DNA of 64,000 nucleotides, taken from the NCBI GenBank assembly GCA_903839695.1, contig CAIMDI010000010.1, positions 6,703 to 70,702 of the forward strand, written 5' to 3'. The notes under the pieces are model-generated. The model saw nothing but the letters and a program-made list of their open reading frames with translations. It searched no databases and was not told the DNA's origin. Origin of the DNA: Candidatus Tayloriibacteriota bacterium (GTDB taxonomy: Bacteria; Patescibacteriota; Minisyncoccia; Phycocordibacterales; PALSA-1337). Both the position numbers and the translations under genes were made by a program. Within the stretch, counting starts at the first letter, position 1. Each line of letters opens with the position of its first letter. This document shows, one piece after another, positions 1 to 64,000 of the stretch.

Positions 1-1
1 G

Positions 2-868
2 AAAAAAGAATTAATAAAAATATTGAAGAAAAATAGTTATGATGCTGTATTAACTTTGCTAACAGACATCATTGATGCAGAAGTTATGGATTCAGCGCCA
101 ACAGTAAAAATTTATGCCAATTTCGCAATTGGTTTTAATAATCTTGATATTGAAGCCGCAAAAGCTAGAGGAGTCTATCTTACAAATACACCAAATGGTG
201 GAGCAGAAAGAGTGGCAGAACATACTTGGGCATTAATTCTTGCTTTAACTTGTCGTATAGTTGAAGGTGATTCATATATAAGGAATGGTAAGTATAATGG
301 TTGGGATCCCATGCTTTTACATGGTGAAAGAATAGAAGGGAAAACCCTGGGAATAATAGGTACAGGACGAATAGGTGCAAATGTAGCTCGTAAGGGAAGA
401 TTTGGATTTGGTATGAATGTCGCCTATTATGATGTAAAAAGAAATGAAGAACTTGAAAAAGAAGATGGTGCAAAATTTTATCCTACAGTTGAAGAAGTAT
501 TAAAGATTTCAGATATAGTTTCTTTACATGTGCCATTGATGGATTCTACTCATCATTTAATAAATATTGATAGATTAAAAATGATGAAACCGTCAGCGTA
601 TTTGATAAACACATCCAGAGGTCCAGTTATTGATGAAAATGATCTCGTATACGCCTTAAAAAATAAAATTATAAAGGGTGCCGGTCTTGATGTATTTGAA
701 TTTGAACCAAAACTCGTAAGTGGATTAGCAAAATTATCTGATGTTGTTATTACTCCTCATATTGCTTCAGCAACTGAAGAGGCAAGACTAGAAATGTCAA
801 AAGTATCTGCACAAAATATCATAGATTGCATGGGTGGTGTTATTCCTAGAAACAATGTGTTAAAATAA
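2..868 (+). CDS. D-isomer-specific 2-hydroxyacid dehydrogenase (NAD-binding). The 5' end is cut by the window edge.
   Basis: The frame is open back to nt 2. NAD-binding motif GIIGTGRIGANVARK, plus HVPL, LINTSRG and GAGLDVFEFEP motifs typical of the glyoxylate/hydroxypyruvate reductase family. Confidence 0.8.
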   Translation, partial: KKELIKILKKNSYDAVLTLLTDIIDAEVMDSAPTVKIYANFAIGFNNLDIEAAKARGVYLTNTPNGGAERVAEHTWALILALTCRIVEGDSYIRNGKYNGWDPMLLHGERIEGKTLGIIGTGRIGANVARKGRFGFGMNVAYYDVKRNEELEKEDGAKFYPTVEEVLKISDIVSLHVPLMDSTHHLINIDRLKMMKPSAYLINTSRGPVIDENDLVYALKNKIIKGAGLDVFEFEPKLVSGLAKLSDVVITPHIASATEEARLEMSKVSAQNIIDCMGGVIPRNNVLK

Positions 869-886
869 TATTACAAATAATTAAAT

Positions 887-1096
887 ATGTCAGAAATTCA
901 ATTTGATACAGACCAAATACAATACAAACCTAGGACTGTTGTTGGCCAGCAACATTCTTCAGTAGGTGGTATTACAGGTTGGTTATTGCAAAAAGGTATT
1001 ATAAAAGATGAGTCACAAGCGGGCGGAGTGCTTATGGTTATTGTCATTATAAATTTTATTTTAACAGCTTTAGTAATTTATTTCTTTGTATTTTAA
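887..1096 (+). CDS. hypothetical small protein with a C-terminal hydrophobic segment
   Basis: 69-aa ORF ending in a TM-like tail VLMVIVIINFILTALVIYFFVF. No recognisable domain. Confidence 0.3.
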   Translation: MSEIQFDTDQIQYKPRTVVGQQHSSVGGITGWLLQKGIIKDESQAGGVLMVIVIINFILTALVIYFFVF

Positions 1097-1294
1097 TATG
1101 AATAAAACCCCAAAAAAATTAGCTTTTCCAAAATCAGTGTATGCAATTTTCATTTGCACAATTATTATCAATGCCATAATAACTTATTTTATTGTAAATT
1201 ACCCAGTTCAGATATTGTGTGGCCTATAATCAACATATTCTAGCCTGTGCAGATCTATGTTGTGTTTATTCCACAAAGTAATACAATATTACAC

Positions 1295-1828
1295 ATGAAG
1301 TCTAAAAATAACTACAGTTCAGGATTCACCCTAATTGAATTGTTAGTTGTTGTCTCAATAATAAGTATTTTATCTAGTGTTGTATTAGCGTCGATGTCTA
1401 CAGCAAGAGGAAAGGCAAAAGATGCATCAGTAAAATTTCTGGCAACACAGATGAGGAATGTTTATGAAATGGAATATTTAAAAAGTGGAAGTTACTCAGC
1501 GATGCATGCTGTTACTTCGACTGGTACGGGTTGGGTATGTACTGATACTCCTAGTGTTCATATATGTCTTGTTACCAACATAGCAGGTTGTGATAGTGTA
1601 TATCAATTAGCTACACTGCCAGATGCAAACAAGGTTTGTGATGATATTATAAATAAGTTAGGTGGTTACACATTTGGTGTTATGAATGGTAGCAAGGATA
1701 CTGATTACGCAGTTTTTATAACATATCCAAGTGACAATACAAAAGGATTCTGTGTAAGGAGTACTGGAGCTGTTTCAGCTTCTGTCTCAAGTGCTGATAA
1801 TTGTCTGAATAAGAGTTTATCAATATAA
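1295..1828 (+). CDS. type IV pilin-like protein with a prepilin N-terminal cleavage/methylation domain
   Basis: Short basic leader MKSKNNYSSG followed by FTLIELLVVVSIISILSSVVL. This is the class III signal (G|F, Glu at +5, hydrophobic helix). There are C-terminal Cys pairs. The start was moved to the internal ATG at 1295. Confidence 0.75.
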   Translation: MKSKNNYSSGFTLIELLVVVSIISILSSVVLASMSTARGKAKDASVKFLATQMRNVYEMEYLKSGSYSAMHAVTSTGTGWVCTDTPSVHICLVTNIAGCDSVYQLATLPDANKVCDDIINKLGGYTFGVMNGSKDTDYAVFITYPSDNTKGFCVRSTGAVSASVSSADNCLNKSLSI

Positions 1829-1842
1829 AAATAATAACTAAA

Positions 1843-1870
1843 GGCCATCAATCAACTCTGATCGATGGCC
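1843..1870. terminator. hairpin GGCCATC-N14-GATGGCC between the convergent pilin and PEP-CTERM genes. A T-run lies on the minus-strand side.
   Basis: 7-bp GC-rich inverted repeat. It is flanked by an A-run on the plus strand, which is a T-run for the minus-strand transcript. Confidence 0.4.
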
Positions 1871-1936
1871 AATTCAATAAAAACTGACAAAACTTAAGAT
1901 TCATGGTTTCTAGCTCACTTGAGCACTTCCCATGAT

Positions 1937-2677
1937 TCATGTTCTCTTTCTTCTGAAGATGAGAATTCCAGCACCGCCGATGAGGAAAACTGCAACTGAC
2001 GACGGTTCTGGGATTGACTGCATTTGAAAGACTCCCAGAGTGAAACCACAATTATTCAGATTGTTAAAATCTGGTTGGAACGACTCCACTTGGAGACTGA
2101 ACACATCACCAGGTTTAACCGTACCAAACTCGCTGGTAAACGTGACAGCATCGAAGGGATGCAATCTATCTGCTACTATGGGGTCAGTCCCTACTGAAAC
2201 CCCATTGATTTCGAAGTTAGACAATGTCATGTGCCCATCATCCGCTTTCGCTTTGTTTATTATCCCGACGGATACCATGAATGAATTGACTCCTGCCATG
2301 CTGGGTGTGTTTACCGTGTTGTCAATACGGGTGCTTGCCCCATATCCATAGCCATCAGTCCTCTCTGTTCTTACAGAGGACGCACCGATTGTCATTGTTA
2401 ATTGGAATTTACTCAAATTCTCAATAGTCCACGGTGCACCAGATAAAGTCTGGTCCAATGGAGAGTTCATGTAAAGGACACCCTGTGACAAGAAACTCTT
2501 CCACATTGGGTACGGGAGGTCTGTTACCTCCTGAGGGGTTAAGTCGCGGGTAATCACCATTTGATTTACCACGATTGATTGCTCAGACAACTGAGCGTTG
2601 ACGTTACTGACGAAGGTCAGGAACGCTACGAAGACGGCCAACAGGGCCGCCCTCATTGTTTGTTGACTCGTTTTCAT
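1937..2677 (-). CDS. secreted protein with a C-terminal PEP-CTERM sorting signal
   Basis: N-terminal signal peptide MKTSQQTMRAALLAVFVAFLTFVSNVNA. The C-terminus is IPEPSSVAVFLIGGAGILIFRRKRT (PEP motif, TM helix, Arg-rich tail). A GGAG RBS precedes the ATG at 2675-2677 on the minus strand. Local GC is ~47% against ~32% background. Confidence 0.7.
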   Translation of the reverse strand: MKTSQQTMRAALLAVFVAFLTFVSNVNAQLSEQSIVVNQMVITRDLTPQEVTDLPYPMWKSFLSQGVLYMNSPLDQTLSGAPWTIENLSKFQLTMTIGASSVRTERTDGYGYGASTRIDNTVNTPSMAGVNSFMVSVGIINKAKADDGHMTLSNFEINGVSVGTDPIVADRLHPFDAVTFTSEFGTVKPGDVFSLQVESFQPDFNNLNNCGFTLGVFQMQSIPEPSSVAVFLIGGAGILIFRRKRT

Positions 2678-2897
2678 TTTTGTTCTCCGAAGAACCACTC
2701 TTGTTTTTGGACAACAGGTCCATTAACTCCGTGGTATTTTATTTATGTTAATGATCTATAAGATCTGCAATACATATATCATCTTTAGTATGCCTTTGTC
2801 AAGTAAAATTGTGGAAAAAACCTATTGCCAATTATTAATTTTTAATGAGTAATGTGGCCCCCTTTACTTTTTATTTAATCTGTATATAATACTTCCC

Positions 2898-3569
2898 ATG
2901 CTTATATTAACAGTTGAACCACGCGATTTAAAAATAAAGAACGAAACTCTACGTGAAAGTGGAAGTATTCCTGCTGTACTTTACGGACCTAAACAAAAAT
3001 CTACTTCTGTAAAAGTTTCTACTATCGATTTCATAAAAGCTTATAAAAAAGCTGGTGAATCATCAGTTATTCTATTGAAAGAAGGAGACAAGGAACATGA
3101 GGCACTTATACAAGACGTAGATGTTCATCCAGTTACAGGCGCACCAAGACATGCAGATTTTTATGTAATAGAAAAGGGAAAGAAAGTAAAAGTAAATGTA
3201 CCACTTATTTTCGAAGGAGTTTCTCCAGCAGTAAAGGACAAAGGAGCTATTCTTATCAAAGTTGCCCGAGATTTGGAAATTGAAGCAGCACCAAAGGATT
3301 TACCACACGAATTAAGAGTAGATATATCTACACTAGTAGAATTTTCAAGTACAGTTATGGCAAAGGACATTAAACTTCCAGCAGGAGTAACACTTATTTC
3401 AGGACCAGACGAAATACTTGCATCAGTTTCAGAAGCAAAAGAAGAAACAGAAGAAGTAAAACCTATAGACATGTCAACAATCGAAGTAGAAAAGAAGGGC
3501 AAGGTAGAAGTAGAAGGAGAAGCTGGAGAAGATGCTTCAGCAGAAAAGAAAGAAACAAAGAAGGCGTAA
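2898..3569 (+). CDS. rplY: 50S ribosomal protein L25 (Ctc form with an acidic/lysine-rich C-terminal tail)
   Basis: N-terminus LTVEPRDLKIKNETLRESGSIPAVLYGPKQ matches the L25/Ctc 5S-rRNA-binding fold. C-terminal E/K-rich extension. Confidence 0.8.
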   Translation: MLILTVEPRDLKIKNETLRESGSIPAVLYGPKQKSTSVKVSTIDFIKAYKKAGESSVILLKEGDKEHEALIQDVDVHPVTGAPRHADFYVIEKGKKVKVNVPLIFEGVSPAVKDKGAILIKVARDLEIEAAPKDLPHELRVDISTLVEFSSTVMAKDIKLPAGVTLISGPDEILASVSEAKEETEEVKPIDMSTIEVEKKGKVEVEGEAGEDASAEKKETKKA

Positions 3570-3599
3570 GCCTTTTTTGTTTATGCTACAATATACTAT

Positions 3600-4949
3600 A
3601 TGAATTTGATTGCGAAAGTATTTTTTATTATGGGTATATTTTTTATGCCTATTTTGATACATGCACAGGCTGTTGAAACAGCAGCTCAAAAAGAATCTAG
3701 ACTTCAGGCTGAGCTTGCACAAGTATTAAAAGAACAAGAAGAAACCGAAAAAATCCTTGCAAGTGCACAAAATCAAAGTGCTTCATTAAAGCGCGATATT
3801 CTTATACTTGATACAAAAATCAAGTCAGCTCAGCTAAATATTAAAGCCAAAAATCTACTCATAGAGTCGCTAGGTAAGGATATTACAAAGAAACAAGAGC
3901 AGATTTTAAGTCTGGAGGAAAGGATAAGTAGAGGTAGGGAAACTTTGTCTCAAATAATGCGAAAAACAAATGAAATAGATTCATTATCAATACCAGAATT
4001 TATTTTAGAAAAAGAAGATTTAACTACAGTTCTTTCAGACATTGATAAATTTGAATCAATACGAGAATCATTAAAAATTACATTTGAACAAATTAGAAGT
4101 GATAAGACACAGACAGAGACAGAAAAAGATGTATTGGATAAAAGAAAGAATAAGGAAATGGACGCCAGAGCGACAATAGAATCAGAAAAAAAGAATATTC
4201 AAAATGATGAAATAGAAAAACAGAAACTATTAACAGAGAGTAAGGGAAATGAAAAGGCGTATTCACAAATACTTGCAGATAAAAAGATAAAAGCAGCACA
4301 AATAAGATCTGCATTGTTTTCATTGAGAGATGCAGCAGCTATTCCTTTTGAAAAAGCATTACAATACGCAAATATTGCATCAAAAAGTACAGGTGTAAGA
4401 CCCGCATTTTTACTTGCAATTCTTACTCAAGAATCAGCATTAGGAAAAAATGTAGGATCTTGTTATTTAAGTGATATAAACACAGGATATGGAGTAAGCG
4501 TAAAATCAGGAACTATATTTCCAAATGTAATGAAGCCAGGAAGAGATACAACACCTTTTGTAAGTATAACAAAGTCATTGGGTATGGATCCTATGAAAAC
4601 ATTGGTTTCTTGTCCAATACTCAGCGCTGGAGGATACGGTGGAGCGATGGGCCCAGCACAATTCATTGCCTCGACATGGATGTTGTTTAATAGTCGATTG
4701 GCTAAAGTATTAAATACTCCTATACCAAATCCTTGGTCACCTCAAGATGCTTTTATGGCTTCGGCAATGTTTCTCTCTGATCTAGGTGCGTATTCAGGAA
4801 GTTATACAGGAGAAAGAAATGCAGCTTGCAAATACTATTCCGGTAAAGCATGTAGTACAAAGTCAGTTAATAATGCATATGGAACACAAGTTATGTCAAA
4901 AGCAGCTATTATTCAACAAACAATGATTGATCCATTGCAAGGATTGTAA
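3600..4949 (+). CDS. secreted coiled-coil protein with a C-terminal lytic-transglycosylase-like domain
   Basis: Signal peptide, then ~250 aa of heptad-rich coiled coil. Then LLAILTQESALG (ES catalytic motif) and GAMGPAQFIASTW (the MltB/SLT-type GxMQF..TW motif). Confidence 0.6.
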   Translation: MNLIAKVFFIMGIFFMPILIHAQAVETAAQKESRLQAELAQVLKEQEETEKILASAQNQSASLKRDILILDTKIKSAQLNIKAKNLLIESLGKDITKKQEQILSLEERISRGRETLSQIMRKTNEIDSLSIPEFILEKEDLTTVLSDIDKFESIRESLKITFEQIRSDKTQTETEKDVLDKRKNKEMDARATIESEKKNIQNDEIEKQKLLTESKGNEKAYSQILADKKIKAAQIRSALFSLRDAAAIPFEKALQYANIASKSTGVRPAFLLAILTQESALGKNVGSCYLSDINTGYGVSVKSGTIFPNVMKPGRDTTPFVSITKSLGMDPMKTLVSCPILSAGGYGGAMGPAQFIASTWMLFNSRLAKVLNTPIPNPWSPQDAFMASAMFLSDLGAYSGSYTGERNAACKYYSGKACSTKSVNNAYGTQVMSKAAIIQQTMIDPLQGL

Positions 4950-5081
4950 TTTCTGTAAAAAAAATATTCAGGCACAATATTTTAATCTTGGTAATATTGA
5001 CCATGATTTTTTTTGCCTCATAATGTATTCAAATATGTACCAAATTTATTTTACTAATTAATTATTCTTAAAAATTATCTC

Positions 5082-5681
5082 ATGCAAGAAACAGAACCAA
5101 TATATTTTACAAAATTTAGGGAAGGTATAGATAGGAGATTTGACTCTATGGACAAGAGATTCGATTCTATGGATAGAAAGTTTGAGGCTGTAGACTTAAA
5201 GTTTATTGCGATGGATAAAAAGTTTGACGCAATAGATAAAAGGTTTGACTCTATGGACAAAAAGTTTGATGCGATAGACTTAAGATTTGTTGCGATGGAC
5301 AAAAAGTTCGATGCTATAGACTTAAGATTTGCTGCGATGGATAAAAAGTTTGACGCAATAGACTTAAGATTTGACTCAATATACAAGAGGTTTGACTCTA
5401 TGGATAAAAAGTTTGATGCCATAGATAAAAGGTTTGTTAATATGGACAAAAAGTTTGATGCTATTGATGTTAAATTCGTTACTATAGATGAGAATTTCAA
5501 AAATATCAGTTCTCAACTTACTGACATAAGAAATATGCAGGACATTCATTTTGAGGCTATTGGCGGGGTAAAAATCCAAATAACAGAGATTATTGAAGCA
5601 TTGGATAGAAAGGCAGATGTTGCTGATGTAAAAGCATTAGAATATCGAACTAAAAAGCTTGAGTCTCTAGCTTTTGCATAA
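5082..5681 (+). CDS. coiled-coil protein built from ~17 near-identical heptads (DKKFDAI / DLRFVAM)
   Basis: Perfect 7-residue periodicity with F and I/M at the a/d positions. The ends are non-repetitive (C-terminal ...ALEYRTKKLESLAFA). Orientation matches the flanking genes. An antisense ORF at 5075..5500 is also open, so strand choice is uncertain. Confidence 0.5.
   Translation: MQETEPIYFTKFREGIDRRFDSMDKRFDSMDRKFEAVDLKFIAMDKKFDAIDKRFDSMDKKFDAIDLRFVAMDKKFDAIDLRFAAMDKKFDAIDLRFDSIYKRFDSMDKKFDAIDKRFVNMDKKFDAIDVKFVTIDENFKNISSQLTDIRNMQDIHFEAIGGVKIQITEIIEALDRKADVADVKALEYRTKKLESLAFA
5130..5500. repeat. tandem 21-bp (heptad-encoding) repeat tract
   Basis: The units atggataaaaagtttgacgcaatagac and ttaagatttgttgcgatggacaaaaag recur ~17 times with small variations. 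Confidence 0.8.
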
Positions 5682-5755
5682 TATATTGCAAATTATACAT
5701 ATAATATGTAAATGGTTGCAGATTTGCTTATTATTTGGTATAGTCTTTCTTACTT

Positions 5756-6022
5756 ATGAAAAAAGATATTCACCCAAAAGAATACAGACCTGTTGTGTTC
5801 GTAGATAATTCTAACGGATCTCAGTTTCTCATTTCTTCAACTATAAAAACAACAGAAAAAGCAACATGGACAGATGGAAAAGAATACCCAGCATTTCACG
5901 TAGAAATTTCTAGTGCTTCTCATCCATTTTATACAAATCAAGAAAAGACTATGGACAGCGCAGGTCGTGTAGAAAAGTTCAAAACTCGCCAATCAAAAGC
6001 TACTTCAAAGAAGAAGGCTTAG
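5756..6022 (+). CDS. rpmE: 50S ribosomal protein L31
   Basis: MKKDIHPKEYRPVVFVDNSNGSQF...HPFYT matches the L31 family. Confidence 0.85.
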   Translation: MKKDIHPKEYRPVVFVDNSNGSQFLISSTIKTTEKATWTDGKEYPAFHVEISSASHPFYTNQEKTMDSAGRVEKFKTRQSKATSKKKA

Positions 6023-6949
6023 ATGAATTTAGAAGAATACAAAAAAAATCACAAAACAGCATTTCTGGCTGATATATATGAGAAGCTTTTGAAAGACGAA
6101 GCAGAGCTTCTTTCTATTGTGCAAAAGGATCCTTCTATGAAAGAGATTGCTGAAGCAGATTTAGCAAATATTGCAGAGCAAAAGAAAAACACTGAAGATC
6201 AAATTAAAGCCATAATCGAATCTGAAAAAGAGGAAATAGAATATCCTACAGAATTGATATTGGAAGTTCGTGCAGCAACAGGTGGTGATGAAGCTACACT
6301 TTTTGCCGAGGAATTGATGCAAATGTATAAAAAGTATGCGGAAACAAAAGGCTGGTCAGTAAAGATTATTGAAGATTTAACTTTAGAAATAAAGGGTAAA
6401 ACTGCCTATGAAATCTTAAAACACGAAACTGGTGTTCATAGAGTGCAAAGAATTCCAGAAACTGAAAAAATGGGTCGTGTGCATACGTCTACAGCATCAG
6501 TGGCTATATTGCCTATTAGAAAAAAAGTAAAATTTGAAATAAATCCAACAGAATTGCATGTTGAGTTTTCCCGCGCTGGTGGAAAGGGAGGTCAAAATGT
6601 AAATAAAGTTGAGACAGCGGTAAGAATATTACACATACCGACAGGTATTGACGTTAGAGCGACAGCAGAAAGAAGCCAAAGTGCAAATCGCGAAATGGCC
6701 ATGTCTATTCTTATGGCAAAATTAGAGGCATTGAAAGAGGAACAAGAAGCAAAGAAATTTAATGCAAATAAGAAGGGACAAATAGGTACTGGGGATCGTT
6801 CAGAAAAAATCCGTACGTACAATTTTCCACAAGATCGCCTTACAGATCATAGAATAAAAGAATCATGGAGTAATATACACAGTATTATGTCTGGAAAGCT
6901 TGATCCTATTATAGAAAAGCTAGAAGAGTTTCAGAGGTTGCAAAAATAA
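6023..6949 (+). CDS. prfA: peptide chain release factor 1 (N-terminally short, 308 aa)
   Basis: GGQ motif (GGKGGQNVNK) and RF1-type RVQRIPETEKMGRVHTS (PxT class, not SPF). The start follows directly after the rpmE stop. Confidence 0.8.
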   Translation: MNLEEYKKNHKTAFLADIYEKLLKDEAELLSIVQKDPSMKEIAEADLANIAEQKKNTEDQIKAIIESEKEEIEYPTELILEVRAATGGDEATLFAEELMQMYKKYAETKGWSVKIIEDLTLEIKGKTAYEILKHETGVHRVQRIPETEKMGRVHTSTASVAILPIRKKVKFEINPTELHVEFSRAGGKGGQNVNKVETAVRILHIPTGIDVRATAERSQSANREMAMSILMAKLEALKEEQEAKKFNANKKGQIGTGDRSEKIRTYNFPQDRLTDHRIKESWSNIHSIMSGKLDPIIEKLEEFQRLQK

Positions 6950-6981
6950 GCCCTATTTGCTACACTCTGTCTACATTAATT

Positions 6982-7689
6982 ATGAACAAACAAGCAAACA
7001 ACCCAATGATCGATAGTATGTTTAAAGCAGGTGCTCATTTTGGTTTTTCTAAGACACGTAGACACCCTAGTGTTGCCCCTTATATTTTTGGTATTAAAAA
7101 TAAAGTAGAAATATTTGATCTAGAAAAAACAAGTGATTTATTAGAAAAAGCAAAGGTTTACGTTGCAACTTTAGGAAGAGAGGGAAAGTCTATACTTTTT
7201 GTCGGAGGCAAAAGTGAGGCAAGAAATGCTACAAAGATAGGTGCTTTATCTATAAACATGCCTTATGTAGACGGAAGATGGATTGGTGGTACTCTTACAA
7301 ACTTTGTTCAAATCAGAAAGCGAGTAGAAAAGCTAGAAAGACTAACTTCAGAAAAGGAAAAGGGAGAATTAACAAAATACACAAAAAAGGAGAGATTATT
7401 GATCGACCGTGAGATTGCAAATCTAGAGAGATTCTTTTCTGGAGTAGTTTCAATGAAAGAACTTCCAAAAGCTATTTTTGTTGTAGATCCAAAGAAAGAA
7501 AAAACTGCTGTTAAAGAAGCACAAGATATGGGTATTGTAGTTGTATCTATTGCTGGTTCAGATTGCAATATAAAATCAATAGACTATCCAATTGTCGGAA
7601 ATGATTCATCTCAAACAAGTATTCAGTACCTAACCAACGAAATCACTAAAGCATATTTTGACGCCAAGTCTGAGGTAAAAAAAATATAG
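6982..7689 (+). CDS. rpsB: 30S ribosomal protein S2
   Basis: MIDSMFKAGAHFGFSKTRRHPSVAPYIFGIKNKVEIFDLEKT is the S2 N-terminal signature. The gene lies upstream of tsf. Confidence 0.9.
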   Translation: MNKQANNPMIDSMFKAGAHFGFSKTRRHPSVAPYIFGIKNKVEIFDLEKTSDLLEKAKVYVATLGREGKSILFVGGKSEARNATKIGALSINMPYVDGRWIGGTLTNFVQIRKRVEKLERLTSEKEKGELTKYTKKERLLIDREIANLERFFSGVVSMKELPKAIFVVDPKKEKTAVKEAQDMGIVVVSIAGSDCNIKSIDYPIVGNDSSQTSIQYLTNEITKAYFDAKSEVKKI

Positions 7690-7761
7690 CTCTATCTAGC
7701 AAGTTCAGGATTTTGTGTGGTATAATGTTTCTTATTATTATAATCTTTAAATACTAATATT

Positions 7762-8355
7762 ATGTCTACAATTACTACCGAACAAGTAAAAGAATTACGA
7801 GATTCAACTGGCATATCAGTAATGCAATGTAAAAAAGCTTTAGAAGAGGCTGGTGGTGATATGGAAAAAGCTAAAGTCATTCTTAGAAAAAAGAGTGGAG
7901 AATTAGCTTCAAAAAAAAGCGATAGAACATTCCATTCTGGCACCATACAGGCATATTCACATTCAACTGGAAAAGTTGCTACTTTAGTTGAGCTTGTTTG
8001 CGAAACTGATTTCGTTTCTGGAAACGATGAGTTCAAGGCTCTTGCGCGAGATATTGCAATGCATATTACTGCATCAAATCCAAAATTTCTAAAGAAAGAA
8101 GATATTACAGAAGAAGCTAGAAATACCGCAAAGGAAGTATTCATGAAGGAGGTTGAAGGAAAGCCAAAGGAAATGCAAGATAAGATTCTTGAAGGTAAAC
8201 TTGCTACATATTTTGGAGAAATGGTTCTTTTAAATCAACCATTTATTAAAAACCCAGAATTAACAATAGAAGGACTAATACAAGCTGCTGTACAAAAGTT
8301 TGGTGAAAAGATTGAAGTTTCAAGATTCATCAGATACGGCGTGCTTGAACAATAA
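7762..8355 (+). CDS. tsf: elongation factor Ts
   Basis: TTEQVKELRDSTGISVMQCKKALEEAGGDMEKAKVILRKK is the UBA-like EF-Ts N-terminus. Conserved rpsB-tsf arrangement. Confidence 0.9.
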   Translation: MSTITTEQVKELRDSTGISVMQCKKALEEAGGDMEKAKVILRKKSGELASKKSDRTFHSGTIQAYSHSTGKVATLVELVCETDFVSGNDEFKALARDIAMHITASNPKFLKKEDITEEARNTAKEVFMKEVEGKPKEMQDKILEGKLATYFGEMVLLNQPFIKNPELTIEGLIQAAVQKFGEKIEVSRFIRYGVLEQ

Positions 8356-8356
8356 A

Positions 8357-8770
8357 ATGTCTACTTTTTTAGATCCAATTACCATATCTTTCTACATTTC
8401 TTTTTTAGGTATAATCAGCTTATTCGGCCTGAAGATTTTTGAAATTAAGTCTGGAAAGAAAAATTGGGTTTCTAAAATAGCAGGCAAGACAGATTCAACA
8501 ATTAGAAATTCTTATATATTTTTAAGAAAAACATTTTCCCATATAAATAAGAAGAACGCTATTGCACTTATTCAATGGATTGCGTATTATATCTTATCGT
8601 GGGCAAGACGAGCTTACATATGGGCTCATAGAAAGGCTCATGCCCATCCACCATCAAAAATGGTTATAGATATGGTGAGAGGTAGAGGAGAAATAAAAAG
8701 AAATGGAGGAGTATCATTTTTTTTGAAAAGTATCTCTTCAGATGATATAGTAGAAGAAGCAAAGAAATAA
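8357..8770 (+). CDS. hypothetical membrane protein
   Basis: 137-aa ORF starting 1 nt after the tsf stop. N-terminal TM segment ITISFYISFLGIISLFGL. No known domain. Confidence 0.35.
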   Translation: MSTFLDPITISFYISFLGIISLFGLKIFEIKSGKKNWVSKIAGKTDSTIRNSYIFLRKTFSHINKKNAIALIQWIAYYILSWARRAYIWAHRKAHAHPPSKMVIDMVRGRGEIKRNGGVSFFLKSISSDDIVEEAKK

Positions 8771-8781
8771 TGTTTAAATAG

Positions 8782-8794
8782 TGCCACCTTAGCT
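8782..8794 (+). repeat. 13-nt copy of the tRNA-Thr 5' end (TGCCACCTTAGCT). Not a complete tRNA.
   Basis: It exactly matches 8861-8873. The downstream sequence does not form a D/anticodon/T arm and has no 3' acceptor complement. Confidence 0.4.
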
Positions 8795-8861
8795 GTCTTG
8801 GTAGGTATACAACGTAAGGTGAGAATAATGACCCAAATGTGTTTTTGAAAAATAAATATTT

Positions 8862-8937
8862 GCCACCTTAGCTCAGTTGGTAGAGCAACGCTTTTGTAAA
8901 GCGAAGGTCCCCAGTTCAAGTCTGGGAGGTGGCTCCA
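8862..8937 (+). tRNA. tRNA-Thr (anticodon UGU), with encoded CCA
   Basis: Manual cloverleaf: acceptor GCCACCT/AGGTGGC, D-arm GCTC-AGTTGGTA-GAGC, anticodon loop TT-TGT-AA, T-arm CCCAG-TTCAAGT-CTGGG, discriminator T, CCA. Confidence 0.85.
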
Positions 8938-8953
8938 AGAAATAATAAAAATT

Positions 8954-8977
8954 AGCCCTTCAGGGCTATTTTTGTTA
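8954..8977 (+). terminator. rho-independent terminator after tRNA-Thr
   Basis: AGCCCTTCAGGGCT hairpin followed by TATTTTTGTT. Confidence 0.6.
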
Positions 8978-8987
8978 TTATTAGTAT

Positions 8988-9722
8988 ATGAAAAATCAAA
9001 AAGGCCATTTACATCCATTAACTCAATTTACCAGAGAAGTGGTAAATATTTTTGCTGATATGGGATTCGTAGTTGCTGAAGGTCCAGAACTTGAAAAAGA
9101 ATTTTACAATTTTGATGCATTAAATATTCCTGCAGATCATCCATCTCGAGATATGCAAGATACATTTTGGATAAAAATGGACTCACAAAAAGATAATGTA
9201 GAAAAAATTGATTCCAGAATTCGTCCTGTTATGCGAACACAAACTTCTGCTGTCCAAGTAAGGTTTTTGGAAAAACATAAAGACAATTTACCTTGTGCAA
9301 TAGTTGTGCCAGGTAAGGTTTTTAGAAATGAGGCAACAGACGCTACACATGAAGCTCAATTCTCCCAATTAGAAGCATTATACGTTGATAAAGATGTATC
9401 AATGGGACATTTGAAAGGTGTTATAGAACATTTCTTAAAGAAAATGTATGGAGATGGAGTTGAAATACGTTTTAGACCAAGTTTTTTTCCATTCGTTGAA
9501 CCGGGAGTAGAAGTAGATATGAAATTCAATGGTAAATGGTTGGAAATGGGAGGCGCTGGTATGGTACATCCAAATGTATTTAAAACTGTTGGTATAGATT
9601 CAGAAGTGTGGAAAGGATTTGCTTTTGGTTTTGGTATAGATCGACTTGTAATGATGAAGCACAATATTACAGACATAAGATTATTATACAGCGGTGATTT
9701 AAGATTTATTAATCAATTCTAA
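8988..9722 (+). CDS. pheS: phenylalanine--tRNA ligase alpha subunit (short form, 244 aa)
   Basis: Class II aaRS motifs: HPSRDMQDTFW, FRPSFFPFVEPGVEVD, GAGMVHPNV, GFAFGFGIDRLVMM. Confidence 0.9.
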   Translation: MKNQKGHLHPLTQFTREVVNIFADMGFVVAEGPELEKEFYNFDALNIPADHPSRDMQDTFWIKMDSQKDNVEKIDSRIRPVMRTQTSAVQVRFLEKHKDNLPCAIVVPGKVFRNEATDATHEAQFSQLEALYVDKDVSMGHLKGVIEHFLKKMYGDGVEIRFRPSFFPFVEPGVEVDMKFNGKWLEMGGAGMVHPNVFKTVGIDSEVWKGFAFGFGIDRLVMMKHNITDIRLLYSGDLRFINQF

Positions 9723-9731
9723 TTAAAACAA

Positions 9732-9980
9732 ATGAAAAATATATACAAAAAGATAATCGCATCACTTTTTTTTCTGGTAATATTTTTATTTGGATCACAC
9801 ATTGTTTCTGCTGAAGAAATATCTTATTCAAATGATTTAACTGTCGGTAGTGTAGGAGCTGATATAAAAAATAATCAAATTACAGCAGGGAATTATATAG
9901 TAAAGGTTTGTGTCGCAGGTACTAATGAATGTGATCAAAGCGATTCAGCGTTTATTATAAGTAATTCTGTTGTGTACTAA
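9732..9980 (+). CDS. small secreted Cys-containing hypothetical protein
   Basis: Signal peptide MKNIYKKIIASLFFLVIFLFGSHIVSA. 82 aa. First gene of a tightly coupled 4-gene block. Confidence 0.4.
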   Translation: MKNIYKKIIASLFFLVIFLFGSHIVSAEEISYSNDLTVGSVGADIKNNQITAGNYIVKVCVAGTNECDQSDSAFIISNSVVY

Positions 9981-9984
9981 TAAA

Positions 9985-10203
9985 ATGAAGCCTGGAATAT
10001 ACAAACATTCAAAAAAGGGAAATGAATACAAGGTTCATTTTATTGCAAAGAATTCAGAGACTTTGGAGGATATGGTCGTATATGAAGCGCTTTATGAAAA
10101 TGATATATCAAAGTATTGGGTGAGGCCAGTAAGTATGTTTGAGGAAATTGTAGAAATTAATGGAGAAAAAGTACCAAGATTTATTTGGATAAGAGAAAAA
10201 TAG
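9985..10203 (+). CDS. DUF1653-family small protein
   Basis: MKPGIYKHSKKGNEYKVHFIAKNSETLEDMVVYEALYEND..WVRPVSMFEEIVEINGEKVPRF follows the DUF1653 pattern from memory (KPGxYxHxKGNxY...SET.E..VVY.ALY...WVRP..MF). The ATG is 4 nt after the previous stop. Confidence 0.55.
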   Translation: MKPGIYKHSKKGNEYKVHFIAKNSETLEDMVVYEALYENDISKYWVRPVSMFEEIVEINGEKVPRFIWIREK

Positions 10204-10204
10204 G

Positions 10205-11263
10205 ATGAAAAAAAGTAATTCAAAATTAAAAAAACTAATAATTCGCAATAGCACAGCAGAATTCCTGATGTTTACTTCTGATGCAAGAAGTAATGGTATT
10301 GAAGTTCGTTTTGAAAATGAAAATCTTTGGTTGACACAAAAGCTCATTGCTGAACTTTTTGAGGTTAGTGTTCCAACAATAAATGAGCATCTTAAAACTA
10401 TTTTTCATTCAAATGAATTAGATATTAAAACAACTATTAGGAAATTCCTAATAGTTCATAAAGAAGGAAGTAGATCAGTTTCTAGAGACATTGAACATTA
10501 TAGCCTTGAAGCAATTATTTCTATTGGTTATCGTGTAAACTCTGAAAAAGCGATGGCATTTCGCCGTTGGGCTACTGAGGTATTGAAGACATTTTCAGTG
10601 CGTGGATATGTACTTGATCACAACAGATTGGAGAATGGAACATATCTTGGTCAAAATTATTATGACTCGCTTATATTAGAAATTCGTGAAATACGAAATA
10701 GCGAAAGGAAGTTTTATCAAAAAATTACTGATATTTACACAACAGCGTTAGATTATGATGTCAATTCTCCATTAACACAAAGTTTTTTTAAAAATGTACA
10801 AAATAAATTACATTATGCAATACATGGGAATACTGCTCCAGAAGTTATATTAAAAAGAGTAAATGCAAAAAAAGAAAATATGGGATTAACAAGTTGGGAG
10901 AAGTCGCCAAAAGGAAAGATTTTGAAAACTGATGTTGTAATTGCAAAGAATTATCTAGATACTAAAGAATTGAAATCATTAGACCGTATTGTTTCAATGT
11001 ATTTGGATTATGCTGAAGATCAAGCAGAACAACAAATTCCCATGACAATGAATGACTGGGTAGAAAGATTGGATGCATTTCTTAAATTTAATAGAAAAGA
11101 GGTGTTAAATAATCCTGGAAAAGTTTCCGCAGAAATAGCAAAAAGCTTTGCTGAAAGTGAATTTGAAAAATATAGAATGGTTCAAGACAGGCTTTTTGAA
11201 AGTGATTTTGATAGATTTGTTTATGATATAAGGGGAATGGCAGAAAATAATAAAAAAATATAA
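10205..11263 (+). CDS. RhuM-family (virulence protein RhuM) DNA-binding protein
   Basis: N-terminal EVRFENENLWLTQKLIAELFEVSVPTINEHLKTIF, then ISIGYRVNSEKAMAFRRWATEVL, LDHNRLENG and ILEIREIRNSERKFYQKITDIYTTALDYD. These match conserved blocks of the RhuM family (PF13310) as recalled. The stop overlaps the next start (TAATG). Confidence 0.6.
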   Translation: MKKSNSKLKKLIIRNSTAEFLMFTSDARSNGIEVRFENENLWLTQKLIAELFEVSVPTINEHLKTIFHSNELDIKTTIRKFLIVHKEGSRSVSRDIEHYSLEAIISIGYRVNSEKAMAFRRWATEVLKTFSVRGYVLDHNRLENGTYLGQNYYDSLILEIREIRNSERKFYQKITDIYTTALDYDVNSPLTQSFFKNVQNKLHYAIHGNTAPEVILKRVNAKKENMGLTSWEKSPKGKILKTDVVIAKNYLDTKELKSLDRIVSMYLDYAEDQAEQQIPMTMNDWVERLDAFLKFNRKEVLNNPGKVSAEIAKSFAESEFEKYRMVQDRLFESDFDRFVYDIRGMAENNKKI

Positions 11264-13029
11264 TGAAAAAAGATATTAAAATTTCATTTAGAGTTCTGAA
11301 AGAACAAATACTTTATTTCAAAAAGGAAATGATTGTTTTGATTGTGCTTACTATTTTTGGATCACTTGGAAATGGAATAGTTCCTGTCGTCGCAGGTAAG
11401 TTTTTTGATTCACTAATACTAAGCTCCCCTTCAGTAATTTTTGGTATTTTATTGACACCATTTGTATTGTTAGGAGTTTGGTTTTTCATTCAAATATTAA
11501 TAGCTTTGATTGAGAAAGAAATTAGTTATTCTAGGAATTTTGTTGGATTTAGTGTAAGAATTAATTATGTAAAGGGTATATACGATCGTTTGATAAATTT
11601 ACCGATGTCTTTTCATAAAGGAACAAAGTATGGAGAGATTACATCTAATGTAAACGAATCTGGTTGGGGAGTGCAAGTTATTATTGGAAATATTTTAATT
11701 GGTATTGTTCCACAATTATTAACTATTGTAATTGCATTTATTATTATTTTTTCTTTAAATGCATTACTTGCAATTGTGATCCTTGTTGCTGTAGTTATCT
11801 ATACTATAGTTTTAAGTATAACCAGCAAGAAATTGCATGAAATTCAGACAGTAATTTATCAAAGTTGGGAGCAATCTTTTGGATATAGCTGGGATACAAT
11901 TACAAATATTCAAGCAGTCAAACATGCAGTGACAGAGGATTATGAGTCAAAGAATATTGCCGATAGATTTTTAAAGCATATAATTTTGCCATTTTCAAAA
12001 ATTTATAAGTTAGAGACATCACTTGATTTGTTACAAAGAATAGTTATTACTTTTACTCAACTTATAATATTTTTCTCATCAATTTATTTGGTTAAAAGTG
12101 GGTCAATGACTATCGGAGAATTATTTGCATTCAATGCATACACAGCTTTAATATTTGGTCCTTTTACAATACTAAATAAAGATATTGGTGATTTACGTAA
12201 TTCGATTATTAAAATAGTAGCTACAGAAAAAATGATTGGTGAAGGTTATGAAATATACAATCCTGTTGATGAAGTTATAATTCCAGAAATTAAAGGTAGC
12301 GTTGAATTTAAGAATGTTTCTTTTTATTATAATAAAGAAAATCTTGTTCTTAAAAATATTTCATTTAAAGTTGAACCAGGTCAAATAATAGCCTTGGTTG
12401 GTGAATCTGGTGTTGGAAAAAGTACTCTTATTGAACTTCTTGCTGGATATCATTTTGCAAATGAGGGTGATGTGCTGATTGATGGTATTGATATTAAAAA
12501 AATAGGATTAAAATTCCTACGTAAACAAATAGCTACTGTGCCTCAGGAAGTAATTTTATTTAATGATACAATTAAGCATAATATTTCCTATGGTAATTTT
12601 GATTCTATAGATGAACAGATTGAAGAAGCCTCAAAAAAAGCTCATGCATACGATTTTATAATGAAATTTCCAAATACTTGGCAACAAATAGTAGGAGAAA
12701 GGGGAGTAAAACTTTCTGTGGGGCAAAAACAAAGAGTTGCTATTGCCAGAGCTATTTTACGAAATCCTAAAATATTGATATTAGATGAACCAACATCTGC
12801 TCTTGATGCGGGATCTGAAAATATTATTACAGGGTCTCTGGAGGAATTAATGAAAAGCAAGACAACATTTATTATTGCTCATCGTTTGAGTACTGTAAGA
12901 AAAGCTGATAAAATTCTAGTGTTTAAAGATGGTTCTATTGTAGAATCAGGAAATCATTCAGAATTATTAAAAATCGAGAATGGTGAATACAAGAGATTAT
13001 ACGATTTACAGGTTGGATTACATAACTAG
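11263..13029 (+). CDS. ABC exporter, fused permease-ATPase (MsbA/multidrug type)
   Basis: Six-helix TMD, then Walker A GESGVGKSTL, signature LSVGQKQR, Walker B ILILDEPTSALD and H-loop IIAHRLS. Confidence 0.8.
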   Translation: MKKDIKISFRVLKEQILYFKKEMIVLIVLTIFGSLGNGIVPVVAGKFFDSLILSSPSVIFGILLTPFVLLGVWFFIQILIALIEKEISYSRNFVGFSVRINYVKGIYDRLINLPMSFHKGTKYGEITSNVNESGWGVQVIIGNILIGIVPQLLTIVIAFIIIFSLNALLAIVILVAVVIYTIVLSITSKKLHEIQTVIYQSWEQSFGYSWDTITNIQAVKHAVTEDYESKNIADRFLKHIILPFSKIYKLETSLDLLQRIVITFTQLIIFFSSIYLVKSGSMTIGELFAFNAYTALIFGPFTILNKDIGDLRNSIIKIVATEKMIGEGYEIYNPVDEVIIPEIKGSVEFKNVSFYYNKENLVLKNISFKVEPGQIIALVGESGVGKSTLIELLAGYHFANEGDVLIDGIDIKKIGLKFLRKQIATVPQEVILFNDTIKHNISYGNFDSIDEQIEEASKKAHAYDFIMKFPNTWQQIVGERGVKLSVGQKQRVAIARAILRNPKILILDEPTSALDAGSENIITGSLEELMKSKTTFIIAHRLSTVRKADKILVFKDGSIVESGNHSELLKIENGEYKRLYDLQVGLHN

Positions 13030-13043
13030 ATCAAAAAACTAAA

Positions 13044-14996
13044 ATGAAAATATTAAAAAGTTGGTTACAAAAACATATAGTAGAAACATTACCTAGTGAT
13101 GAACAAATCGAGCAAGCTTTGATTCTAAAATCTTCGGAAGTTGAGGGAATTGAGAAAATCAAATTAACATTTGATAATAAAGTTATTGACGATACTGTTT
13201 TTGATATTAAAGTTTTGCCTGACCGCGCTCACTATATGTTGTCACACAGAGGAGTAGCATATGATCTTTGTGCTGTCTTAAATCTAAATTTAAAACAAGA
13301 TGAAGAAATTTTACCTATAAAAGGAGAACATATTAAAGTAAATATTGAAACAGAATTGTGTAGTAGATATACTGCAACATCTATTACTAACATTGCCAAT
13401 TCATCATCACCTGAATGGCTCAAAAATGCCCTAGAGGCTGTAGGAGCTAGGTCAATCAGTGGAATCGTCGATGCAACAAATTATGCAATGTTTGACACGG
13501 GACAGCCTTTGCATGCTTTTGATGCTGACAAAGTATCTGGATCACTAACTGTAAGAATGGCCAAAGAAGGTGAAGAAATTCAATTATTACCAGAAAGAAT
13601 TTTTATAGAAGGGAAATGGGAAGAAAAAGAAAGATTTTTAAAATTAAATTCAAGTGATATGGTGATTGCAGACAAAAAAGGACCACTTGCAATAGCTGGC
13701 GTTAAAGGGGGTTTAAGAGCAATAGTTGATGAGAATACCAAAAATATTATTTTAGAATCCGCTTGTTTCAATCCCGTAAGTATTCGAAGAACTTCTACAA
13801 AATATAATATTAGAAATGATTCTTCAAAAAGATTTGAAAATGAAATCACACCGTATCTGACTGATTGGGGAGTGTCTTGTTTTATAAAAATAATAAAGGA
13901 AATATCACCAAAATTAGAAATTGGTTTTATCACAGATGTAAGTAATAAATTACCTGAGCCTTTTATAGTTTCATTAACTCATAAGAAAATTGAATCAATA
14001 TTAAATTTTACTATTTCTGAAAAAAGAGTTTTAAGTATTTTGGAAAAACTAGATTGTGTTATTGGTGTTTCTGATGGTTTGTATAGTGTAACTCCGCCAT
14101 TTGAGCGACTTGATTTGAGAATTGCAGAGGACATTATAGATGAAATCGGTAGAATAGAAGGTTTAGATAAGATTAAAAGTATTATCCCTAATGCTAAAAA
14201 TAAACACGAATTTTCAAAGGAATTTTTAATTGCTGAAAAGGTTAAAGATTTCTTTTTGAGCAAAGAATTTTCAGAAATTCAAACTAGATCATTTGCTGAC
14301 AAAGGTGATATTGAAGTTTCTTACCCTATGGCTTCTGATAAAGGCTTTCTAAGAGTGAATCTTTACAATGGAGTTATTGAATCTATGAATTTGTCTATAA
14401 GTCAGGCACCTTTGCTTGGTCTTGATAAGATTATGATATTTGAGATTGGAAAAACTTTTCCCAAAAGTGGAGAGCAATTAGACCTTTGTTTTTCAATTAA
14501 TTATACAAAAAAAATAAAAAATAAAGATCAAATTATAAAAGACGAACTTGAAGGATTAATAAAAGAATTAGAATCTGATTTTGGAGTAAAATTGTTCTCA
14601 AATATAAATCAAAATTTTGCTTATATAAGTAATCTTGATAAATTGGATGTAAAATTGAACTTTAAATCAATAAAAATAGAGAAAGGTTCAGATTCCGTAT
14701 TCAAACCATTTTCTAATGAGCCATTTATGGTGAGGGATATAGCGCTATTTGTTGATGGTTCTGTTGGCGCAGAAAATGTACAAGAAGTCATAAAGAGCTC
14801 AATAAACTCAATCACAAAAGACCTTTTGGTTAAGGGTCCAGACCTATTTGATCAATTCGAAAAAGAAGGGAAAAAGTCATTAGCATTTAGAATGATATTT
14901 CAAGCAAATGATAGAACATTAACAGATTTAGAAGTAAATAGTTTTATGGAAAAAGTGTATTTTTCCGTAAAAGAAAAAGGTTGGCAGGTTAGATAA
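13044..14996 (+). CDS. pheT: phenylalanine--tRNA ligase beta subunit (short, 650 aa)
   Basis: N-terminal MKILKSWLQKHIVETLPSDEQIEQALILKSSEVEGIEK (the PheT SWL.. start), B3/4 and B5 regions, C-terminal anticodon-binding-like domain. Partner of pheS. Confidence 0.8.
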   Translation: MKILKSWLQKHIVETLPSDEQIEQALILKSSEVEGIEKIKLTFDNKVIDDTVFDIKVLPDRAHYMLSHRGVAYDLCAVLNLNLKQDEEILPIKGEHIKVNIETELCSRYTATSITNIANSSSPEWLKNALEAVGARSISGIVDATNYAMFDTGQPLHAFDADKVSGSLTVRMAKEGEEIQLLPERIFIEGKWEEKERFLKLNSSDMVIADKKGPLAIAGVKGGLRAIVDENTKNIILESACFNPVSIRRTSTKYNIRNDSSKRFENEITPYLTDWGVSCFIKIIKEISPKLEIGFITDVSNKLPEPFIVSLTHKKIESILNFTISEKRVLSILEKLDCVIGVSDGLYSVTPPFERLDLRIAEDIIDEIGRIEGLDKIKSIIPNAKNKHEFSKEFLIAEKVKDFFLSKEFSEIQTRSFADKGDIEVSYPMASDKGFLRVNLYNGVIESMNLSISQAPLLGLDKIMIFEIGKTFPKSGEQLDLCFSINYTKKIKNKDQIIKDELEGLIKELESDFGVKLFSNINQNFAYISNLDKLDVKLNFKSIKIEKGSDSVFKPFSNEPFMVRDIALFVDGSVGAENVQEVIKSSINSITKDLLVKGPDLFDQFEKEGKKSLAFRMIFQANDRTLTDLEVNSFMEKVYFSVKEKGWQVR

Positions 14997-15000
14997 AATT

Positions 15001-15009
15001 TGCTATAAT
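15001..15009 (+). promoter_or_regulatory. extended -10 element TGcTATAAT upstream of gyrB
   Basis: Sequence match only. ~48 nt upstream of the gyrB ATG. Confidence 0.3.
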
Positions 15010-15056
15010 TAAAGCACATAAACAATTAAATAATTCCCTAATAACCTTATAAAATC

Positions 15057-17129
15057 ATGGCAAAAGAAGACAAAAAGAAAGATAGTTATGGAGCTGATTC
15101 CATACAAGTCCTAGAGGGTCTAGAACCCGTAAGAAAGCGTCCTGGAATGTATATCGGTACCACAGGTCCAGATGGTCTTCATCATCTTATTACTGAAATT
15201 TTTGATAACTCCAGAGATGAAGCTATGGGTGGTTTTGCCAATCATATCGAAGTCTCTCTTTTGCCAAAGAACAGAATTAGAGTTGTAGATAATGGTAGAG
15301 GCATTCCAGTAGACATTCACAAATCCACAAAAGTCTCAGCTCTAGAAACCATTATGACAGTTTTGCATGCTGGAGGTAAATTCGGAGGTGAAGATTCAGG
15401 ATACAAAGTTTCCGGAGGTTTGCACGGCGTGGGTGCATCTGTGGTAAATGCTCTTTCTATATATGCTCAAGTTTGGGTTCATAAAGATGGAGGTATTTAT
15501 ACACAAGAATATTCTCAAGGAAAGAAAAAGGCAGCAGTAAAGAAAATTGCCTCTACAAAATTTCACGGTACTATAGTTGCTTTCGAGCCAGATGTTGAAA
15601 TATTCAAGGAAATCAAATTTGATTTTCCTAGAGTAGTAAATTCATTACGCCAGCAAGCATATTTGGTTCCCGCTTTACGTATTACGGTTATTGATGCCAG
15701 AGAAGCTGTTGATTTAAAATTAGATCCTGAAACAACATATATAAAAGATCTAAACCTACAGGTTCCCTCACAAACATTTTTCTTTGAAAATGGTCTTACT
15801 TCACTTGTAAAATTCAATAATCAAATTCTCAAACCAATACACAAAAACATTTTCTATGTTGAGAAAAAAGCTGAGGGAGTAGAATCTGTAGAAGTGGCAT
15901 TACAATATGCAGACGACATATCTTCTCGTATTCTTCCATTTGCCAATAATATCTACAATCCAGAAGGAGGAACACATGTCACAGGCTTTAAAACATCACT
16001 TACTAGAAGTTTAAATACCTATGCAAAGAAAAATAATCTCATAAAGGAGGGTGAAGATAGTTTTACAGGTGACGATGTTCTAGAGGGACTTACTGCAGTT
16101 ATTTCCGTTAAATTACGTGAAATTCAGTTTGAAGGTCAGACAAAAGCCAAATTGGGTTCAGTAGAAGCGCAAGGAGCGGTGGCTACAGTTTTCGGAGAAG
16201 CATTCTCAGCTTTCCTAGAAGAAAATCCTGAAGATGCAAGGGCAATGATTATGAAAGTTGTTCTTGCTATGAAAGCTCGAAAGGCAGCAAAAGCAGCTAA
16301 GGATAGTGTCCTTAGAAAGGGTGCATTGGAGGGCATGACATTACCTGGTAAGCTCGCTGACTGTCAGACAAATGTCGCATCTGAATCAGAATTATTTATT
16401 GTGGAGGGAGATTCCGCAGGTGGAACAGCAAAAACTGGTAGAGATCGCAAAACCCAAGCCATCCTTCCTCTGAGAGGAAAAATTCTAAACATAGAAAGAG
16501 CAAGATTGGATCGTATGCTTGGATCTGAACAAATTAAAAATCTTGTATTAGCTTTCGGAACTGCTATTGGAGACACATTTGATATTTCTAAACTTCGTTA
16601 TCACAAAATTATTCTAGCAACAGATGCCGACGTTGACGGAGCGCATATTCGTACACTTATCCTTACATTACTTTATAGATATTTTAAGCCATTGATTGAA
16701 GGAGGATATGTCTATATTGCACATCCACCATTATATAAAGTAAAAAGAGGTAAAGAAGTATTGTATTTCTATTCTGAAGAAGAAAAAATAAAAGCTTTAG
16801 GAAAAGAAATAGAAAGTATTAGCGAAGTTGATTCTGCACAAGAGTCAGAACTACTAGAACGAGCTGGTGCAGAGGTAGAGGAGCAGGGAGAAGTTACGGA
16901 AGGGAAGAAACAGAAGATTTTAATTCAAAGATATAAGGGTCTCGGAGAAATGAATGCAGAAGAATTGTGGGAGACAACAATGGATCCAGAAAAGCGTATA
17001 TTAAAACAAGTAAATATAGGTGACGCTCAAGAAGCAGATAAAGTATTTGATATGCTTATGGGTACAGATGTTCCAAGTAGAAAGATGTTTATTCAGTCAA
17101 ATGCAAAGAAAGCAACAATAGATATTTAG
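15057..17129 (+). CDS. gyrB: DNA gyrase subunit B
   Basis: GHKL ATPase N-terminus (LEGLEPVRKRPGMYIGTTGPDGLHHL..EIFDNSRDEAMGG). TOPRIM region EGDSAGG. C-terminal QRYKGLGEMNAEELWETTMDP. Confidence 0.9.
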   Translation: MAKEDKKKDSYGADSIQVLEGLEPVRKRPGMYIGTTGPDGLHHLITEIFDNSRDEAMGGFANHIEVSLLPKNRIRVVDNGRGIPVDIHKSTKVSALETIMTVLHAGGKFGGEDSGYKVSGGLHGVGASVVNALSIYAQVWVHKDGGIYTQEYSQGKKKAAVKKIASTKFHGTIVAFEPDVEIFKEIKFDFPRVVNSLRQQAYLVPALRITVIDAREAVDLKLDPETTYIKDLNLQVPSQTFFFENGLTSLVKFNNQILKPIHKNIFYVEKKAEGVESVEVALQYADDISSRILPFANNIYNPEGGTHVTGFKTSLTRSLNTYAKKNNLIKEGEDSFTGDDVLEGLTAVISVKLREIQFEGQTKAKLGSVEAQGAVATVFGEAFSAFLEENPEDARAMIMKVVLAMKARKAAKAAKDSVLRKGALEGMTLPGKLADCQTNVASESELFIVEGDSAGGTAKTGRDRKTQAILPLRGKILNIERARLDRMLGSEQIKNLVLAFGTAIGDTFDISKLRYHKIILATDADVDGAHIRTLILTLLYRYFKPLIEGGYVYIAHPPLYKVKRGKEVLYFYSEEEKIKALGKEIESISEVDSAQESELLERAGAEVEEQGEVTEGKKQKILIQRYKGLGEMNAEELWETTMDPEKRILKQVNIGDAQEADKVFDMLMGTDVPSRKMFIQSNAKKATIDI

Positions 17130-17189
17130 CTCTTATACATATATTAACCAGCATTAAAGCCATATATTGTATAGTTTAGATAACTATAC

Positions 17190-17218
17190 TTGACTTTTCT
17201 TATAATATGGTTTATAGT
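17190..17218 (+). promoter_or_regulatory. sigma70-like promoter: TTGACT, 17-nt spacer, TATAGT
   Basis: Consensus-like -35 and -10 with optimal spacing, ~15 nt upstream of the ATG at 17233. Confidence 0.4.
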
Positions 17219-17232
17219 TACAAGATAAAAAC

Positions 17233-18648
17233 ATGAAATATATATCATTAAATACAAACCAAATTGCAGCAAAAATACTATTAGCTTCACTTATTGCGCT
17301 AACGATTTTTACTGTGTTCAAACCAAAACAAGCAAATGCCGGTTTCAATTTTATGAGACTGATAGATCCTCTTTGTTTGACTTGTGATAATGATAATACA
17401 AAGACAACAATTGTTACTCAAGTTGTTCCTGCTCCTCCAGTTATAACTAAACCTGTTCATTATGGTGGTGGTACAATCCCGATATATACATATCCAACAC
17501 CTACATATCCATCTACTCCTACTTATCCTACAAATAATTACAGCCAACTTTATGCTTATTGTTACCCGATATATTCTCAAGGAAAAGTTGGAGCCAATAT
17601 GACATGGGTAGTTTCTTCTAGTGGAGGAAATGGAAATTATTATACTACTTGGTCTGGAAACGATGGTCTTTCTGGTTATGGATCTAGTATAAGTAAAATA
17701 TATTATAATACTGGATCAAAGTATGCATCAGCCAATGTAACATCTGGTAATCAGTCTGTTAATGCAAATTGTACATCAAATATTGAGATTTACGATAACA
17801 ATAACAATTACAATAATAATTACAATAATAACTACAATAACAATAATAATTATAATAACTACAATAATTATTCTCCAGTTTATGTTTCTTGTTCAGCAAA
17901 TACAACTTCTATATCTAAAGGTTCAAATGTAGTATGGCAAGCATATCCTACAGGTGGTAATGGTTACTTTACTTATTATTGGTCTGGTACAGATTCTTTA
18001 AGTGGATACTCAAGTTCAATAAATACATTTTATAATAGTGTTGGTCTTAAAAATGCCAGTGTCACTGTCACTTCAAATGGTCAATCAGTAACACAAATGT
18101 GTTCAAATTACGTAAACGTTACTTCTCCATATACAAGTGTCGTAAACAATACAAATCAAAATAACGGTACATTGCAAGTAGCTTGTTTCCCAGATAAAAC
18201 AACAGCTAGAACTGGCGCTATAGTCACATGGGGTGTAGAAGCCATAGGAGGAAATAATATTTTTACTTATTCATGGACTGGTACAGATGGATTATCAAGT
18301 AATCAATCTTCAGTAGCTACCGAATATGGTTCAACAGGATCAAAAAGTGCTACTGTAACTGTTTCATCAAATGGGCAGTCTATAACTCAAGCATGCGGTG
18401 GTAAGGTAAATATTGTATCTGGTAGTACAGGAAATAATGCAAATAATGGTACAAGTAGAAATAATACAAACACAAATACAAATACAAATAAGGCTTCAGT
18501 AAGTTCTCAAGATCAACAAGATAATTCTTTATCAGCAGCATCACTATTCTCATTAAAAAATATTCCATGGGGCTGGGTGGCTGTACTTGTTATATTGGTG
18601 CTTATGTTTACAGTTATGTACCTTATATTCAATAGAAATAAGATATAA
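17233..18648 (+). CDS. cell-surface protein. Signal peptide, three tandem Cys-bounded ~90-aa domains, a poly-N/Y linker and a C-terminal TM anchor.
   Basis: Three repeats each carry the pattern C..(x)..VxW.V...GGNG.YxYxWSGxDGLSGYxSSI...Y...G.K.A.V.V.S.GQSV...C. C-terminal WGWVAVLVILVLMFTVMYLIF. Confidence 0.5.
   Translation: MKYISLNTNQIAAKILLASLIALTIFTVFKPKQANAGFNFMRLIDPLCLTCDNDNTKTTIVTQVVPAPPVITKPVHYGGGTIPIYTYPTPTYPSTPTYPTNNYSQLYAYCYPIYSQGKVGANMTWVVSSSGGNGNYYTTWSGNDGLSGYGSSISKIYYNTGSKYASANVTSGNQSVNANCTSNIEIYDNNNNYNNNYNNNYNNNNNYNNYNNYSPVYVSCSANTTSISKGSNVVWQAYPTGGNGYFTYYWSGTDSLSGYSSSINTFYNSVGLKNASVTVTSNGQSVTQMCSNYVNVTSPYTSVVNNTNQNNGTLQVACFPDKTTARTGAIVTWGVEAIGGNNIFTYSWTGTDGLSSNQSSVATEYGSTGSKSATVTVSSNGQSITQACGGKVNIVSGSTGNNANNGTSRNNTNTNTNTNKASVSSQDQQDNSLSAASLFSLKNIPWGWVAVLVILVLMFTVMYLIFNRNKI
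17795..17870 (+). repeat. AAT/TAC-rich microsatellite-like tract encoding (N/Y)n low-complexity linker
   Basis: aataacaattacaataataattacaataataactacaataacaataataattataataactacaataat. Confidence 0.6.
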
Positions 18649-18708
18649 ATAAAAGACTAAAGAGAACGGGTGTTGCTCCAAATATAATACAGTCTAAATA
18701 AACAAAAA

Positions 18709-18734
18709 CTCCTTCATATAGAAGGGGTTTTTGT
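18709..18734. terminator. bidirectional hairpin terminator between the repeat-protein gene (+) and thrS (-)
   Basis: CTCCTTCatataGAAGGGG hairpin, flanked by an A-run upstream and a T-run downstream. Confidence 0.5.
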
Positions 18735-18751
18735 TTGCTAATATATTAATC

Positions 18752-20506
18752 CTATTTTCTCTCTTTAATCTCTATAAGTAATTTTTCTAGTATTTCCTTT
18801 TCGGTCAATTGGCCAATCTGTCCAGCGTCACGACTCTCAAGAGTAGCTTTGCCAACCGCCAAGTCTTTGTCACCAACAATAATGAAATAAGGTGCTCTGG
18901 AAACTTTCGCTTGACGAATCTTTTTGCCAAAACCGTCTTTAGATAAATCTGTTTCAACTCTGATCATGTTTGAATGGAGTAAATCATGTATTTCTATAGC
19001 CTTGGCATGATGTGCTTCAGAAACTGGTATAACTTTGACTTGTACAGGGGCGAGCCATAATGGCATATTTCCACCATAATGTTCGATTAGGAAGCCCATA
19101 AAGCGCTCATGAGTTCCAAGTGGTGCTCGGTGAATACACAATGGAGTTCTTTCTTTGCCTTCATTGTCGGTATAAACTAGACTAAATCTTTTGGGTACAG
19201 CGAAGTCGACTTGATTCGTTGCCAATGTGAATTCGCGACCAATAGCGCTCCAAACTTGAACATCTATTTTAGGACCATAAAAAGCAGCTTCATTTGGAAC
19301 TTCGATGTATGGAATTTTTGAATCAATTAATACTTGTCTTACCATATCCTCTGTTTTTTTCCATAATTCAGGATCATTAACAAATTTTTCACCAAGTCTT
19401 TTTGGGTCGTGTGTAGAGAATCGCATTATGTATTTTTCAACTCCAAATATTTTGAAGTATTGAATATACATTTCGTTTACTGCTCGAAATTCGTCAGCAA
19501 ACTGCTCTTCGGTACAGTAAATATGTGCATCATTCATTTGCATCATACGTACACGCATTAATCCAAATAACTCACCAGATTTTTCATGCCTATAACAAGT
19601 ACCATATTCGGCGAGTCTTAATGGTAGATTCTTATAACTTCTCTGTTCTGCAGAAAAAATTTTGTGATGATGTGGACAATTCATCGCTTTTAAATAATAT
19701 TTACCACCCTCGTATTCCATAGGTGGAAACATGCTTTCCTCATAATACGGTAAATGACCACTCATTTTGTACATAGACTCTTTTGCTAGATGTGGAGTTC
19801 TAACACGATGATAATTCATTTTAAACTCAGTTTCTTTTGCGAGTTTTTCAAGTTCTTCTATCATAGCTGTACCATTTGGTAACCAAAGTGGAAGGCCAGG
19901 TCCAACATCTTCGTCGAAAGTGTATATTCCCATTTCTTTTCCGATTTTTCTATGATCTCTTTTTTCTGCTTCTACTCGCATTGTTTCGTAATCATCCAAT
20001 TCCAATTTTGATCCGAATGCTAGTCCATATATTCTCGTCAGCATTTTATTGTCTTCACTTCCTCTCCAGTATGCACCTGCAACTCGAGAAAGTTTGAATG
20101 AATCATGCGGAATTTCTTTTGCTGGATTTTCTGAATGTCCTCCACGGCAAAGATCTGTAAAATTACCACATGTGTAAAGAGTAATTTTTTCTCCTTTTTT
20201 AATGATTTCATCGATTAATTCAAGTTTGTATGGATTGTCTTTAAAATGTTCTTTTGCTTCTGATTCTGTAACTTCTTTATGTGTAAATTTTGTCCATGAC
20301 TTTAGATGGCCTTTCATCTTTTTTTCTATATTTACTAAGTCTTTTTCAGAAATTTTTATATCAGCTGGGAACTCGAAGTCATAATAGAAACCATCATCAA
20401 CGGCTGGTCCGATAGTGTTTTTTGTTCCAGGATAAATATCCAATACAGCAGAAGCTAATAAATGTGCCAGAGTATGGCGAATGTTGGGTAATTGTTCATT
20501 TTTCAT
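18752..20506 (-). CDS. thrS: threonine--tRNA ligase (short form lacking the N-terminal TGS domain)
   Basis: N-terminal IRHTLAHLLASAVLDIYPGTKNTIGPAVDDGFYYDF (second additional domain) and class II core HRGSEDNKMLTRIYG. C-terminal anticodon-binding domain. Confidence 0.9.
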   Translation of the reverse strand: MKNEQLPNIRHTLAHLLASAVLDIYPGTKNTIGPAVDDGFYYDFEFPADIKISEKDLVNIEKKMKGHLKSWTKFTHKEVTESEAKEHFKDNPYKLELIDEIIKKGEKITLYTCGNFTDLCRGGHSENPAKEIPHDSFKLSRVAGAYWRGSEDNKMLTRIYGLAFGSKLELDDYETMRVEAEKRDHRKIGKEMGIYTFDEDVGPGLPLWLPNGTAMIEELEKLAKETEFKMNYHRVRTPHLAKESMYKMSGHLPYYEESMFPPMEYEGGKYYLKAMNCPHHHKIFSAEQRSYKNLPLRLAEYGTCYRHEKSGELFGLMRVRMMQMNDAHIYCTEEQFADEFRAVNEMYIQYFKIFGVEKYIMRFSTHDPKRLGEKFVNDPELWKKTEDMVRQVLIDSKIPYIEVPNEAAFYGPKIDVQVWSAIGREFTLATNQVDFAVPKRFSLVYTDNEGKERTPLCIHRAPLGTHERFMGFLIEHYGGNMPLWLAPVQVKVIPVSEAHHAKAIEIHDLLHSNMIRVETDLSKDGFGKKIRQAKVSRAPYFIIVGDKDLAVGKATLESRDAGQIGQLTEKEILEKLLIEIKERK

Positions 20507-20569
20507 ATTAGAATAATAGCAGATTAATGAAGGAGATAAAAGGTGTTGACATGTATAGCTTATTGATTC

Positions 20570-23500
20570 TTATTCTAATACTTTAACTCTTTCTACGATC
20601 ATACTTTTTTGACCATTTCGTTCTGACATTTTTCCTTTAACTGCGATGCATTTGTCAGGCACAAAGGCATTCTTAAATTCAAAGAGTATGCGAGGGAAGA
20701 CAACAGTTTCTAAGTCTCCAGAAAAGTCTGCTACTTTTACAAAAGCCATTAAATCACCTTTCTTTGTATTGATTGGTTTTATTTCCTCAACAATGCATGC
20801 AATTGTAAATTCCTCACCGTCTATTAACGTTTCTTTTGCGTTTTTAATATTCATATCTCTTTTTGATATAATTTCTTTATAGCGATCAAGGGGATGACCA
20901 GAGATATACAATCCAAGTAACTCCTTTTCCCAAGCAAGTTTTTCCCTAATCTCAGCATTTGGCACTTCAGCAAGTTTTAATTGAGGAATCGAAGATGTAT
21001 CTGTCATAAGACCAAATAATGATTCTTGATTTTCTGTGTTTTTATCTTTCTCTTTATTATATGCAAGAATAGTTTCGACATTACCCATAAGAATTCCACG
21101 ATCAATACCAAAATTATCTAATGCACCTACTTTGATTAATGCTTCAAGAGATTTTTTATTTAAATTCCTATCTTTTACTCTATCAAGAAAGTCAGAAAGA
21201 GATTTGAATTTACCATTTCTTTTTCTTTCGTCAATTATGGCTGTAGCAATACCCTGGCCAAAGTTTTTTATTGTTACTAATCCAAAGCGAATAGTATCTT
21301 TATTTTCTCCCTCACGTTTTACCACGGTGAATTGACTAAAGCTTTCATTAATATCTGGAGGTAAAATAGGTATTTGCATTCTTTTACATTCACCAATTAT
21401 TTCTGCAATTTTTTCTACATCACCAGAATCCGCTGTTAGAACTGCGGACATATAAATAGCGGGGAAATTGGCCTTCATATAGGCTGTTTGATATGCTACG
21501 CGACCGTAGGATGCAGCGTGGGAATTATGTACTACAAAATCATTTGCAATAAAATTGTGATCAGGTGGAACTGTTAAATCATACGTCATTTCTTTTGCAG
21601 ACTTTTTTATCGAAACTATTTCATCCCAATATATATCAGAATTAGCTAAATTAATTAATTCCTCTGATTTTAACTCCATACCAATTATATTAATAGTTCC
21701 TCTTTGAAAACCGATTTTATTTTTATCAAAGGAAAATATCCTCTTTGATAATCCTAGTTTTTCCGAAATACTATTTACAGAAATATTTTTTTCAAGCATT
21801 ATTTTTCTAATATAAACTAATACCATCGCAGGAATTATATCCTTTGTTCCTCTTGCGGGATTGTCTGAAAGATGATCAGTGTTTTTCGCTAAAATGATCA
21901 TATCTAATTTCTTTTTGCCAATTAAATGTTTGCCAATTCCACTTTTAAATTTTACTAAGTTAATTCTTCCAGAGACAACTATGGTATATCCAAGTTTATA
22001 TCCATTTTTGTATTTAAATTTTTTATTATGAATAGTTGAAATGATTCCAAGTCTCAGTAATAGATGTTGAGTATCTGTTGATAACTTGTACGAACTAGTG
22101 GCGTAATATACTTGTTGGTTTTTTATACTGATACAACCGTCCCCTTGCCACATTTTACCCAACAGAATTTCCAATGACTCCTTGTTATACTCAAAAGCAA
22201 ATTTAGGAATATATTTTTCCGTTGCTTTATGATATGAAAGCCCCATTTCTTTTATCCATTGAAATATAGAATTGCCGTCTTTATTATTATTTTGACCACA
22301 ATATACAGCAATTGCCGCTTTACTTTTATCAATAGTAAATTTTATATTTTTAAATATACTTGCATTTTTAATAAAATCATTAACTTCATTTTCTTGTTTT
22401 GAATAGAAATAGATTCCATGAGGATGGCAAAAATTACCTTCTGAAATTAAATAACCCAGACTCGCTGCTTTCTCTGGTTCGGAGATTTTGCCGAGTATTT
22501 TCTCTAAAGTTCTTGGTACAGCTATTCTTTGTCCAACTTTTAATTCTCCAAGATTAGTCCAACCACTAAATGTTAGGAATGGATGATTTTCTGTTGCTTT
22601 TATATTCTTGCCAAGTCTAGTCTTTAATTCAAATATATTTTTAATACCGTTTTCCATTACGGCACTTATTTGATTTGACTTAAGTGAATGCTTTGAAGAT
22701 AAAGAAAGTATTTTTAGTTTTAAATTATTTTCATATATTTCCTTCGCCGTGTGAATTTGTCCTGTGTTAGAGTTTACTATTTTTGTATCTCCGACTATAC
22801 ATTTATTGAATCCATACGCAGCGAAAGGTTCAATAAGCTTCCATAATTGATTTGCTTTTGTTTTTGCCATTCCATTTTTTACTAAACCAGAAAGCAATTT
22901 TTCTTTTTGTTCCTCCATGTCTTTGGGAATTTTTTTACCCATAGCCTTTCGGAGCTTATCAGCCTCCAACCAAGAATATCCGCCAAGCTTGATGGCTATC
23001 ATCATAACGTCATCCTGATATGTAATAACTCCATAAGACATATCAAGTATATCTTTCATTCTAGGGTCTAAATATTCTATTTTGGTATTATCATGTTTTC
23101 TTTCAATATATTGAGGTATGGATTCTATCGGGCCTGGGCGATACAATGCCACCATAGCGTTAATATCATGTACTCTAGATGGTTTTAGTTCAACAAGGAA
23201 TTTGGTCATTCCTGCTCCGTTTAATTGAAATAGACCTATAGTCTCACCTCGAGCTAGCATTTCAAAAGTTTTTTTATCATCCAAAGGTATATTCTCGATA
23301 TCAATCAATTTATTTTCAATTTTTTTAACTCTTTCAACTGCATCGGCAAGTATTGAAAGATTTTTTATTCCTAGAAAGTCAAATTTTAAAAGCCCGACAC
23401 CATCTTCACCAACTGCATGCATATCATATTGAGTTATGATTTTTTTGGTTCCATCTTCTTTGCCTTTTGTATCGTATTGAAGTGGTACATGTTCTGTTAA

Positions 23501-25159
23501 TGGATCTGGAGAAATAACCACACCTGCTGCGTGAACAGAAATGTGTCTTGCACATCCTTCAATTTTTTTTGCCATATCAATAATTCGTTTTGTATCTGTT
23601 TCTCTGTCGTATGCGTCTTTTAATTCAGAAACTTCAGTTAAGGCTCTATCTATAGTCATTGGAAAACCTTGCGCACCCATTGGAATTAATTTAGAAATTC
23701 TATCAGCAATATCATAAGGATAACCCATAGCTCTGGCTACGTCTCTTACTGCACCTCTTGCCATCATTGTTCCGAATGTACCGATTTGTGCAACTTTATC
23801 ATGACCGTATTTTTTGCGTGTATATTCTATAACCTCATCGCGTCTATTATCGGCAAAGTCCATATCAATATCAGGTGCCGAAGGTCTTTCAGGATTTAGA
23901 AATCTTTCAAAGGGAAGTTTGTATGCTAATGGATCTACATTGGTAATTTTCGTTAAATATGTAGTAAGTGAACCTGCAACCGATCCTCGAATATTAGTTA
24001 GAATTCCATTTTCATGTGCATATCTTAATAAATCAGATACCACAAGAAAATATTGTGCATATCCTTTATTTTTTATAATCATTAATTCGTATTCAAGTCT
24101 ATCAACAACTTCTTTTGTGGGACTAAGGCCTCGAATGGGAATACCCTCGTATGCCAATCTTTTTAATTCATCATCATGAGATAGTCCACTTTCAACTATG
24201 AAATTTGGAAAATACCATTTACCCAAAGTAATATCTAAATTACACATTTCTGCAATTTTTATTGTATTTGCAATGGCTTCAGGAATATCTTTAAATAATT
24301 CTTCAGCTTTTTCTTGAGAAATGAAAGAAAAATCTTCTTCATCTTCAGAATTATTCATTCCACCACCAGCAGAATTTCTATCAGATATATCACCTGATGT
24401 ATTTACAAGCATTAATGTATCACGAGCTTCTCTATCTTCTTGATGTAAATAATATACATCGTGACCAGCAACTATTGGTGTATTGGTTTGACGTGCAATT
24501 TTAATTAATTCCTGCATAAGATTTTCATGTCCTTGAATCTCTGGATGACGTGTAATTTCAATATAAAAATTATCTTCACCGTATGTTTTTTTGTAAAAAT
24601 TTATAGTCTCAATTGCCTTATCAATATTTTTTGATTTTATGGCTTGTGATATTTCACTAGAAAAGGATGGTGAAATGCAAATTAAATTATCTTTGTATTT
24701 TTCTATAAGTTCTTTATCAATACGAGGTTTGTAATAAAAACCTTCTAGATTTGAATCTGTCACTAATTTGATTAAATTCTTGTAGCCATCATAATTTTTG
24801 GCAAGTAAAATATGGCGTGTTCGGCGATTGTCTATTCCTGCTTGCATATCTTTCCTTCCTCTCAATGCCATGTAAAAGTCTACACCCAATATAGGCTTTA
24901 TACCTTTCTTTTTACATCGCTGATAGAATTCTATAGCACCATAAAGGTTTCCAGCATCAGTTAATGCCAGCGCTGTCATGTTTTGTTTTATAGCTTCGTC
25001 TACCAAATCATCTATTTTAGGAAGGGCATTGAGCAATGAATAATGACTGTGAGTATGTAGATGAATGAATTTGGACATATTACCATTATAGCAAATATCG
25101 TAGGTTATCCCCAAGTTCTTAAGATTTGATAAATTATTTGCAAAATTTGCTATGGACAA
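20570..25159 (-). CDS. dnaE: DNA polymerase III alpha subunit, interrupted in-frame by an intein
   Basis: PHP domain HLHTHSHYSLL. Polymerase core. The conserved GFNK|SHAASY block is split by a 426-aa insertion. OB-fold C-terminus. Confidence 0.9.
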   Translation of the reverse strand: MSIANFANNLSNLKNLGITYDICYNGNMSKFIHLHTHSHYSLLNALPKIDDLVDEAIKQNMTALALTDAGNLYGAIEFYQRCKKKGIKPILGVDFYMALRGRKDMQAGIDNRRTRHILLAKNYDGYKNLIKLVTDSNLEGFYYKPRIDKELIEKYKDNLICISPSFSSEISQAIKSKNIDKAIETINFYKKTYGEDNFYIEITRHPEIQGHENLMQELIKIARQTNTPIVAGHDVYYLHQEDREARDTLMLVNTSGDISDRNSAGGGMNNSEDEEDFSFISQEKAEELFKDIPEAIANTIKIAEMCNLDITLGKWYFPNFIVESGLSHDDELKRLAYEGIPIRGLSPTKEVVDRLEYELMIIKNKGYAQYFLVVSDLLRYAHENGILTNIRGSVAGSLTTYLTKITNVDPLAYKLPFERFLNPERPSAPDIDMDFADNRRDEVIEYTRKKYGHDKVAQIGTFGTMMARGAVRDVARAMGYPYDIADRISKLIPMGAQGFPMTIDRALTEVSELKDAYDRETDTKRIIDMAKKIEGCARHISVHAAGVVISPDPLTEHVPLQYDTKGKEDGTKKIITQYDMHAVGEDGVGLLKFDFLGIKNLSILADAVERVKKIENKLIDIENIPLDDKKTFEMLARGETIGLFQLNGAGMTKFLVELKPSRVHDINAMVALYRPGPIESIPQYIERKHDNTKIEYLDPRMKDILDMSYGVITYQDDVMMIAIKLGGYSWLEADKLRKAMGKKIPKDMEEQKEKLLSGLVKNGMAKTKANQLWKLIEPFAAYGFNKCIVGDTKIVNSNTGQIHTAKEIYENNLKLKILSLSSKHSLKSNQISAVMENGIKNIFELKTRLGKNIKATENHPFLTFSGWTNLGELKVGQRIAVPRTLEKILGKISEPEKAASLGYLISEGNFCHPHGIYFYSKQENEVNDFIKNASIFKNIKFTIDKSKAAIAVYCGQNNNKDGNSIFQWIKEMGLSYHKATEKYIPKFAFEYNKESLEILLGKMWQGDGCISIKNQQVYYATSSYKLSTDTQHLLLRLGIISTIHNKKFKYKNGYKLGYTIVVSGRINLVKFKSGIGKHLIGKKKLDMIILAKNTDHLSDNPARGTKDIIPAMVLVYIRKIMLEKNISVNSISEKLGLSKRIFSFDKNKIGFQRGTINIIGMELKSEELINLANSDIYWDEIVSIKKSAKEMTYDLTVPPDHNFIANDFVVHNSHAASYGRVAYQTAYMKANFPAIYMSAVLTADSGDVEKIAEIIGECKRMQIPILPPDINESFSQFTVVKREGENKDTIRFGLVTIKNFGQGIATAIIDERKRNGKFKSLSDFLDRVKDRNLNKKSLEALIKVGALDNFGIDRGILMGNVETILAYNKEKDKNTENQESLFGLMTDTSSIPQLKLAEVPNAEIREKLAWEKELLGLYISGHPLDRYKEIISKRDMNIKNAKETLIDGEEFTIACIVEEIKPINTKKGDLMAFVKVADFSGDLETVVFPRILFEFKNAFVPDKCIAVKGKMSERNGQKSMIVERVKVLE
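21524..22801 (-). mobile_element. intein (426 aa) with a LAGLIDADG-type homing endonuclease domain inside dnaE
   Basis: Starts with Cys right after GFNK (CIVGDTKI). Block B is GKNIKATENHPFLT (TxxH). LAGLIDADG-like motifs LGYLISEGNF and LLGKMWQGDGCIS. Ends ...FVVHN, followed by Ser+1 of SHAASY. The boundaries are in frame (residues 787-1212). Confidence 0.8.
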
Positions 25160-25200
25160 TAGCTATTATATTGATAACATTGGTTGAAATGATAGTTTAA

Positions 25201-25818
25201 ATGAAAAAAGACTCAAAAAATAAAAATCTCTATAAATACCTCATTGGTATTGACGAAGTAGGTCGGGGACCTATAGCTGGTCCTGTGGCTGTTGGCGCTT
25301 TTGTATATCTCAAACCAGAAGCAAAAAAATATTTTCATGGCGTAAAAGAGTCAAAACAATTAACAGAAGAGAAAAGGGAAATTTGGTTTAGTAAAATAAA
25401 AAAAGCGAAGCAAGATGGTCTAATTGACTTTGCTGTGTCATTTCAAAATGAAAAAATAATTGATAAAAAAGGCATATCTTTTGCAATAAAAAAAGCTTTA
25501 GCGACTTCAGTATCTGTATTTAAGATAAAACCCGAAGAAGTTATGATTTTACTGGATGGCGGATTAAGGGCGCCTGCAGAATATACAAATCAAAAGACAA
25601 TTATTAAGGGAGATGTAAAGGAGCAGGTCATTGCCCTTGCATCTATTTGCGCAAAAGTAATGCGAGACAGAAAAATGATTGTATGGTCCAAAAAGTACAC
25701 AAAATACGGATTTGATAAAAATAAGGGCTATGGAACTAGTCAGCATTATGAAGCTATTAGGAAGTATGGACTTATCGATTTGCACAGGAGAAGTTTCTTG
25801 CAAAAATCCTTAATATAA
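25201..25818 (+). CDS. rnhB: ribonuclease HII
   Basis: GIDEVGRGPIAGPVAVGA catalytic motif. Confidence 0.85.
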   Translation: MKKDSKNKNLYKYLIGIDEVGRGPIAGPVAVGAFVYLKPEAKKYFHGVKESKQLTEEKREIWFSKIKKAKQDGLIDFAVSFQNEKIIDKKGISFAIKKALATSVSVFKIKPEEVMILLDGGLRAPAEYTNQKTIIKGDVKEQVIALASICAKVMRDRKMIVWSKKYTKYGFDKNKGYGTSQHYEAIRKYGLIDLHRRSFLQKSLI

Positions 25819-25835
25819 GCTAATATAATAAAACT

Positions 25836-26060
25836 ATGGTAAACCGAATGAGAGCAAATAGATCGCATCGCGATAATAGACGTTCACATCACGCTTTAGA
25901 TGATGTGCGACTTTCTAAATGCGCTAACTGCGGATCACAGCATATCAGACATACTATGTGTGATAAATGTGGTACTTACAGAGGCAAAAAGGTGATAGAC
26001 ATGACAGCATTAGTAGCAAAGAAAACATCGAAAAAGCAGAAAAAGGAGGTTAAGAAATAG
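25836..26060 (+). CDS. rpmF: 50S ribosomal protein L32 (with a lysine-rich C-terminal tail)
   Basis: RRSHHAL...CANCGSQHIRHTMCDKCGTYRG zinc-ribbon pattern of bL32. Confidence 0.75.
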   Translation: MVNRMRANRSHRDNRRSHHALDDVRLSKCANCGSQHIRHTMCDKCGTYRGKKVIDMTALVAKKTSKKQKKEVKK

Positions 26061-26089
26061 TTAAAAATTGGGTTCGTTCTTTATAAAAT

Positions 26090-26989
26090 ATGGCAAACAG
26101 ACATCTTTCAAGATCAGTAGTACTCCAATCACTCTTTGAGTGGGACTTTCGAGGTTGTCATAATGAAACTATAAAAGAAACAGTCACTCGTATATCGAAG
26201 GAATTTGCTCCTGGTATGAGTGATTTTTCTTTTGTTCAAGAATTAATAGATAGTATTTTGGCGAAAAAGAATGATTTGGATGAAGTTATTACCAAGGCCG
26301 CACCAGATTGGCCTTTAGACAAAATATCACTTATTGATAGAAATATTTTAAGAATTGGTTTATACGAATTACTTTTTGCAAATAGAGATGAAGTTCCAGC
26401 AAAAGTAGCTATAAATGAGGCTATTGAGTTGGCAAAAAGTTTTGGTGGTGAAAACAGTAGTAAATTCGTAAATGGAGTGTTGGGATCTGTTTATAAAGAA
26501 ATTGGAGAGCCTGGAAAAGATTCTATTTCAAAGAAAAAGAAAAAAATTGAAGATATTCCATACGAACAAATGCCGATACAAAATCTAGGCGGAGCTGTAG
26601 TATATTCTAGACATGAAGGAGAGATATATTTAGCTTTTGTTCATGATATATTTGGACATTGGACTTTGTCTAAGGGTAAAATTCCTGAAGGTGATGTAAA
26701 GATAGGTACAATTGCTAAAATTAAAGAGGAAATGGGATTGGATGTAGAAATAGTAGATGATTTAGGTGATAACGGTTATATTGCAAGTGATCCAGAAAAA
26801 GGAAAATTAAGAAAACACGTTCATTACTTTTTGGCTGAGTCAAAGTATGAAAATATAAAGCTAGCTCAAAAACCTGGTCTCGATGACGCTAAATGGTTCA
26901 AATTATCAGACATATTAGAATTAAATTTCTATAATGATATTTTACCAATAGTAACAAAAGCTATCACAATTTTGAATAAAAAAATATAA
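26090..26989 (+). CDS. nusB: NusB antitermination factor fused to a C-terminal Nudix-fold domain
   Basis: Residues 1-140 form the NusB fold (RHLSRSVVLQSLFEWDF...LIDRNILRIGLYELLF). Residues ~165-295 match a Nudix fold (GGAVVYSRHEGEIYLAFVH; GHWTLSKGKIPEGDVKIGTIAKIKEEMGL resembling the Nudix box; VHYFLAES; AKWFKLSDILEL). Confidence 0.65.
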   Translation: MANRHLSRSVVLQSLFEWDFRGCHNETIKETVTRISKEFAPGMSDFSFVQELIDSILAKKNDLDEVITKAAPDWPLDKISLIDRNILRIGLYELLFANRDEVPAKVAINEAIELAKSFGGENSSKFVNGVLGSVYKEIGEPGKDSISKKKKKIEDIPYEQMPIQNLGGAVVYSRHEGEIYLAFVHDIFGHWTLSKGKIPEGDVKIGTIAKIKEEMGLDVEIVDDLGDNGYIASDPEKGKLRKHVHYFLAESKYENIKLAQKPGLDDAKWFKLSDILELNFYNDILPIVTKAITILNKKI

Positions 26990-26994
26990 ATTCT

Positions 26995-27690
26995 ATGCCC
27001 GATTATTTAAAATTCTCTGAAAAATTAAATGTAAAATTTAATGATATAAGTCTCCTCAAAAGAGCTTGTACACATCGTTCATATTTAAATGAAAATAAAT
27101 CAGCAGGTTTAGAGCACAATGAAAGATTAGAATTTCTTGGAGATGCAGTTTTGGAATTGGTTGTAACTAGTTTTCTTTTTAGAAAATACCCAGGTAAAAA
27201 CGAAGGAGATTTAACATCTTACAGATCAGCACTTGTAAATACACATAGTTTGTCAAAAGTAGCACTTCATATAGGTGTTGATGAATATATTTTATTGTCA
27301 AAAGGAGAATCCAGAGATACAGGAAGGGCAAGGTCAATTATTCACGCAGATACCATAGAGGCTATTATTGGTTCAGTATATTTGGATCAAGGTTATGATG
27401 CCGCAGCCAATTTTATTTCTGAACAATTATTAGAGGTAATAGACATAGATGATATTGTAGAAAATAAAACATGGTTAGATGCAAAAAGCCGATTTCAAGA
27501 AAAAGCGCAAGAGATGACAGGACTAACTCCATCATATAAAACTGTAAAAGAAACAGGACCAGATCATAGCAAAATATTCACATTGGGTGTATTCATAGGT
27601 GACACACAAGTCGCTCTCGGCTCAGGAATGTCAAAACAAGAAGCAGAGCAAAAAGCTGCAGAAAAAGCATTGGAAGTGAAGGGATGGTAA
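26995..27690 (+). CDS. rnc: ribonuclease III
   Basis: ERLEFLGDAVLELVVTSFLF signature. C-terminal dsRBD (..GPDHSKIFTLGVFIGDTQVALGSGMSKQEAEQKAAEKAL). Confidence 0.9.
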   Translation: MPDYLKFSEKLNVKFNDISLLKRACTHRSYLNENKSAGLEHNERLEFLGDAVLELVVTSFLFRKYPGKNEGDLTSYRSALVNTHSLSKVALHIGVDEYILLSKGESRDTGRARSIIHADTIEAIIGSVYLDQGYDAAANFISEQLLEVIDIDDIVENKTWLDAKSRFQEKAQEMTGLTPSYKTVKETGPDHSKIFTLGVFIGDTQVALGSGMSKQEAEQKAAEKALEVKGW

Positions 27691-27723
27691 ATACTAAATA
27701 ATTATAGTGAAATTGAGAGGCTA

Positions 27724-27779
27724 TTATGTTAAAATACTCTTATGTATCTCAAGTCATTAGAGATTTCAGGATTTAAATC
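27724..27779 (+). repeat. diverged direct-repeat copy A (~84% identical) of the smc promoter plus first 13 codons
   Basis: ttatgttaaaatactcttATGTATCTCAAGTCATTAGAGATTTCAGGATTTAAATC aligns with 29073..29128 at 47 of 56 positions. Confidence 0.7.
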
Positions 27780-27798
27780 TCTAATTAATCACAGTTAA
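27742..27798 (+). pseudogene. remnant 5' fragment of smc (MYLKSLEISGFKS + 5 aa, then stop)
   Basis: Its 13 codons encode the same peptide as the smc start at 29091. It terminates at TAA 27796-27798. Confidence 0.6.
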
Positions 27799-27807
27799 AT
27801 TTTGCAT

Positions 27808-27870
27808 AATTCACTGAATTTGGTATAATTTGGTGAATATGTTCACTGAATTAGTATAAAAATAGTGAAT
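27808..27870 (+). promoter_or_regulatory. extended -10 (TGGTATAAT, 27821-27829) embedded in repeated TTCACTGAATT motifs and a GTGAA-N4-TTCAC palindrome, upstream of the DUF4143 ATPase gene
   Basis: Two direct copies of TTCACTGAATT (27810-27820, 27842-27852) and an inverted partial copy AGTGAAT (27864-27870). The palindrome spans 27833-27846. Confidence 0.35.
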
Positions 27871-27883
27871 CTATTAAAATAAC

Positions 27884-29020
27884 ATGAAAATACATAGATA
27901 TTTAAAGGATAGGCTGGTAGCCAGTCTAGGCAAAAAAAAGATACTTATTGTGTATGGTCCTCGACAAGTTGGTAAAACTACACTAGTAAAAGAATTTCTA
28001 ATCGATAATGCCAATAGTGTTTATTATAATTGTGATCAAGACGAGACTCGTATTCTTTTTGAAGAAGCAAATCTAGAGAAGCTTGGATTTTTGGTAAAAA
28101 AATACGATACTATCGTTATAGATGAAGCCCAAAAGGTAAAAAATATCGGTTTATCTTTAAAGATCATTTTTGATAATTTCCCAGATAAAAATTATATAGT
28201 TACAGGATCTTCATCTTTTGATCTCGCAGAGTCTGTGTCCGAGCCACTTACTGGTAGATTTTTCTCATACACGATGTTCCCAGTTGCAGAAGTAGAATTA
28301 TCTAGGGACAAAAATCCTATTGAAATTAGAGAATCACTCGAGACTCGTTTGATATATGGTTCATATCCAGAAGTTATTACTGCACCCGATATTGAAACAA
28401 AAAAAGAAATAATAAAAAATATTACATCAAATTATTTATTTAAAGATATTCTAGCTTTAGATATAATACGAAATTCAGATGATTTGAAAAAGTTATTGCA
28501 AGCATTAGCTCTACAGAGTGGTAATGAAGTCTCTTATACAGAACTTGCACAGACACTAGGTATTGATAAAAATACTGTAAAAAAATATCTAGAAATTTGT
28601 GAAAAGCTTTATATATTATTTTCATTATCACCTTATGCATCAAAAAAGCGTAAATCAATATCAATGCTTAAAAAGTATTATTTTTTTGATCTTGGTATTA
28701 GAAATGCTCTAATAAATAATTTTAATTCACTTTCAACTAGGAATGATACTGGGGCACTTTGGGAAAATTATATGATTCTGGAAAGGATGAAGTATAACTC
28801 CGCAAGAGGTTTTGATCCTATATATTATTTCTTTCGTTCATACGATATGCAGGAGATAGATTTGTTTGAAGATGAGGGAGGTGTGATAAATGGATTTGAG
28901 TTCAAATTTACTAAAGGTAATATAAGTCGTACCATGAAGGATATATTTGATAATGATATAGAAGGTAAGGAATTAAAGATTATTAGTAGGGATAACTACT
29001 CAGAGTTTATTGGAGGGTAA
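27884..29020 (+). CDS. AAA+ ATPase of the AAA_14/DUF4143 family
   Basis: Walker A GPRQVGKTTL, Walker B IVIDEAQ. The C-terminal half has the typical DUF4143 layout. Confidence 0.75.
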   Translation: MKIHRYLKDRLVASLGKKKILIVYGPRQVGKTTLVKEFLIDNANSVYYNCDQDETRILFEEANLEKLGFLVKKYDTIVIDEAQKVKNIGLSLKIIFDNFPDKNYIVTGSSSFDLAESVSEPLTGRFFSYTMFPVAEVELSRDKNPIEIRESLETRLIYGSYPEVITAPDIETKKEIIKNITSNYLFKDILALDIIRNSDDLKKLLQALALQSGNEVSYTELAQTLGIDKNTVKKYLEICEKLYILFSLSPYASKKRKSISMLKKYYFFDLGIRNALINNFNSLSTRNDTGALWENYMILERMKYNSARGFDPIYYFFRSYDMQEIDLFEDEGGVINGFEFKFTKGNISRTMKDIFDNDIEGKELKIISRDNYSEFIGG

Positions 29021-29072
29021 TTCCTATTTTAGTTGTTTAACTTTATTACTTTAATTCATAAATTTTACGAAT

Positions 29073-29128
29073 TTATGCTAAAATATACGCATGTATTTGA
29101 AGTCATTAGAGATTTCTGGATTTAAGTC
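29073..29128 (+). repeat. direct-repeat copy B: the native smc promoter (-10 TGCTAAAAT) plus the smc start
   Basis: Partner of 27724..27779. Confidence 0.7.
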
Positions 29129-31298
29129 CTTTGCTAAAAAGGCTACTTTAAATTTTACTTCACCGATTTCTTCTATAGTTGGTCCTAATGGCTCCGGCAA
29201 ATCAAATGTTGCTGAAGCTTTTCGTTTTGTCCTTGGTGAACAATCCATAAAATCTATGCGTGGAAAAAGAGGTGAAGATTTGATATTTAATGGAGGTGGA
29301 GATGGCGCAAGGGTTAATCGTGCTGGAGTAAAAGTTATTTTTGATAATTCAAAGAGAATGCTAAATGTTGACTTTGATGAAGTTGCTATTGAGCGTGTCG
29401 TGCACAGAGATAATTCAAATGAATATTTTATCAATGGCTCTCCAGTAAGATTGAGAGATATTGTGGAACTTTTAGCTCATGCACATATTGGTGCTTCTGG
29501 TCATCATATTATTTCTCAAGGAGAAGCTGATAGAATACTAAATGCTAATATTCGTGAGCGAAGGGAAATGATAGAAGATGCTTTAGGATTAAAGATTTAT
29601 CAATATAAAAAAGCTGAAAGTCAAAGAAAACTTGAAAAAACAGAAGAAAATATGAAATCTGTTGAGTCTTTAAGACGTGAAATTGCACCGCATTTAAAAT
29701 TTCTAAAAAAACAAGTTGAAAAAGTAGAAAAAGTTCAACAATTGAGAGAAGAATTAAGAAATTTATATAAAGAATATTTTAAAAGAGAAGAAACATATTT
29801 AAAAGATGAAAGAAAAAAGATTGATAATGAAAAAGATCCTTTAGTAAAGGAATTAGCACAACTTGATATTGAAATAGCTGAAGCAAGAAATATTCTTGAA
29901 AATTCAAAAAATCGTGATTCCAAAAGCGATGAGCTTATAAACTTAGAAGGATCATTGTATAAGATTAGAATTGAAAAGGATTCTGTTATGAGGGAAGTAG
30001 GAAAAATTGAAGGAGAAATATCATCAGGAAATCGTACTATTTCTAAAGAAAAGGAAAAGCAAGCGAGAGATGAATTTAAGACTATATATTTAAAGGACGT
30101 TGAGGAAATTGTAAATAGAGTTAGTTTAATAGACAGTTTAGATGAGATTAGGCAGATATTGTCTAGATTTATTTCTTCGCATAAAAATAAGGAGGACTCT
30201 GCTTTAATTGCTGAAATCGAAAAGGAAATTTCTGAATTAAAAAATAAAAAGAAAGATTTTGAAAATAATTTGATTAGAATTACTGATGAAGAAAAAGCTA
30301 GAACACTAGAGTACAATGAATTGCGTCAAAAAATCGAAAGAGAAAAGGATTCAAATAGAGATGCAGAAAAAAATGTATTTAGAATAATTGCTAGACAAAA
30401 TGAAGTTAGAGGAGTGTTAAATGGAGCTAGAACACGTGAAGAAAAGTTAATGTTTGAAGAAGAAGCTCATAAAAGAGAAATGCAAGAAGCATATGCTATT
30501 GTAGGTCGCGAAGCCTTGGATAATAAGGATCTTATCTTGTCTGATGAACCTCGTCCTTTACAATACGATAGATTAAAAAATATTGAAAAAATTAAAGTTC
30601 GTATTGAGGACTCTGGCGCAGGGAATAGTTTTGATATTTTAAAAGAGTATAAAGAAGTTGAGGAAAGAGATATTTTTCTTGCAAAGGAAATTCAAGATCT
30701 CGAAGTATCCAAAGTAAATTTAAATAATATGATTTCTGATTTAGATGCACGTATAGATATTGAATTTAAAGAAGGAATACTAAAAATTAATGCACAATTT
30801 CAACAATATTTTTCTCTGATGTTTGGTGGAGGTAATGCTGGATTAAATGTTATTAGAGAAAAAAAGAGATTGAAAAAATCTGACACCGATCTTTCGGCTG
30901 TACTTGCTGATAATGTTGAAAATATAATTGAAAATGAAGGTGAAGAGGGAATTGAAATAAATGTAAGTTTACCTAGAAAAAAGGTAAAGGGTCTCATGAT
31001 GCTTTCAGGAGGCGAAAGAGCACTTACCTCTATCGCTTTGCTTTTCGCTATTTCTCAAGTAAATCCACAACCTTTTATTATTCTTGATGAAACTGATGCT
31101 GCATTAGATGAGGCAAATTCTAGAAAATACGGTGATATGATTGCCAATCTATCGCAATATTCTCAATTAATACTTATTACTCACAATCGCGAGACAATGT
31201 CACGTGCAGGAGTATTGTACGGAGTAACAATGGGCGGAGATGGTGCTTCAAAATTATTATCAATTCAATTTGAAGAAGCTGTTCAAGTAGCAAAATAA
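29091..31298 (+). CDS. smc: SMC-family chromosome-segregation ATPase, unusually short (735 aa) with no recognisable hinge
   Basis: SMC head N-terminus MYLKSLEISGFKSFAKKATLNF..GPNGSGKSNVAEAFRFVLGEQS. SMC head C-terminus LSGGERALTSIALLFAISQ..FIILDETDAALDEANSRKYGDMI..ITHNRETMSRAGVLYGVTM. The middle ~430 aa are coiled-coil-like with no GxxG hinge motifs. Confidence 0.75.
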   Translation: MYLKSLEISGFKSFAKKATLNFTSPISSIVGPNGSGKSNVAEAFRFVLGEQSIKSMRGKRGEDLIFNGGGDGARVNRAGVKVIFDNSKRMLNVDFDEVAIERVVHRDNSNEYFINGSPVRLRDIVELLAHAHIGASGHHIISQGEADRILNANIRERREMIEDALGLKIYQYKKAESQRKLEKTEENMKSVESLRREIAPHLKFLKKQVEKVEKVQQLREELRNLYKEYFKREETYLKDERKKIDNEKDPLVKELAQLDIEIAEARNILENSKNRDSKSDELINLEGSLYKIRIEKDSVMREVGKIEGEISSGNRTISKEKEKQARDEFKTIYLKDVEEIVNRVSLIDSLDEIRQILSRFISSHKNKEDSALIAEIEKEISELKNKKKDFENNLIRITDEEKARTLEYNELRQKIEREKDSNRDAEKNVFRIIARQNEVRGVLNGARTREEKLMFEEEAHKREMQEAYAIVGREALDNKDLILSDEPRPLQYDRLKNIEKIKVRIEDSGAGNSFDILKEYKEVEERDIFLAKEIQDLEVSKVNLNNMISDLDARIDIEFKEGILKINAQFQQYFSLMFGGGNAGLNVIREKKRLKKSDTDLSAVLADNVENIIENEGEEGIEINVSLPRKKVKGLMMLSGGERALTSIALLFAISQVNPQPFIILDETDAALDEANSRKYGDMIANLSQYSQLILITHNRETMSRAGVLYGVTMGGDGASKLLSIQFEEAVQVAK

Positions 31299-31325
31299 AA
31301 GTAAAAATTTATATTATTTTATATG

Positions 31326-33290
31326 CTAATTAACTTTTGCAAAATCAAGAGTTTTTTTGTCTAAATCTGCGGACATTACTTTAAATTTGATAGCATCACC
31401 TAAAGTAAATTTATTTTTTGTTTTCTGACCAACTATAGAATATGTTTTACTGTTAAATTCGTAATAATCGTCACCAATATCGCGGATTTTTATCATTCCT
31501 TCAGATTTTGTTTCATTTTCTTCTACATATAATCCCCATTCAGTAACTCCAGATATTTTACCTTCAAAAACTTGACCAACTTTATCAGACATATATTCAA
31601 CTTGTTTCAATTTCTTTGATTCTCTTTCAGCAATAGAAGCATCAATTTCTCTCGCTGTAGACTTTTCTGCTATGTTTTGGAATTGTACTATTTCGGTATC
31701 TCCAAAGGGTTCATTATGCAAATGTCTTTGAAGAATTCTTTGAATTAGTAAATCAGGATATCTTCTTATTGGAGATGTAAAATGAGTGTAATATTCAAAA
31801 GCTAAGCCGAAATGGCCTATGTTTTTCGTTGAATAAACAGCTTTTTGCATAGATCTTATAACTGCTGTGCTAATTAATGCCTCATGAACAGTGCCTGAGA
31901 TTTGCTTTAATAGGGATTTTATATCATGTGCAGTAACTTTTCCATTTTTTGTTTCCAATTTGTATCCGAGAGCTTTTACGAAATTTGATAAATCTAACAT
32001 TCTTTCTTGATCAGGAATATCATGTATTCTGTAAATCGAACCCGTGTCTTTTTTGCCTTTCTTTTTTATGGAGTCAAAAATATGTTTGGCAACTTCGCGA
32101 TTTGCTAAAAGCATGTATTCTTCAACAAGTTTGTGTGTATCAAGTCTCGGTTTTTTGTAAACACCTACAGGCTTGCCGTTTTCATCTAGTTTAAATTTGA
32201 TTTCTTCTTGCTCAAATTCTATTGCACCTTTTCTAAATTTTTCTTTTTGAAGATTTTTGGCAATGTAATTTAACTTATCTAGCTCGGTAAAATATTGACC
32301 AGATTTTGTATTTAATGAATCTTGAGCGTCTTCATAAGTAAATCTATGATTTGAATTGATAATTGATTTACCAAAGCCTCTTTCTATTACATGGCCACTA
32401 TTATTCATTGTAAACCAAGCTGAAAAGGTTAATTTGTCTTCATTTGGGTTTAAACTGCAGACGTCATTTGATAATACTTCAGGAAGCATGGGTATAGTGC
32501 GATCCACTAGATAAATTGAGCAACCTCGTTTAAAGGCTTCTTTGTCTAAAGCTGATCCTTCCTTTACATAATGACTAACATCAGCAATATGTACGCCAAT
32601 TTCATATTTACCTCCTTCTAATACTTTAAATGAAATCGCATCGTCAAAATCCTTGGCATCAAATGGGTCGATTGTAAAAGTAAGTGTATTTCTAAAGTCC
32701 TTTCTTTTTGGTATTTCAGACTCGATATCAGAAATTTTATTTCTACTAATTTCGCTGGCTTCATTTTCAACTGATACAGGGAAGTCAATTTCAAATCCTT
32801 TTTCCAGAACTATACTTTCCATTTCAGCATTATTATTTCCTTTTTTACCAATTACTTTTATTAATTTTCCTGTTGGATTTTTCTTTGAATCAGTCCATTC
32901 ATTCATTTTTACAAAGACTTTATCACCAATAGATATTTTGTTTATATCGCTTTGCTCTAAAACAATAGATGCATAAGCCTTTTTGTCATCTGGGTATGCT
33001 GTCAAAACTCCTTCACGACTATCTATAGTACAAACAAAAGTATCGCGATTTCTTTCAACTACTTTTATTACTTCTGCAGACAACTGACCATATGAATTTT
33101 TCTTACCAATTTTAATTTCAACCGTATCACCATTTAATGCTGTATTTAGAAAACCAACATCTATCATAATGTCCTTTTCTGTGTTTTTGGGGTCTTTAAC
33201 AAAGCCCATACCCTTACGATTGGTCATTATAATTCCAATCAATGTATTGGCCCCTGTTTTTTGCTTTTTCATTCGAATACTATAACCCAT
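31326..33290 (-). CDS. rnr: ribonuclease R (RNB-family 3'-5' exoribonuclease)
   Basis: Cold-shock/OB N-terminus. RNB motif IDPFDAKDFDDAIS. C-terminal S1 domain VGQVFEGKISGVTEWGLYV. The start was set to the internal Met (MGYSIR), because the upstream ORF extension overlaps rpsP. Confidence 0.8.
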   Translation of the reverse strand: MGYSIRMKKQKTGANTLIGIIMTNRKGMGFVKDPKNTEKDIMIDVGFLNTALNGDTVEIKIGKKNSYGQLSAEVIKVVERNRDTFVCTIDSREGVLTAYPDDKKAYASIVLEQSDINKISIGDKVFVKMNEWTDSKKNPTGKLIKVIGKKGNNNAEMESIVLEKGFEIDFPVSVENEASEISRNKISDIESEIPKRKDFRNTLTFTIDPFDAKDFDDAISFKVLEGGKYEIGVHIADVSHYVKEGSALDKEAFKRGCSIYLVDRTIPMLPEVLSNDVCSLNPNEDKLTFSAWFTMNNSGHVIERGFGKSIINSNHRFTYEDAQDSLNTKSGQYFTELDKLNYIAKNLQKEKFRKGAIEFEQEEIKFKLDENGKPVGVYKKPRLDTHKLVEEYMLLANREVAKHIFDSIKKKGKKDTGSIYRIHDIPDQERMLDLSNFVKALGYKLETKNGKVTAHDIKSLLKQISGTVHEALISTAVIRSMQKAVYSTKNIGHFGLAFEYYTHFTSPIRRYPDLLIQRILQRHLHNEPFGDTEIVQFQNIAEKSTAREIDASIAERESKKLKQVEYMSDKVGQVFEGKISGVTEWGLYVEENETKSEGMIKIRDIGDDYYEFNSKTYSIVGQKTKNKFTLGDAIKFKVMSADLDKKTLDFAKVN

Positions 33291-33330
33291 ATTGCCTTTT
33301 TTTAATAGGTCTGGTAGTATAGCCCCTATG

Positions 33331-33699
33331 TTAATGATTCGATTACAACGAGTAGGAAGAAAGCACGAACCAGTTTTTCGTCTTGTTTTGACTGACTCAA
33401 AAAATGGTCCAAAGAGTGGTAAATATCTAGAAGTACTAGGTTCATATGATCCACGCTTAGATAATAAGATTGAGAATTTCAATATTCCTAAAATAAAGCT
33501 ACATATATCAAATGGTGCTAAACTTTCAAATACCGTTTTCAATTTCCTAGTAACAAAGAAAATCCTTGAAGGAAAAAAGATCAACGCTTTACCAAAAAGA
33601 ACACCTATCAAAAAAGAAGAAGCTAAAGTAGAAGAAAAAAAGGCAGTAGAAGCTCCCGTAGTGGATTCAACTCCAGTAGAAGCTCCAGTTCAAGCATAG
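33331..33699 (+). CDS. rpsP: 30S ribosomal protein S16 (with an A/P/E/K-rich C-terminal extension)
   Basis: MLMIRLQRVGRKHEPVFRLVLTDSKNGPKSGKYLEVLGSYDP. The start was taken at the internal Met. Confidence 0.85.
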   Translation, partial: LMIRLQRVGRKHEPVFRLVLTDSKNGPKSGKYLEVLGSYDPRLDNKIENFNIPKIKLHISNGAKLSNTVFNFLVTKKILEGKKINALPKRTPIKKEEAKVEEKKAVEAPVVDSTPVEAPVQA

Positions 33700-33809
33700 T
33701 ATTTTAAGAAAATACACTTAACTGTGCAAAACTCATTTTGATTCTTTAACTCATCACGGTACAATATGTATCGTAGTTGTTTGATTATAAGATAATAAGT
33801 AAAACAGAT

Positions 33810-34136
33810 ATGAACAGTAATAATGATCAGCAGTTTCTAGAGTTTGTGGTTAAGTCATTGGTAGAAAATCCAAATGACGTAAAAATCGCAAGAACCGTAG
33901 ATGAGATGGGCGTTCTAATGACATTATCAGTAAATGCAGCAGATATGGGTAAAGTTATCGGTAGAGCAGGAAATACTGCAAAAGCTATCAGAACTTTACT
34001 AAGAGTTGTTGGAATGAAAAATAACTCTAGAGTTAATCTAAAGATTAACGAACCAGAGGGAGGATTGAAGTCAGTACCTATGGTAGAAAAAGCTTCAAAA
34101 ACAGTAGATGAAGCGATGGCAGATTTAAAGATTTAA
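33810..34136 (+). CDS. KH-domain RNA-binding protein (the UPF0109 family, usually found between rpsP and trmD)
   Basis: FLEFVVKSLVENPNDVKI...MGKVIGRAGNTAKAIRTLL (GxxG KH motif). Conserved position in the rpsP cluster. Confidence 0.7.
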   Translation: MNSNNDQQFLEFVVKSLVENPNDVKIARTVDEMGVLMTLSVNAADMGKVIGRAGNTAKAIRTLLRVVGMKNNSRVNLKINEPEGGLKSVPMVEKASKTVDEAMADLKI

Positions 34137-34202
34137 TTTTAAAAGTGACAATCTTAAAAAAACGTGATAATATAAAATCACGTTTTTTTAATTAGCAAAT
34201 CA

Positions 34203-34874
34203 ATGAATTATCATATTATTTCACTATTTCCGCAATCTTTTGATTCATATATTTCTGAATCTATTCTTAAGCGTGCACAAGAGAATAAAAAAATAAAAAT
34301 TAAATTCTATAATCCTCGTGATTTCACAATCGCTTCAGGCAAAGGGAAAAAACAAAGTTACTCTGATCGTCGTGTAGACGATAAACCTTATGGTGGCGGA
34401 CCCGGTATGGTCATAGAGGCCCTTCCTGTGATAAAAGCCATTGCAAAAGCAGTAGGTAAAAAATCAAATAAAAAGAAGGTTAAAATTGTGTGGTTTACGC
34501 CTTCAGGGAAACAATTTGATACAACTTATGCAAAGGAATTGGCTGTAAAATATACTGATATTGTATTTGTATGCGGTCGCTATGAAGGTATAGATGCCAG
34601 AGTTAAATCTGCTTTTAAAATGGATGAAATATCTATTGGCCCTTTTATTCTTACTGGAGGGGAATTGCCTGCTATGTTATTGATTGATTCTATTTCAAGA
34701 CAAATTTCTGGAGTATTAGGTGACAACACCTCTCTCGAAGAAAATCGTATTGCTTGTTCAGATGTATATACACGTCCAGAAGTAGTAGAATATAAAGGAA
34801 AGAAATATAAAGTACCAAAAGTCCTTCTTTCTGGTAATCACAAACTCATTGATGAATGGAAAAAAAATAAATAA
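34203..34874 (+). CDS. trmD: tRNA (guanine37-N1)-methyltransferase
   Basis: MNYHIISLFPQSF N-terminus of the SPOUT fold. DDKPYGGGPGMV and GRYEGIDARV motifs. Confidence 0.9.
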   Translation: MNYHIISLFPQSFDSYISESILKRAQENKKIKIKFYNPRDFTIASGKGKKQSYSDRRVDDKPYGGGPGMVIEALPVIKAIAKAVGKKSNKKKVKIVWFTPSGKQFDTTYAKELAVKYTDIVFVCGRYEGIDARVKSAFKMDEISIGPFILTGGELPAMLLIDSISRQISGVLGDNTSLEENRIACSDVYTRPEVVEYKGKKYKVPKVLLSGNHKLIDEWKKNK

Positions 34875-35847
34875 TAAGATAATAATATTAAGTATTTTAT
34901 CTATACTACTTATATTATTTATATTATTTTTTGCAAAAAATAATCCTAAAGTTATTTCTATTGAAAATACAAAAATATATCCAGAAAAAGAAATAATCAA
35001 AAAAGTAAAAACTGAAAGTGTTAAAATAATTATTGTTGGAGACATGATGCTCGATAGAAATGTCAGAAATATCATAAACAAAAAAGGATTCGATTACTTC
35101 TTTTCTGGTGTAAAGGATATTATAAATAATGCTGATATTGCAGTGGCAAATCTTGAAGGGCCTTTCACAGACAATCCCTCAAAGACAAATATTCCACATA
35201 GTAAAAGTCTACAATTTACATTTGATACAAAATTAGCTAAGGAATTGGCAGATTTTGGCTTTGATATTCTTGGTCTTTCCAATAATCATACAAAAAACTT
35301 TGGAAATGAAGGTTTTGAAATGACAAAAAAAGTAATAAGTAGTTCCAGTATGCTTTATTATGGAGATCCAGATAATAAAAGTGAAAATAGTGTAATAATT
35401 GAAAAAAATAACATTAAAATTGGTTTTGTTGGTTTTCATGAATTTACTTATGTAAATTTTGATAAAGTAATTTCTGAAATTAAAGCAATTAGAGAAAAAG
35501 TAGATGTACTTATCGTTACTCCACATTGGGGTGTCGAATACAATAGTCAACCAACAGAAAAGCAAATCAAATTAGCAAAAGAATTCATAGATAATGGTGC
35601 AGATATCGTAGTTGGCACACATTCACATATTATAGGAGATATTGGAGAGTATAATAATAAAAAAATATATTATTCACTAGGGAACTTTGCATTTGATCAA
35701 TATTTCTCGAAAGAAACAATGACAGGAATGGGACTACAAATAGAAGCTAAAAAGGGTGTAAATGGTATCGAGCTTGATTATAAGCAAATTCTATTTGAAA
35801 TTGATACTAAAGGAGTTCGTGCTGTAGACAAACAATATTCACTATAA
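34849..35847 (+). CDS. CapA/PGA_cap-family metallophosphatase-like protein (poly-gamma-glutamate synthesis protein CapA homologue), membrane anchored
   Basis: N-terminal TM. Motifs IIVGDMMLDRNV, VANLEGPFTD, LGLSNNHTKNFG, GADIVVGTHSHIIG. Confidence 0.7.
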   Translation: MMNGKKINNKIIILSILSILLILFILFFAKNNPKVISIENTKIYPEKEIIKKVKTESVKIIIVGDMMLDRNVRNIINKKGFDYFFSGVKDIINNADIAVANLEGPFTDNPSKTNIPHSKSLQFTFDTKLAKELADFGFDILGLSNNHTKNFGNEGFEMTKKVISSSSMLYYGDPDNKSENSVIIEKNNIKIGFVGFHEFTYVNFDKVISEIKAIREKVDVLIVTPHWGVEYNSQPTEKQIKLAKEFIDNGADIVVGTHSHIIGDIGEYNNKKIYYSLGNFAFDQYFSKETMTGMGLQIEAKKGVNGIELDYKQILFEIDTKGVRAVDKQYSL

Positions 35848-35901
35848 GCAATGGTAAAAATCATGTTATAATAATTAGCATATTATTAATAACATATTTA
35901 T

Positions 35902-37800
35902 ATGATAACTATCTTTTTTTTAATTGTAATTATTTTTGTAATAATTTTCTTTAATAGCAAAATTTCTACATTAGAGGAAAAGGTTGATTCACTTATAAAT
36001 AAATACAATTCTACAAAAGTAAATCAAAGCGTGGCTACGCCCGTAGTACCTTCTATGGCACAGAGTTCTATTTATGGAATCCCCACGACCACGACAGCGC
36101 CCACACCAATACCTGTACCTATGCCTATTGCTGATAATATATCTAAAACTTCAGGAGAAGAACAAAGTGGTAAAATGCTGGGAAAGATTGGAGTTGCTGC
36201 TATTTTGTTGGCTGGTGCATTCTTCCTAAAGGATGTTCCAGATGAAGGTAAAGTTGGTATTGGCATATTAGTTGGGCTTGTTTTTATTGGCTTAGGATAT
36301 TTTTTGAAAACTAAATATAGAGGATACGCACATTTACTTATGGGTGGAGGAATTTCTGTTTTGTATTTATCGATTTTTGCAGCCACCACTTTATTTAAAA
36401 TGATAAATCCTCAATTCGGTTTCTTTTTGATGATATTTATTACAGCTGTGGCAGTAATTATTAGTCTTGTTGAGGATTCAAAAAAACTTGCTGTTCTCTC
36501 AGCTTTAGGTGGTTTTGTTACTCCTATACTTATAACTACAGTAATGGCCGATTATACTTTATTGCTTAGTTATTTATTGATTTTAGATATAGGCATACTT
36601 GTTATTTCAGCAAAGAAAAAGTGGAATATTTTATATCACACAGGTTTCTGGGGTACAGTACTTATATATTCTGTATGGCATATTGCCAATTATAATTTAG
36701 AAATAATGTATAGTGTGCTATTTTTCCTAACCGCATACTTTATTGTGTTTTTACTTTCAAGTATATTTCATCATTTTATTAGAAAGGAGAAATCTAGTCC
36801 TTCTGATGCTTTGGCAATAAGTTTAAACGCTGGAATGTATTTTATGATGGGTTATAACATTCTATTTCCAACATACCATGATAATTTGGGTTATTTTGCT
36901 CTTGTTTTAGCTGTTGTTTATGCAATTACAGCCAATTTGTCATTTAATGTGATGAGAGATGATAAAATATTAAATTACTTCCTCACTGGAATATCCGTGG
37001 TTTTCCTTTCTATAGCCGTTCCATTACAATTCTCAAATGAATGGATAACTTTAGCTTGGTTAATGGAGGCATTGATTCTGTATATCATTTCATTTAGTTT
37101 GGGGCATAAAGCATTAAGAGTTTTTGCTGGTGTAGTATTTTCTTTAGGAATTATTAGAGTGTTATTCTATGATGGTATTTTGAATTATGCTTATACCAAT
37201 ATTAATACACATGCATTTGTGAACTTCGGTTTCGTATTGTTAATGATTTCAGTGATGATTGCTTATGTCGTACAATATTTATATCACAAATTTGATAATG
37301 TAGAAGACTTGAGTGTTAAAAAAATAATAATGTATTTCGTGCTTACTGCAAATATTCTTACGGTTGTTGGTATTACTTCACAAATATACTTATATTATGA
37401 AAATAGCACTCTGATTTTATCTAGAGACTATGAAGCTAAAGTTAAAGTTATCAATAATAGCGGTGGTGATGAATATTCTCAGGATAAAAATGATATATTA
37501 AATCAAAATTATGCAACTATGTATAAAAGTGTTACAGATTTGAATAATCAAAGAAATACAGTGGTTTCAGTATTTTGGATCATTTACGCTGTTATTCTAA
37601 TAGGAATAGGCTTCTCAAATAAAGTAAAATTACTAAGAATTCTAGGATTAGCATTCTTTGTTATAATAGCTGTAAAGATTTTCTTCGATGTATGGGGATT
37701 AGGTACTCAATACAGAGTTATATCATTGGTTGTGTTTGGAGTAGTGGCATTGCTTGCATCATTTGGTTACGCAAAATATAAAGATAAAATAATAAATTAA
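35902..37800 (+). CDS. polytopic membrane protein (DUF2339-like architecture)
   Basis: N-terminal TM, then a short coiled-coil and P/T-rich linker, then more than 12 predicted TM helices. The family assignment is from recall only. Confidence 0.45.
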   Translation: MITIFFLIVIIFVIIFFNSKISTLEEKVDSLINKYNSTKVNQSVATPVVPSMAQSSIYGIPTTTTAPTPIPVPMPIADNISKTSGEEQSGKMLGKIGVAAILLAGAFFLKDVPDEGKVGIGILVGLVFIGLGYFLKTKYRGYAHLLMGGGISVLYLSIFAATTLFKMINPQFGFFLMIFITAVAVIISLVEDSKKLAVLSALGGFVTPILITTVMADYTLLLSYLLILDIGILVISAKKKWNILYHTGFWGTVLIYSVWHIANYNLEIMYSVLFFLTAYFIVFLLSSIFHHFIRKEKSSPSDALAISLNAGMYFMMGYNILFPTYHDNLGYFALVLAVVYAITANLSFNVMRDDKILNYFLTGISVVFLSIAVPLQFSNEWITLAWLMEALILYIISFSLGHKALRVFAGVVFSLGIIRVLFYDGILNYAYTNINTHAFVNFGFVLLMISVMIAYVVQYLYHKFDNVEDLSVKKIIMYFVLTANILTVVGITSQIYLYYENSTLILSRDYEAKVKVINNSGGDEYSQDKNDILNQNYATMYKSVTDLNNQRNTVVSVFWIIYAVILIGIGFSNKVKLLRILGLAFFVIIAVKIFFDVWGLGTQYRVISLVVFGVVALLASFGYAKYKDKIIN

Positions 37801-39087
37801 ATGAAAAAAACATTTCTAATTGCAATAGTATTCTTTCTATCAATCAGTATCACTTATGCAGAATTCAATATTTCAAATTGGAAATATTTTAAAAGCATGT
37901 CTGTGCCCACTGATTTAAATTCAACTTATTCCAAGAAAATTATTGATAATGACATTTACTCTCATTCTAATTTGCAGGATTTAAGAATTATTGATTCAAA
38001 TAAAGCTGAAATTCCATACAAAATAGTAGAAGAGAAAGATATTAATTATCAAAAAAATATTTATGCAGATGTTTTTGACTCCTCAGTGTCTGGCAATCAA
38101 TCGATGGCAATATTTGATACTAAAATAGACTCAAACAAGGCAAATTCCTTACATTCATCAATAACCCTATCTTTAATTGGAAAAAATTATAAAAGAAAAG
38201 TATCTATTTTTGCTTCAGATAAGAAAATTGCTCACGGTGATGCTGGCTGGAGATTAATAAATTCAAATGGTTATATTTTCAATTTCTATGACTCTGTGAC
38301 TGGATTTAACTCTGGAAATAAGACAATAAACTATTCAAAGACTACTGCAAGATATATTAGAGTGCTCATTTCCGATGGAGAAGGTGAGTTACCGCAGATA
38401 AATGGAGCAAATGTGGCTGAAAACTTAACAAATACAGCTAAAATTGAAAGTGATGAATATCCATTAATAATAAAAAATAATTTATTAAATAAAACAACCG
38501 AGCTAACAGTTGATTTGAAGGCTGATAGAATACCTGCAAGTAAAATAATACTTTCAACATCTGATAAAAACTGGAATAGACATGCTGTTTTAGAAACTTC
38601 AAATACAGAAAATGGTCCTTGGACAATGATTGCTGAGGATTATTTGTATTCAATAAATCAAACTCTATATACAGGAACTAAGACCTTTATTGATTTTAAT
38701 GAATCAAAAAGCAGGTTTTTAAGAATTGTAGTTTCAAATTATGATAATGCACCGGTTAATTTTGATTCTAAAATTGCTGTTTTGAGAAATCAGAAATCTA
38801 TTGTGTACAAAGCTACTGATTATCCATCAAAACTATATTACGGAAATGATAAAGCAATTAGTCCTCAATATGATATTGAAAAATTACTTTCATATACTGA
38901 TCAAAATGAAATGATAAGTACAAAGTTAGGGCCAGAAGAAATAAATGCTGATTATATTGCACCAAAAGCACCAGAAAAGACTTTTACAGAAAAGTATCCA
39001 CAAGCATTAAATATTATTCTCGTAATTATGGTGCTTTTGTTAGCTGGCTTCATGTTTATGACTGTTAGAGGTGCAAAAAGTAAATAG
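37801..39087 (+). CDS. secreted protein with a C-terminal TM anchor (DUF3999-like)
   Basis: Signal peptide MKKTFLIAIVFFLSISITYA. C-terminal ILVIMVLLLAGFMFMTV. The start abuts the previous stop (TAAATG). Family assignment is tentative. Confidence 0.4.
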   Translation: MKKTFLIAIVFFLSISITYAEFNISNWKYFKSMSVPTDLNSTYSKKIIDNDIYSHSNLQDLRIIDSNKAEIPYKIVEEKDINYQKNIYADVFDSSVSGNQSMAIFDTKIDSNKANSLHSSITLSLIGKNYKRKVSIFASDKKIAHGDAGWRLINSNGYIFNFYDSVTGFNSGNKTINYSKTTARYIRVLISDGEGELPQINGANVAENLTNTAKIESDEYPLIIKNNLLNKTTELTVDLKADRIPASKIILSTSDKNWNRHAVLETSNTENGPWTMIAEDYLYSINQTLYTGTKTFIDFNESKSRFLRIVVSNYDNAPVNFDSKIAVLRNQKSIVYKATDYPSKLYYGNDKAISPQYDIEKLLSYTDQNEMISTKLGPEEINADYIAPKAPEKTFTEKYPQALNIILVIMVLLLAGFMFMTVRGAKSK

Positions 39088-39232
39088 TGTCGGCTATTGA
39101 CTATTTTTCACATTCTGATAAGCTCATAACCAACTTCATCGATTGTGTTGCGACTAAATAATGAAGGATTACAAGGCTTTAAATTGATCCTTATTTTGCA
39201 ACTACTACTTACTACACTATTTTAGTAGCTAG

Positions 39233-39260
39233 AACGCCCTTTACAGGCGTTATTTTTCGT
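39233..39260 (+). terminator. hairpin AACGCC-N7-GGCGTT plus T-run in the rpoB leader (terminator or attenuator)
   Basis: Perfect 6-bp stem followed by ATTTTTCGTTGTTT, ~45 nt upstream of the rpoB ATG. Confidence 0.45.
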
Positions 39261-39300
39261 TGTTTAAATTGAGGAATATTATTAATAATAAATAATTTTT

Positions 39301-42300
39301 ATGCATATAACCAAGAAATATTTCAGTAGATTTAAGGAACCGTTGACGACTATGCCAAATTTGGTTGAATCCCAAATAGTTTCATTTGATGCATTCATAA
39401 AGAATGGCATTGGTGAAGTTTTGAAGGAGTTTTCTCCTATTGAGGATTATGCAAAAAAGAAGTTTGAATTGTCTTTTACAGATTTTGAACTTTCTAAACC
39501 AAAATATGATGAGCATTACGCAAAAAGTAATAAGCTTTCATATGAAGGACAAATAAAGGTAAAAGTTAAATTAAAGAACAAGCTTCTTGATGCTGTAAAG
39601 GAACAAGAAATGTTTCTTGCCGATTTACCTTTGATGACAGATCACGGAACATTCATTATAAATGGTATTGAGAGAGTTATAGTTCCTCAGCTTGCACGTT
39701 CATTCGGTATATTTTTTACAGCAAATGAATTAAAGGGAAAGACATTTTTCGGAGCAAAGGTAATACCAGCTCGTGGAGTATGGATGGAAATAGAGTCTGA
39801 TTCTGATGGAACTATATATACTCGTATAGACAGAAAGAGAAAGTTTCCTATTACATCTCTACTTAGAATTCTTGGTTTAAAGACAAATGAAGAAATCCTT
39901 ACAGCTTTTAAGGGTAATGAATTGTCAAAAAAGGTTATTGAAACAACATTGGCAAAGGATCATGCAAAGACAGTTGACGATGCTTATGTTGAAATACACA
40001 AAAGACTTAGAGATGGTGATTTAGCTACAGCAGATAATGCAAGAGAATTTCTTGGAAGTATATTTAACCCTGAACGATACGACATAAATCGTGTTGGTCG
40101 TTTCCGTTTTAACAAGCGTTTTAACAAATCAATGGATGAAAAGGATCTTGAAAGAAGAACTATTTCTTCAGATGATATTGTAACTATTATAAATCACGTT
40201 GTTGAGCTAAATAACACACCAGAAGCAGTAGAAGATGATATTGATCACTTAGGATCAAGACGTGTTAGATATGTTGGAGAATTACTTCAACAAAAACTAC
40301 GTGTTGGTATGACACAAATGAAGAGAAATATTCAGGATAAAATGTCTACAGTGGAACCAGATGTCACACTTCCTGTAAATTTCGTATTTCCAAGACCATT
40401 GCAAGCTCGTATAAAGGAATTCTTCACAACAAATCAGCTATCACAGTTTATGGGACAGGAAAATGTTCTTTCTGAAATTGAAAATCTTAGAAAGCTAACA
40501 GCACTTGGACCCGGAGGACTTACTCGAGAAAGAGCAGGATTCGAAGTTCGCGATGTTCACCCATCACATTACGGAAGAATTTGTCCTATTCACACACCTG
40601 AAGGTCCAAACATTGGTCTTATCCTTAACCTTGCAACATACGCTAGAATAAATGATTTTGGAATGATTGAGACTCCATATGCAAAAGTAAAAAATGGAAA
40701 GGTAACAAAGGACATTGTATATTTGAACGCTCTTGAAGAAGAAGGATTTAGAATTGCTCACGGTGCTATTCCTTATGACAAATCTGGAACTATTACATCA
40801 AATGAGGTTGAAGTTCGTATAAATGGAAAGCCAGGTCTAGCAAAAGCAGCTGAAGTTGACTATATAGATGTATCAACAAATCAAGCTTTTTCTATTGCCA
40901 CTTCTCTTATTCCATTCCTAAATCATGACGATGCAAACCGTGCACTCATGGGATCTAACATGCAAAAGCAGGCTACTCCTTGTCTTATTCCAGAAGCTCC
41001 ATTGGTTGCTACAGGTATTGAAAAGCAAGCAGTTATAGATACAGGAAGAATTGTCTTGGCACCAGAGGATGGTGAGATTGTTTATGTTGATTCAAAGAAA
41101 GTCGTATTTGAAGGTAAGAAAGTTGGAAAAAAAGAATACAATCTAATTCATTTCTCAAGAACAAATGGATTCACAGCTTTTCATCAAAGACCTATAGTAA
41201 GTCTAGGTGATAAAGTAAAGAAAGGAGATGTTCTCGTAGATACATCAACATCAGATAATGGTGAGATTGCCCTTGGACAAAATATGCTTGTAGCATTTAT
41301 GTCATGGTCAGGAAATAACTATGAGGATGCCATTATACTTTCAGAAAGAGTTGTTAAAAACAGTAAATTCAGTTCTATAAACATAGAAGAGTTTGTAGTA
41401 AATGTTCGCGATACAAAACTAGGTCCTGAAGTTACTACTTGTGATATTCCAAATGTTGGAGAAGCTAAACTAAAAAATCTAGCAGAGGACGGAATAGTAA
41501 GAATCGGAGCAGAAGTACGTCCTGGAGATATTCTTGTTGGAAAAATTTCACCTAGAGGTGAAACTCAGCTTACACCAGAAGAAAGACTATTGAGATCAAT
41601 CTTTGGAGAAAAGGCTCGTGATGTTAAAGATACATCAAAGAGAATGGAAGGAGGAAAGAGAGGTCGTGTTATTTCAGTAAAAATCTTTTCTAGAGAGAAA
41701 GGAGATAAGCTTGAATCTGGAATTATAAAAAGAATATATATAGAAGTTGCAGAATTAAGAAATGTTTCTGTTGGAGACAAACTAGCTGGACGTCACGGAA
41801 ACAAAGGAGTTATTTCAAGAATTCTTCCTGAAGAAGATATGCCATACATGGAAGATGGAACACCTGTTGATGTTATTTTGACTCCATTAGGTGTGCCTTC
41901 ACGTATGAACTTAGGACAGATACTTGAACTTCACTTAGGTCTCGCTGCACATACTTTAGGTTATCAAGCCATTGTTCCTCCTTTTACAGGAGCTACTGAT
42001 GTTGAGATAAAAGAAGAGCTTGTGAAAGCTGGATTTGATGCAAGTGGAAAAATGAAATTACGAGACGGAAGAACAGGAGAGCATTTTGATCAGCCAATTG
42101 CAGTTGGATATATGTATATCTTGAAACTTCATCACATGGTTGAAGATAAGATACACATGCGTTCTATTGGACCTTATTCTCTTATCACTCAGCAACCACT
42201 TGGAGGAAAAGCACAAGGTGGAGGACAGAGATTCGGAGAAATGGAAGTCTGGGCATTACTTGGTCACGGTGCCGCTTACACATTGCGTGAAATTCTAACT

Positions 42301-42477
42301 ATAAAGTCTGATGATATACAAGGTCGTTCTCAGGCATTTGATTCTATTGTTAAGGGTGAGCCATTGAAGCAACCAAACCTACCTGCATCATTCAATGTGC
42401 TTCTAAAATCACTACGTGGTTTAGCACTAGATGTTGAATTGATTAAAAAGGGTCGTGATGAGGAAGAAACAGAATAA
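39301..42477 (+). CDS. rpoB: DNA-directed RNA polymerase beta subunit
   Basis: MPNLVESQIVSFDAF, ..GRFRFNKRF.., ..NMQKQATP.., GDKLAGRHGNKGV, GGQRFGEMEVWAL. Confidence 0.95.
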   Translation: MHITKKYFSRFKEPLTTMPNLVESQIVSFDAFIKNGIGEVLKEFSPIEDYAKKKFELSFTDFELSKPKYDEHYAKSNKLSYEGQIKVKVKLKNKLLDAVKEQEMFLADLPLMTDHGTFIINGIERVIVPQLARSFGIFFTANELKGKTFFGAKVIPARGVWMEIESDSDGTIYTRIDRKRKFPITSLLRILGLKTNEEILTAFKGNELSKKVIETTLAKDHAKTVDDAYVEIHKRLRDGDLATADNAREFLGSIFNPERYDINRVGRFRFNKRFNKSMDEKDLERRTISSDDIVTIINHVVELNNTPEAVEDDIDHLGSRRVRYVGELLQQKLRVGMTQMKRNIQDKMSTVEPDVTLPVNFVFPRPLQARIKEFFTTNQLSQFMGQENVLSEIENLRKLTALGPGGLTRERAGFEVRDVHPSHYGRICPIHTPEGPNIGLILNLATYARINDFGMIETPYAKVKNGKVTKDIVYLNALEEEGFRIAHGAIPYDKSGTITSNEVEVRINGKPGLAKAAEVDYIDVSTNQAFSIATSLIPFLNHDDANRALMGSNMQKQATPCLIPEAPLVATGIEKQAVIDTGRIVLAPEDGEIVYVDSKKVVFEGKKVGKKEYNLIHFSRTNGFTAFHQRPIVSLGDKVKKGDVLVDTSTSDNGEIALGQNMLVAFMSWSGNNYEDAIILSERVVKNSKFSSINIEEFVVNVRDTKLGPEVTTCDIPNVGEAKLKNLAEDGIVRIGAEVRPGDILVGKISPRGETQLTPEERLLRSIFGEKARDVKDTSKRMEGGKRGRVISVKIFSREKGDKLESGIIKRIYIEVAELRNVSVGDKLAGRHGNKGVISRILPEEDMPYMEDGTPVDVILTPLGVPSRMNLGQILELHLGLAAHTLGYQAIVPPFTGATDVEIKEELVKAGFDASGKMKLRDGRTGEHFDQPIAVGYMYILKLHHMVEDKIHMRSIGPYSLITQQPLGGKAQGGGQRFGEMEVWALLGHGAAYTLREILTIKSDDIQGRSQAFDSIVKGEPLKQPNLPASFNVLLKSLRGLALDVELIKKGRDEEETE

Positions 42478-42516
42478 TAATTATCATCAAGATCATAAAT
42501 AATTAATATAAAAACT

Positions 42517-45500
42517 ATGGAAAAAAATAATATGTATAAAAGACAAAATGACCCAACAGACTTCGATGCAGTGAAGCTTGGTGTCGCTTCGCCTGAGAAA
42601 ATCTTGGAATGGTCTTTTGGTGAAATTACAAAGCCTGAGACTATTAACTACAGAACTCAAAGATCTGAAAAGAATGGACTTTTTGATGAGAAAATATTCG
42701 GTCCTGATCGTGATTATGAATGTTATTGCGGAAAGTATCGTGGAATAAGATACAAGGGAATTGTTTGTGAAAAATGTGGAGTTGAAATCACACGCTCTAT
42801 TGTTCGTCGAGAAAGAATGGGACATATAGAACTAGCTACTCCTGTTTCTCATATTTGGTTCCTACGATCAATGCCTTCTCGTATTGGTTTGGTTCTTGGT
42901 ATGACAACTTCTGATTTAGAAAAGGTTGTTTATTTCGCTGGATATATTGTCACCAAAATTCATCAAGGAGAAAAAGATGCTTTCTTGAAAGAGCTTGAAT
43001 CTGAATTCAAAACTAAAGTTAAAGCTGCTCAAGATGAAAAAACAAAAGATGCTCTAAAGGAGCTTGTACTTACAGCTCGAAGAGAAATAGAAAGTCTTGT
43101 GCCTGGATTTGTTATGGATGAAGTTCAATATCACAAGTACTCAATGAAATATGGTTCATTATTTGAGGCTGGTATTGGTGCTGAAGCTATATTTGATATT
43201 CTAAAGAAAACAGATATGGGCAAACTCCTTGCATCTCTTGAAGGGGAATTTGAGGGAGCAAGTACACTTGAAAAAGAAAAATTATCAAAAAGAATTTCTC
43301 TTATCAAGTCAATGATAAAGTCAGAAACAAGACCAGAATGGATGTTTCTAACAAGAATTCCAGTTATTCCACCAGCACTTAGACCAATGGTTGCTCTTGA
43401 TGGTGGTCGTTATGCTACATCAGATGTAAATGACCTTTACAGAAGAGTAATAAATCGAAACAATCGTTTACTTAAATTAAAAGAAATTGAAGCACCAGAT
43501 GTTATTTTAAGAAATGAAAAAAGAATTCTACAAGAAGCAGTAGATGTACTTATAGATAATTCTATTCGTCACGGTGCAGCAACAGGAGCTGCAGCTATAC
43601 AAGCTCAAAAGCGTGCTCTTAAATCATTGTCAGATAATCTAAAGAGTAAGAGAGGATTATTTAGACAAAATCTTCTAGGAAAGCGTGTGGACTATTCAGG
43701 ACGTTCAGTAATCGTTGTCGGACCTACTTTGGCACTAGATCAATGTGGTCTTCCAAAGCACATGGCACTTGAACTTTTCAGACCATTCGTTATTTCAGGA
43801 CTATTGAAAAGGGAATTAGCTTTCAACATTAGAGGTGCGGGTAGACTTATAGACGATGGAGCAAAAGAAGTATGGGAAATTCTAGAAGAAGTTATTGCTG
43901 GTAAGTATGTTCTTCTAAATCGTGCGCCTACTCTTCATAGATTAGGTATACAAGCATTCCGTCCTACTCTTATTGAAGGAAATGCTATTCAAGTTCATCC
44001 ACTTGTTTGTACAGCATTCAACGCTGACTTCGACGGTGACCAGATGGCCGTTCACGTTCCACTTGGAGTTGAAGCGCAACTTGAAGCAAAGGAAATAATG
44101 GCAGCAGACAAGAACATTTTAAAGCCTGGAAACGGAGATCCTACAGTTGTAGCTAAGCTTCTAGATATTGTTCTTGGTTGTTTTTGGATAACAAAAACAG
44201 TTGATGGCGACAATGGTGAAGGAAAAATATTTGAAAGTCCAGAAGCCGCATTAACTGCTCACAATTATGACGCAGTAACTTACAGAGCAAAAATAAAAGT
44301 TCTACCAAGAGATGACAAAAAATACGCCCAATTTGAAGGTAAACTTTTTGAAACTACAGTTGGACGTATTCTATTCAACGATATTCTTCCTTGTGATTAT
44401 CCTTTTATTAACAAGGAAATCGATAGAAAGAAATTGTCAGGTATTATGGACGATTTGATTATTAGTCATGATATGAAAGATATTCCTATCATTCTTGATC
44501 AAATTAAAACTTTTGGATTCAAATACGCTACACATTCAGGAACTACATGGGGTATTGATGATGTTATTATTCCAAATGGTAAAGCAGAAGTTATAACAAA
44601 GGCAAAAGCAAGTTCAGATTTAGTAATGGAGCAATTCAATGAGGGATTACTTACAGAAGAAGAGAGACTTAGAAAAAATATTGAAATTTGGCATAGTGCA
44701 AAGGGACAAGTTGAAAAACTTATTCCAAGTTCATTAAATAAAATGGGATCAGTTTACGATATGGTTACATCTGGAGCCAGAGGTTCTCTTTCTCAGATTA
44801 CACAAATGGCCGGAATGAAAGGATTGATCGCTTCTGGATCTGGAGCAACAATTGAATTCCCAATTATATCTTGTTCAAAAGAAGGTTTGACTCCTATTGA
44901 GTATTTCATTACTACTCACGGTTCAAGAAAAGGTCTTACAGACACAGCCCTAAATACAGCAAAAGCAGGTTATCTTACAAGAAAATTATTCGTTGTTGCA
45001 CAAGACGTTATGGTTAACGAAGATGATTGTGGTACAAAGGATTCTATTATTGTAAAAAAGCAAACAGCCTCAGGAATAAATATTCCATTGTCAAAGAATA
45101 TTAGAGGACGTGTGCTAGCAGAAGATTTGCACGCCGCAGACGGAAGTGTTCTATTCAAAAAGAATCACTTATTGTCAAAATTAGAAGCAGTTAAAATAGA
45201 AGAGGCAGATATAGCTGCGGTTCGTGTGCGCTCACCACTTTCATGTAAAAGTGTAAGAGGTGTATGTGCTCAATGTTACGGAGTTGATTTAGGAAGAAAT
45301 AAGCTTGTAGAATTGGGAGAGGCAGTAGGTACAGTTGCTGGACAAGCTATCGGAGAGCCAGGAACACAGTTGACTATGCGTACATTCCACGCCGGAGGTA
45401 CAGCGTCAGTTGGTGGAGATATTACTCAAGGTCTTCCTCGCGTTGAAGAAATCTTTGAAAAACGACGTCCAAAAAATCCTGCAGTTGTTTCTGCAGTTAG

Positions 45501-46197
45501 TGGAACAGTTACAGAAGTTAAAGATCTTGGTAAAGAGAAAGTAATCAAGATAATGCCAGAATTAGAAGATAGAGCAAAGGGTAATAAGCCAAGTGAAGTT
45601 GAATACCTTTTCAATTCTAAGCGTATGTCTTTTGTTAAAATGGGAGATAAAGTAAATAAAGGAGACTTAATAACTGACGGATCTGCCGATATTGATGAAG
45701 TCTTTGAATTCGGTGGAGCAGAAAAAGCAAAGGATTATGTTATTAGTGAAGTTGGAAAGATTTATGAATTACAAGGAGAAACAGTAGCAAGAAAGCATAT
45801 TGAAATAATAGTAAAGCAAATGTTTTCAAGAAGAAAAGTTACTGAAGCTGGTAATACAAACTTTGCAGAGGGAATGATTGTTGATGATATATATCTAAAA
45901 GAAGAAAATGATAAAGCAAAGGAGACAAATGGATCATTGGCAAAGGTAGAAGCAGTTGTTATGGGAATAACAGAAGTATCTCTATCTAGAAAGAGTTTCC
46001 TTTCTGCGGCATCATTCCAACACACAACTCGTGTACTCATAAATAGTGCAGTTAGAGGAAGTGAAGATGATCTAATAGGTCTAATGGAGAACGTTATCAT
46101 AGGTCGCTTGATTCCAGCAGGTTCAGGATTTGCAGGAAGTCCAAAGCAAAAAATGATAGAGACAGTTCAACCAAAGGAAGAGGAATATGGGTATTAA
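42517..46197 (+). CDS. rpoC: DNA-directed RNA polymerase beta' subunit
   Basis: Zn-finger CYCGKYRGIRYKGIVCEKCG and catalytic NADFDGDQMAVH. rpoB-rpoC adjacency. Confidence 0.95.
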   Translation: MEKNNMYKRQNDPTDFDAVKLGVASPEKILEWSFGEITKPETINYRTQRSEKNGLFDEKIFGPDRDYECYCGKYRGIRYKGIVCEKCGVEITRSIVRRERMGHIELATPVSHIWFLRSMPSRIGLVLGMTTSDLEKVVYFAGYIVTKIHQGEKDAFLKELESEFKTKVKAAQDEKTKDALKELVLTARREIESLVPGFVMDEVQYHKYSMKYGSLFEAGIGAEAIFDILKKTDMGKLLASLEGEFEGASTLEKEKLSKRISLIKSMIKSETRPEWMFLTRIPVIPPALRPMVALDGGRYATSDVNDLYRRVINRNNRLLKLKEIEAPDVILRNEKRILQEAVDVLIDNSIRHGAATGAAAIQAQKRALKSLSDNLKSKRGLFRQNLLGKRVDYSGRSVIVVGPTLALDQCGLPKHMALELFRPFVISGLLKRELAFNIRGAGRLIDDGAKEVWEILEEVIAGKYVLLNRAPTLHRLGIQAFRPTLIEGNAIQVHPLVCTAFNADFDGDQMAVHVPLGVEAQLEAKEIMAADKNILKPGNGDPTVVAKLLDIVLGCFWITKTVDGDNGEGKIFESPEAALTAHNYDAVTYRAKIKVLPRDDKKYAQFEGKLFETTVGRILFNDILPCDYPFINKEIDRKKLSGIMDDLIISHDMKDIPIILDQIKTFGFKYATHSGTTWGIDDVIIPNGKAEVITKAKASSDLVMEQFNEGLLTEEERLRKNIEIWHSAKGQVEKLIPSSLNKMGSVYDMVTSGARGSLSQITQMAGMKGLIASGSGATIEFPIISCSKEGLTPIEYFITTHGSRKGLTDTALNTAKAGYLTRKLFVVAQDVMVNEDDCGTKDSIIVKKQTASGINIPLSKNIRGRVLAEDLHAADGSVLFKKNHLLSKLEAVKIEEADIAAVRVRSPLSCKSVRGVCAQCYGVDLGRNKLVELGEAVGTVAGQAIGEPGTQLTMRTFHAGGTASVGGDITQGLPRVEEIFEKRRPKNPAVVSAVSGTVTEVKDLGKEKVIKIMPELEDRAKGNKPSEVEYLFNSKRMSFVKMGDKVNKGDLITDGSADIDEVFEFGGAEKAKDYVISEVGKIYELQGETVARKHIEIIVKQMFSRRKVTEAGNTNFAEGMIVDDIYLKEENDKAKETNGSLAKVEAVVMGITEVSLSRKSFLSAASFQHTTRVLINSAVRGSEDDLIGLMENVIIGRLIPAGSGFAGSPKQKMIETVQPKEEEYGY

Positions 46198-46251
46198 TTA
46201 GTAGATAAATAGAAGGCGGGGGGATAGATAAAAGTAGGTAGTAAAAGAAAG

Positions 46252-46279
46252 AGCCCTAGAAATAGGGCTTTTTCTGTTT
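46252..46279 (+). terminator. rho-independent terminator after rpoC
   Basis: AGCCCTAgaaaTAGGGCT followed by TTTTCTGTTT. Confidence 0.6.
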
Positions 46280-46374
46280 GCGGGAGCTTACAGATCCCTT
46301 CTTTAAAATTTCTTTATAACTTCTTAATAACTTTTTGCTAAAGTGAACAAATTATTAAGATAATTGAATAATAT

Positions 46375-46803
46375 ATGAAAAAAGATTATAAAGAATGGTT
46401 TAAATTTAAACCTATAGTTAACAATATTGAGAATAATATTAGAGCTCGAACTGGCGAAATCTGGTACTGTCACTGGGGGACTAATGTTGGTTCGGAATTT
46501 GATGGCAAGGGCCAAAATAGCATAAGACCAGTTTTAATAATTAAAAAGACTAGTCCTAATACATTCTTATGTTTACCGCTAACAAGTAATGGTAAAGATT
46601 TGCCAATGTATTTTAAATTAAACTCATTTAATACAAAATCTAGTATTGTATTGGATCAGATTCGCTCAATAGATTCAAAAAGATTTTTTAGGTTCATAGA
46701 ACAAGTATCTGATAAGGAGTTAAAAAATATAATAGATAAGTTGGTTCATTATATAAAAGGCGAAACCCCGCCAAATGGCGGGGAATCTCGGCGGTCCAAC
46801 TAA
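46375..46803 (+). CDS. MazF/PemK-family type II toxin (endoribonuclease) homologue, with no antitoxin gene evident
   Basis: [27 protein letters not shown] is similar to EndoA [40 protein letters not shown] is similar to [29 protein letters not shown] is similar to LDDEMMDKVDEAL. Confidence 0.6.
   Translation: [142 protein letters not shown]
46766..46783 (+). other. perfect GC hairpin CCCCGCC-AAAT-GGCGGGG inside the 3' end of the MazF-like ORF
   Basis: 7-bp all-GC stem in a genome of ~32% GC. No U-run follows. Confidence 0.4.
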
Positions 46804-46874
46804 GGACGACTGTACTCATATCATACCAAACCTCTTCTTGTAGTCAACCCCTTAAATGATATATACTGTACGCA

Positions 46875-48656
46875 ATGTCATCTAATGTCGAAAAAATCAA
46901 GGAAAGACTAGGAATTGAAGAGGTAATTAGTTCATATATCAAGCTTGAAAAAGCCGGTAAAAACCTAAAGGGTAAATGCCCATTTCATAATGAAAAAACT
47001 GCGTCATTTTTCGTATCACCTGAAAGGGGAACATATCATTGTTTTGGGTGTTCGATGGGCGGGGACATCTTCAGTTTTGTAGAGCAATTTGAAGGTTTAG
47101 ACTTTATGGGATCATTAAAAATGCTTGCCGAAAGAGCTGGTGTTCAATTGGAATTTGATAAAGCAAATAATGAATACAAAACAGAAAAGGAAAAATTATT
47201 GGCAATTATGGAGGACGCCACAAAGTTTTTTGAAGCTGGATTACAAAGTTCTAAAGATGCACAAGAATATTTAAAAAAGAGAGGTATAAAATCAGAAACA
47301 GCAAAAGAGTTTCGTATAGGATATATTCCCGCAGATTGGAGATTGCTTTATACATATTTAAAAAATAAAAAATACGCAGATAATGAGATCGAAAAGGCGG
47401 GATTAATAAAGCGACCGGAAGAAATAGGTGGAGTAAAAAAAGAATATTACGATAGATTCCGTGGTCGTATTATGTTTCCCATTTCAGATTCTGGTGGACG
47501 TGTAATAGCATTTTCTGGAAGAATATTAATTGACGATGGTAAGTCTGCAAAATATTTAAATAGTCCTGATACGATTTTATTTAACAAAAGTACAGTTCTT
47601 TATGGCATAGATAAAGCTAAACAAACGATACGAATAAAAGATTATTCTATTTTAGTTGAAGGGCAGATGGATTTGGTACTTTCTCATCAGGCAGGCATAA
47701 AAAATACAGTGGCAGTGTCCGGAACTGCGCTCGCAGACTCTCTTGTTTCTAAAGATAATGTTGTAAATAATCTAGGAATTATAAAAAGACTTTCAAACAA
47801 TATTATCCTTGCTTTTGATTCTGATAATGCTGGTAGAAAAGCTGCAATGCGCTCTTCTGCAATTGCTCTTAGTCTTGGTATGGACGTAAAAATTGCCGAT
47901 TTACCAGATGGTAAGGACCCAGCTGATTTAGTATTAGCAAATGTTGAGTCTTGGAAGGATGTATTGCGTAATTCTAAACCTGTGGTAGAATTTCAAATTG
48001 ATACTGTGCTTAAAAAAATGACAGCTGCAAATCTTGACCTGAGGTTATTACCACAGGCATTGCGGGAAAATGTCCTTCCATTTATTGCTCCTCTAACTGG
48101 AGCGATGGAAAAAGCACACTATATAAAATTAATAAAAGAAAAAACCGGGCTTTCTGAAGAATCAATTCGAGAGGATTTGAGGAAAATAGAGGCGTCATTA
48201 AATGGTTTGGTCGCGGAAGTTCGCATGGCTGAAAAGCTTAAAGCGACAACGACTAGGCTAGACTCCATTATCAGAAAGTTGTTTGGTCTCATTTATTATT
48301 TAGAAAAAAACAATATACCTGGAATTGATGCAAAAAGTCACTTGACTAGCATCAAAAATATTTCAGGTGAAAGATATGAAAATATTATTAAAAGTATAGA
48401 GCCACATAAAGATGAATTATTATTAGAGGCCGAAGTGACTTTTAGTTTAGATAATAATAATTTAGCATCAGATTTGAATGAATTATTGTTAAATTTCGAA
48501 GAAGATATCGTTCGTCAGGAATTTTCAGAAACCATGTCGGAATTAGCAAAATCAGAAAGAGAGAAAGATGATCAAAAAGGTCAGGATTTAATGAAAAAAT
48601 GCCAAATACTAAGTATTAGACTATCAGAGTTGGCAAAAAGAAGAATTAAGATTTAA
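46875..48656 (+). CDS. dnaG: DNA primase
   Basis: CHC2 zinc finger CPFHNEKTASFFVSPERGTYHCFGC. TOPRIM region EGQMDLVLSH..FDSDNAGRKAA. Confidence 0.9.
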   Translation: MSSNVEKIKERLGIEEVISSYIKLEKAGKNLKGKCPFHNEKTASFFVSPERGTYHCFGCSMGGDIFSFVEQFEGLDFMGSLKMLAERAGVQLEFDKANNEYKTEKEKLLAIMEDATKFFEAGLQSSKDAQEYLKKRGIKSETAKEFRIGYIPADWRLLYTYLKNKKYADNEIEKAGLIKRPEEIGGVKKEYYDRFRGRIMFPISDSGGRVIAFSGRILIDDGKSAKYLNSPDTILFNKSTVLYGIDKAKQTIRIKDYSILVEGQMDLVLSHQAGIKNTVAVSGTALADSLVSKDNVVNNLGIIKRLSNNIILAFDSDNAGRKAAMRSSAIALSLGMDVKIADLPDGKDPADLVLANVESWKDVLRNSKPVVEFQIDTVLKKMTAANLDLRLLPQALRENVLPFIAPLTGAMEKAHYIKLIKEKTGLSEESIREDLRKIEASLNGLVAEVRMAEKLKATTTRLDSIIRKLFGLIYYLEKNNIPGIDAKSHLTSIKNISGERYENIIKSIEPHKDELLLEAEVTFSLDNNNLASDLNELLLNFEEDIVRQEFSETMSELAKSEREKDDQKGQDLMKKCQILSIRLSELAKRRIKI

Positions 48657-48668
48657 TTAATTAAAATT

Positions 48669-49883
48669 ATGAAAAAAACAAAAAAAATAATAAAGAAAAT
48701 AATTAAAACTAAAAAAACTAAAATTAAGTCAAAGAAAATTGCAAAAAAACCAGCAAAAAGTAAAGAAAAAAAGCCAGCAGGAGCAAAGCAAACTAAAAAC
48801 AAAGAATTTGAATTAAAGGCAAGTAAATTAACTGCAAAGGGAAAAGAAAGAGGCTTCGTCACATACGATGAAATTCTAAAGGAATTTCCAAACATAGAAA
48901 CAGATATTATGTTTTTGGATGATTTGTATTCAAAATTTTCAGTAGCTGGAATTGACGTTTTGGAAGGTGGAGGATTATTGGAAATGGAACCAACAGTTAC
49001 TCATGCACCAAAAAAATATTCATATGGAAGTAGTAGAAGCGCAGATTCTTCATACGATTCTATTCAAATGTATTTAAAGGAAATTGGACAGTTTTCTCTA
49101 ATTTCTGCATCAAATGAAAAAGAATTAGCAAAAAGAATACAGGCTGGAGACAGAGAAGCCAAAAATCTATTGGCACGTGCCAATCTCCGCCTTGTAGTTT
49201 CTATAGCAAAAAAATACGTAGGACGTTCTCCAGATTTAACTTTACTTGATTTGATTCAAGAGGGTAATTTGGGATTGTTCAAAGCCGTTGATAAATTTGA
49301 CTGGACAAAAGGTTACAAATTTTCTACTTATGCAACATGGTGGATACGTCAGGCTATAACTCGTGCATTGGCAGATCAAAGTCGAACTATTCGTGTTCCA
49401 GTACACATGGTGGAAACTATAGCAAAATACAAACAAGTCGTTCGTCGTTTGACTCAAGACCTTGGCCGAGATCCTTTACCTGAAGAAGTAGCAACAGAAA
49501 TGGGTCTTGATGTTGAAAAAATATACAATATAGAAAAAATTGATCAAAACGTCGCTTCTCTGGACGATCAAATAGGTGATGATAGTGATGATGGAAAATC
49601 TACATTAGGTGATTTTATTCCTGATGATAAAATTCTTTCTCCAGATCAAGAAAGTTCACGTAGAATTTTGCGAGATCAAGTTAATGAAATTCTTGATGAT
49701 CTTTCTGAAAAAGAAAAGAAAATTTTGGAAATGCGTCACGGACTAAATGACGGTATTACTCATACTTTGGAGGAGGTTGGAAAAGAGTTTGGTGTTACAA
49801 GAGAGCGTATACGTCAAATTGAAGCAAAGGCTCATGATAAGATTCGCCAACACGACAAAATAAATAGATTAAGAAATTATTAG
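48669..49883 (+). CDS. rpoD: RNA polymerase sigma-70 factor, with a K-rich N-terminal tail
   Basis: Region 1.2 [10 protein letters not shown]. Region 2 [36 protein letters not shown]. Region 4 [23 protein letters not shown]. It follows dnaG. Confidence 0.9.
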
Positions 49884-49898
49884 GGTTAAGAACGAATT

Positions 49899-52862
49899 TT
49901 GGGTTATAATAATTCAATGCAAAACTCCGAATTCGAAACTCTATACAAAAGATTAAATAAAGCACAAAAGGAAGCCGTCGATACTATAGATGGACCTGTT
50001 ATGGTTGTAGCTGGACCTGGTACAGGTAAAACCTCGATTCTAACTCTGCGTATAGCAAATATTCTCAAACAAACTGACGTTTCGCCAGAGAATATTCTTG
50101 CATTAACTTTTACTGAATCTGGTGCATATACCATGCGTAAAAAATTGGTAACTATAATAGGCACCGCTGGATACAAAGTAAATATAAACACTTTCCACGG
50201 ATTTTGTAATGAAATTATTAAACAGTATCCAGAAAGATTTCCAAGAATAATAGGTTCTTCAGCTATTACTGATATAGATCAAATAGAAATTGTAGAAAAA
50301 ATAATTAAAGGTAATGATGATAAAGATGCATTTGAGTACAAATTACTTAAGCCTTATGGTGATATTTTCTTTTATGTTAAGCCTGCACTTTCAGAAATAA
50401 AAAATTTAAAAAGGGAAGCCATAAGTGTAAATGATTTTGAGCAAATAATTTTCAATCAAGAGAAAGATTTTGACGAAATAGAAGAGAAAGTTCATATAAA
50501 GGGTGCTCATAAGGGAAAAATGAAGGGCGAATATATAAAATTAAAAGAAAGAATCGAAAAAAATAAAGAATTATTAAAGCTATATGCTGATTATGAAAAA
50601 GCTCTTATAAAAAATAAGTTCTACGATTTTGAGGATATGATTATTGAGGTGGTTAAAACATTAAAAAGCGATAATGATTTGTTATTAATGTTACAAGAAT
50701 CTTATCAGTATATTTTGGCTGATGAACATCAGGATGCAAATAATGCTCAAAATGCTATTTTAGAATTACTTTCAAATTTTCATGAAAATCCAAATCTATT
50801 TATAGTTGGAGATGATAAACAGGCTATTTTTAGATTCCAAGGTGCATCGATGGAGAATTTTTTATATTTCAAAAAACTTTATCCTTCTGCTGTTATTATA
50901 TATTTGGAAGAAAATTATAGATCTACCCAGCCTATTTTAGACGCGTCGCATTCATTGATTCAAAATAACAAAATGCCAAATGGTCATGAACACACAAAGC
51001 TTCTGTCAAAATTGGAAAAAGGAAAAGAGCCGATAAACATTGTTGAATGTTCAAATCAAAATTCAGAATATTTGTTTTTAACAAATGATATCAAACAAAA
51101 AATCGAAAAGGGTGTTAAAGCTGAAGAAATTGCTATTTTATACAGAGATAATAAAGATGCTTTTCCAATAGCCCAGATTTTTGATAAGGCGGGTATACCG
51201 TTTAGAATTGAAAGTGATAATGACATTTTAAAAGATGAAAATATAAGAAAATTGTTGATAATTTTTGAGTCCATTAATGATTTAAATAATGAGGAAAGGT
51301 TAGCTAAATTATTATTCATAGATTTTCTTGGCTTAAGAGTTATTGATATATACAAGACATTTGAAAGTGTAAAAAAAGAAAAAGCTAAACTAATTGATAT
51401 TGTAGAAAGGGAATTTCCAGAAATATTTAGAAAAATATCATCATGGTCTAGTTATTCCCACAATAAATCTTTTATTGAATTATTTGAAATTATAGTGCGT
51501 GAATCTGGATACCTTGAATTTGTATTATCAAATACAAATTCATTGGAAATGATGAAAACTTTGGATTTGTTTTTTGGTGAATTAAAAAAGATGGCTGGAG
51601 CAAAAAAAGAATATTACTTAAAAGATCTAGTGATGCATTTAGAACGTGTGAGAGAGCATGGTATTTTAACCAAATCAGGTAAAGTTATAGTAAAAGACGG
51701 GATTAGGCTCATGACAGCTCATAAGTCTAAAGGTTTAGAATTTGATTTTGTATATGTTATTGGTGCTTACGATGGACATTGGGGAAATAAGACCAAAAGA
51801 ACCTTTTTCCATACAATGATAATGGCGGATACAAATTCTGATACAAGTGGAAACATTGACGATGAAAGACGATTATTTTACGTTGCTATTACGCGTGCAA
51901 GAAAAGCTGTATACATAACATATTCTAAAGAAAATAATGAAGGTAAGGAATTATTGCCGGCACAATTTATAAGTGAAATTTCAGATGAATATAAAAATCA
52001 GCAATATCAAAATGCATCAAACGACACATTAGCGATTTTTAAAGAATCAATAGTTCATGAACATCATGAAATTCAGAATAAAGAATATTTACAAAATTTA
52101 TTTTTGGAACAGGGACTGTCAGTAACAGCCTTAAATAATTATCTAAAATGCCCATGGGAATATTTTTTTGTAAATTTAATACGTTTACCAAGAGTGCAAT
52201 CAAAACATCAAATGTACGGAACAGCTATTCACGAAACATTAAAAATATTTTTTGATAAGTATAAGGAAGAACAAGATATGAATAAGGATGATTTATTGGA
52301 TTTATTTGAGTATAATCTCAAAAAAGCATTGCTATCCCATACAGACTATATAGATAGCCTAAATAAGGGTAAACAAGCCCTAAATGCCTATTTTGAGGCA
52401 TATAACGGCCTTTGGAATAGATCATTAATCACAGAATACAGCATTCGAGGAGTTCATTTGAATGTTGGGTCTTTTGATCTGCTTTTAAAGGGACAATTAG
52501 ACAAAATAGAGTTAATAAATGAAAAGGATGTAAATGTCGTTGACTTTAAAACAGGTAAAAAGAAAACAGAAAGTAAAGAAAATTATCATAGACAATTAAT
52601 CTTTTATAAATTGCTATTAAGCTTAGATGATAAAAAAAGATTCAATATGATTTCTGGTGAACTTGATTTTATAGAGGCAGATTCTAAGGGAAAATTTGCG
52701 AAGGATAAATTTGAAATCATAAATACTGAAGTTGAGGAATTAACAAATCTCCTAAAACAAAAGGCGAATGAAATTTACAATTTAGAATTTATGAATATGA
52801 AATGCGACGATAAAGATTGTGAATATTGTAAATTAAGTAAATCCCTAGTAAGCAAAAAATAG
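49899..52862 (+). CDS. UvrD/PcrA-family helicase fused to a C-terminal RecB-like PD-(D/E)xK nuclease domain
   Basis: Walker A AGPGTGKTS. The helicase motifs ending FYVAITRARKAVYITYS. Then a nuclease region GSFDLLLKGQLDKIE..VVDFKTGKK..YHRQLIFYKLLL, and a C-terminal Cys cluster CDDKDCEYC. Confidence 0.75.
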   Translation: MGYNNSMQNSEFETLYKRLNKAQKEAVDTIDGPVMVVAGPGTGKTSILTLRIANILKQTDVSPENILALTFTESGAYTMRKKLVTIIGTAGYKVNINTFHGFCNEIIKQYPERFPRIIGSSAITDIDQIEIVEKIIKGNDDKDAFEYKLLKPYGDIFFYVKPALSEIKNLKREAISVNDFEQIIFNQEKDFDEIEEKVHIKGAHKGKMKGEYIKLKERIEKNKELLKLYADYEKALIKNKFYDFEDMIIEVVKTLKSDNDLLLMLQESYQYILADEHQDANNAQNAILELLSNFHENPNLFIVGDDKQAIFRFQGASMENFLYFKKLYPSAVIIYLEENYRSTQPILDASHSLIQNNKMPNGHEHTKLLSKLEKGKEPINIVECSNQNSEYLFLTNDIKQKIEKGVKAEEIAILYRDNKDAFPIAQIFDKAGIPFRIESDNDILKDENIRKLLIIFESINDLNNEERLAKLLFIDFLGLRVIDIYKTFESVKKEKAKLIDIVEREFPEIFRKISSWSSYSHNKSFIELFEIIVRESGYLEFVLSNTNSLEMMKTLDLFFGELKKMAGAKKEYYLKDLVMHLERVREHGILTKSGKVIVKDGIRLMTAHKSKGLEFDFVYVIGAYDGHWGNKTKRTFFHTMIMADTNSDTSGNIDDERRLFYVAITRARKAVYITYSKENNEGKELLPAQFISEISDEYKNQQYQNASNDTLAIFKESIVHEHHEIQNKEYLQNLFLEQGLSVTALNNYLKCPWEYFFVNLIRLPRVQSKHQMYGTAIHETLKIFFDKYKEEQDMNKDDLLDLFEYNLKKALLSHTDYIDSLNKGKQALNAYFEAYNGLWNRSLITEYSIRGVHLNVGSFDLLLKGQLDKIELINEKDVNVVDFKTGKKKTESKENYHRQLIFYKLLLSLDDKKRFNMISGELDFIEADSKGKFAKDKFEIINTEVEELTNLLKQKANEIYNLEFMNMKCDDKDCEYCKLSKSLVSKK

Positions 52863-53693
52863 ATTTAGAGTAGCTTTTATCGTTTCGATTGGCAAAGCTC
52901 CCATCATAATAATCATTTTTGAATCGGCACTTATTCTTATAGGATATTCGCCAGTTGGACCTTTGAAAGGTTCATATAAATTCATTAATTTTTCTTTAAC
53001 TGAAGCTGGAAATGCCGTATCTAATACAATAATACTTGAAGGTGTTCCATCTATACCTACATTTAACCCCTCAACAATATTTTTTTCTATATAATCCTTA
53101 AACTTTCCTGTTGAAAGACAATTGTTGAAATCATCAACATTTAATCCTACAAATTGAGCGATTTTAGGTAATTCTTTTTGATCAAGACCTTTTGGTGATG
53201 ATTTTGTTACAGAAGGAGTTATTTCATAAAGTCTATTGGCATACAACCAGAATTTTTCATTTCCACCGAGTGAACCGGCACATTCCATGGCTGAAGATTC
53301 GTTTATAGCATTTGGATGAGGTATTTCGCCATTTATATTTTCTTTACCTAGCAATGGATAACTTCTATATACCCAAGCAACATTTCCAGAAGGACCATAA
53401 TCACTCATGATTTTTCGCATAGTATTGTGAAAGACTTTACAATATGGACATGAAGGATCTGAGTATTCGATTAGTTTAACTTTAGCATTTGGATTTCCTA
53501 TAACATGATCAGAATCAGAAATACTTTTTACATTTACTTCAAAAGAAGTTTGTTTAACTAAGGTTTTGGTGTCAGATGGGGATTGAGTTCTAGTAAAAAT
53601 AATTGCTAATGCAACAATGGCACCAGCCACAACTATTGCTGTTGGGATATTTAGAATATTATTAGTTTCCTTAGAGTCTTGTGTTGATTCCAT
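52845..53693 (-). CDS. DsbA-like thiol:disulfide oxidoreductase (membrane-anchored thioredoxin fold)
   Basis: N-terminal TM. CPYC active site within KVKLIEYSDPSCPYCKVFH. Confidence 0.7.
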   Translation of the reverse strand: MESTQDSKETNNILNIPTAIVVAGAIVALAIIFTRTQSPSDTKTLVKQTSFEVNVKSISDSDHVIGNPNAKVKLIEYSDPSCPYCKVFHNTMRKIMSDYGPSGNVAWVYRSYPLLGKENINGEIPHPNAINESSAMECAGSLGGNEKFWLYANRLYEITPSVTKSSPKGLDQKELPKIAQFVGLNVDDFNNCLSTGKFKDYIEKNIVEGLNVGIDGTPSSIIVLDTAFPASVKEKLMNLYEPFKGPTGEYPIRISADSKMIIMMGALPIETIKATLNLFFAY

Positions 53694-53731
53694 ATTATGT
53701 TATGTTTATATTAATAAATTAATTATATCAT

Positions 53732-54454
53732 ATGATTATACTTTTAATAGCAATTGGTGCGTTCATTGCAACACTTGTTGGAGGCTTATTAGCATTACGT
53801 TTTAAAGACAAATTACATTTAGTAATAGGATTTAGTGCCGGTGCACTTTTGGGTGTGGCGTTTTTTGATTTATTGCCTGAGGCTATAGAGCTTGCGGGAC
53901 CATCTTTTGATGTATCATTCGTTACCTCATGCGTAGCCCTTGGTTTTGTGATTTATATGATAGTTGATAGATTTATTGCTCCTCATCATGGAGTTGATGA
54001 TCATTGTGAAAATGAAAATCACAGAGGACGCTTGGGTGCTGGTAGTCTATCATTTCATAGTTTTATTGATGGCATGGCTATTGGTTTAGCTTTTCAAGTT
54101 TCTACAGCAGTGGGTGCCATAGTTACCACAGCTGTTTTGGTGCACGATTTCTCTGATGGAATAAATACTATTAGTCTTATACTAAAAAATGGTGGAAGTA
54201 AAAAGGAAGCATTAAAATGGCTTTTTGTTGATGCCGCTGCACCTGTTTTAGGTATTATCGTCTCAAGTTTTATGGTTTTATCAGGACCAAATCTTGGTTT
54301 ATTACTAGCTGTTTTTTGTGGATTCTTTTTGTATTTAGGGGCAAGTGATTTATTACCTGAAAGTCATCATCAACATCCTACTATTTGGACAACTTTCATG
54401 ACTGTGCTGGGTGTTGCTGTATTATTTCTGGCGATAAAATTTGCTGGAGTATAA
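53732..54454 (+). CDS. ZIP-family divalent metal (Zn/Fe) transporter
   Basis: 8 TM. HSFIDGMAIG and HDFSDG motifs. His-rich loop HHGVDDHCENENH. Confidence 0.75.
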   Translation: MIILLIAIGAFIATLVGGLLALRFKDKLHLVIGFSAGALLGVAFFDLLPEAIELAGPSFDVSFVTSCVALGFVIYMIVDRFIAPHHGVDDHCENENHRGRLGAGSLSFHSFIDGMAIGLAFQVSTAVGAIVTTAVLVHDFSDGINTISLILKNGGSKKEALKWLFVDAAAPVLGIIVSSFMVLSGPNLGLLLAVFCGFFLYLGASDLLPESHHQHPTIWTTFMTVLGVAVLFLAIKFAGV

Positions 54455-54456
54455 AA

Positions 54457-55041
54457 CTAGAAAGGTAAAGTATAGGTGATTATGTTCTCGTCTTTCTTTT
54501 CCCAGTTTTCTGTATTTAGTTTGATATCTAAAATTTTTCCTCCCGGCCCAAAATCCTTATATTTTAATATTCCATTTTTCATAGCATAATCATAGACTTC
54601 TTTTGTAATCTTTACATCATCAATACAATATTTGATTATTTTATCTATTTCCCCATTTTTCCACCATGTTACAGCCTCGAGTCCATGACCACTTTTTTTA
54701 ACTCCCAAAGTTGCTTCGGCTATAGTATCCAATTTTATTCTTCTTCCGAGGGAATTTTTGACTTCTACAAGCAAATCAAGGCTTTTGATTTTTGTTAAAT
54801 CTCCAGAATAGTATTTGTTTAAAAGTGGAATATCAAAATGATCACCATTGAAGGTTATAAACATATCTGCTTGCTCTAATATGGGCCACAATTTAGCAAA
54901 ATCTTCTTGTAAATAGCTGGAGTATTGATCAGTTGCGGAGTCATGTATACATACAACAGAAATATCTAAAGCTGTAGAATCTGTAGAATTTACATCTTGA
55001 AATAGATTTCTTGTTTCAATGTCAAAAGTTATTTTTCTCAT
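54457..55041 (-). CDS. RNase H-like fold 3'-5' exonuclease family protein (YprB/PolB-exonuclease-like)
   Basis: FDIET...(acidic) ...FNGDHFDIPLL...YCIDDV pattern of DEDD-type RNase H-like exonucleases. Confidence 0.5.
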   Translation of the reverse strand: MRKITFDIETRNLFQDVNSTDSTALDISVVCIHDSATDQYSSYLQEDFAKLWPILEQADMFITFNGDHFDIPLLNKYYSGDLTKIKSLDLLVEVKNSLGRRIKLDTIAEATLGVKKSGHGLEAVTWWKNGEIDKIIKYCIDDVKITKEVYDYAMKNGILKYKDFGPGGKILDIKLNTENWEKKDENIITYTLPF

Positions 55042-55057
55042 GATGAATGGTAATTAG

Positions 55058-56344
55058 CTATAATTCAATAGTATCAATAGTAAACATCTTTTCCTCACCA
55101 GTTGCTAGATTTTTTAATTTGAAATTACCAGTTTTTACTTCTTCTTCGCCTATGCAAATAACATTTGGAATATGAATTTTGTCTGCATTTCGTATTTGAT
55201 CACCAATTTTTCTAAATGAAAAATCAATTGAAGTTTTTATATTTTTTTCACGCAGACTTTGTGCTAATTCTTGGCCATATTCTGCAAAATCTTTGTTTAG
55301 TAAACAAATATATACATCCGCAGGTAAAATAGATTCTTGCTTGATTACATTTCCATATGTTTCAAGTAAATCACGAGCAACAACATCTCCAGCACCAAAT
55401 CCAAACGCTGAAACTTTTTCGCCTTCAAAAATAGATAATAAATCATCATATCTACCACCACCAAATACTGATCTACGGTTTTCTGGATTTTTGTCAAAAA
55501 CTTCAAATACAATTCCTGTGTAATAATCAAAACCACGCATAAGTGTTTGATCAAAACGAGTATTAGTAATTCCAAGTTTCTCCAAAGCATTTATAACTTC
55601 TTTTATTTCCTTCAAGCCTTTATGCTCTTCTTTAGTTTGTCTTAGATTTGTTGTAAATTCCGCGAAATTTTGAGATGAAATAAGTGTTAGGAATTGTTGG
55701 CTTTTCTCATTTAAAATTTCTTCAGCAAGCATTACAAATGTTTCAGCTGGAATTTTATTCTTTTTATCAATTAGCTTTGAAATTTTCTTCGATTTATCTT
55801 CGTCTAGATTAAATACTTCTTTGGTTACATAATTCATTAATTGGCGATTGTTTATTCTTATTTCGAAGTCTGTAGGCTTAAGTCCATAAGCGCATGTTAT
55901 GTCGTATGCCATTTGAATTACTTCAATTTCTGCTTGAATATTATCTACACCAAATATATCTACGTTTAATTGCCAATGCTCACGTAATCTTCCTCTCTGG
56001 GGTTGTTCATAACGAAATAGATTGGGAATTGAAAACCAACGAAGTGGAAAGGCTAATTCACGCTTCTTGGCAGATACCATTCTAGCTACTGATGGTGTCA
56101 TTTCTGGACGTAAAGTAACCTCACGATCACCACGATCGATAAAAGTATAAGTTTGTTCATTGACTATTTCTTCTCCAGATTTTGCTTTGTAAAGATCAGC
56201 AGGTTCTATAACAGATGCAGAATATTCCTGATAACCATATTTTTGTGCTACACTTTTCCAAATAGTAAATATTTGGTTTTGAATAGCCATGTCATTTGGA
56301 TAAAAATCCCGAACGCCCTTGTATGGATCAATTGATAATTTCAT
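55058..56344 (-). CDS. hisS: histidine--tRNA ligase
   Basis: KGVRDFYPNDMAIQNQIF..TYTFIDRGDREVTLRPEMT..RWFSIPNLFRYE..GGGRYDDL are the class II HisRS motifs. The start was taken at MKLSID. Confidence 0.9.
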   Translation of the reverse strand: MKLSIDPYKGVRDFYPNDMAIQNQIFTIWKSVAQKYGYQEYSASVIEPADLYKAKSGEEIVNEQTYTFIDRGDREVTLRPEMTPSVARMVSAKKRELAFPLRWFSIPNLFRYEQPQRGRLREHWQLNVDIFGVDNIQAEIEVIQMAYDITCAYGLKPTDFEIRINNRQLMNYVTKEVFNLDEDKSKKISKLIDKKNKIPAETFVMLAEEILNEKSQQFLTLISSQNFAEFTTNLRQTKEEHKGLKEIKEVINALEKLGITNTRFDQTLMRGFDYYTGIVFEVFDKNPENRRSVFGGGRYDDLLSIFEGEKVSAFGFGAGDVVARDLLETYGNVIKQESILPADVYICLLNKDFAEYGQELAQSLREKNIKTSIDFSFRKIGDQIRNADKIHIPNVICIGEEEVKTGNFKLKNLATGEEKMFTIDTIEL

Positions 56345-56365
56345 AAATATTATTATATCAAAAAA

Positions 56366-57061
56366 ATGCAAAAAGTCATTATTACAAACAAAAATATTGG
56401 AGAAACACCACTTGAATGTCTCGAGAGGATTCGCATTGAATATGTTATAGCTTCGGATGTTCCCATGACTTATGCTGGACGTTTGGATCCTTTGGCTGAG
56501 GGGGAATTAATAATACTTGTGGGTGATGAATGTAAGAACAAAGAAAAGTATTTGGGTTTTGATAAAGAATACGAAATTGATGTGCTTTTTGGTATTTCTA
56601 CAGATACATATGATGTTTTAGGTATGATTGATGGTGTGAAGATCGCTGAGATTGGTGAAATTGATTTAAATAAATACATTGGAAAGTTTAAACAAGAATA
56701 CCCTAGATATTCTTCTCGTATTATAGCCATGAAAGAAGTTCCAGAGGAAATGCCAACAAAAGATATTGAAATATATTCAATTGAAAATTTAGAAAAAAGA
56801 GAAATGACTGGCGCAGAAGTACTGAAGCAAGTAAAAGAGAATATATCTTTGGTAAAAGGAGATTTTAGACAAAGAGAAATAGTGGAGAAATGGGCGGAAG
56901 TAATTTCTAATGAGCTGGCTGTTGCGAATTTTCCTATTTTAAAATTAAAAGTTAAATGTTCAAGCGGAACATATATGCGAAGTTTGGCAAAGAGAATTGG
57001 AGAAGATGAAGGAACTGTGGCATTGGCAATGGGTATAAAACGAACAAAGATATTTTATTAA
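56366..57061 (+). CDS. truB: tRNA pseudouridine(55) synthase
   Basis: AGRLDPLAEGELIILVG (catalytic Asp), KEY motif, CSSGTYMRSLAKRIGE. Confidence 0.85.
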   Translation: MQKVIITNKNIGETPLECLERIRIEYVIASDVPMTYAGRLDPLAEGELIILVGDECKNKEKYLGFDKEYEIDVLFGISTDTYDVLGMIDGVKIAEIGEIDLNKYIGKFKQEYPRYSSRIIAMKEVPEEMPTKDIEIYSIENLEKREMTGAEVLKQVKENISLVKGDFRQREIVEKWAEVISNELAVANFPILKLKVKCSSGTYMRSLAKRIGEDEGTVALAMGIKRTKIFY

Positions 57062-57154
57062 TTTGTCATTTACACTATTAATATTTTATTCTGCAATGGT
57101 GTTTTTTCATTAAATCTTTAAAACTTCTTAAGAACTATTTGTTACGGTGTGGGG

Positions 57155-57544
57155 ATGGATAAAGAAAAACATAGAAATTTTGTAAAAAACGCAAAAAATG
57201 AATATAAAAATATTAACAAGATTATTTGTCCGGCTTTTGGTAATGAATTTGTATACTTTAATCAAAAAGGTTTTAAACATTTGGTCATGAAGAAAGGTAA
57301 ATATCGGACAATAAGTGAACAAATAAGAAGATTAAAATTGATACCTGAAATTGTCTCAGTAATATCTAATGCAATTGAGTTTAGTTCTTATCGTAATAGC
57401 TTTGGCATAGATTTCTGGTCAATATCTAAAATCGTTAATGGTATTATAATTATTGTGGTTATAAGACAAAATAGTGTAGATAAGCACAAGTATTTTTTAA
57501 GTGTAATGGACAAGGTGATATATAAAAACGCAAAAGCCCCCTAA
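57155..57544 (+). CDS. hypothetical protein
   Basis: 130-aa ORF with no recognisable motif. It lies between truB and rpsA. Confidence 0.3.
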   Translation: MDKEKHRNFVKNAKNEYKNINKIICPAFGNEFVYFNQKGFKHLVMKKGKYRTISEQIRRLKLIPEIVSVISNAIEFSSYRNSFGIDFWSISKIVNGIIIIVVIRQNSVDKHKYFLSVMDKVIYKNAKAP

Positions 57545-57675
57545 GGGACTTCTTATAGTGTCTGTTACCAGCAATCACCGGACTGATCATCTTGGTGCGC
57601 TAATCCAATGACCACAGACATTATTAATTAAATAATATCAAATCTTAAGTCGCTGTCAATAAGTAATACCAAAAG

Positions 57676-57699
57676 AAAAATCCACAAAAATGGATTTTT
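57676..57699. terminator. hairpin AAAAATCCA-caaaaa-TGGATTTTT downstream of rpsA (minus strand), bidirectional
   Basis: 9-bp stem. On the minus strand it is followed by CTTTTGGTATTACTT. Confidence 0.5.
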
Positions 57700-57723
57700 C
57701 TTTACTTAAATTTGCCTTAATAT

Positions 57724-58875
57724 TTAAGCTTTCTTTTCACCAACGAAAGACAAAGCCATTTTTTGTTCTTTTACATCAAATAATGTAATTTTGAAATTAT
57801 ATGACTTTCCTAATTCCAAATTCTTTCTTAACTTTTCTTCTGAACCAAATTCAGAAACATGCACCAAGCCAGCAACTCCTTCTTCTATAGATGTCAAAGC
57901 TCCGTGTTTATTGAATTTAATTACAACTCCTTGTACAAGCATATCCTTCTTGTATTTCTTTGATGCCTCTACCCAAGGATTTTCTTTTAATGCTTTTACT
58001 GACAAAGAGATTTTTCCGTCTTTGATTTCTATTACTTTTACTTTAATCTTTTGTCCAACTTTAAATAATGCACGTGGATCTTCAACTAATGACCAATCAA
58101 TTTCTGATATATGAACCAATCCTTCAAGTCCATCTTCTAGTTTTACGAAAACTCCAAAGTCTACTATACCTGTAACTGTTCCATTTACTACATCTTCAAC
58201 TTTGTATTTTCCTATAATTCTTTCCTTATCCTTTGTTTCCGGACTCTTTTCAGAGAATATTAGTTTTCCTTCTTTAGGAATTGCAGAAATTATAGAAACA
58301 GAAATCTTTGTACCTACAAGTTTCTTTAATTCTTCTAATATCTTGTCTTTATCTCCATCTGTAACTCTTGGATAATGTTCTGTCTTTAATTGTGATGCAG
58401 GAAGAAAACCTGAAATTCCTTGCCATTGTATGATAAGTCCACCCTTATTTGCCTCAATAATAGGTAATTCAAGAATAGATTTGTTGTTGATAGCAGCTTC
58501 TGCTTCACTCCAAATAAGTGCTTGTCTTGCTTCCTTTAGAGAAAGTTCTATATATCCATCTTTGTTATTTGTGTCTACAACTTTTGCAGCAACAACATCA
58601 CCGATATTAACTTTCTTAATAATATCTCTAGCTGTAATATACTCACGACCCATAATGATACCTGTTCCAAATGGTGCAAGATCAATATAAACCGCTGACT
58701 TTTCTATGTTGATAACTGGACCTTCAACCAAGTCACCAATCAATGGTGGATTTGCTGATTCGTTTAGAATACGATCCATCAGTGTATCCAACTTTGGAGG
58801 AACCACTACTTTTTCTTTTTTAACTTTCTTCACCTTTTCTACTGAAACTTCGTCTGTTGTATTGTTTTTAATCAT
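57724..58875 (-). CDS. rpsA: 30S ribosomal protein S1 (four S1 domains)
   Basis: Repeated S1/OB motifs (GDLVEGPVINI.., GDVVAAKVV.., GKYKVEDVVNGTVTGIVDFGVFV.., DMLVQGVVIKFNKHGA..). The start was taken at MIKNNTT. Confidence 0.85.
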   Translation of the reverse strand: MIKNNTTDEVSVEKVKKVKKEKVVVPPKLDTLMDRILNESANPPLIGDLVEGPVINIEKSAVYIDLAPFGTGIIMGREYITARDIIKKVNIGDVVAAKVVDTNNKDGYIELSLKEARQALIWSEAEAAINNKSILELPIIEANKGGLIIQWQGISGFLPASQLKTEHYPRVTDGDKDKILEELKKLVGTKISVSIISAIPKEGKLIFSEKSPETKDKERIIGKYKVEDVVNGTVTGIVDFGVFVKLEDGLEGLVHISEIDWSLVEDPRALFKVGQKIKVKVIEIKDGKISLSVKALKENPWVEASKKYKKDMLVQGVVIKFNKHGALTSIEEGVAGLVHVSEFGSEEKLRKNLELGKSYNFKITLFDVKEQKMALSFVGEKKA

Positions 58876-59059
58876 GATTTTTATGCATACGATCCGTTTT
58901 TTAATTAATAATATGAGAGCTATCAATCAAAATTGATAATTAACTCTCCAAATTACGGTTTTAGCGTATGAAATTGTTAATAATCGGTAAAATTACCGTT
59001 TTCAGATTATATTACATAATAGCTTAAAAGTCGAGTAATTTTGGCTTAATACAGCATTA

Positions 59060-59737
59060 TTACTTTTTATGCCAAACACCAATCCAAAAATTCCTTTTAA
59101 ATGAACGTCCATTGAACTTTGTATAATGAGTTTCTTTGTTTAAATACAATAATTCTCCAATATTTGAATATGTTGAAATAATATCTTCTTTTGAAAAGAC
59201 TCGCTCAATTAATCCAATTTCTGGCATTTTATATGTATCTTTTTCGACTCCAGGATTAGATTTTAATAATTTTTTTGCATTGGTATCTCCATCTTTACAT
59301 AAAGCACGAACAAATAAATAGCCATCGCTTTTCAATACGCGTTGTATTTCATTTAAGTAAATTATTCTTTCTGATTCAAAAAGGGAATTGGAAGAAGTGA
59401 CATCGAGTACTATATCAAAATATGAATCAGGAAATTTTAATGATTCTCCAATACTTTGTTTAATAAAATTACCTTGACCAACAAGGTCCTTGGCGTATTT
59501 TAATGCAGTTTCTGAAATATCGATACCAACTATTTCATTATCAAATCCTTGCTCCTTTATGTATAAGGAATTTTTGGCATTACCACAACCTAAATCAAGA
59601 ATTTTTATAGAAGAAAAATTATAATCAAAATTTTTGCGCAAATAACGCACAAAATCTTTTATTGAAGCAATAGGTTCTTTACTTAAACTAACAAGTTTTG
59701 GATTTTTGTACTCATTTTCCCAAACATTATTTTGCAT
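59060..59737 (-). CDS. class I SAM-dependent methyltransferase
   Basis: Motif I ILDLGCGNAKNS, motif II-like VGIDISE, motif post-I DIVLDV. Confidence 0.7.
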   Translation of the reverse strand: MQNNVWENEYKNPKLVSLSKEPIASIKDFVRYLRKNFDYNFSSIKILDLGCGNAKNSLYIKEQGFDNEIVGIDISETALKYAKDLVGQGNFIKQSIGESLKFPDSYFDIVLDVTSSNSLFESERIIYLNEIQRVLKSDGYLFVRALCKDGDTNAKKLLKSNPGVEKDTYKMPEIGLIERVFSKEDIISTYSNIGELLYLNKETHYTKFNGRSFKRNFWIGVWHKK

Positions 59738-59834
59738 TCACTAACAGTAGCATATTGCATAAATATGAACAAAATTTTAGTTCAGATATATTTGTGGAAA
59801 TTATAATTACTTTTATGATATAATCATTTTACTT

Positions 59835-60473
59835 ATGATAATTACATATTTTGGAGGAGAATTCTTTAAAGTGCAGTTCGGTGACAAAACACTTGCTTTT
59901 AACCCCATTTCAAAGGAATCTAACCTAAAGCCTAGTCGTTTTGGTGCAGATATCGTCCTTTCTACTACTCATCACGTTGATTTCAATGGTATTGACCAAG
60001 TTAGCCATGGAGACAAAACCCCTTTCATAATAAGCGGTCCAGGCGAATACGAAGTAAAAGAAGTGTTTATAAAAGGATTACCATCAGAGTCAAAATACGG
60101 AGGTAAGGATTTGATTAACACTATATATACTGTTTCTTTGGAAAATATGAATATTTGTTTTCTTGGAGCTATAAACAATACAGAACTAAAGGCTGAAACC
60201 ATAGAAGCTTTAGATGAAATAGACATACTTTTTGTTCCTATTGGTGGTGATGGAGTATTGGATCCAGTTAAAGCATACAAATTAGCTATTTCTCTAGAAC
60301 CTAAAATTATTATTCCTATGCATTATGGAGATATTGGAAATAAAGATTCCTTAAAGACATTTTTGAAAGAAGCTGGAGAAAGTCCTAAGGCCGAATCAAA
60401 AATTACATTAAAAAAGAAGGATTTGGAAGGAAAAGAGGGGGATATCATGCTTCTTGATTCTTCAAAAGAGTAG
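59835..60473 (+). CDS. MBL-fold metal-dependent hydrolase (UPF0173-like)
   Basis: ITYFGGEFFKV..ADIVLSTTHHVDFNG..ILFVPIGG..IIPMHYGD matches the UPF0173/YtkL-like family pattern. Confidence 0.55.
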   Translation: MIITYFGGEFFKVQFGDKTLAFNPISKESNLKPSRFGADIVLSTTHHVDFNGIDQVSHGDKTPFIISGPGEYEVKEVFIKGLPSESKYGGKDLINTIYTVSLENMNICFLGAINNTELKAETIEALDEIDILFVPIGGDGVLDPVKAYKLAISLEPKIIIPMHYGDIGNKDSLKTFLKEAGESPKAESKITLKKKDLEGKEGDIMLLDSSKE

Positions 60474-60488
60474 TATAATTTAATTATC

Positions 60489-60809
60489 ATGAATTTAAAT
60501 AAACATATTGAAAATTTAAAAACAAAACCAGAACATATAAAAAAGCGTGTTGCTTTTTTGATTTCATTCTCATTTAGTTTTATGGTTTTTACAGGATGGA
60601 TAGTGTCTTCATATGGCATAAGTTCATCACCAACTCTTGCAAATAACACAGAAAATTCTGATGCAAATGCAACTCTTGTAGAAGCACCAGTGTCATCATT
60701 AACAGCATCAGCAGTAAATGCATGGACTGATATTAAAAAGATTATTTTTGGTTCATCAAATACCAACGCTTCCTCAAATAACCTTGAAATTAAGGGCGGA
60801 AGTAGATAA
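60489..60809 (+). CDS. small hypothetical protein with an N-terminal TM/signal anchor
   Basis: VAFLISFSFSFMVFTGWIVSSYG hydrophobic segment. The C-terminal part is S/N/A-rich. Confidence 0.3.
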   Translation: MNLNKHIENLKTKPEHIKKRVAFLISFSFSFMVFTGWIVSSYGISSSPTLANNTENSDANATLVEAPVSSLTASAVNAWTDIKKIIFGSSNTNASSNNLEIKGGSR

Positions 60810-60888
60810 ATACATAGTGACAAAATCATATTTTTTTGCTACAATTACCATATAAATTATAAGAAATTACTAGAAAATCTAGAAAAAT

Positions 60889-63372
60889 ATGCCTAAAAAA
60901 CCAGTAGAATCTGATAAGAATAATAAGGAAGCAGAACCCAGAGATCCATCAAAGGGTATTGTTGCTAGAAACATAAGCACAGAAATGCGCGATTCTTATC
61001 TTGACTATGCCATGTCTGTTATTACTGCACGTGCTCTTCCTGATGTGCGTGATGGTTTAAAGCCCGTTCACAGAAGAATTCTGTATACATTACACGAACT
61101 AGGCCTTACTGCAGGAGCGAAAACTCGAAAGTCAGCAAAAATTGTTGGAGACGTAACAGGTAATTATCATCCACACGGAACTGTGGCTGTTTATGAGTCT
61201 ATGGTAAACATGGCTCAAGATTTTCGTATGCGTTACCCATTGGTTATTGGTCAAGGAAACTTCGGTTCTATAGACGGTGATAATGCTGCAGCAGACAGAT
61301 ATACCGAAGCAAAAATGTCTAGAATTGCACAAGAAACTCTTAGAGATATTGAAAAGGATACAGTGGATTTTCGACCAAACTACGAAGGCACAAGAAACGA
61401 GCCGACTGTATTACCTACAACCGTACCCAATCTACTATTAAATGGCACACTTGGTATTGCCGTTGGTATGGCAACAAATATTCCTCCCAATAATCTTTCA
61501 GAAGTTATAGATGCTACTGTTCATCTTATAGAAAATAAAGAAGCTACCACAAACGACCTACTCCAATTCATAAAGGGCCCAGATTTTCCTACTGGTGGGG
61601 TAATGTACGGTGAAAAAGACATTCACCACGCATATTCTACGGGTAGAGGTGGTATTTTGGTTCGAGGTGAGGCTGAGATTATTGAGGATAAAAAAGGACA
61701 ATTCCAAATAGTCATTACATCTATACCTTATCGCGTAAATAAAGCTGAATTGATTATGAGAATTGCAGATTTGGTAAGAGAAAAACTTGTAGAAGGTATA
61801 AAGGGTCTAAGAGACGAATCAGATAAGGAGCTCAGAATAGTAATAGACCTTAAAAATGGCGCATATCCCGAGAAAGTACTAAATTATATATACAAACACA
61901 CCCAATTAGAAGACACTTTCCATGTAAACATGGTTGCTCTTGTTCATGGTGTTCCACAAACTATTGCTCTTAAGACATTTTTGGAGGAATTTATTACTCA
62001 TAGAATTGAAGTTATTAGAAGAAGAACAAAATTTGATTTAAATAAGGCTGAGGACAGAGAACATATACTTATTGGTCTCAAGAAAGCATTGGATCATATC
62101 GATGAAATCATTTCTTTGATAAGAGCTTCAAAAGACGCTGTGGAAGCTCATGCCAATCTTATCAAAAAGTTTAAATTCTCAGACAAACAAGCAACAGCTA
62201 TTCTAGAAATGCGTTTACAAAAGCTTGCTGGCCTTGAAAGAAAGAAGGTAATAGAAGAATTAAAAGAAGTTCAAGAATTAATTGAAAAATTAAAGGAAAT
62301 TCTAGGAAGTGAAAAGAAAGTTAGGGGTATTATAAAGGACGAATTAGCTGAAATAAAGGCAAAATACGGCGATGAAAGAAGAACAAAGCTCGTAAGACAT
62401 ACTCTAAAGGATTTTAATCCTGAGGATCTTATTGCTGATGAGGAAAGTGTATTGGTTCTTACAAAAGGTGGTTACATAAAGCGTACAAATCCAGATGAAT
62501 ATAAACAACAAAAGAGAGGAGGTGTTGGTGTTGTAGATTTGGACACAAAAGAGGAGGATTTTATTACTCATCTTATTTATGCTAGTTCACATAACGATAT
62601 TCTATTTTTTACAGATAAAGGAAAAGCTTATCAAATAAAAATGTATGATATTCCAGAGGGAAAGCGAGCTACTCGTGGAAAATCTATAATGAATTTCCTT
62701 TCACTTTCTGAAAATGAAAAAATAACATCTATTTTGCCAATGCCAAAGGATAAAAAAGATGCTGAAGGTTTGGCTTTGATGATGGTTACAAAAAACGGCA
62801 CAGGTAAGAAGAGTTCAGCAAAGCATTTCCATGATGTTAGACGTTCAGGATTGATTGCTATTACTTTGGAGGATGGTGATGAGCTCATGTCCGCATCATT
62901 CGTTTCTAAAAACGACAATATAGTCATAGCCACAAGAGATGGTCAATCAATCAGATTTGAAGAAGGAGATGTAAGAGAAATGGGTAGAAACGCTACTGGT
63001 GTTCGTGTTATAAAATTAGGAAAAGACGATGCTGTTATTAGTGCAGATATAGTTTCAAAAAATGCAAAAAACCCATTATTATTCGTTATGGGTGAGCATG
63101 GTTATGGAAAGAAAACTAAACTTGAAGAATATAAAGTTCAAAATCGCGGTGGCTCAGGTATTCTTACTATGAATGTCACAGACAAAACTGGTCCACTTAT
63201 TTCTGCAAAAGTTGTTACAGAAGAAATAGAGGAAATGGTAGCAATGTCAAAGAAAAGTCAGGTAATAAGAGTGAATCTAAAAGAAATTCCAACACTCGGA
63301 AGATCAACTCAAGGTGTGAGAGTAATGAAATTAAGAGATGGGGATTCCTTGGCAAGCTTGATTTGTTTATAA
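60889..63372 (+). CDS. gyrA: DNA gyrase subunit A
   Basis: [31 protein letters not shown] with active-site Tyr region. GyrA-box-like QRGGVGV. C-terminal beta-pinwheel repeats. Confidence 0.95.
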
Positions 63373-63389
63373 TGTGTTATAATTAATTC

Positions 63390-63914
63390 ATGTTTTCTAA
63401 TCCACAAAAAAATATTGCAGAGTTTGGGATTACTGATGGTATGAAAGTTATTGATTTAGGATCTGGTACTGGATTCTATACTATTGAAGCTGCCAAAAAA
63501 GTTGGACCTGGTGGAAGAGTTTATGCTGTAGATGTTCAACAAGATTTATTAAATAAACTAAAGAACTCCGCTTCTTTGATTGGTCTTCATAATATTGAAA
63601 TTGTTTGGGGAAATATAGAAAAAATAGGAGGTACCAAATTACGTGAATCCATAGCTGATAGAGTTATTTTATCAAATACTCTATTTCAAATTGCAGTTGA
63701 AGATAGAGATAATCTTGCACTAGAAGTAAAACGTTTATTAAAAAGCGGTGGAAAACTTATGGTAATTGATTGGGAAGCAGGAACCCCTTTAAGCCCTAAA
63801 ATTGTGGTTTCCAAAATGCTTGCAGAAGGAATTTTTCAGAAAAATGGTTTTGTATTAGAAAAAAACTTCGATGCAGGTGATCATCATTATGGTATTATTT
63901 TTAAAAAATCATGA
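63390..63914 (+). CDS. class I SAM-dependent methyltransferase (UbiE/COQ5-like fold)
   Basis: VIDLGSGTGFYT (motif I), GRVYAVDV, KLMVIDW. It ends in an ATGA overlap with the next ORF, and is the only TGA stop among the genes whose stops I checked. Confidence 0.7.
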   Translation: MFSNPQKNIAEFGITDGMKVIDLGSGTGFYTIEAAKKVGPGGRVYAVDVQQDLLNKLKNSASLIGLHNIEIVWGNIEKIGGTKLRESIADRVILSNTLFQIAVEDRDNLALEVKRLLKSGGKLMVIDWEAGTPLSPKIVVSKMLAEGIFQKNGFVLEKNFDAGDHHYGIIFKKS

Positions 63915-64000
63915 GTAAATTTCAGATTATAGTAATGGGGATATTTATAGCTTGTTTGGTTGCTGGAGTTATTGCTTTTGCAACATTTAAAGGAAGTGGA
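63911..64000 (+). CDS. hypothetical membrane protein (3' end truncated by the window edge)
   Basis: MSKFQIIVMGIFIACLVAGVIAFATFKGSG. Hydrophobic N-terminus only. Confidence 0.3.
   Translation, partial: MSKFQIIVMGIFIACLVAGVIAFATFKGSG

Follow-up and report, generated by a model that had tools for sequence, protein, structure and literature searches.

The antitoxins of type III toxin-antitoxin (TA) systems are RNAs composed of tandem direct repeats, whose genes precede the toxin gene on the same strand, with a terminator in between. The toxin processes these RNAs, and the type III toxin ToxN has a Kid/MazF-like fold. The toxins of type I systems are small hydrophobic peptides with activity on membranes. 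The pemK RNA motif of Rfam is presumably a motif of the 5'-UTR of Firmicutes pemK genes. In M. xanthus, the solitary toxin MazF-mx is encoded without mazE and is neutralised by an unlinked transcription factor, MrpC (PMC4803016), and a small-RNA antitoxin was raised as a possibility in another report (PMC2701414). The locus described here lies within a 64-kb stretch of DNA (64,000 nucleotides in full, hereafter referred to as the window). The reading favoured here, with a probability of roughly 0.45, is that the module consists of a MazF toxin and a convergent small RNA, which would act as the antitoxin in place of MazE by direct sequestration of the toxin.

The open reading frame at 46375..46803 (+ strand; 142 aa, ATG start), which an earlier note made from the sequence alone had taken for a MazF/PemK-like toxin, is a genuine MazF/PemK-family protein with the MazF fold, as confirmed by Pfam, PDB alignment and AF2/Foldseek modelling. 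It matched Pfam PemK_toxin (PF02452) over residues 26-124 with E=7.8e-16 and 58.7 bits (cutoff 23.1), and was aligned with the PDB chains of S. aureus MazF and B. subtilis EndoA/YdcE at E ~1e-3. The AF2 model (pLDDT 88.6, pTM 0.82) gave as the top Foldseek matches in PDB the MazF proteins of S. aureus, B. subtilis and M. tuberculosis (E 1e-7), with a target-normalised TM of ~0.78 against those of S. aureus and B. subtilis. PF02452 was the only Pfam family matched, and the NCBIfam MazF equivalog cutoffs were missed (24.6 vs 120 bits and 13.8 vs 150).

In the alignment with S. aureus MazF, R51-P52 fell on the GVRPV motif and T70 on the IT motif; the catalytic Arg and Thr/Ser of MazF are R25 and T48 in the B. 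subtilis protein. Both R51 and T70 are invariant in a 13-sequence alignment (A4), and R51 is kept in at least 90% of a 61-sequence alignment (A3). The catalytic residues, to which the earlier note had drawn attention, are kept as Arg51 and Thr70, and the toxin is proposed to be a catalytically intact endoribonuclease. The suggestion of a domesticated RNase or pseudo-toxin made in that note is disfavoured, because the catalytic Arg and Thr are conserved and the gene contexts are variable and mobile-looking. The predicted layout consists of an N-terminal helix, a MazF core including R51 and T70, and a C-terminal helix (residues 113-128). The N-terminal helix (residues 5-16), with W8 and K12 invariant, is specific to the subfamily and absent from MazE-paired MazFs. 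Residues 129-142 (46759-46800) are outside the conserved protein, being missing or variable in homologues and low in pLDDT (59-69); since the ORF reads through the RNA gene on the opposite strand, the C-terminal 14 residues result from translation of that gene. The toxin family is composed of 570 clusters at 50% identity (E<=1e-10), and the subfamily is large and mostly from Patescibacteria (CPR).

The toxin gene lies between rpoC, which ends at 46197, and dnaG, which starts at 46875 (gene names from Pfam matches in a near-identical contig, L001). The non-coding upstream spacer with an rpoC terminator, as described before, was found and measures 177 nt. The terminator, read from the sequence at 46252..46279 (+ strand) as AGCCCUA-GAAA-UAGGGCU followed by UUUUUCUGUUU, consists of a stem (46252-46258/46263-46269), a GAAA loop and a T-run, and its hairpin was also picked up by a terminator scan and by sub-threshold terminator-like Rfam matches; by this prediction the toxin gene is insulated from rpoC. 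A putative promoter of the toxin gene was given by the promoter scan at 46335..46364 (+ strand; TTGCTA, 18-nt spacer, GATAAT). Since its -10 box ends 10 nt 5' of the ATG and no Shine-Dalgarno (SD) sequence is present, the toxin mRNA should be leaderless or nearly so. Family-wide, the best-scoring -10-like hexamer has its 3' end 3-14 nt from the ATG, most often at 6 nt, and three of 107 loci carry an SD-like motif. Modules of this family recur beside core genes, namely, after rpoB and rpoC and before dnaG, and in many unrelated contexts, with tandem copies and sometimes several divergent modules per genome. The base composition of the module (GC 0.31-0.34) is inside the local range, giving no sign of foreign origin.

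As the host of a possible RNA antitoxin, the earlier note had pointed to the AT-rich leader upstream of the toxin gene. This region is unconserved across the family except for the -10 box, folds no better than its shuffles (z=-0.99) and carries a weak AT-rich repeat of 11 nt in 3.3 copies, which is no real repeat array, and was rejected as the site of such an RNA. An RNA antitoxin was rightly raised as a candidate, but in the wrong place: the conserved RNA is situated downstream, on the strand opposite to the toxin.

The absence of a MazE-like or other small flanking ORF, as noted earlier, holds for this locus and for ~95 homologous loci. The 227 small ORFs located within 200 nt upstream of 95 loci formed no cluster of more than two, and the large flanking ORFs of the same loci no cluster of more than three, the neighbours being mutually unrelated; an overlooked protein antitoxin was rejected on these grounds. 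Within the 64-kb window, no MazE, PemI, AbrB or RHH ORF was found either, including among overlooked small ORFs, and the intergenic small ORFs there code for the ribosomal proteins L31 and L32, a KH-domain protein, DUF1653 and others. An unlinked protein antitoxin, the first option of the earlier note, received no support from these 64 kb. PADLOC, searched for membership in a defence system, gave no match at the locus.

On the - strand, at the 3' end of the toxin gene, a small RNA of ~60 nt is predicted at 46754..46813, with the order 5'-ACAGUC, P2, CGCCGAGAUU, P1, UUUCGCCUUUUA-3', overlapping the annotated toxin ORF over its final 50 nt. The promoter scan detected a -35 box, TTGACT (46842..46847, - strand), and, with a 16-nt spacer, an extended -10 box, TGgTATGAT (46820..46828, - strand), from the position of which the start was placed at ~46813. 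Hairpin P2, GUCC-UUAGUU-GGAC (46794..46807, - strand), recognised by sequence, folding and covariation, holds in its loop the complement of the toxin stop codon (TAA, 46801-46803). The linker CGCCGAGAUU (46784..46793, - strand), which contains the conserved CCGAG/CGA motif, connects P2 with P1, and its CGAGA can pair with UUUCG on the 3' side of P1, thereby lengthening the P1 stem. Hairpin P1, CCCCGCC-AUUU-GGCGGGG (46766..46783, - strand), identified by scan, folding and covariation, is followed by UUUCGCCUUUU (46765-46755), and the two together would form the intrinsic terminator of the small RNA. The start and termination points, and the transcript itself, are thus predictions from consensus motifs. 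Covariance models matched 46754-46804 (- strand) at 34 bits (E ~1e-9) and 37 bits (E 2e-9), the sole match within the window, and the MFE of the small RNA (-25.4 kcal/mol, z=-3.71) was not reached by any of 200 shuffles.

Homologous loci, nearly all from MAGs and metagenomes, were gathered with a degenerate DNA pattern, and the counts are those among the matches listed. The small-RNA gene is conserved in sequence, structure and strand, and is linked to the toxin gene in nearly every member of the family. The family element consists of a near-consensus sigma-70 promoter, P2, a CGA linker, a GC-rich P1 and often a U-run, all on the strand opposite to the toxin, with UUCG and GNRA as the usual loops of P2 and P1, respectively. 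A strict detector for promoter, P2 and P1 recognised, among the matches listed, 86 of 113 loci on the toxin-opposite strand, none of the 113 on the toxin strand and three of 1120 random segments; a relaxed detector recognised 108 of 111 loci against a background of 9.5%, and the three remaining loci have covariance-model matches. No toxin without the RNA was found among the family loci examined (matches listed). The -35 box is TTGACA or TTGACT in 68 of the 86 loci, the -10 hexamer is most often TATACT (26/86) or TATAAT (23/86) and carries a TG extension in 44/86; this promoter is much nearer to the consensus than that of the toxin. The dominant linkers are UCCGA, CGA and CCGA. P1 is followed by a U-run in 49 of 86 loci and by an A-rich instead of a U-rich tract in 20, which, as regards termination, counts against the favoured reading. 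P1 ends at a median of 8 nt before the toxin stop codon, and in 14 of 86 loci the RNA gene overlaps the toxin ORF.

The structure is supported by covariation. A total of 95.8% of cells were paired, compared with 73.5% in shuffles, and double-sided changes numbered 100, compared with 28.7 in shuffles and at most 15 in slid controls. All nine pairs of P1 covary, and P2 covaries across loci, one pair being GC in 27, CG in 15 and UA in one. On the RNA strand, G·U was found 16 times against two for A·C, and the MFE was lower in 77 loci vs 28 (p=9e-8). Read on this strand, the loops are of GNRA or UNCG type for P1 in 43/86 and for P2 in 47/86 loci, whereas the toxin strand gives 4/86 and 0/86, respectively. 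The RNA is placed on the strand opposite to the toxin by covariation, by the surplus of G·U relative to A·C, by the tetraloop bias and by the promoter orientation. The same strand-specific signs speak against the hairpins acting as DNA, as a recombination or transposition site of a toxin cassette (attC-like, or resembling an IS200/IS605 end). The many unrelated contexts, the tandem copies and the imperfect palindromes of the structures would agree with such a site, which is nevertheless very improbable in view of the correctly spaced sigma-70 promoter immediately upstream of the hairpins, the absence of a matching element 5' of the toxin gene and the absence of a conserved linked integrase or transposase.

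Covariation at the base pairs points to selection on RNA structure. A small protein antitoxin encoded on the minus strand was considered, since in the window an ATG directly after the -10 box opens a 41-aa ORF (46819..46694) and an AUG is included in the motif ACAAAUGGC in many loci. This ATG, however, lies upstream of the expected transcription start, no ATG is present between the predicted start and P2 in 50 of 86 loci, and the peptides vary, being 2-22 aa in length or open-ended and differing in sequence past MASAS, so that a protein in place of the RNA is hardly credible. No conserved ORF for a small peptide was found on the RNA strand.

The 18-nt core of the RNA (P2 and linker) stays within two mismatches while the adjoining toxins are ~42% identical, although this count depends in part on the pattern used for the search; such conservation of sequence is more than antisense pairing alone would require. 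Covariance models R1 and R2 were built from a subtype-A seed, and MAFFT with RNAalifold over all subtypes mis-aligned P1. Both models are biased to subtype A and miss the elements of subtypes B and C and the Nitratiruptor copy, which were recognised by the architecture detector or by eye only. Rfam 15 gave only chance-level, terminator-like matches (E>=0.2). None of its families matched the element in the window or in 17 other family loci up to E<=10, nor at the gathering threshold in 16 loci, and the identity of the element as a known RNA family was rejected for these loci. A description of such a small-RNA family was not found in the literature.

For a reciprocal view, the 18-nt core was searched alone in metagenomes. 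Among the matches listed, at least ~76 true elements were recognised, of which 67 face an intact family toxin, one (L173) has an IS element between it and an intact toxin, two adjoin toxin remnants and six are without a family toxin. Another 34 metagenome matches proved to be coding sequence (peptide ISEAEA) in GC-rich genomes and were left out as chance; no match to the core was found in viral contigs. Among the matches listed, the RNA was thus seen without the toxin and the toxin was not seen without the RNA, an asymmetry as expected of an antitoxin. In two loci without toxin (L148 and L195), the element stands directly after rpoC, where P1 could be the rpoC terminator. These loci would fit with an element that is no antitoxin, being instead a bidirectional terminator or insulator with a tuning antisense promoter, or else a substrate or cofactor of the nuclease. 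The toxin would then either be controlled by an unlinked protein, as is MazF-mx by MrpC, or be itself a housekeeping RNase. There is a precedent for a MazF that stands alone under the control of an unlinked protein (PMC4803016), and the search for a protein antitoxin was confined to 64 kb of the genome. A terminator, however, needs neither a consensus promoter nor a second conserved hairpin nor a conserved linker, and the linkage, among the matches listed, is essentially 100% when the toxin is the starting point and also high when the RNA is. Furthermore, variable mobile-looking contexts, multiple modules per genome and toxin pseudogenes beside intact RNAs are typical behaviour of TA systems, and a role other than that of an antitoxin is accordingly quite unlikely.

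If the small RNA is an antitoxin, the convergent arrangement raises the question of how it would act. The orientation is always convergent, the terminator of the RNA is adjacent to the toxin stop codon or overlaps it, and no terminator for the toxin mRNA precedes the RNA gene, so that the two transcripts must overlap. Together with an RNA promoter closer to the consensus than that of the toxin, and with a layout like that of B. subtilis txpA/RatA and bsrG/SR4 and E. faecalis par, these features would suit a purely cis-encoded antisense RNA of type I character, acting through 3'-end pairing and RNase III decay, or through promoter interference, with no contact to the protein. The same layout counts against sequestration, for which a protein-binding RNA would not need it. 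The rigid UUCG/GNRA caps, however, leave few nucleotides open to fast RNA-RNA pairing, and the sequence of P2 and the linker is kept far beyond the needs of self-complementarity. Pairing with the toxin mRNA 5' end was rejected, as it was not specific for the cognate (-13.6 kcal/mol for cognate vs -13.0 for non-cognate pairs, p=0.10) and no SD is there to be occluded. In addition, the IS element between toxin and RNA in the L173 locus is tolerated, and the intact toxin kept there was counted in favour of sequestration. An action by antisense pairing alone therefore appears somewhat unlikely.

In the sequestration reading, a self-contained and compact module of ~0.5 kb would consist of two genes. 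A leaderless mRNA would direct the synthesis of a MazF/PemK-family endoribonuclease with an added N-terminal helix, and a strong near-consensus promoter just past the toxin stop codon would drive a convergent RNA of ~50-60 nt, ending at or inside the 3' end of the toxin gene. This stable, tetraloop-capped RNA might place its conserved single-stranded segments into the RNA-binding groove of the toxin as an uncleaved pseudo-substrate. A duplex between the RNA and the 3' end of the toxin mRNA could add a second layer, because the RNA is perfectly antisense to it. Binding and inhibition of the toxin are suggested by the conservation of the RNA core and by the subfamily-specific N-terminal helix; the transcription of the RNA, its role as antitoxin and its mode of binding are all deduced from sequence. 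Slightly more tentatively, the module may represent a previously unrecognised TA class, in which a MazF/PemK endoribonuclease is neutralised directly by a dedicated single-copy RNA of ~50 nt that is transcribed on its own and mimics the substrate. If so, the toxin would recognise the RNA through its extra N-terminal helix, MazF in CPR/Patescibacteria would occur chiefly in this form, and RNA-antitoxin systems would account for many of the 'orphan type II toxins' recorded in databases.

For one large MazF subfamily (570 clusters), the possibility of a small-RNA antitoxin thereby receives a concrete, testable answer. The antitoxin reading, if true, would add the toxin fold that has been studied best to those with RNA antitoxins, and blur the boundary between types I and III. 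The element also constitutes a new and widespread predicted small-RNA family of CPR bacteria, absent from Rfam, into which genome annotation over-extends some toxin ORFs. Since the module is also carried on a plasmid (NZ_AP023062.1, downstream of WP_199200604.1) in Nitratiruptor sp. YY08-14, which is in culture, direct experiments are possible.

Compared with known systems, the module resembles type II MazEF/PemIK (Kis-Kid) in its PF02452 toxin, the MazF fold, the catalytic Arg/Thr, the small size, and the mobile-looking and multicopy occurrence, but differs from it in having no adjoining co-oriented MazE/PemI gene and an extra N-terminal toxin helix. Because such a gene is missing and the sole conserved partner is an RNA gene, the public annotation of these loci as 'type II' toxins is probably wrong as to type. 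MazF-mx is likewise a mazF gene without a mazE gene, but it relies on a protein acting in trans in one lineage, whereas the module has a cis-linked RNA gene at more than 100 loci in many phyla. The pemK RNA motif is also a structured RNA tied to pemK-family genes; the RNA of the module, presumably unlike that motif, lies at the 3' end and on the opposite strand. Type I systems such as txpA/RatA, bsrG/SR4 and par (fst/RNA II) share with the module a strong antisense promoter downstream and an RNA ending at or within the toxin 3' end, a 3'-overlap layout found at the sequence level in 86-108 of ~112 loci (among the matches listed). In contrast to type I, the toxin of the module is a soluble MazF-fold protein of 142 aa and 15 kDa, predicted to be an RNase, and its RNA is short, tetraloop-capped and kept in sequence across deep divergence. 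With the type III systems ToxIN, CptIN, TenpIN and AbiQ/antiQ, the module shares the favoured logic, that is, an endoribonuclease inhibited by a structured RNA encoded next to it. The comparison with type III drawn in the earlier note stands at most for this logic and fails for the architecture, since the RNA of the module is single-copy, downstream and convergent, with its own promoter and terminator and no ToxI-like array. The best reading of the module is accordingly that of a hybrid, with the layout of type I and the logic of type III.

The ORF at 46375-46803 on the forward strand (ATG start, 142 amino acids) is located between rpoC (42517-46197) and dnaG (46875-48656), the identities of both neighbors being based on Pfam matches in a collected contig, L001, that is 99-100% identical to the window. 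Its product matched Pfam PemK_toxin (E=7.8e-16) and was alignable to the chains of Staphylococcus aureus MazF and Bacillus subtilis EndoA/YdcE. The AF2 model, made with a 61-sequence alignment as input, was confident (pLDDT 88.6, pTM 0.82), and by Foldseek it was closest among solved structures to MazF proteins (E 1e-7). The catalytic residues of MazF, an Arg and a Thr (R25 and T48 in B. subtilis), have their counterparts in R51 and T70, both invariant in an alignment (A4) of 13 sequences. The protein belongs to the MazF/PemK family and, as judged from the retained Arg and Thr, is predicted to be catalytically intact. The earlier note, which had described a MazF-like ORF between rpoC and dnaG, aligned it with EndoA/MazF, and proposed a check of its catalytic residues, was correct in this description, as also in placing the rpoC terminator in the upstream spacer (a canonical terminator at 46252-46279; the spacer was measured to be 177 nt).

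By sensitive search, the toxin family comprised 1595 clusters (50% identity) at E<=1e-3, or 570 at E<=1e-10. These align along their entire length, and the alignment takes in an N-terminal extension of 25 residues that is not present in canonical MazFs. This extension, with the consensus KDFxxWxxxK (W8 invariant, K12 nearly so), was modelled by AF2 as a helix of residues 5-16. Homology across the family stops at about residue 128, and the C-terminal tail of the window toxin is missing from a 36%-identical homolog (P0002) and showed low pLDDT. Longer homologs end in odd tails that look frame-shifted (for example ETPPxGGESR, GAISEAEA, and EPEGNLY), a hint that a conserved nucleotide element may be translated there in different frames.

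At least 120 toxin loci, most of them MAG sequences, were collected from species-representative genomes by matching a degenerate DNA pattern of the family core, and all 126 ORFs in these loci matched the family profile. The majority of the listed loci are in MAGs of Patescibacteria/CPR (Nomurabacteria, Saccharibacteria, Paceibacterota, Peregrinibacteria, and others), and a few in MAGs labelled Deinococcota, Verrucomicrobiota, Bacteroidota (Saprospiraceae), Chloroflexota (Ardenticatenaceae), and Proteobacteria. In BLASTP comparisons over 95 usable loci, the 227 small ORFs whose ends lie near the toxin start formed clusters of two at most, and the closest large flanking ORFs on each side clusters of three at most, indicating that the toxin context is variable and lacks a linked protein antitoxin. 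No protein antitoxin was found among the intergenic small ORFs of the window (L31, L32, a KH protein, DUF1653, and unrelated ORFs), and the earlier statement that no MazE-like or other small ORF is adjacent holds insofar as neither the window nor the 95 loci showed a MazE-like or recurrent small ORF beside the toxin. The ORF at 57149-57541 (131 aa) resembled LPD3 (large polyvalent protein-associated domain 3) only weakly, with a score below the threshold.

Upstream of the toxin genes, only a -10-like box was common; the distance from its end to the ATG was 3-14 nt, most often 6 nt. Only three of 107 loci had an SD-like motif before the toxin. These features suggest that the toxin mRNAs may be leaderless and transcribed from a weaker promoter of their own. 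In the window, this box is GATAAT at 46359-46364 on the forward strand, with the ATG at 46375. Neither conservation nor structure was found in the upstream leader of the window, and the proposal that this AT-rich leader hosts an RNA antitoxin was abandoned. A weak AT-rich 11-nt tandem repeat (46298-46333; CTTCTTTAAAA, 3.3 copies) separates the rpoC terminator from the toxin promoter and was not seen at the other loci.

When the DNA was aligned just past the conserved protein domain, the same arrangement was observed in nearly every locus on the strand opposite the toxin: a promoter (TTGACA, a spacer of 16-17 nt, and (TG)nTATAMT) followed after about 7 nt by a short A/U-rich 5' tail (often ACAAAU), a hairpin P2 of 3-5 bp (UUCG loop in 40 of 86 loci), a linker of 2-10 nt (UCCGA, CGA, or CCGA), and a GC-rich hairpin P1 with a median of 8 bp and a loop of GCAA, GAAA, GUAA, or UUCG. 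P1 is followed by a U-run in 49 of the 86 loci and by an A-rich tract without obvious terminator in 20 (about a quarter), and its end precedes the complement of the toxin stop codon by 8 nt (median); the toxin ORF extends into this RNA element in 14 of the 86, the window among them. In the window, the reverse strand carries the -35 box TTGACT (46847-46842), the extended -10 box TGgTATGAT (46828-46820), an inferred transcription start near 46813, P2 (46807-46794) with the TAA of the toxin within its loop, the linker CGCCGAGAUU (46793-46784), P1 (46783-46766), and, after P1, the tail UUUCGCCUUUU (46765-46755). The predicted 60-nt RNA has a folding energy of -25.4 kcal/mol (z=-3.71), and none of 200 shuffles was equally stable. 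Two small-RNA-like elements or duplicated P1/P2 units are arranged in tandem beside one toxin gene in L003 (3488-3543 and 3586-3644), L049, and L118. A 397-aa homolog (P0057) consists of the toxin, the RNA element in translated form, and an SRA-like plus HNH nuclease ORF; the fusion is probably an ORF-calling artefact, in which case gene callers read through the RNA gene. A putative dnaG promoter (46838-46875; TTGTAG, 16-nt spacer, TATATA), ending about 9 nt before the ATG without an SD sequence, overlaps the small-RNA -35 box on the opposite strand, making the two promoters back-to-back. Starts that are leaderless or lack an SD sequence seem to be frequent at these loci.

A strict detector (promoter >=9/12, correctly placed P2, and P1 >=5 bp with >=4 GC pairs) identified the element opposite the toxin in 86 of 113 loci, on the toxin strand in none of the 113, and in three of 1120 random segments of the same length from the same contigs. 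Under relaxed settings, 108 of 111 loci were positive against a background of 9.5%, and the three misses were matched by covariance models with 24-42 bits. The covariance model built on 19 seeds of one element subtype (A), toward which these models are biased, gave a sole match in the 64 kb at 46754-46804 on the reverse strand (34 bits, E about 1e-9; 37 bits in the second round). In a 48-sequence alignment, fitted to the model and hence favoring pairing, canonical pairs filled 95.8% of pair cells versus 73.5% after column shuffling, double-sided changes numbered 100 versus 28.7 (<=15 in slid-register controls), and compensatory changes occurred at every one of the nine pairs of P1 and at two of the three in P2. 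Both kinds of control, slid and shuffled, and independent folds of single sequences were in line with this alignment. The hairpins can fold on either strand; the likely RNA strand is the one opposite the toxin, as indicated by four observations: the position and orientation of the promoter; 16 G·U pairs versus two A·C mismatches when that strand is read; lower MFE in 77 loci versus 28 (p=9e-8); and GNRA/UNCG loops in 43 (P1) and 47 (P2) of 86 loci versus four and none on the toxin strand. No conserved peptide was found on the RNA strand of the element.

The 18-nt core TGGCTTCGGCCTCCGAGA, searched alone in metagenome contigs, gave at least 120 loci, 110 of which had enough flank. Among these 110 listed loci, a family toxin was convergent to the core in 67, and nine were true elements without an adjacent intact toxin. 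The other 34 matches were rejected as chance coding (peptide ISEAEA in GC-rich genes), having neither promoter nor P1. In L173 (6339-7332), an IS200/IS605-type transposase gene is inserted between the intact 124-aa toxin gene and the RNA, and the intactness of the toxin ORF hints that the RNA may act in trans. In L156 and L224, the RNA element is intact and only short pieces of the toxin ORF are left next to it, one N-terminal ('DFDLWNEIKKK...') and one C-terminal; here the toxin is decayed and the RNA kept. In L148 (~8800-8880) and L195 (~690-770), the element is located 30 nt past rpoC without a toxin and with an NYN/LabA-like gene next, and may be an orphan antitoxin retained because P1 doubles as the rpoC terminator. 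A complete element in L161 (12179-12794) lies 60 nt past a RelE/YafQ-like 90-aa ORF, itself preceded by an 87-aa ORF, which could be toxin replacement or merely neighboring toxin-antitoxin modules; further orphans are L129, L169, and L228. Linkage among the listed loci is thus essentially complete from the toxin side and about 68/76, with decayed toxins, from the RNA side; such an asymmetry would be expected of an RNA giving protection from the toxin.

Several carriers show unusual arrangements. In a Candidatus Nomurabacteria contig (MFTF01000024.1), two divergent toxin-plus-RNA modules are located within the rpoBC cluster, one 10 nt past rpoB and the other 13 nt past rpoC, and the window copy likewise directly follows rpoC; the module seems to have inserted repeatedly at the 3' ends of RNA polymerase genes. 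A tandem pair of modules follows nrdR and a ribonucleotide reductase gene in L002 (5001-6100), both copies having an extra conserved stretch (GGTTTAAATAATTTCTGTTTC.CATTCAGGGG) past the RNA promoter. The cultured Nitratiruptor sp. YY08-14 (Campylobacterota) carries the module on a 27-kb plasmid (NZ_AP023062.1; L123, 1483-2143) with P1, P2, and the TGTATAAT -10 box recognizable by eye, and would permit direct tests of the module. After this copy comes a 62-aa ORF whose sequence pattern is RHH-like but which had no Pfam match; it lies upstream of the plasmid replication-initiation gene.

Taken from sequence comparison, a conserved, structured, and strand-specific predicted RNA gene is tightly and asymmetrically linked to a MazF-family gene that has no protein partner and keeps its catalytic residues, and we infer that the RNA is the antitoxin of this toxin. 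Its orientation is always convergent, at the toxin 3' end, and no toxin-mRNA terminator precedes the RNA gene, so that both transcripts must overlap, as for a pure antisense RNA acting on the toxin mRNA (type I-like). We consider such action less probable than direct binding of the toxin protein, because rigid tetraloops cap the hairpins and leave little for RNA-RNA kissing, P2 and linker show at most 2/18 mismatches while the adjacent toxins are about 42% identical (41% in the pattern-selected set), L173 tolerates an IS element inserted between its toxin and RNA, and neither cognate-specific pairing with the 5' end of toxin mRNA nor an RBS to occlude was found. The tetraloops, the conserved core, and the tolerated insertion, together with the conserved extra helix of the toxin subfamily, favor direct sequestration, in which the RNA would bind the toxin protein itself (type III-like), at a probability of roughly 0.45; the probability left over from these two modes goes to non-antitoxin readings of the element.

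In the review literature, solitary MazF-mx has an unlinked protein regulator (PMC4803016), and the abundance of solo toxins is noted as unexplained, with small RNAs suggested as one possibility (PMC2701414). The present toxin has the features of the MazF/PemK family; the system lacks the linked protein antitoxin that defines type II, and the toxin is not the small hydrophobic peptide of type I. The upstream tandem-repeat architecture of type III is also absent; of the earlier proposal of an RNA antitoxin as in type III, the conserved RNA partner stands, and its type III architecture and location in the leader do not. Rfam 15 contained no family matching the element, and literature searches gave no description of a MazF with an RNA antitoxin or of this module in CPR bacteria. 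On these grounds the module is classed as a putative toxin-antitoxin system combining a known toxin fold with what appears to be a new kind of RNA partner.
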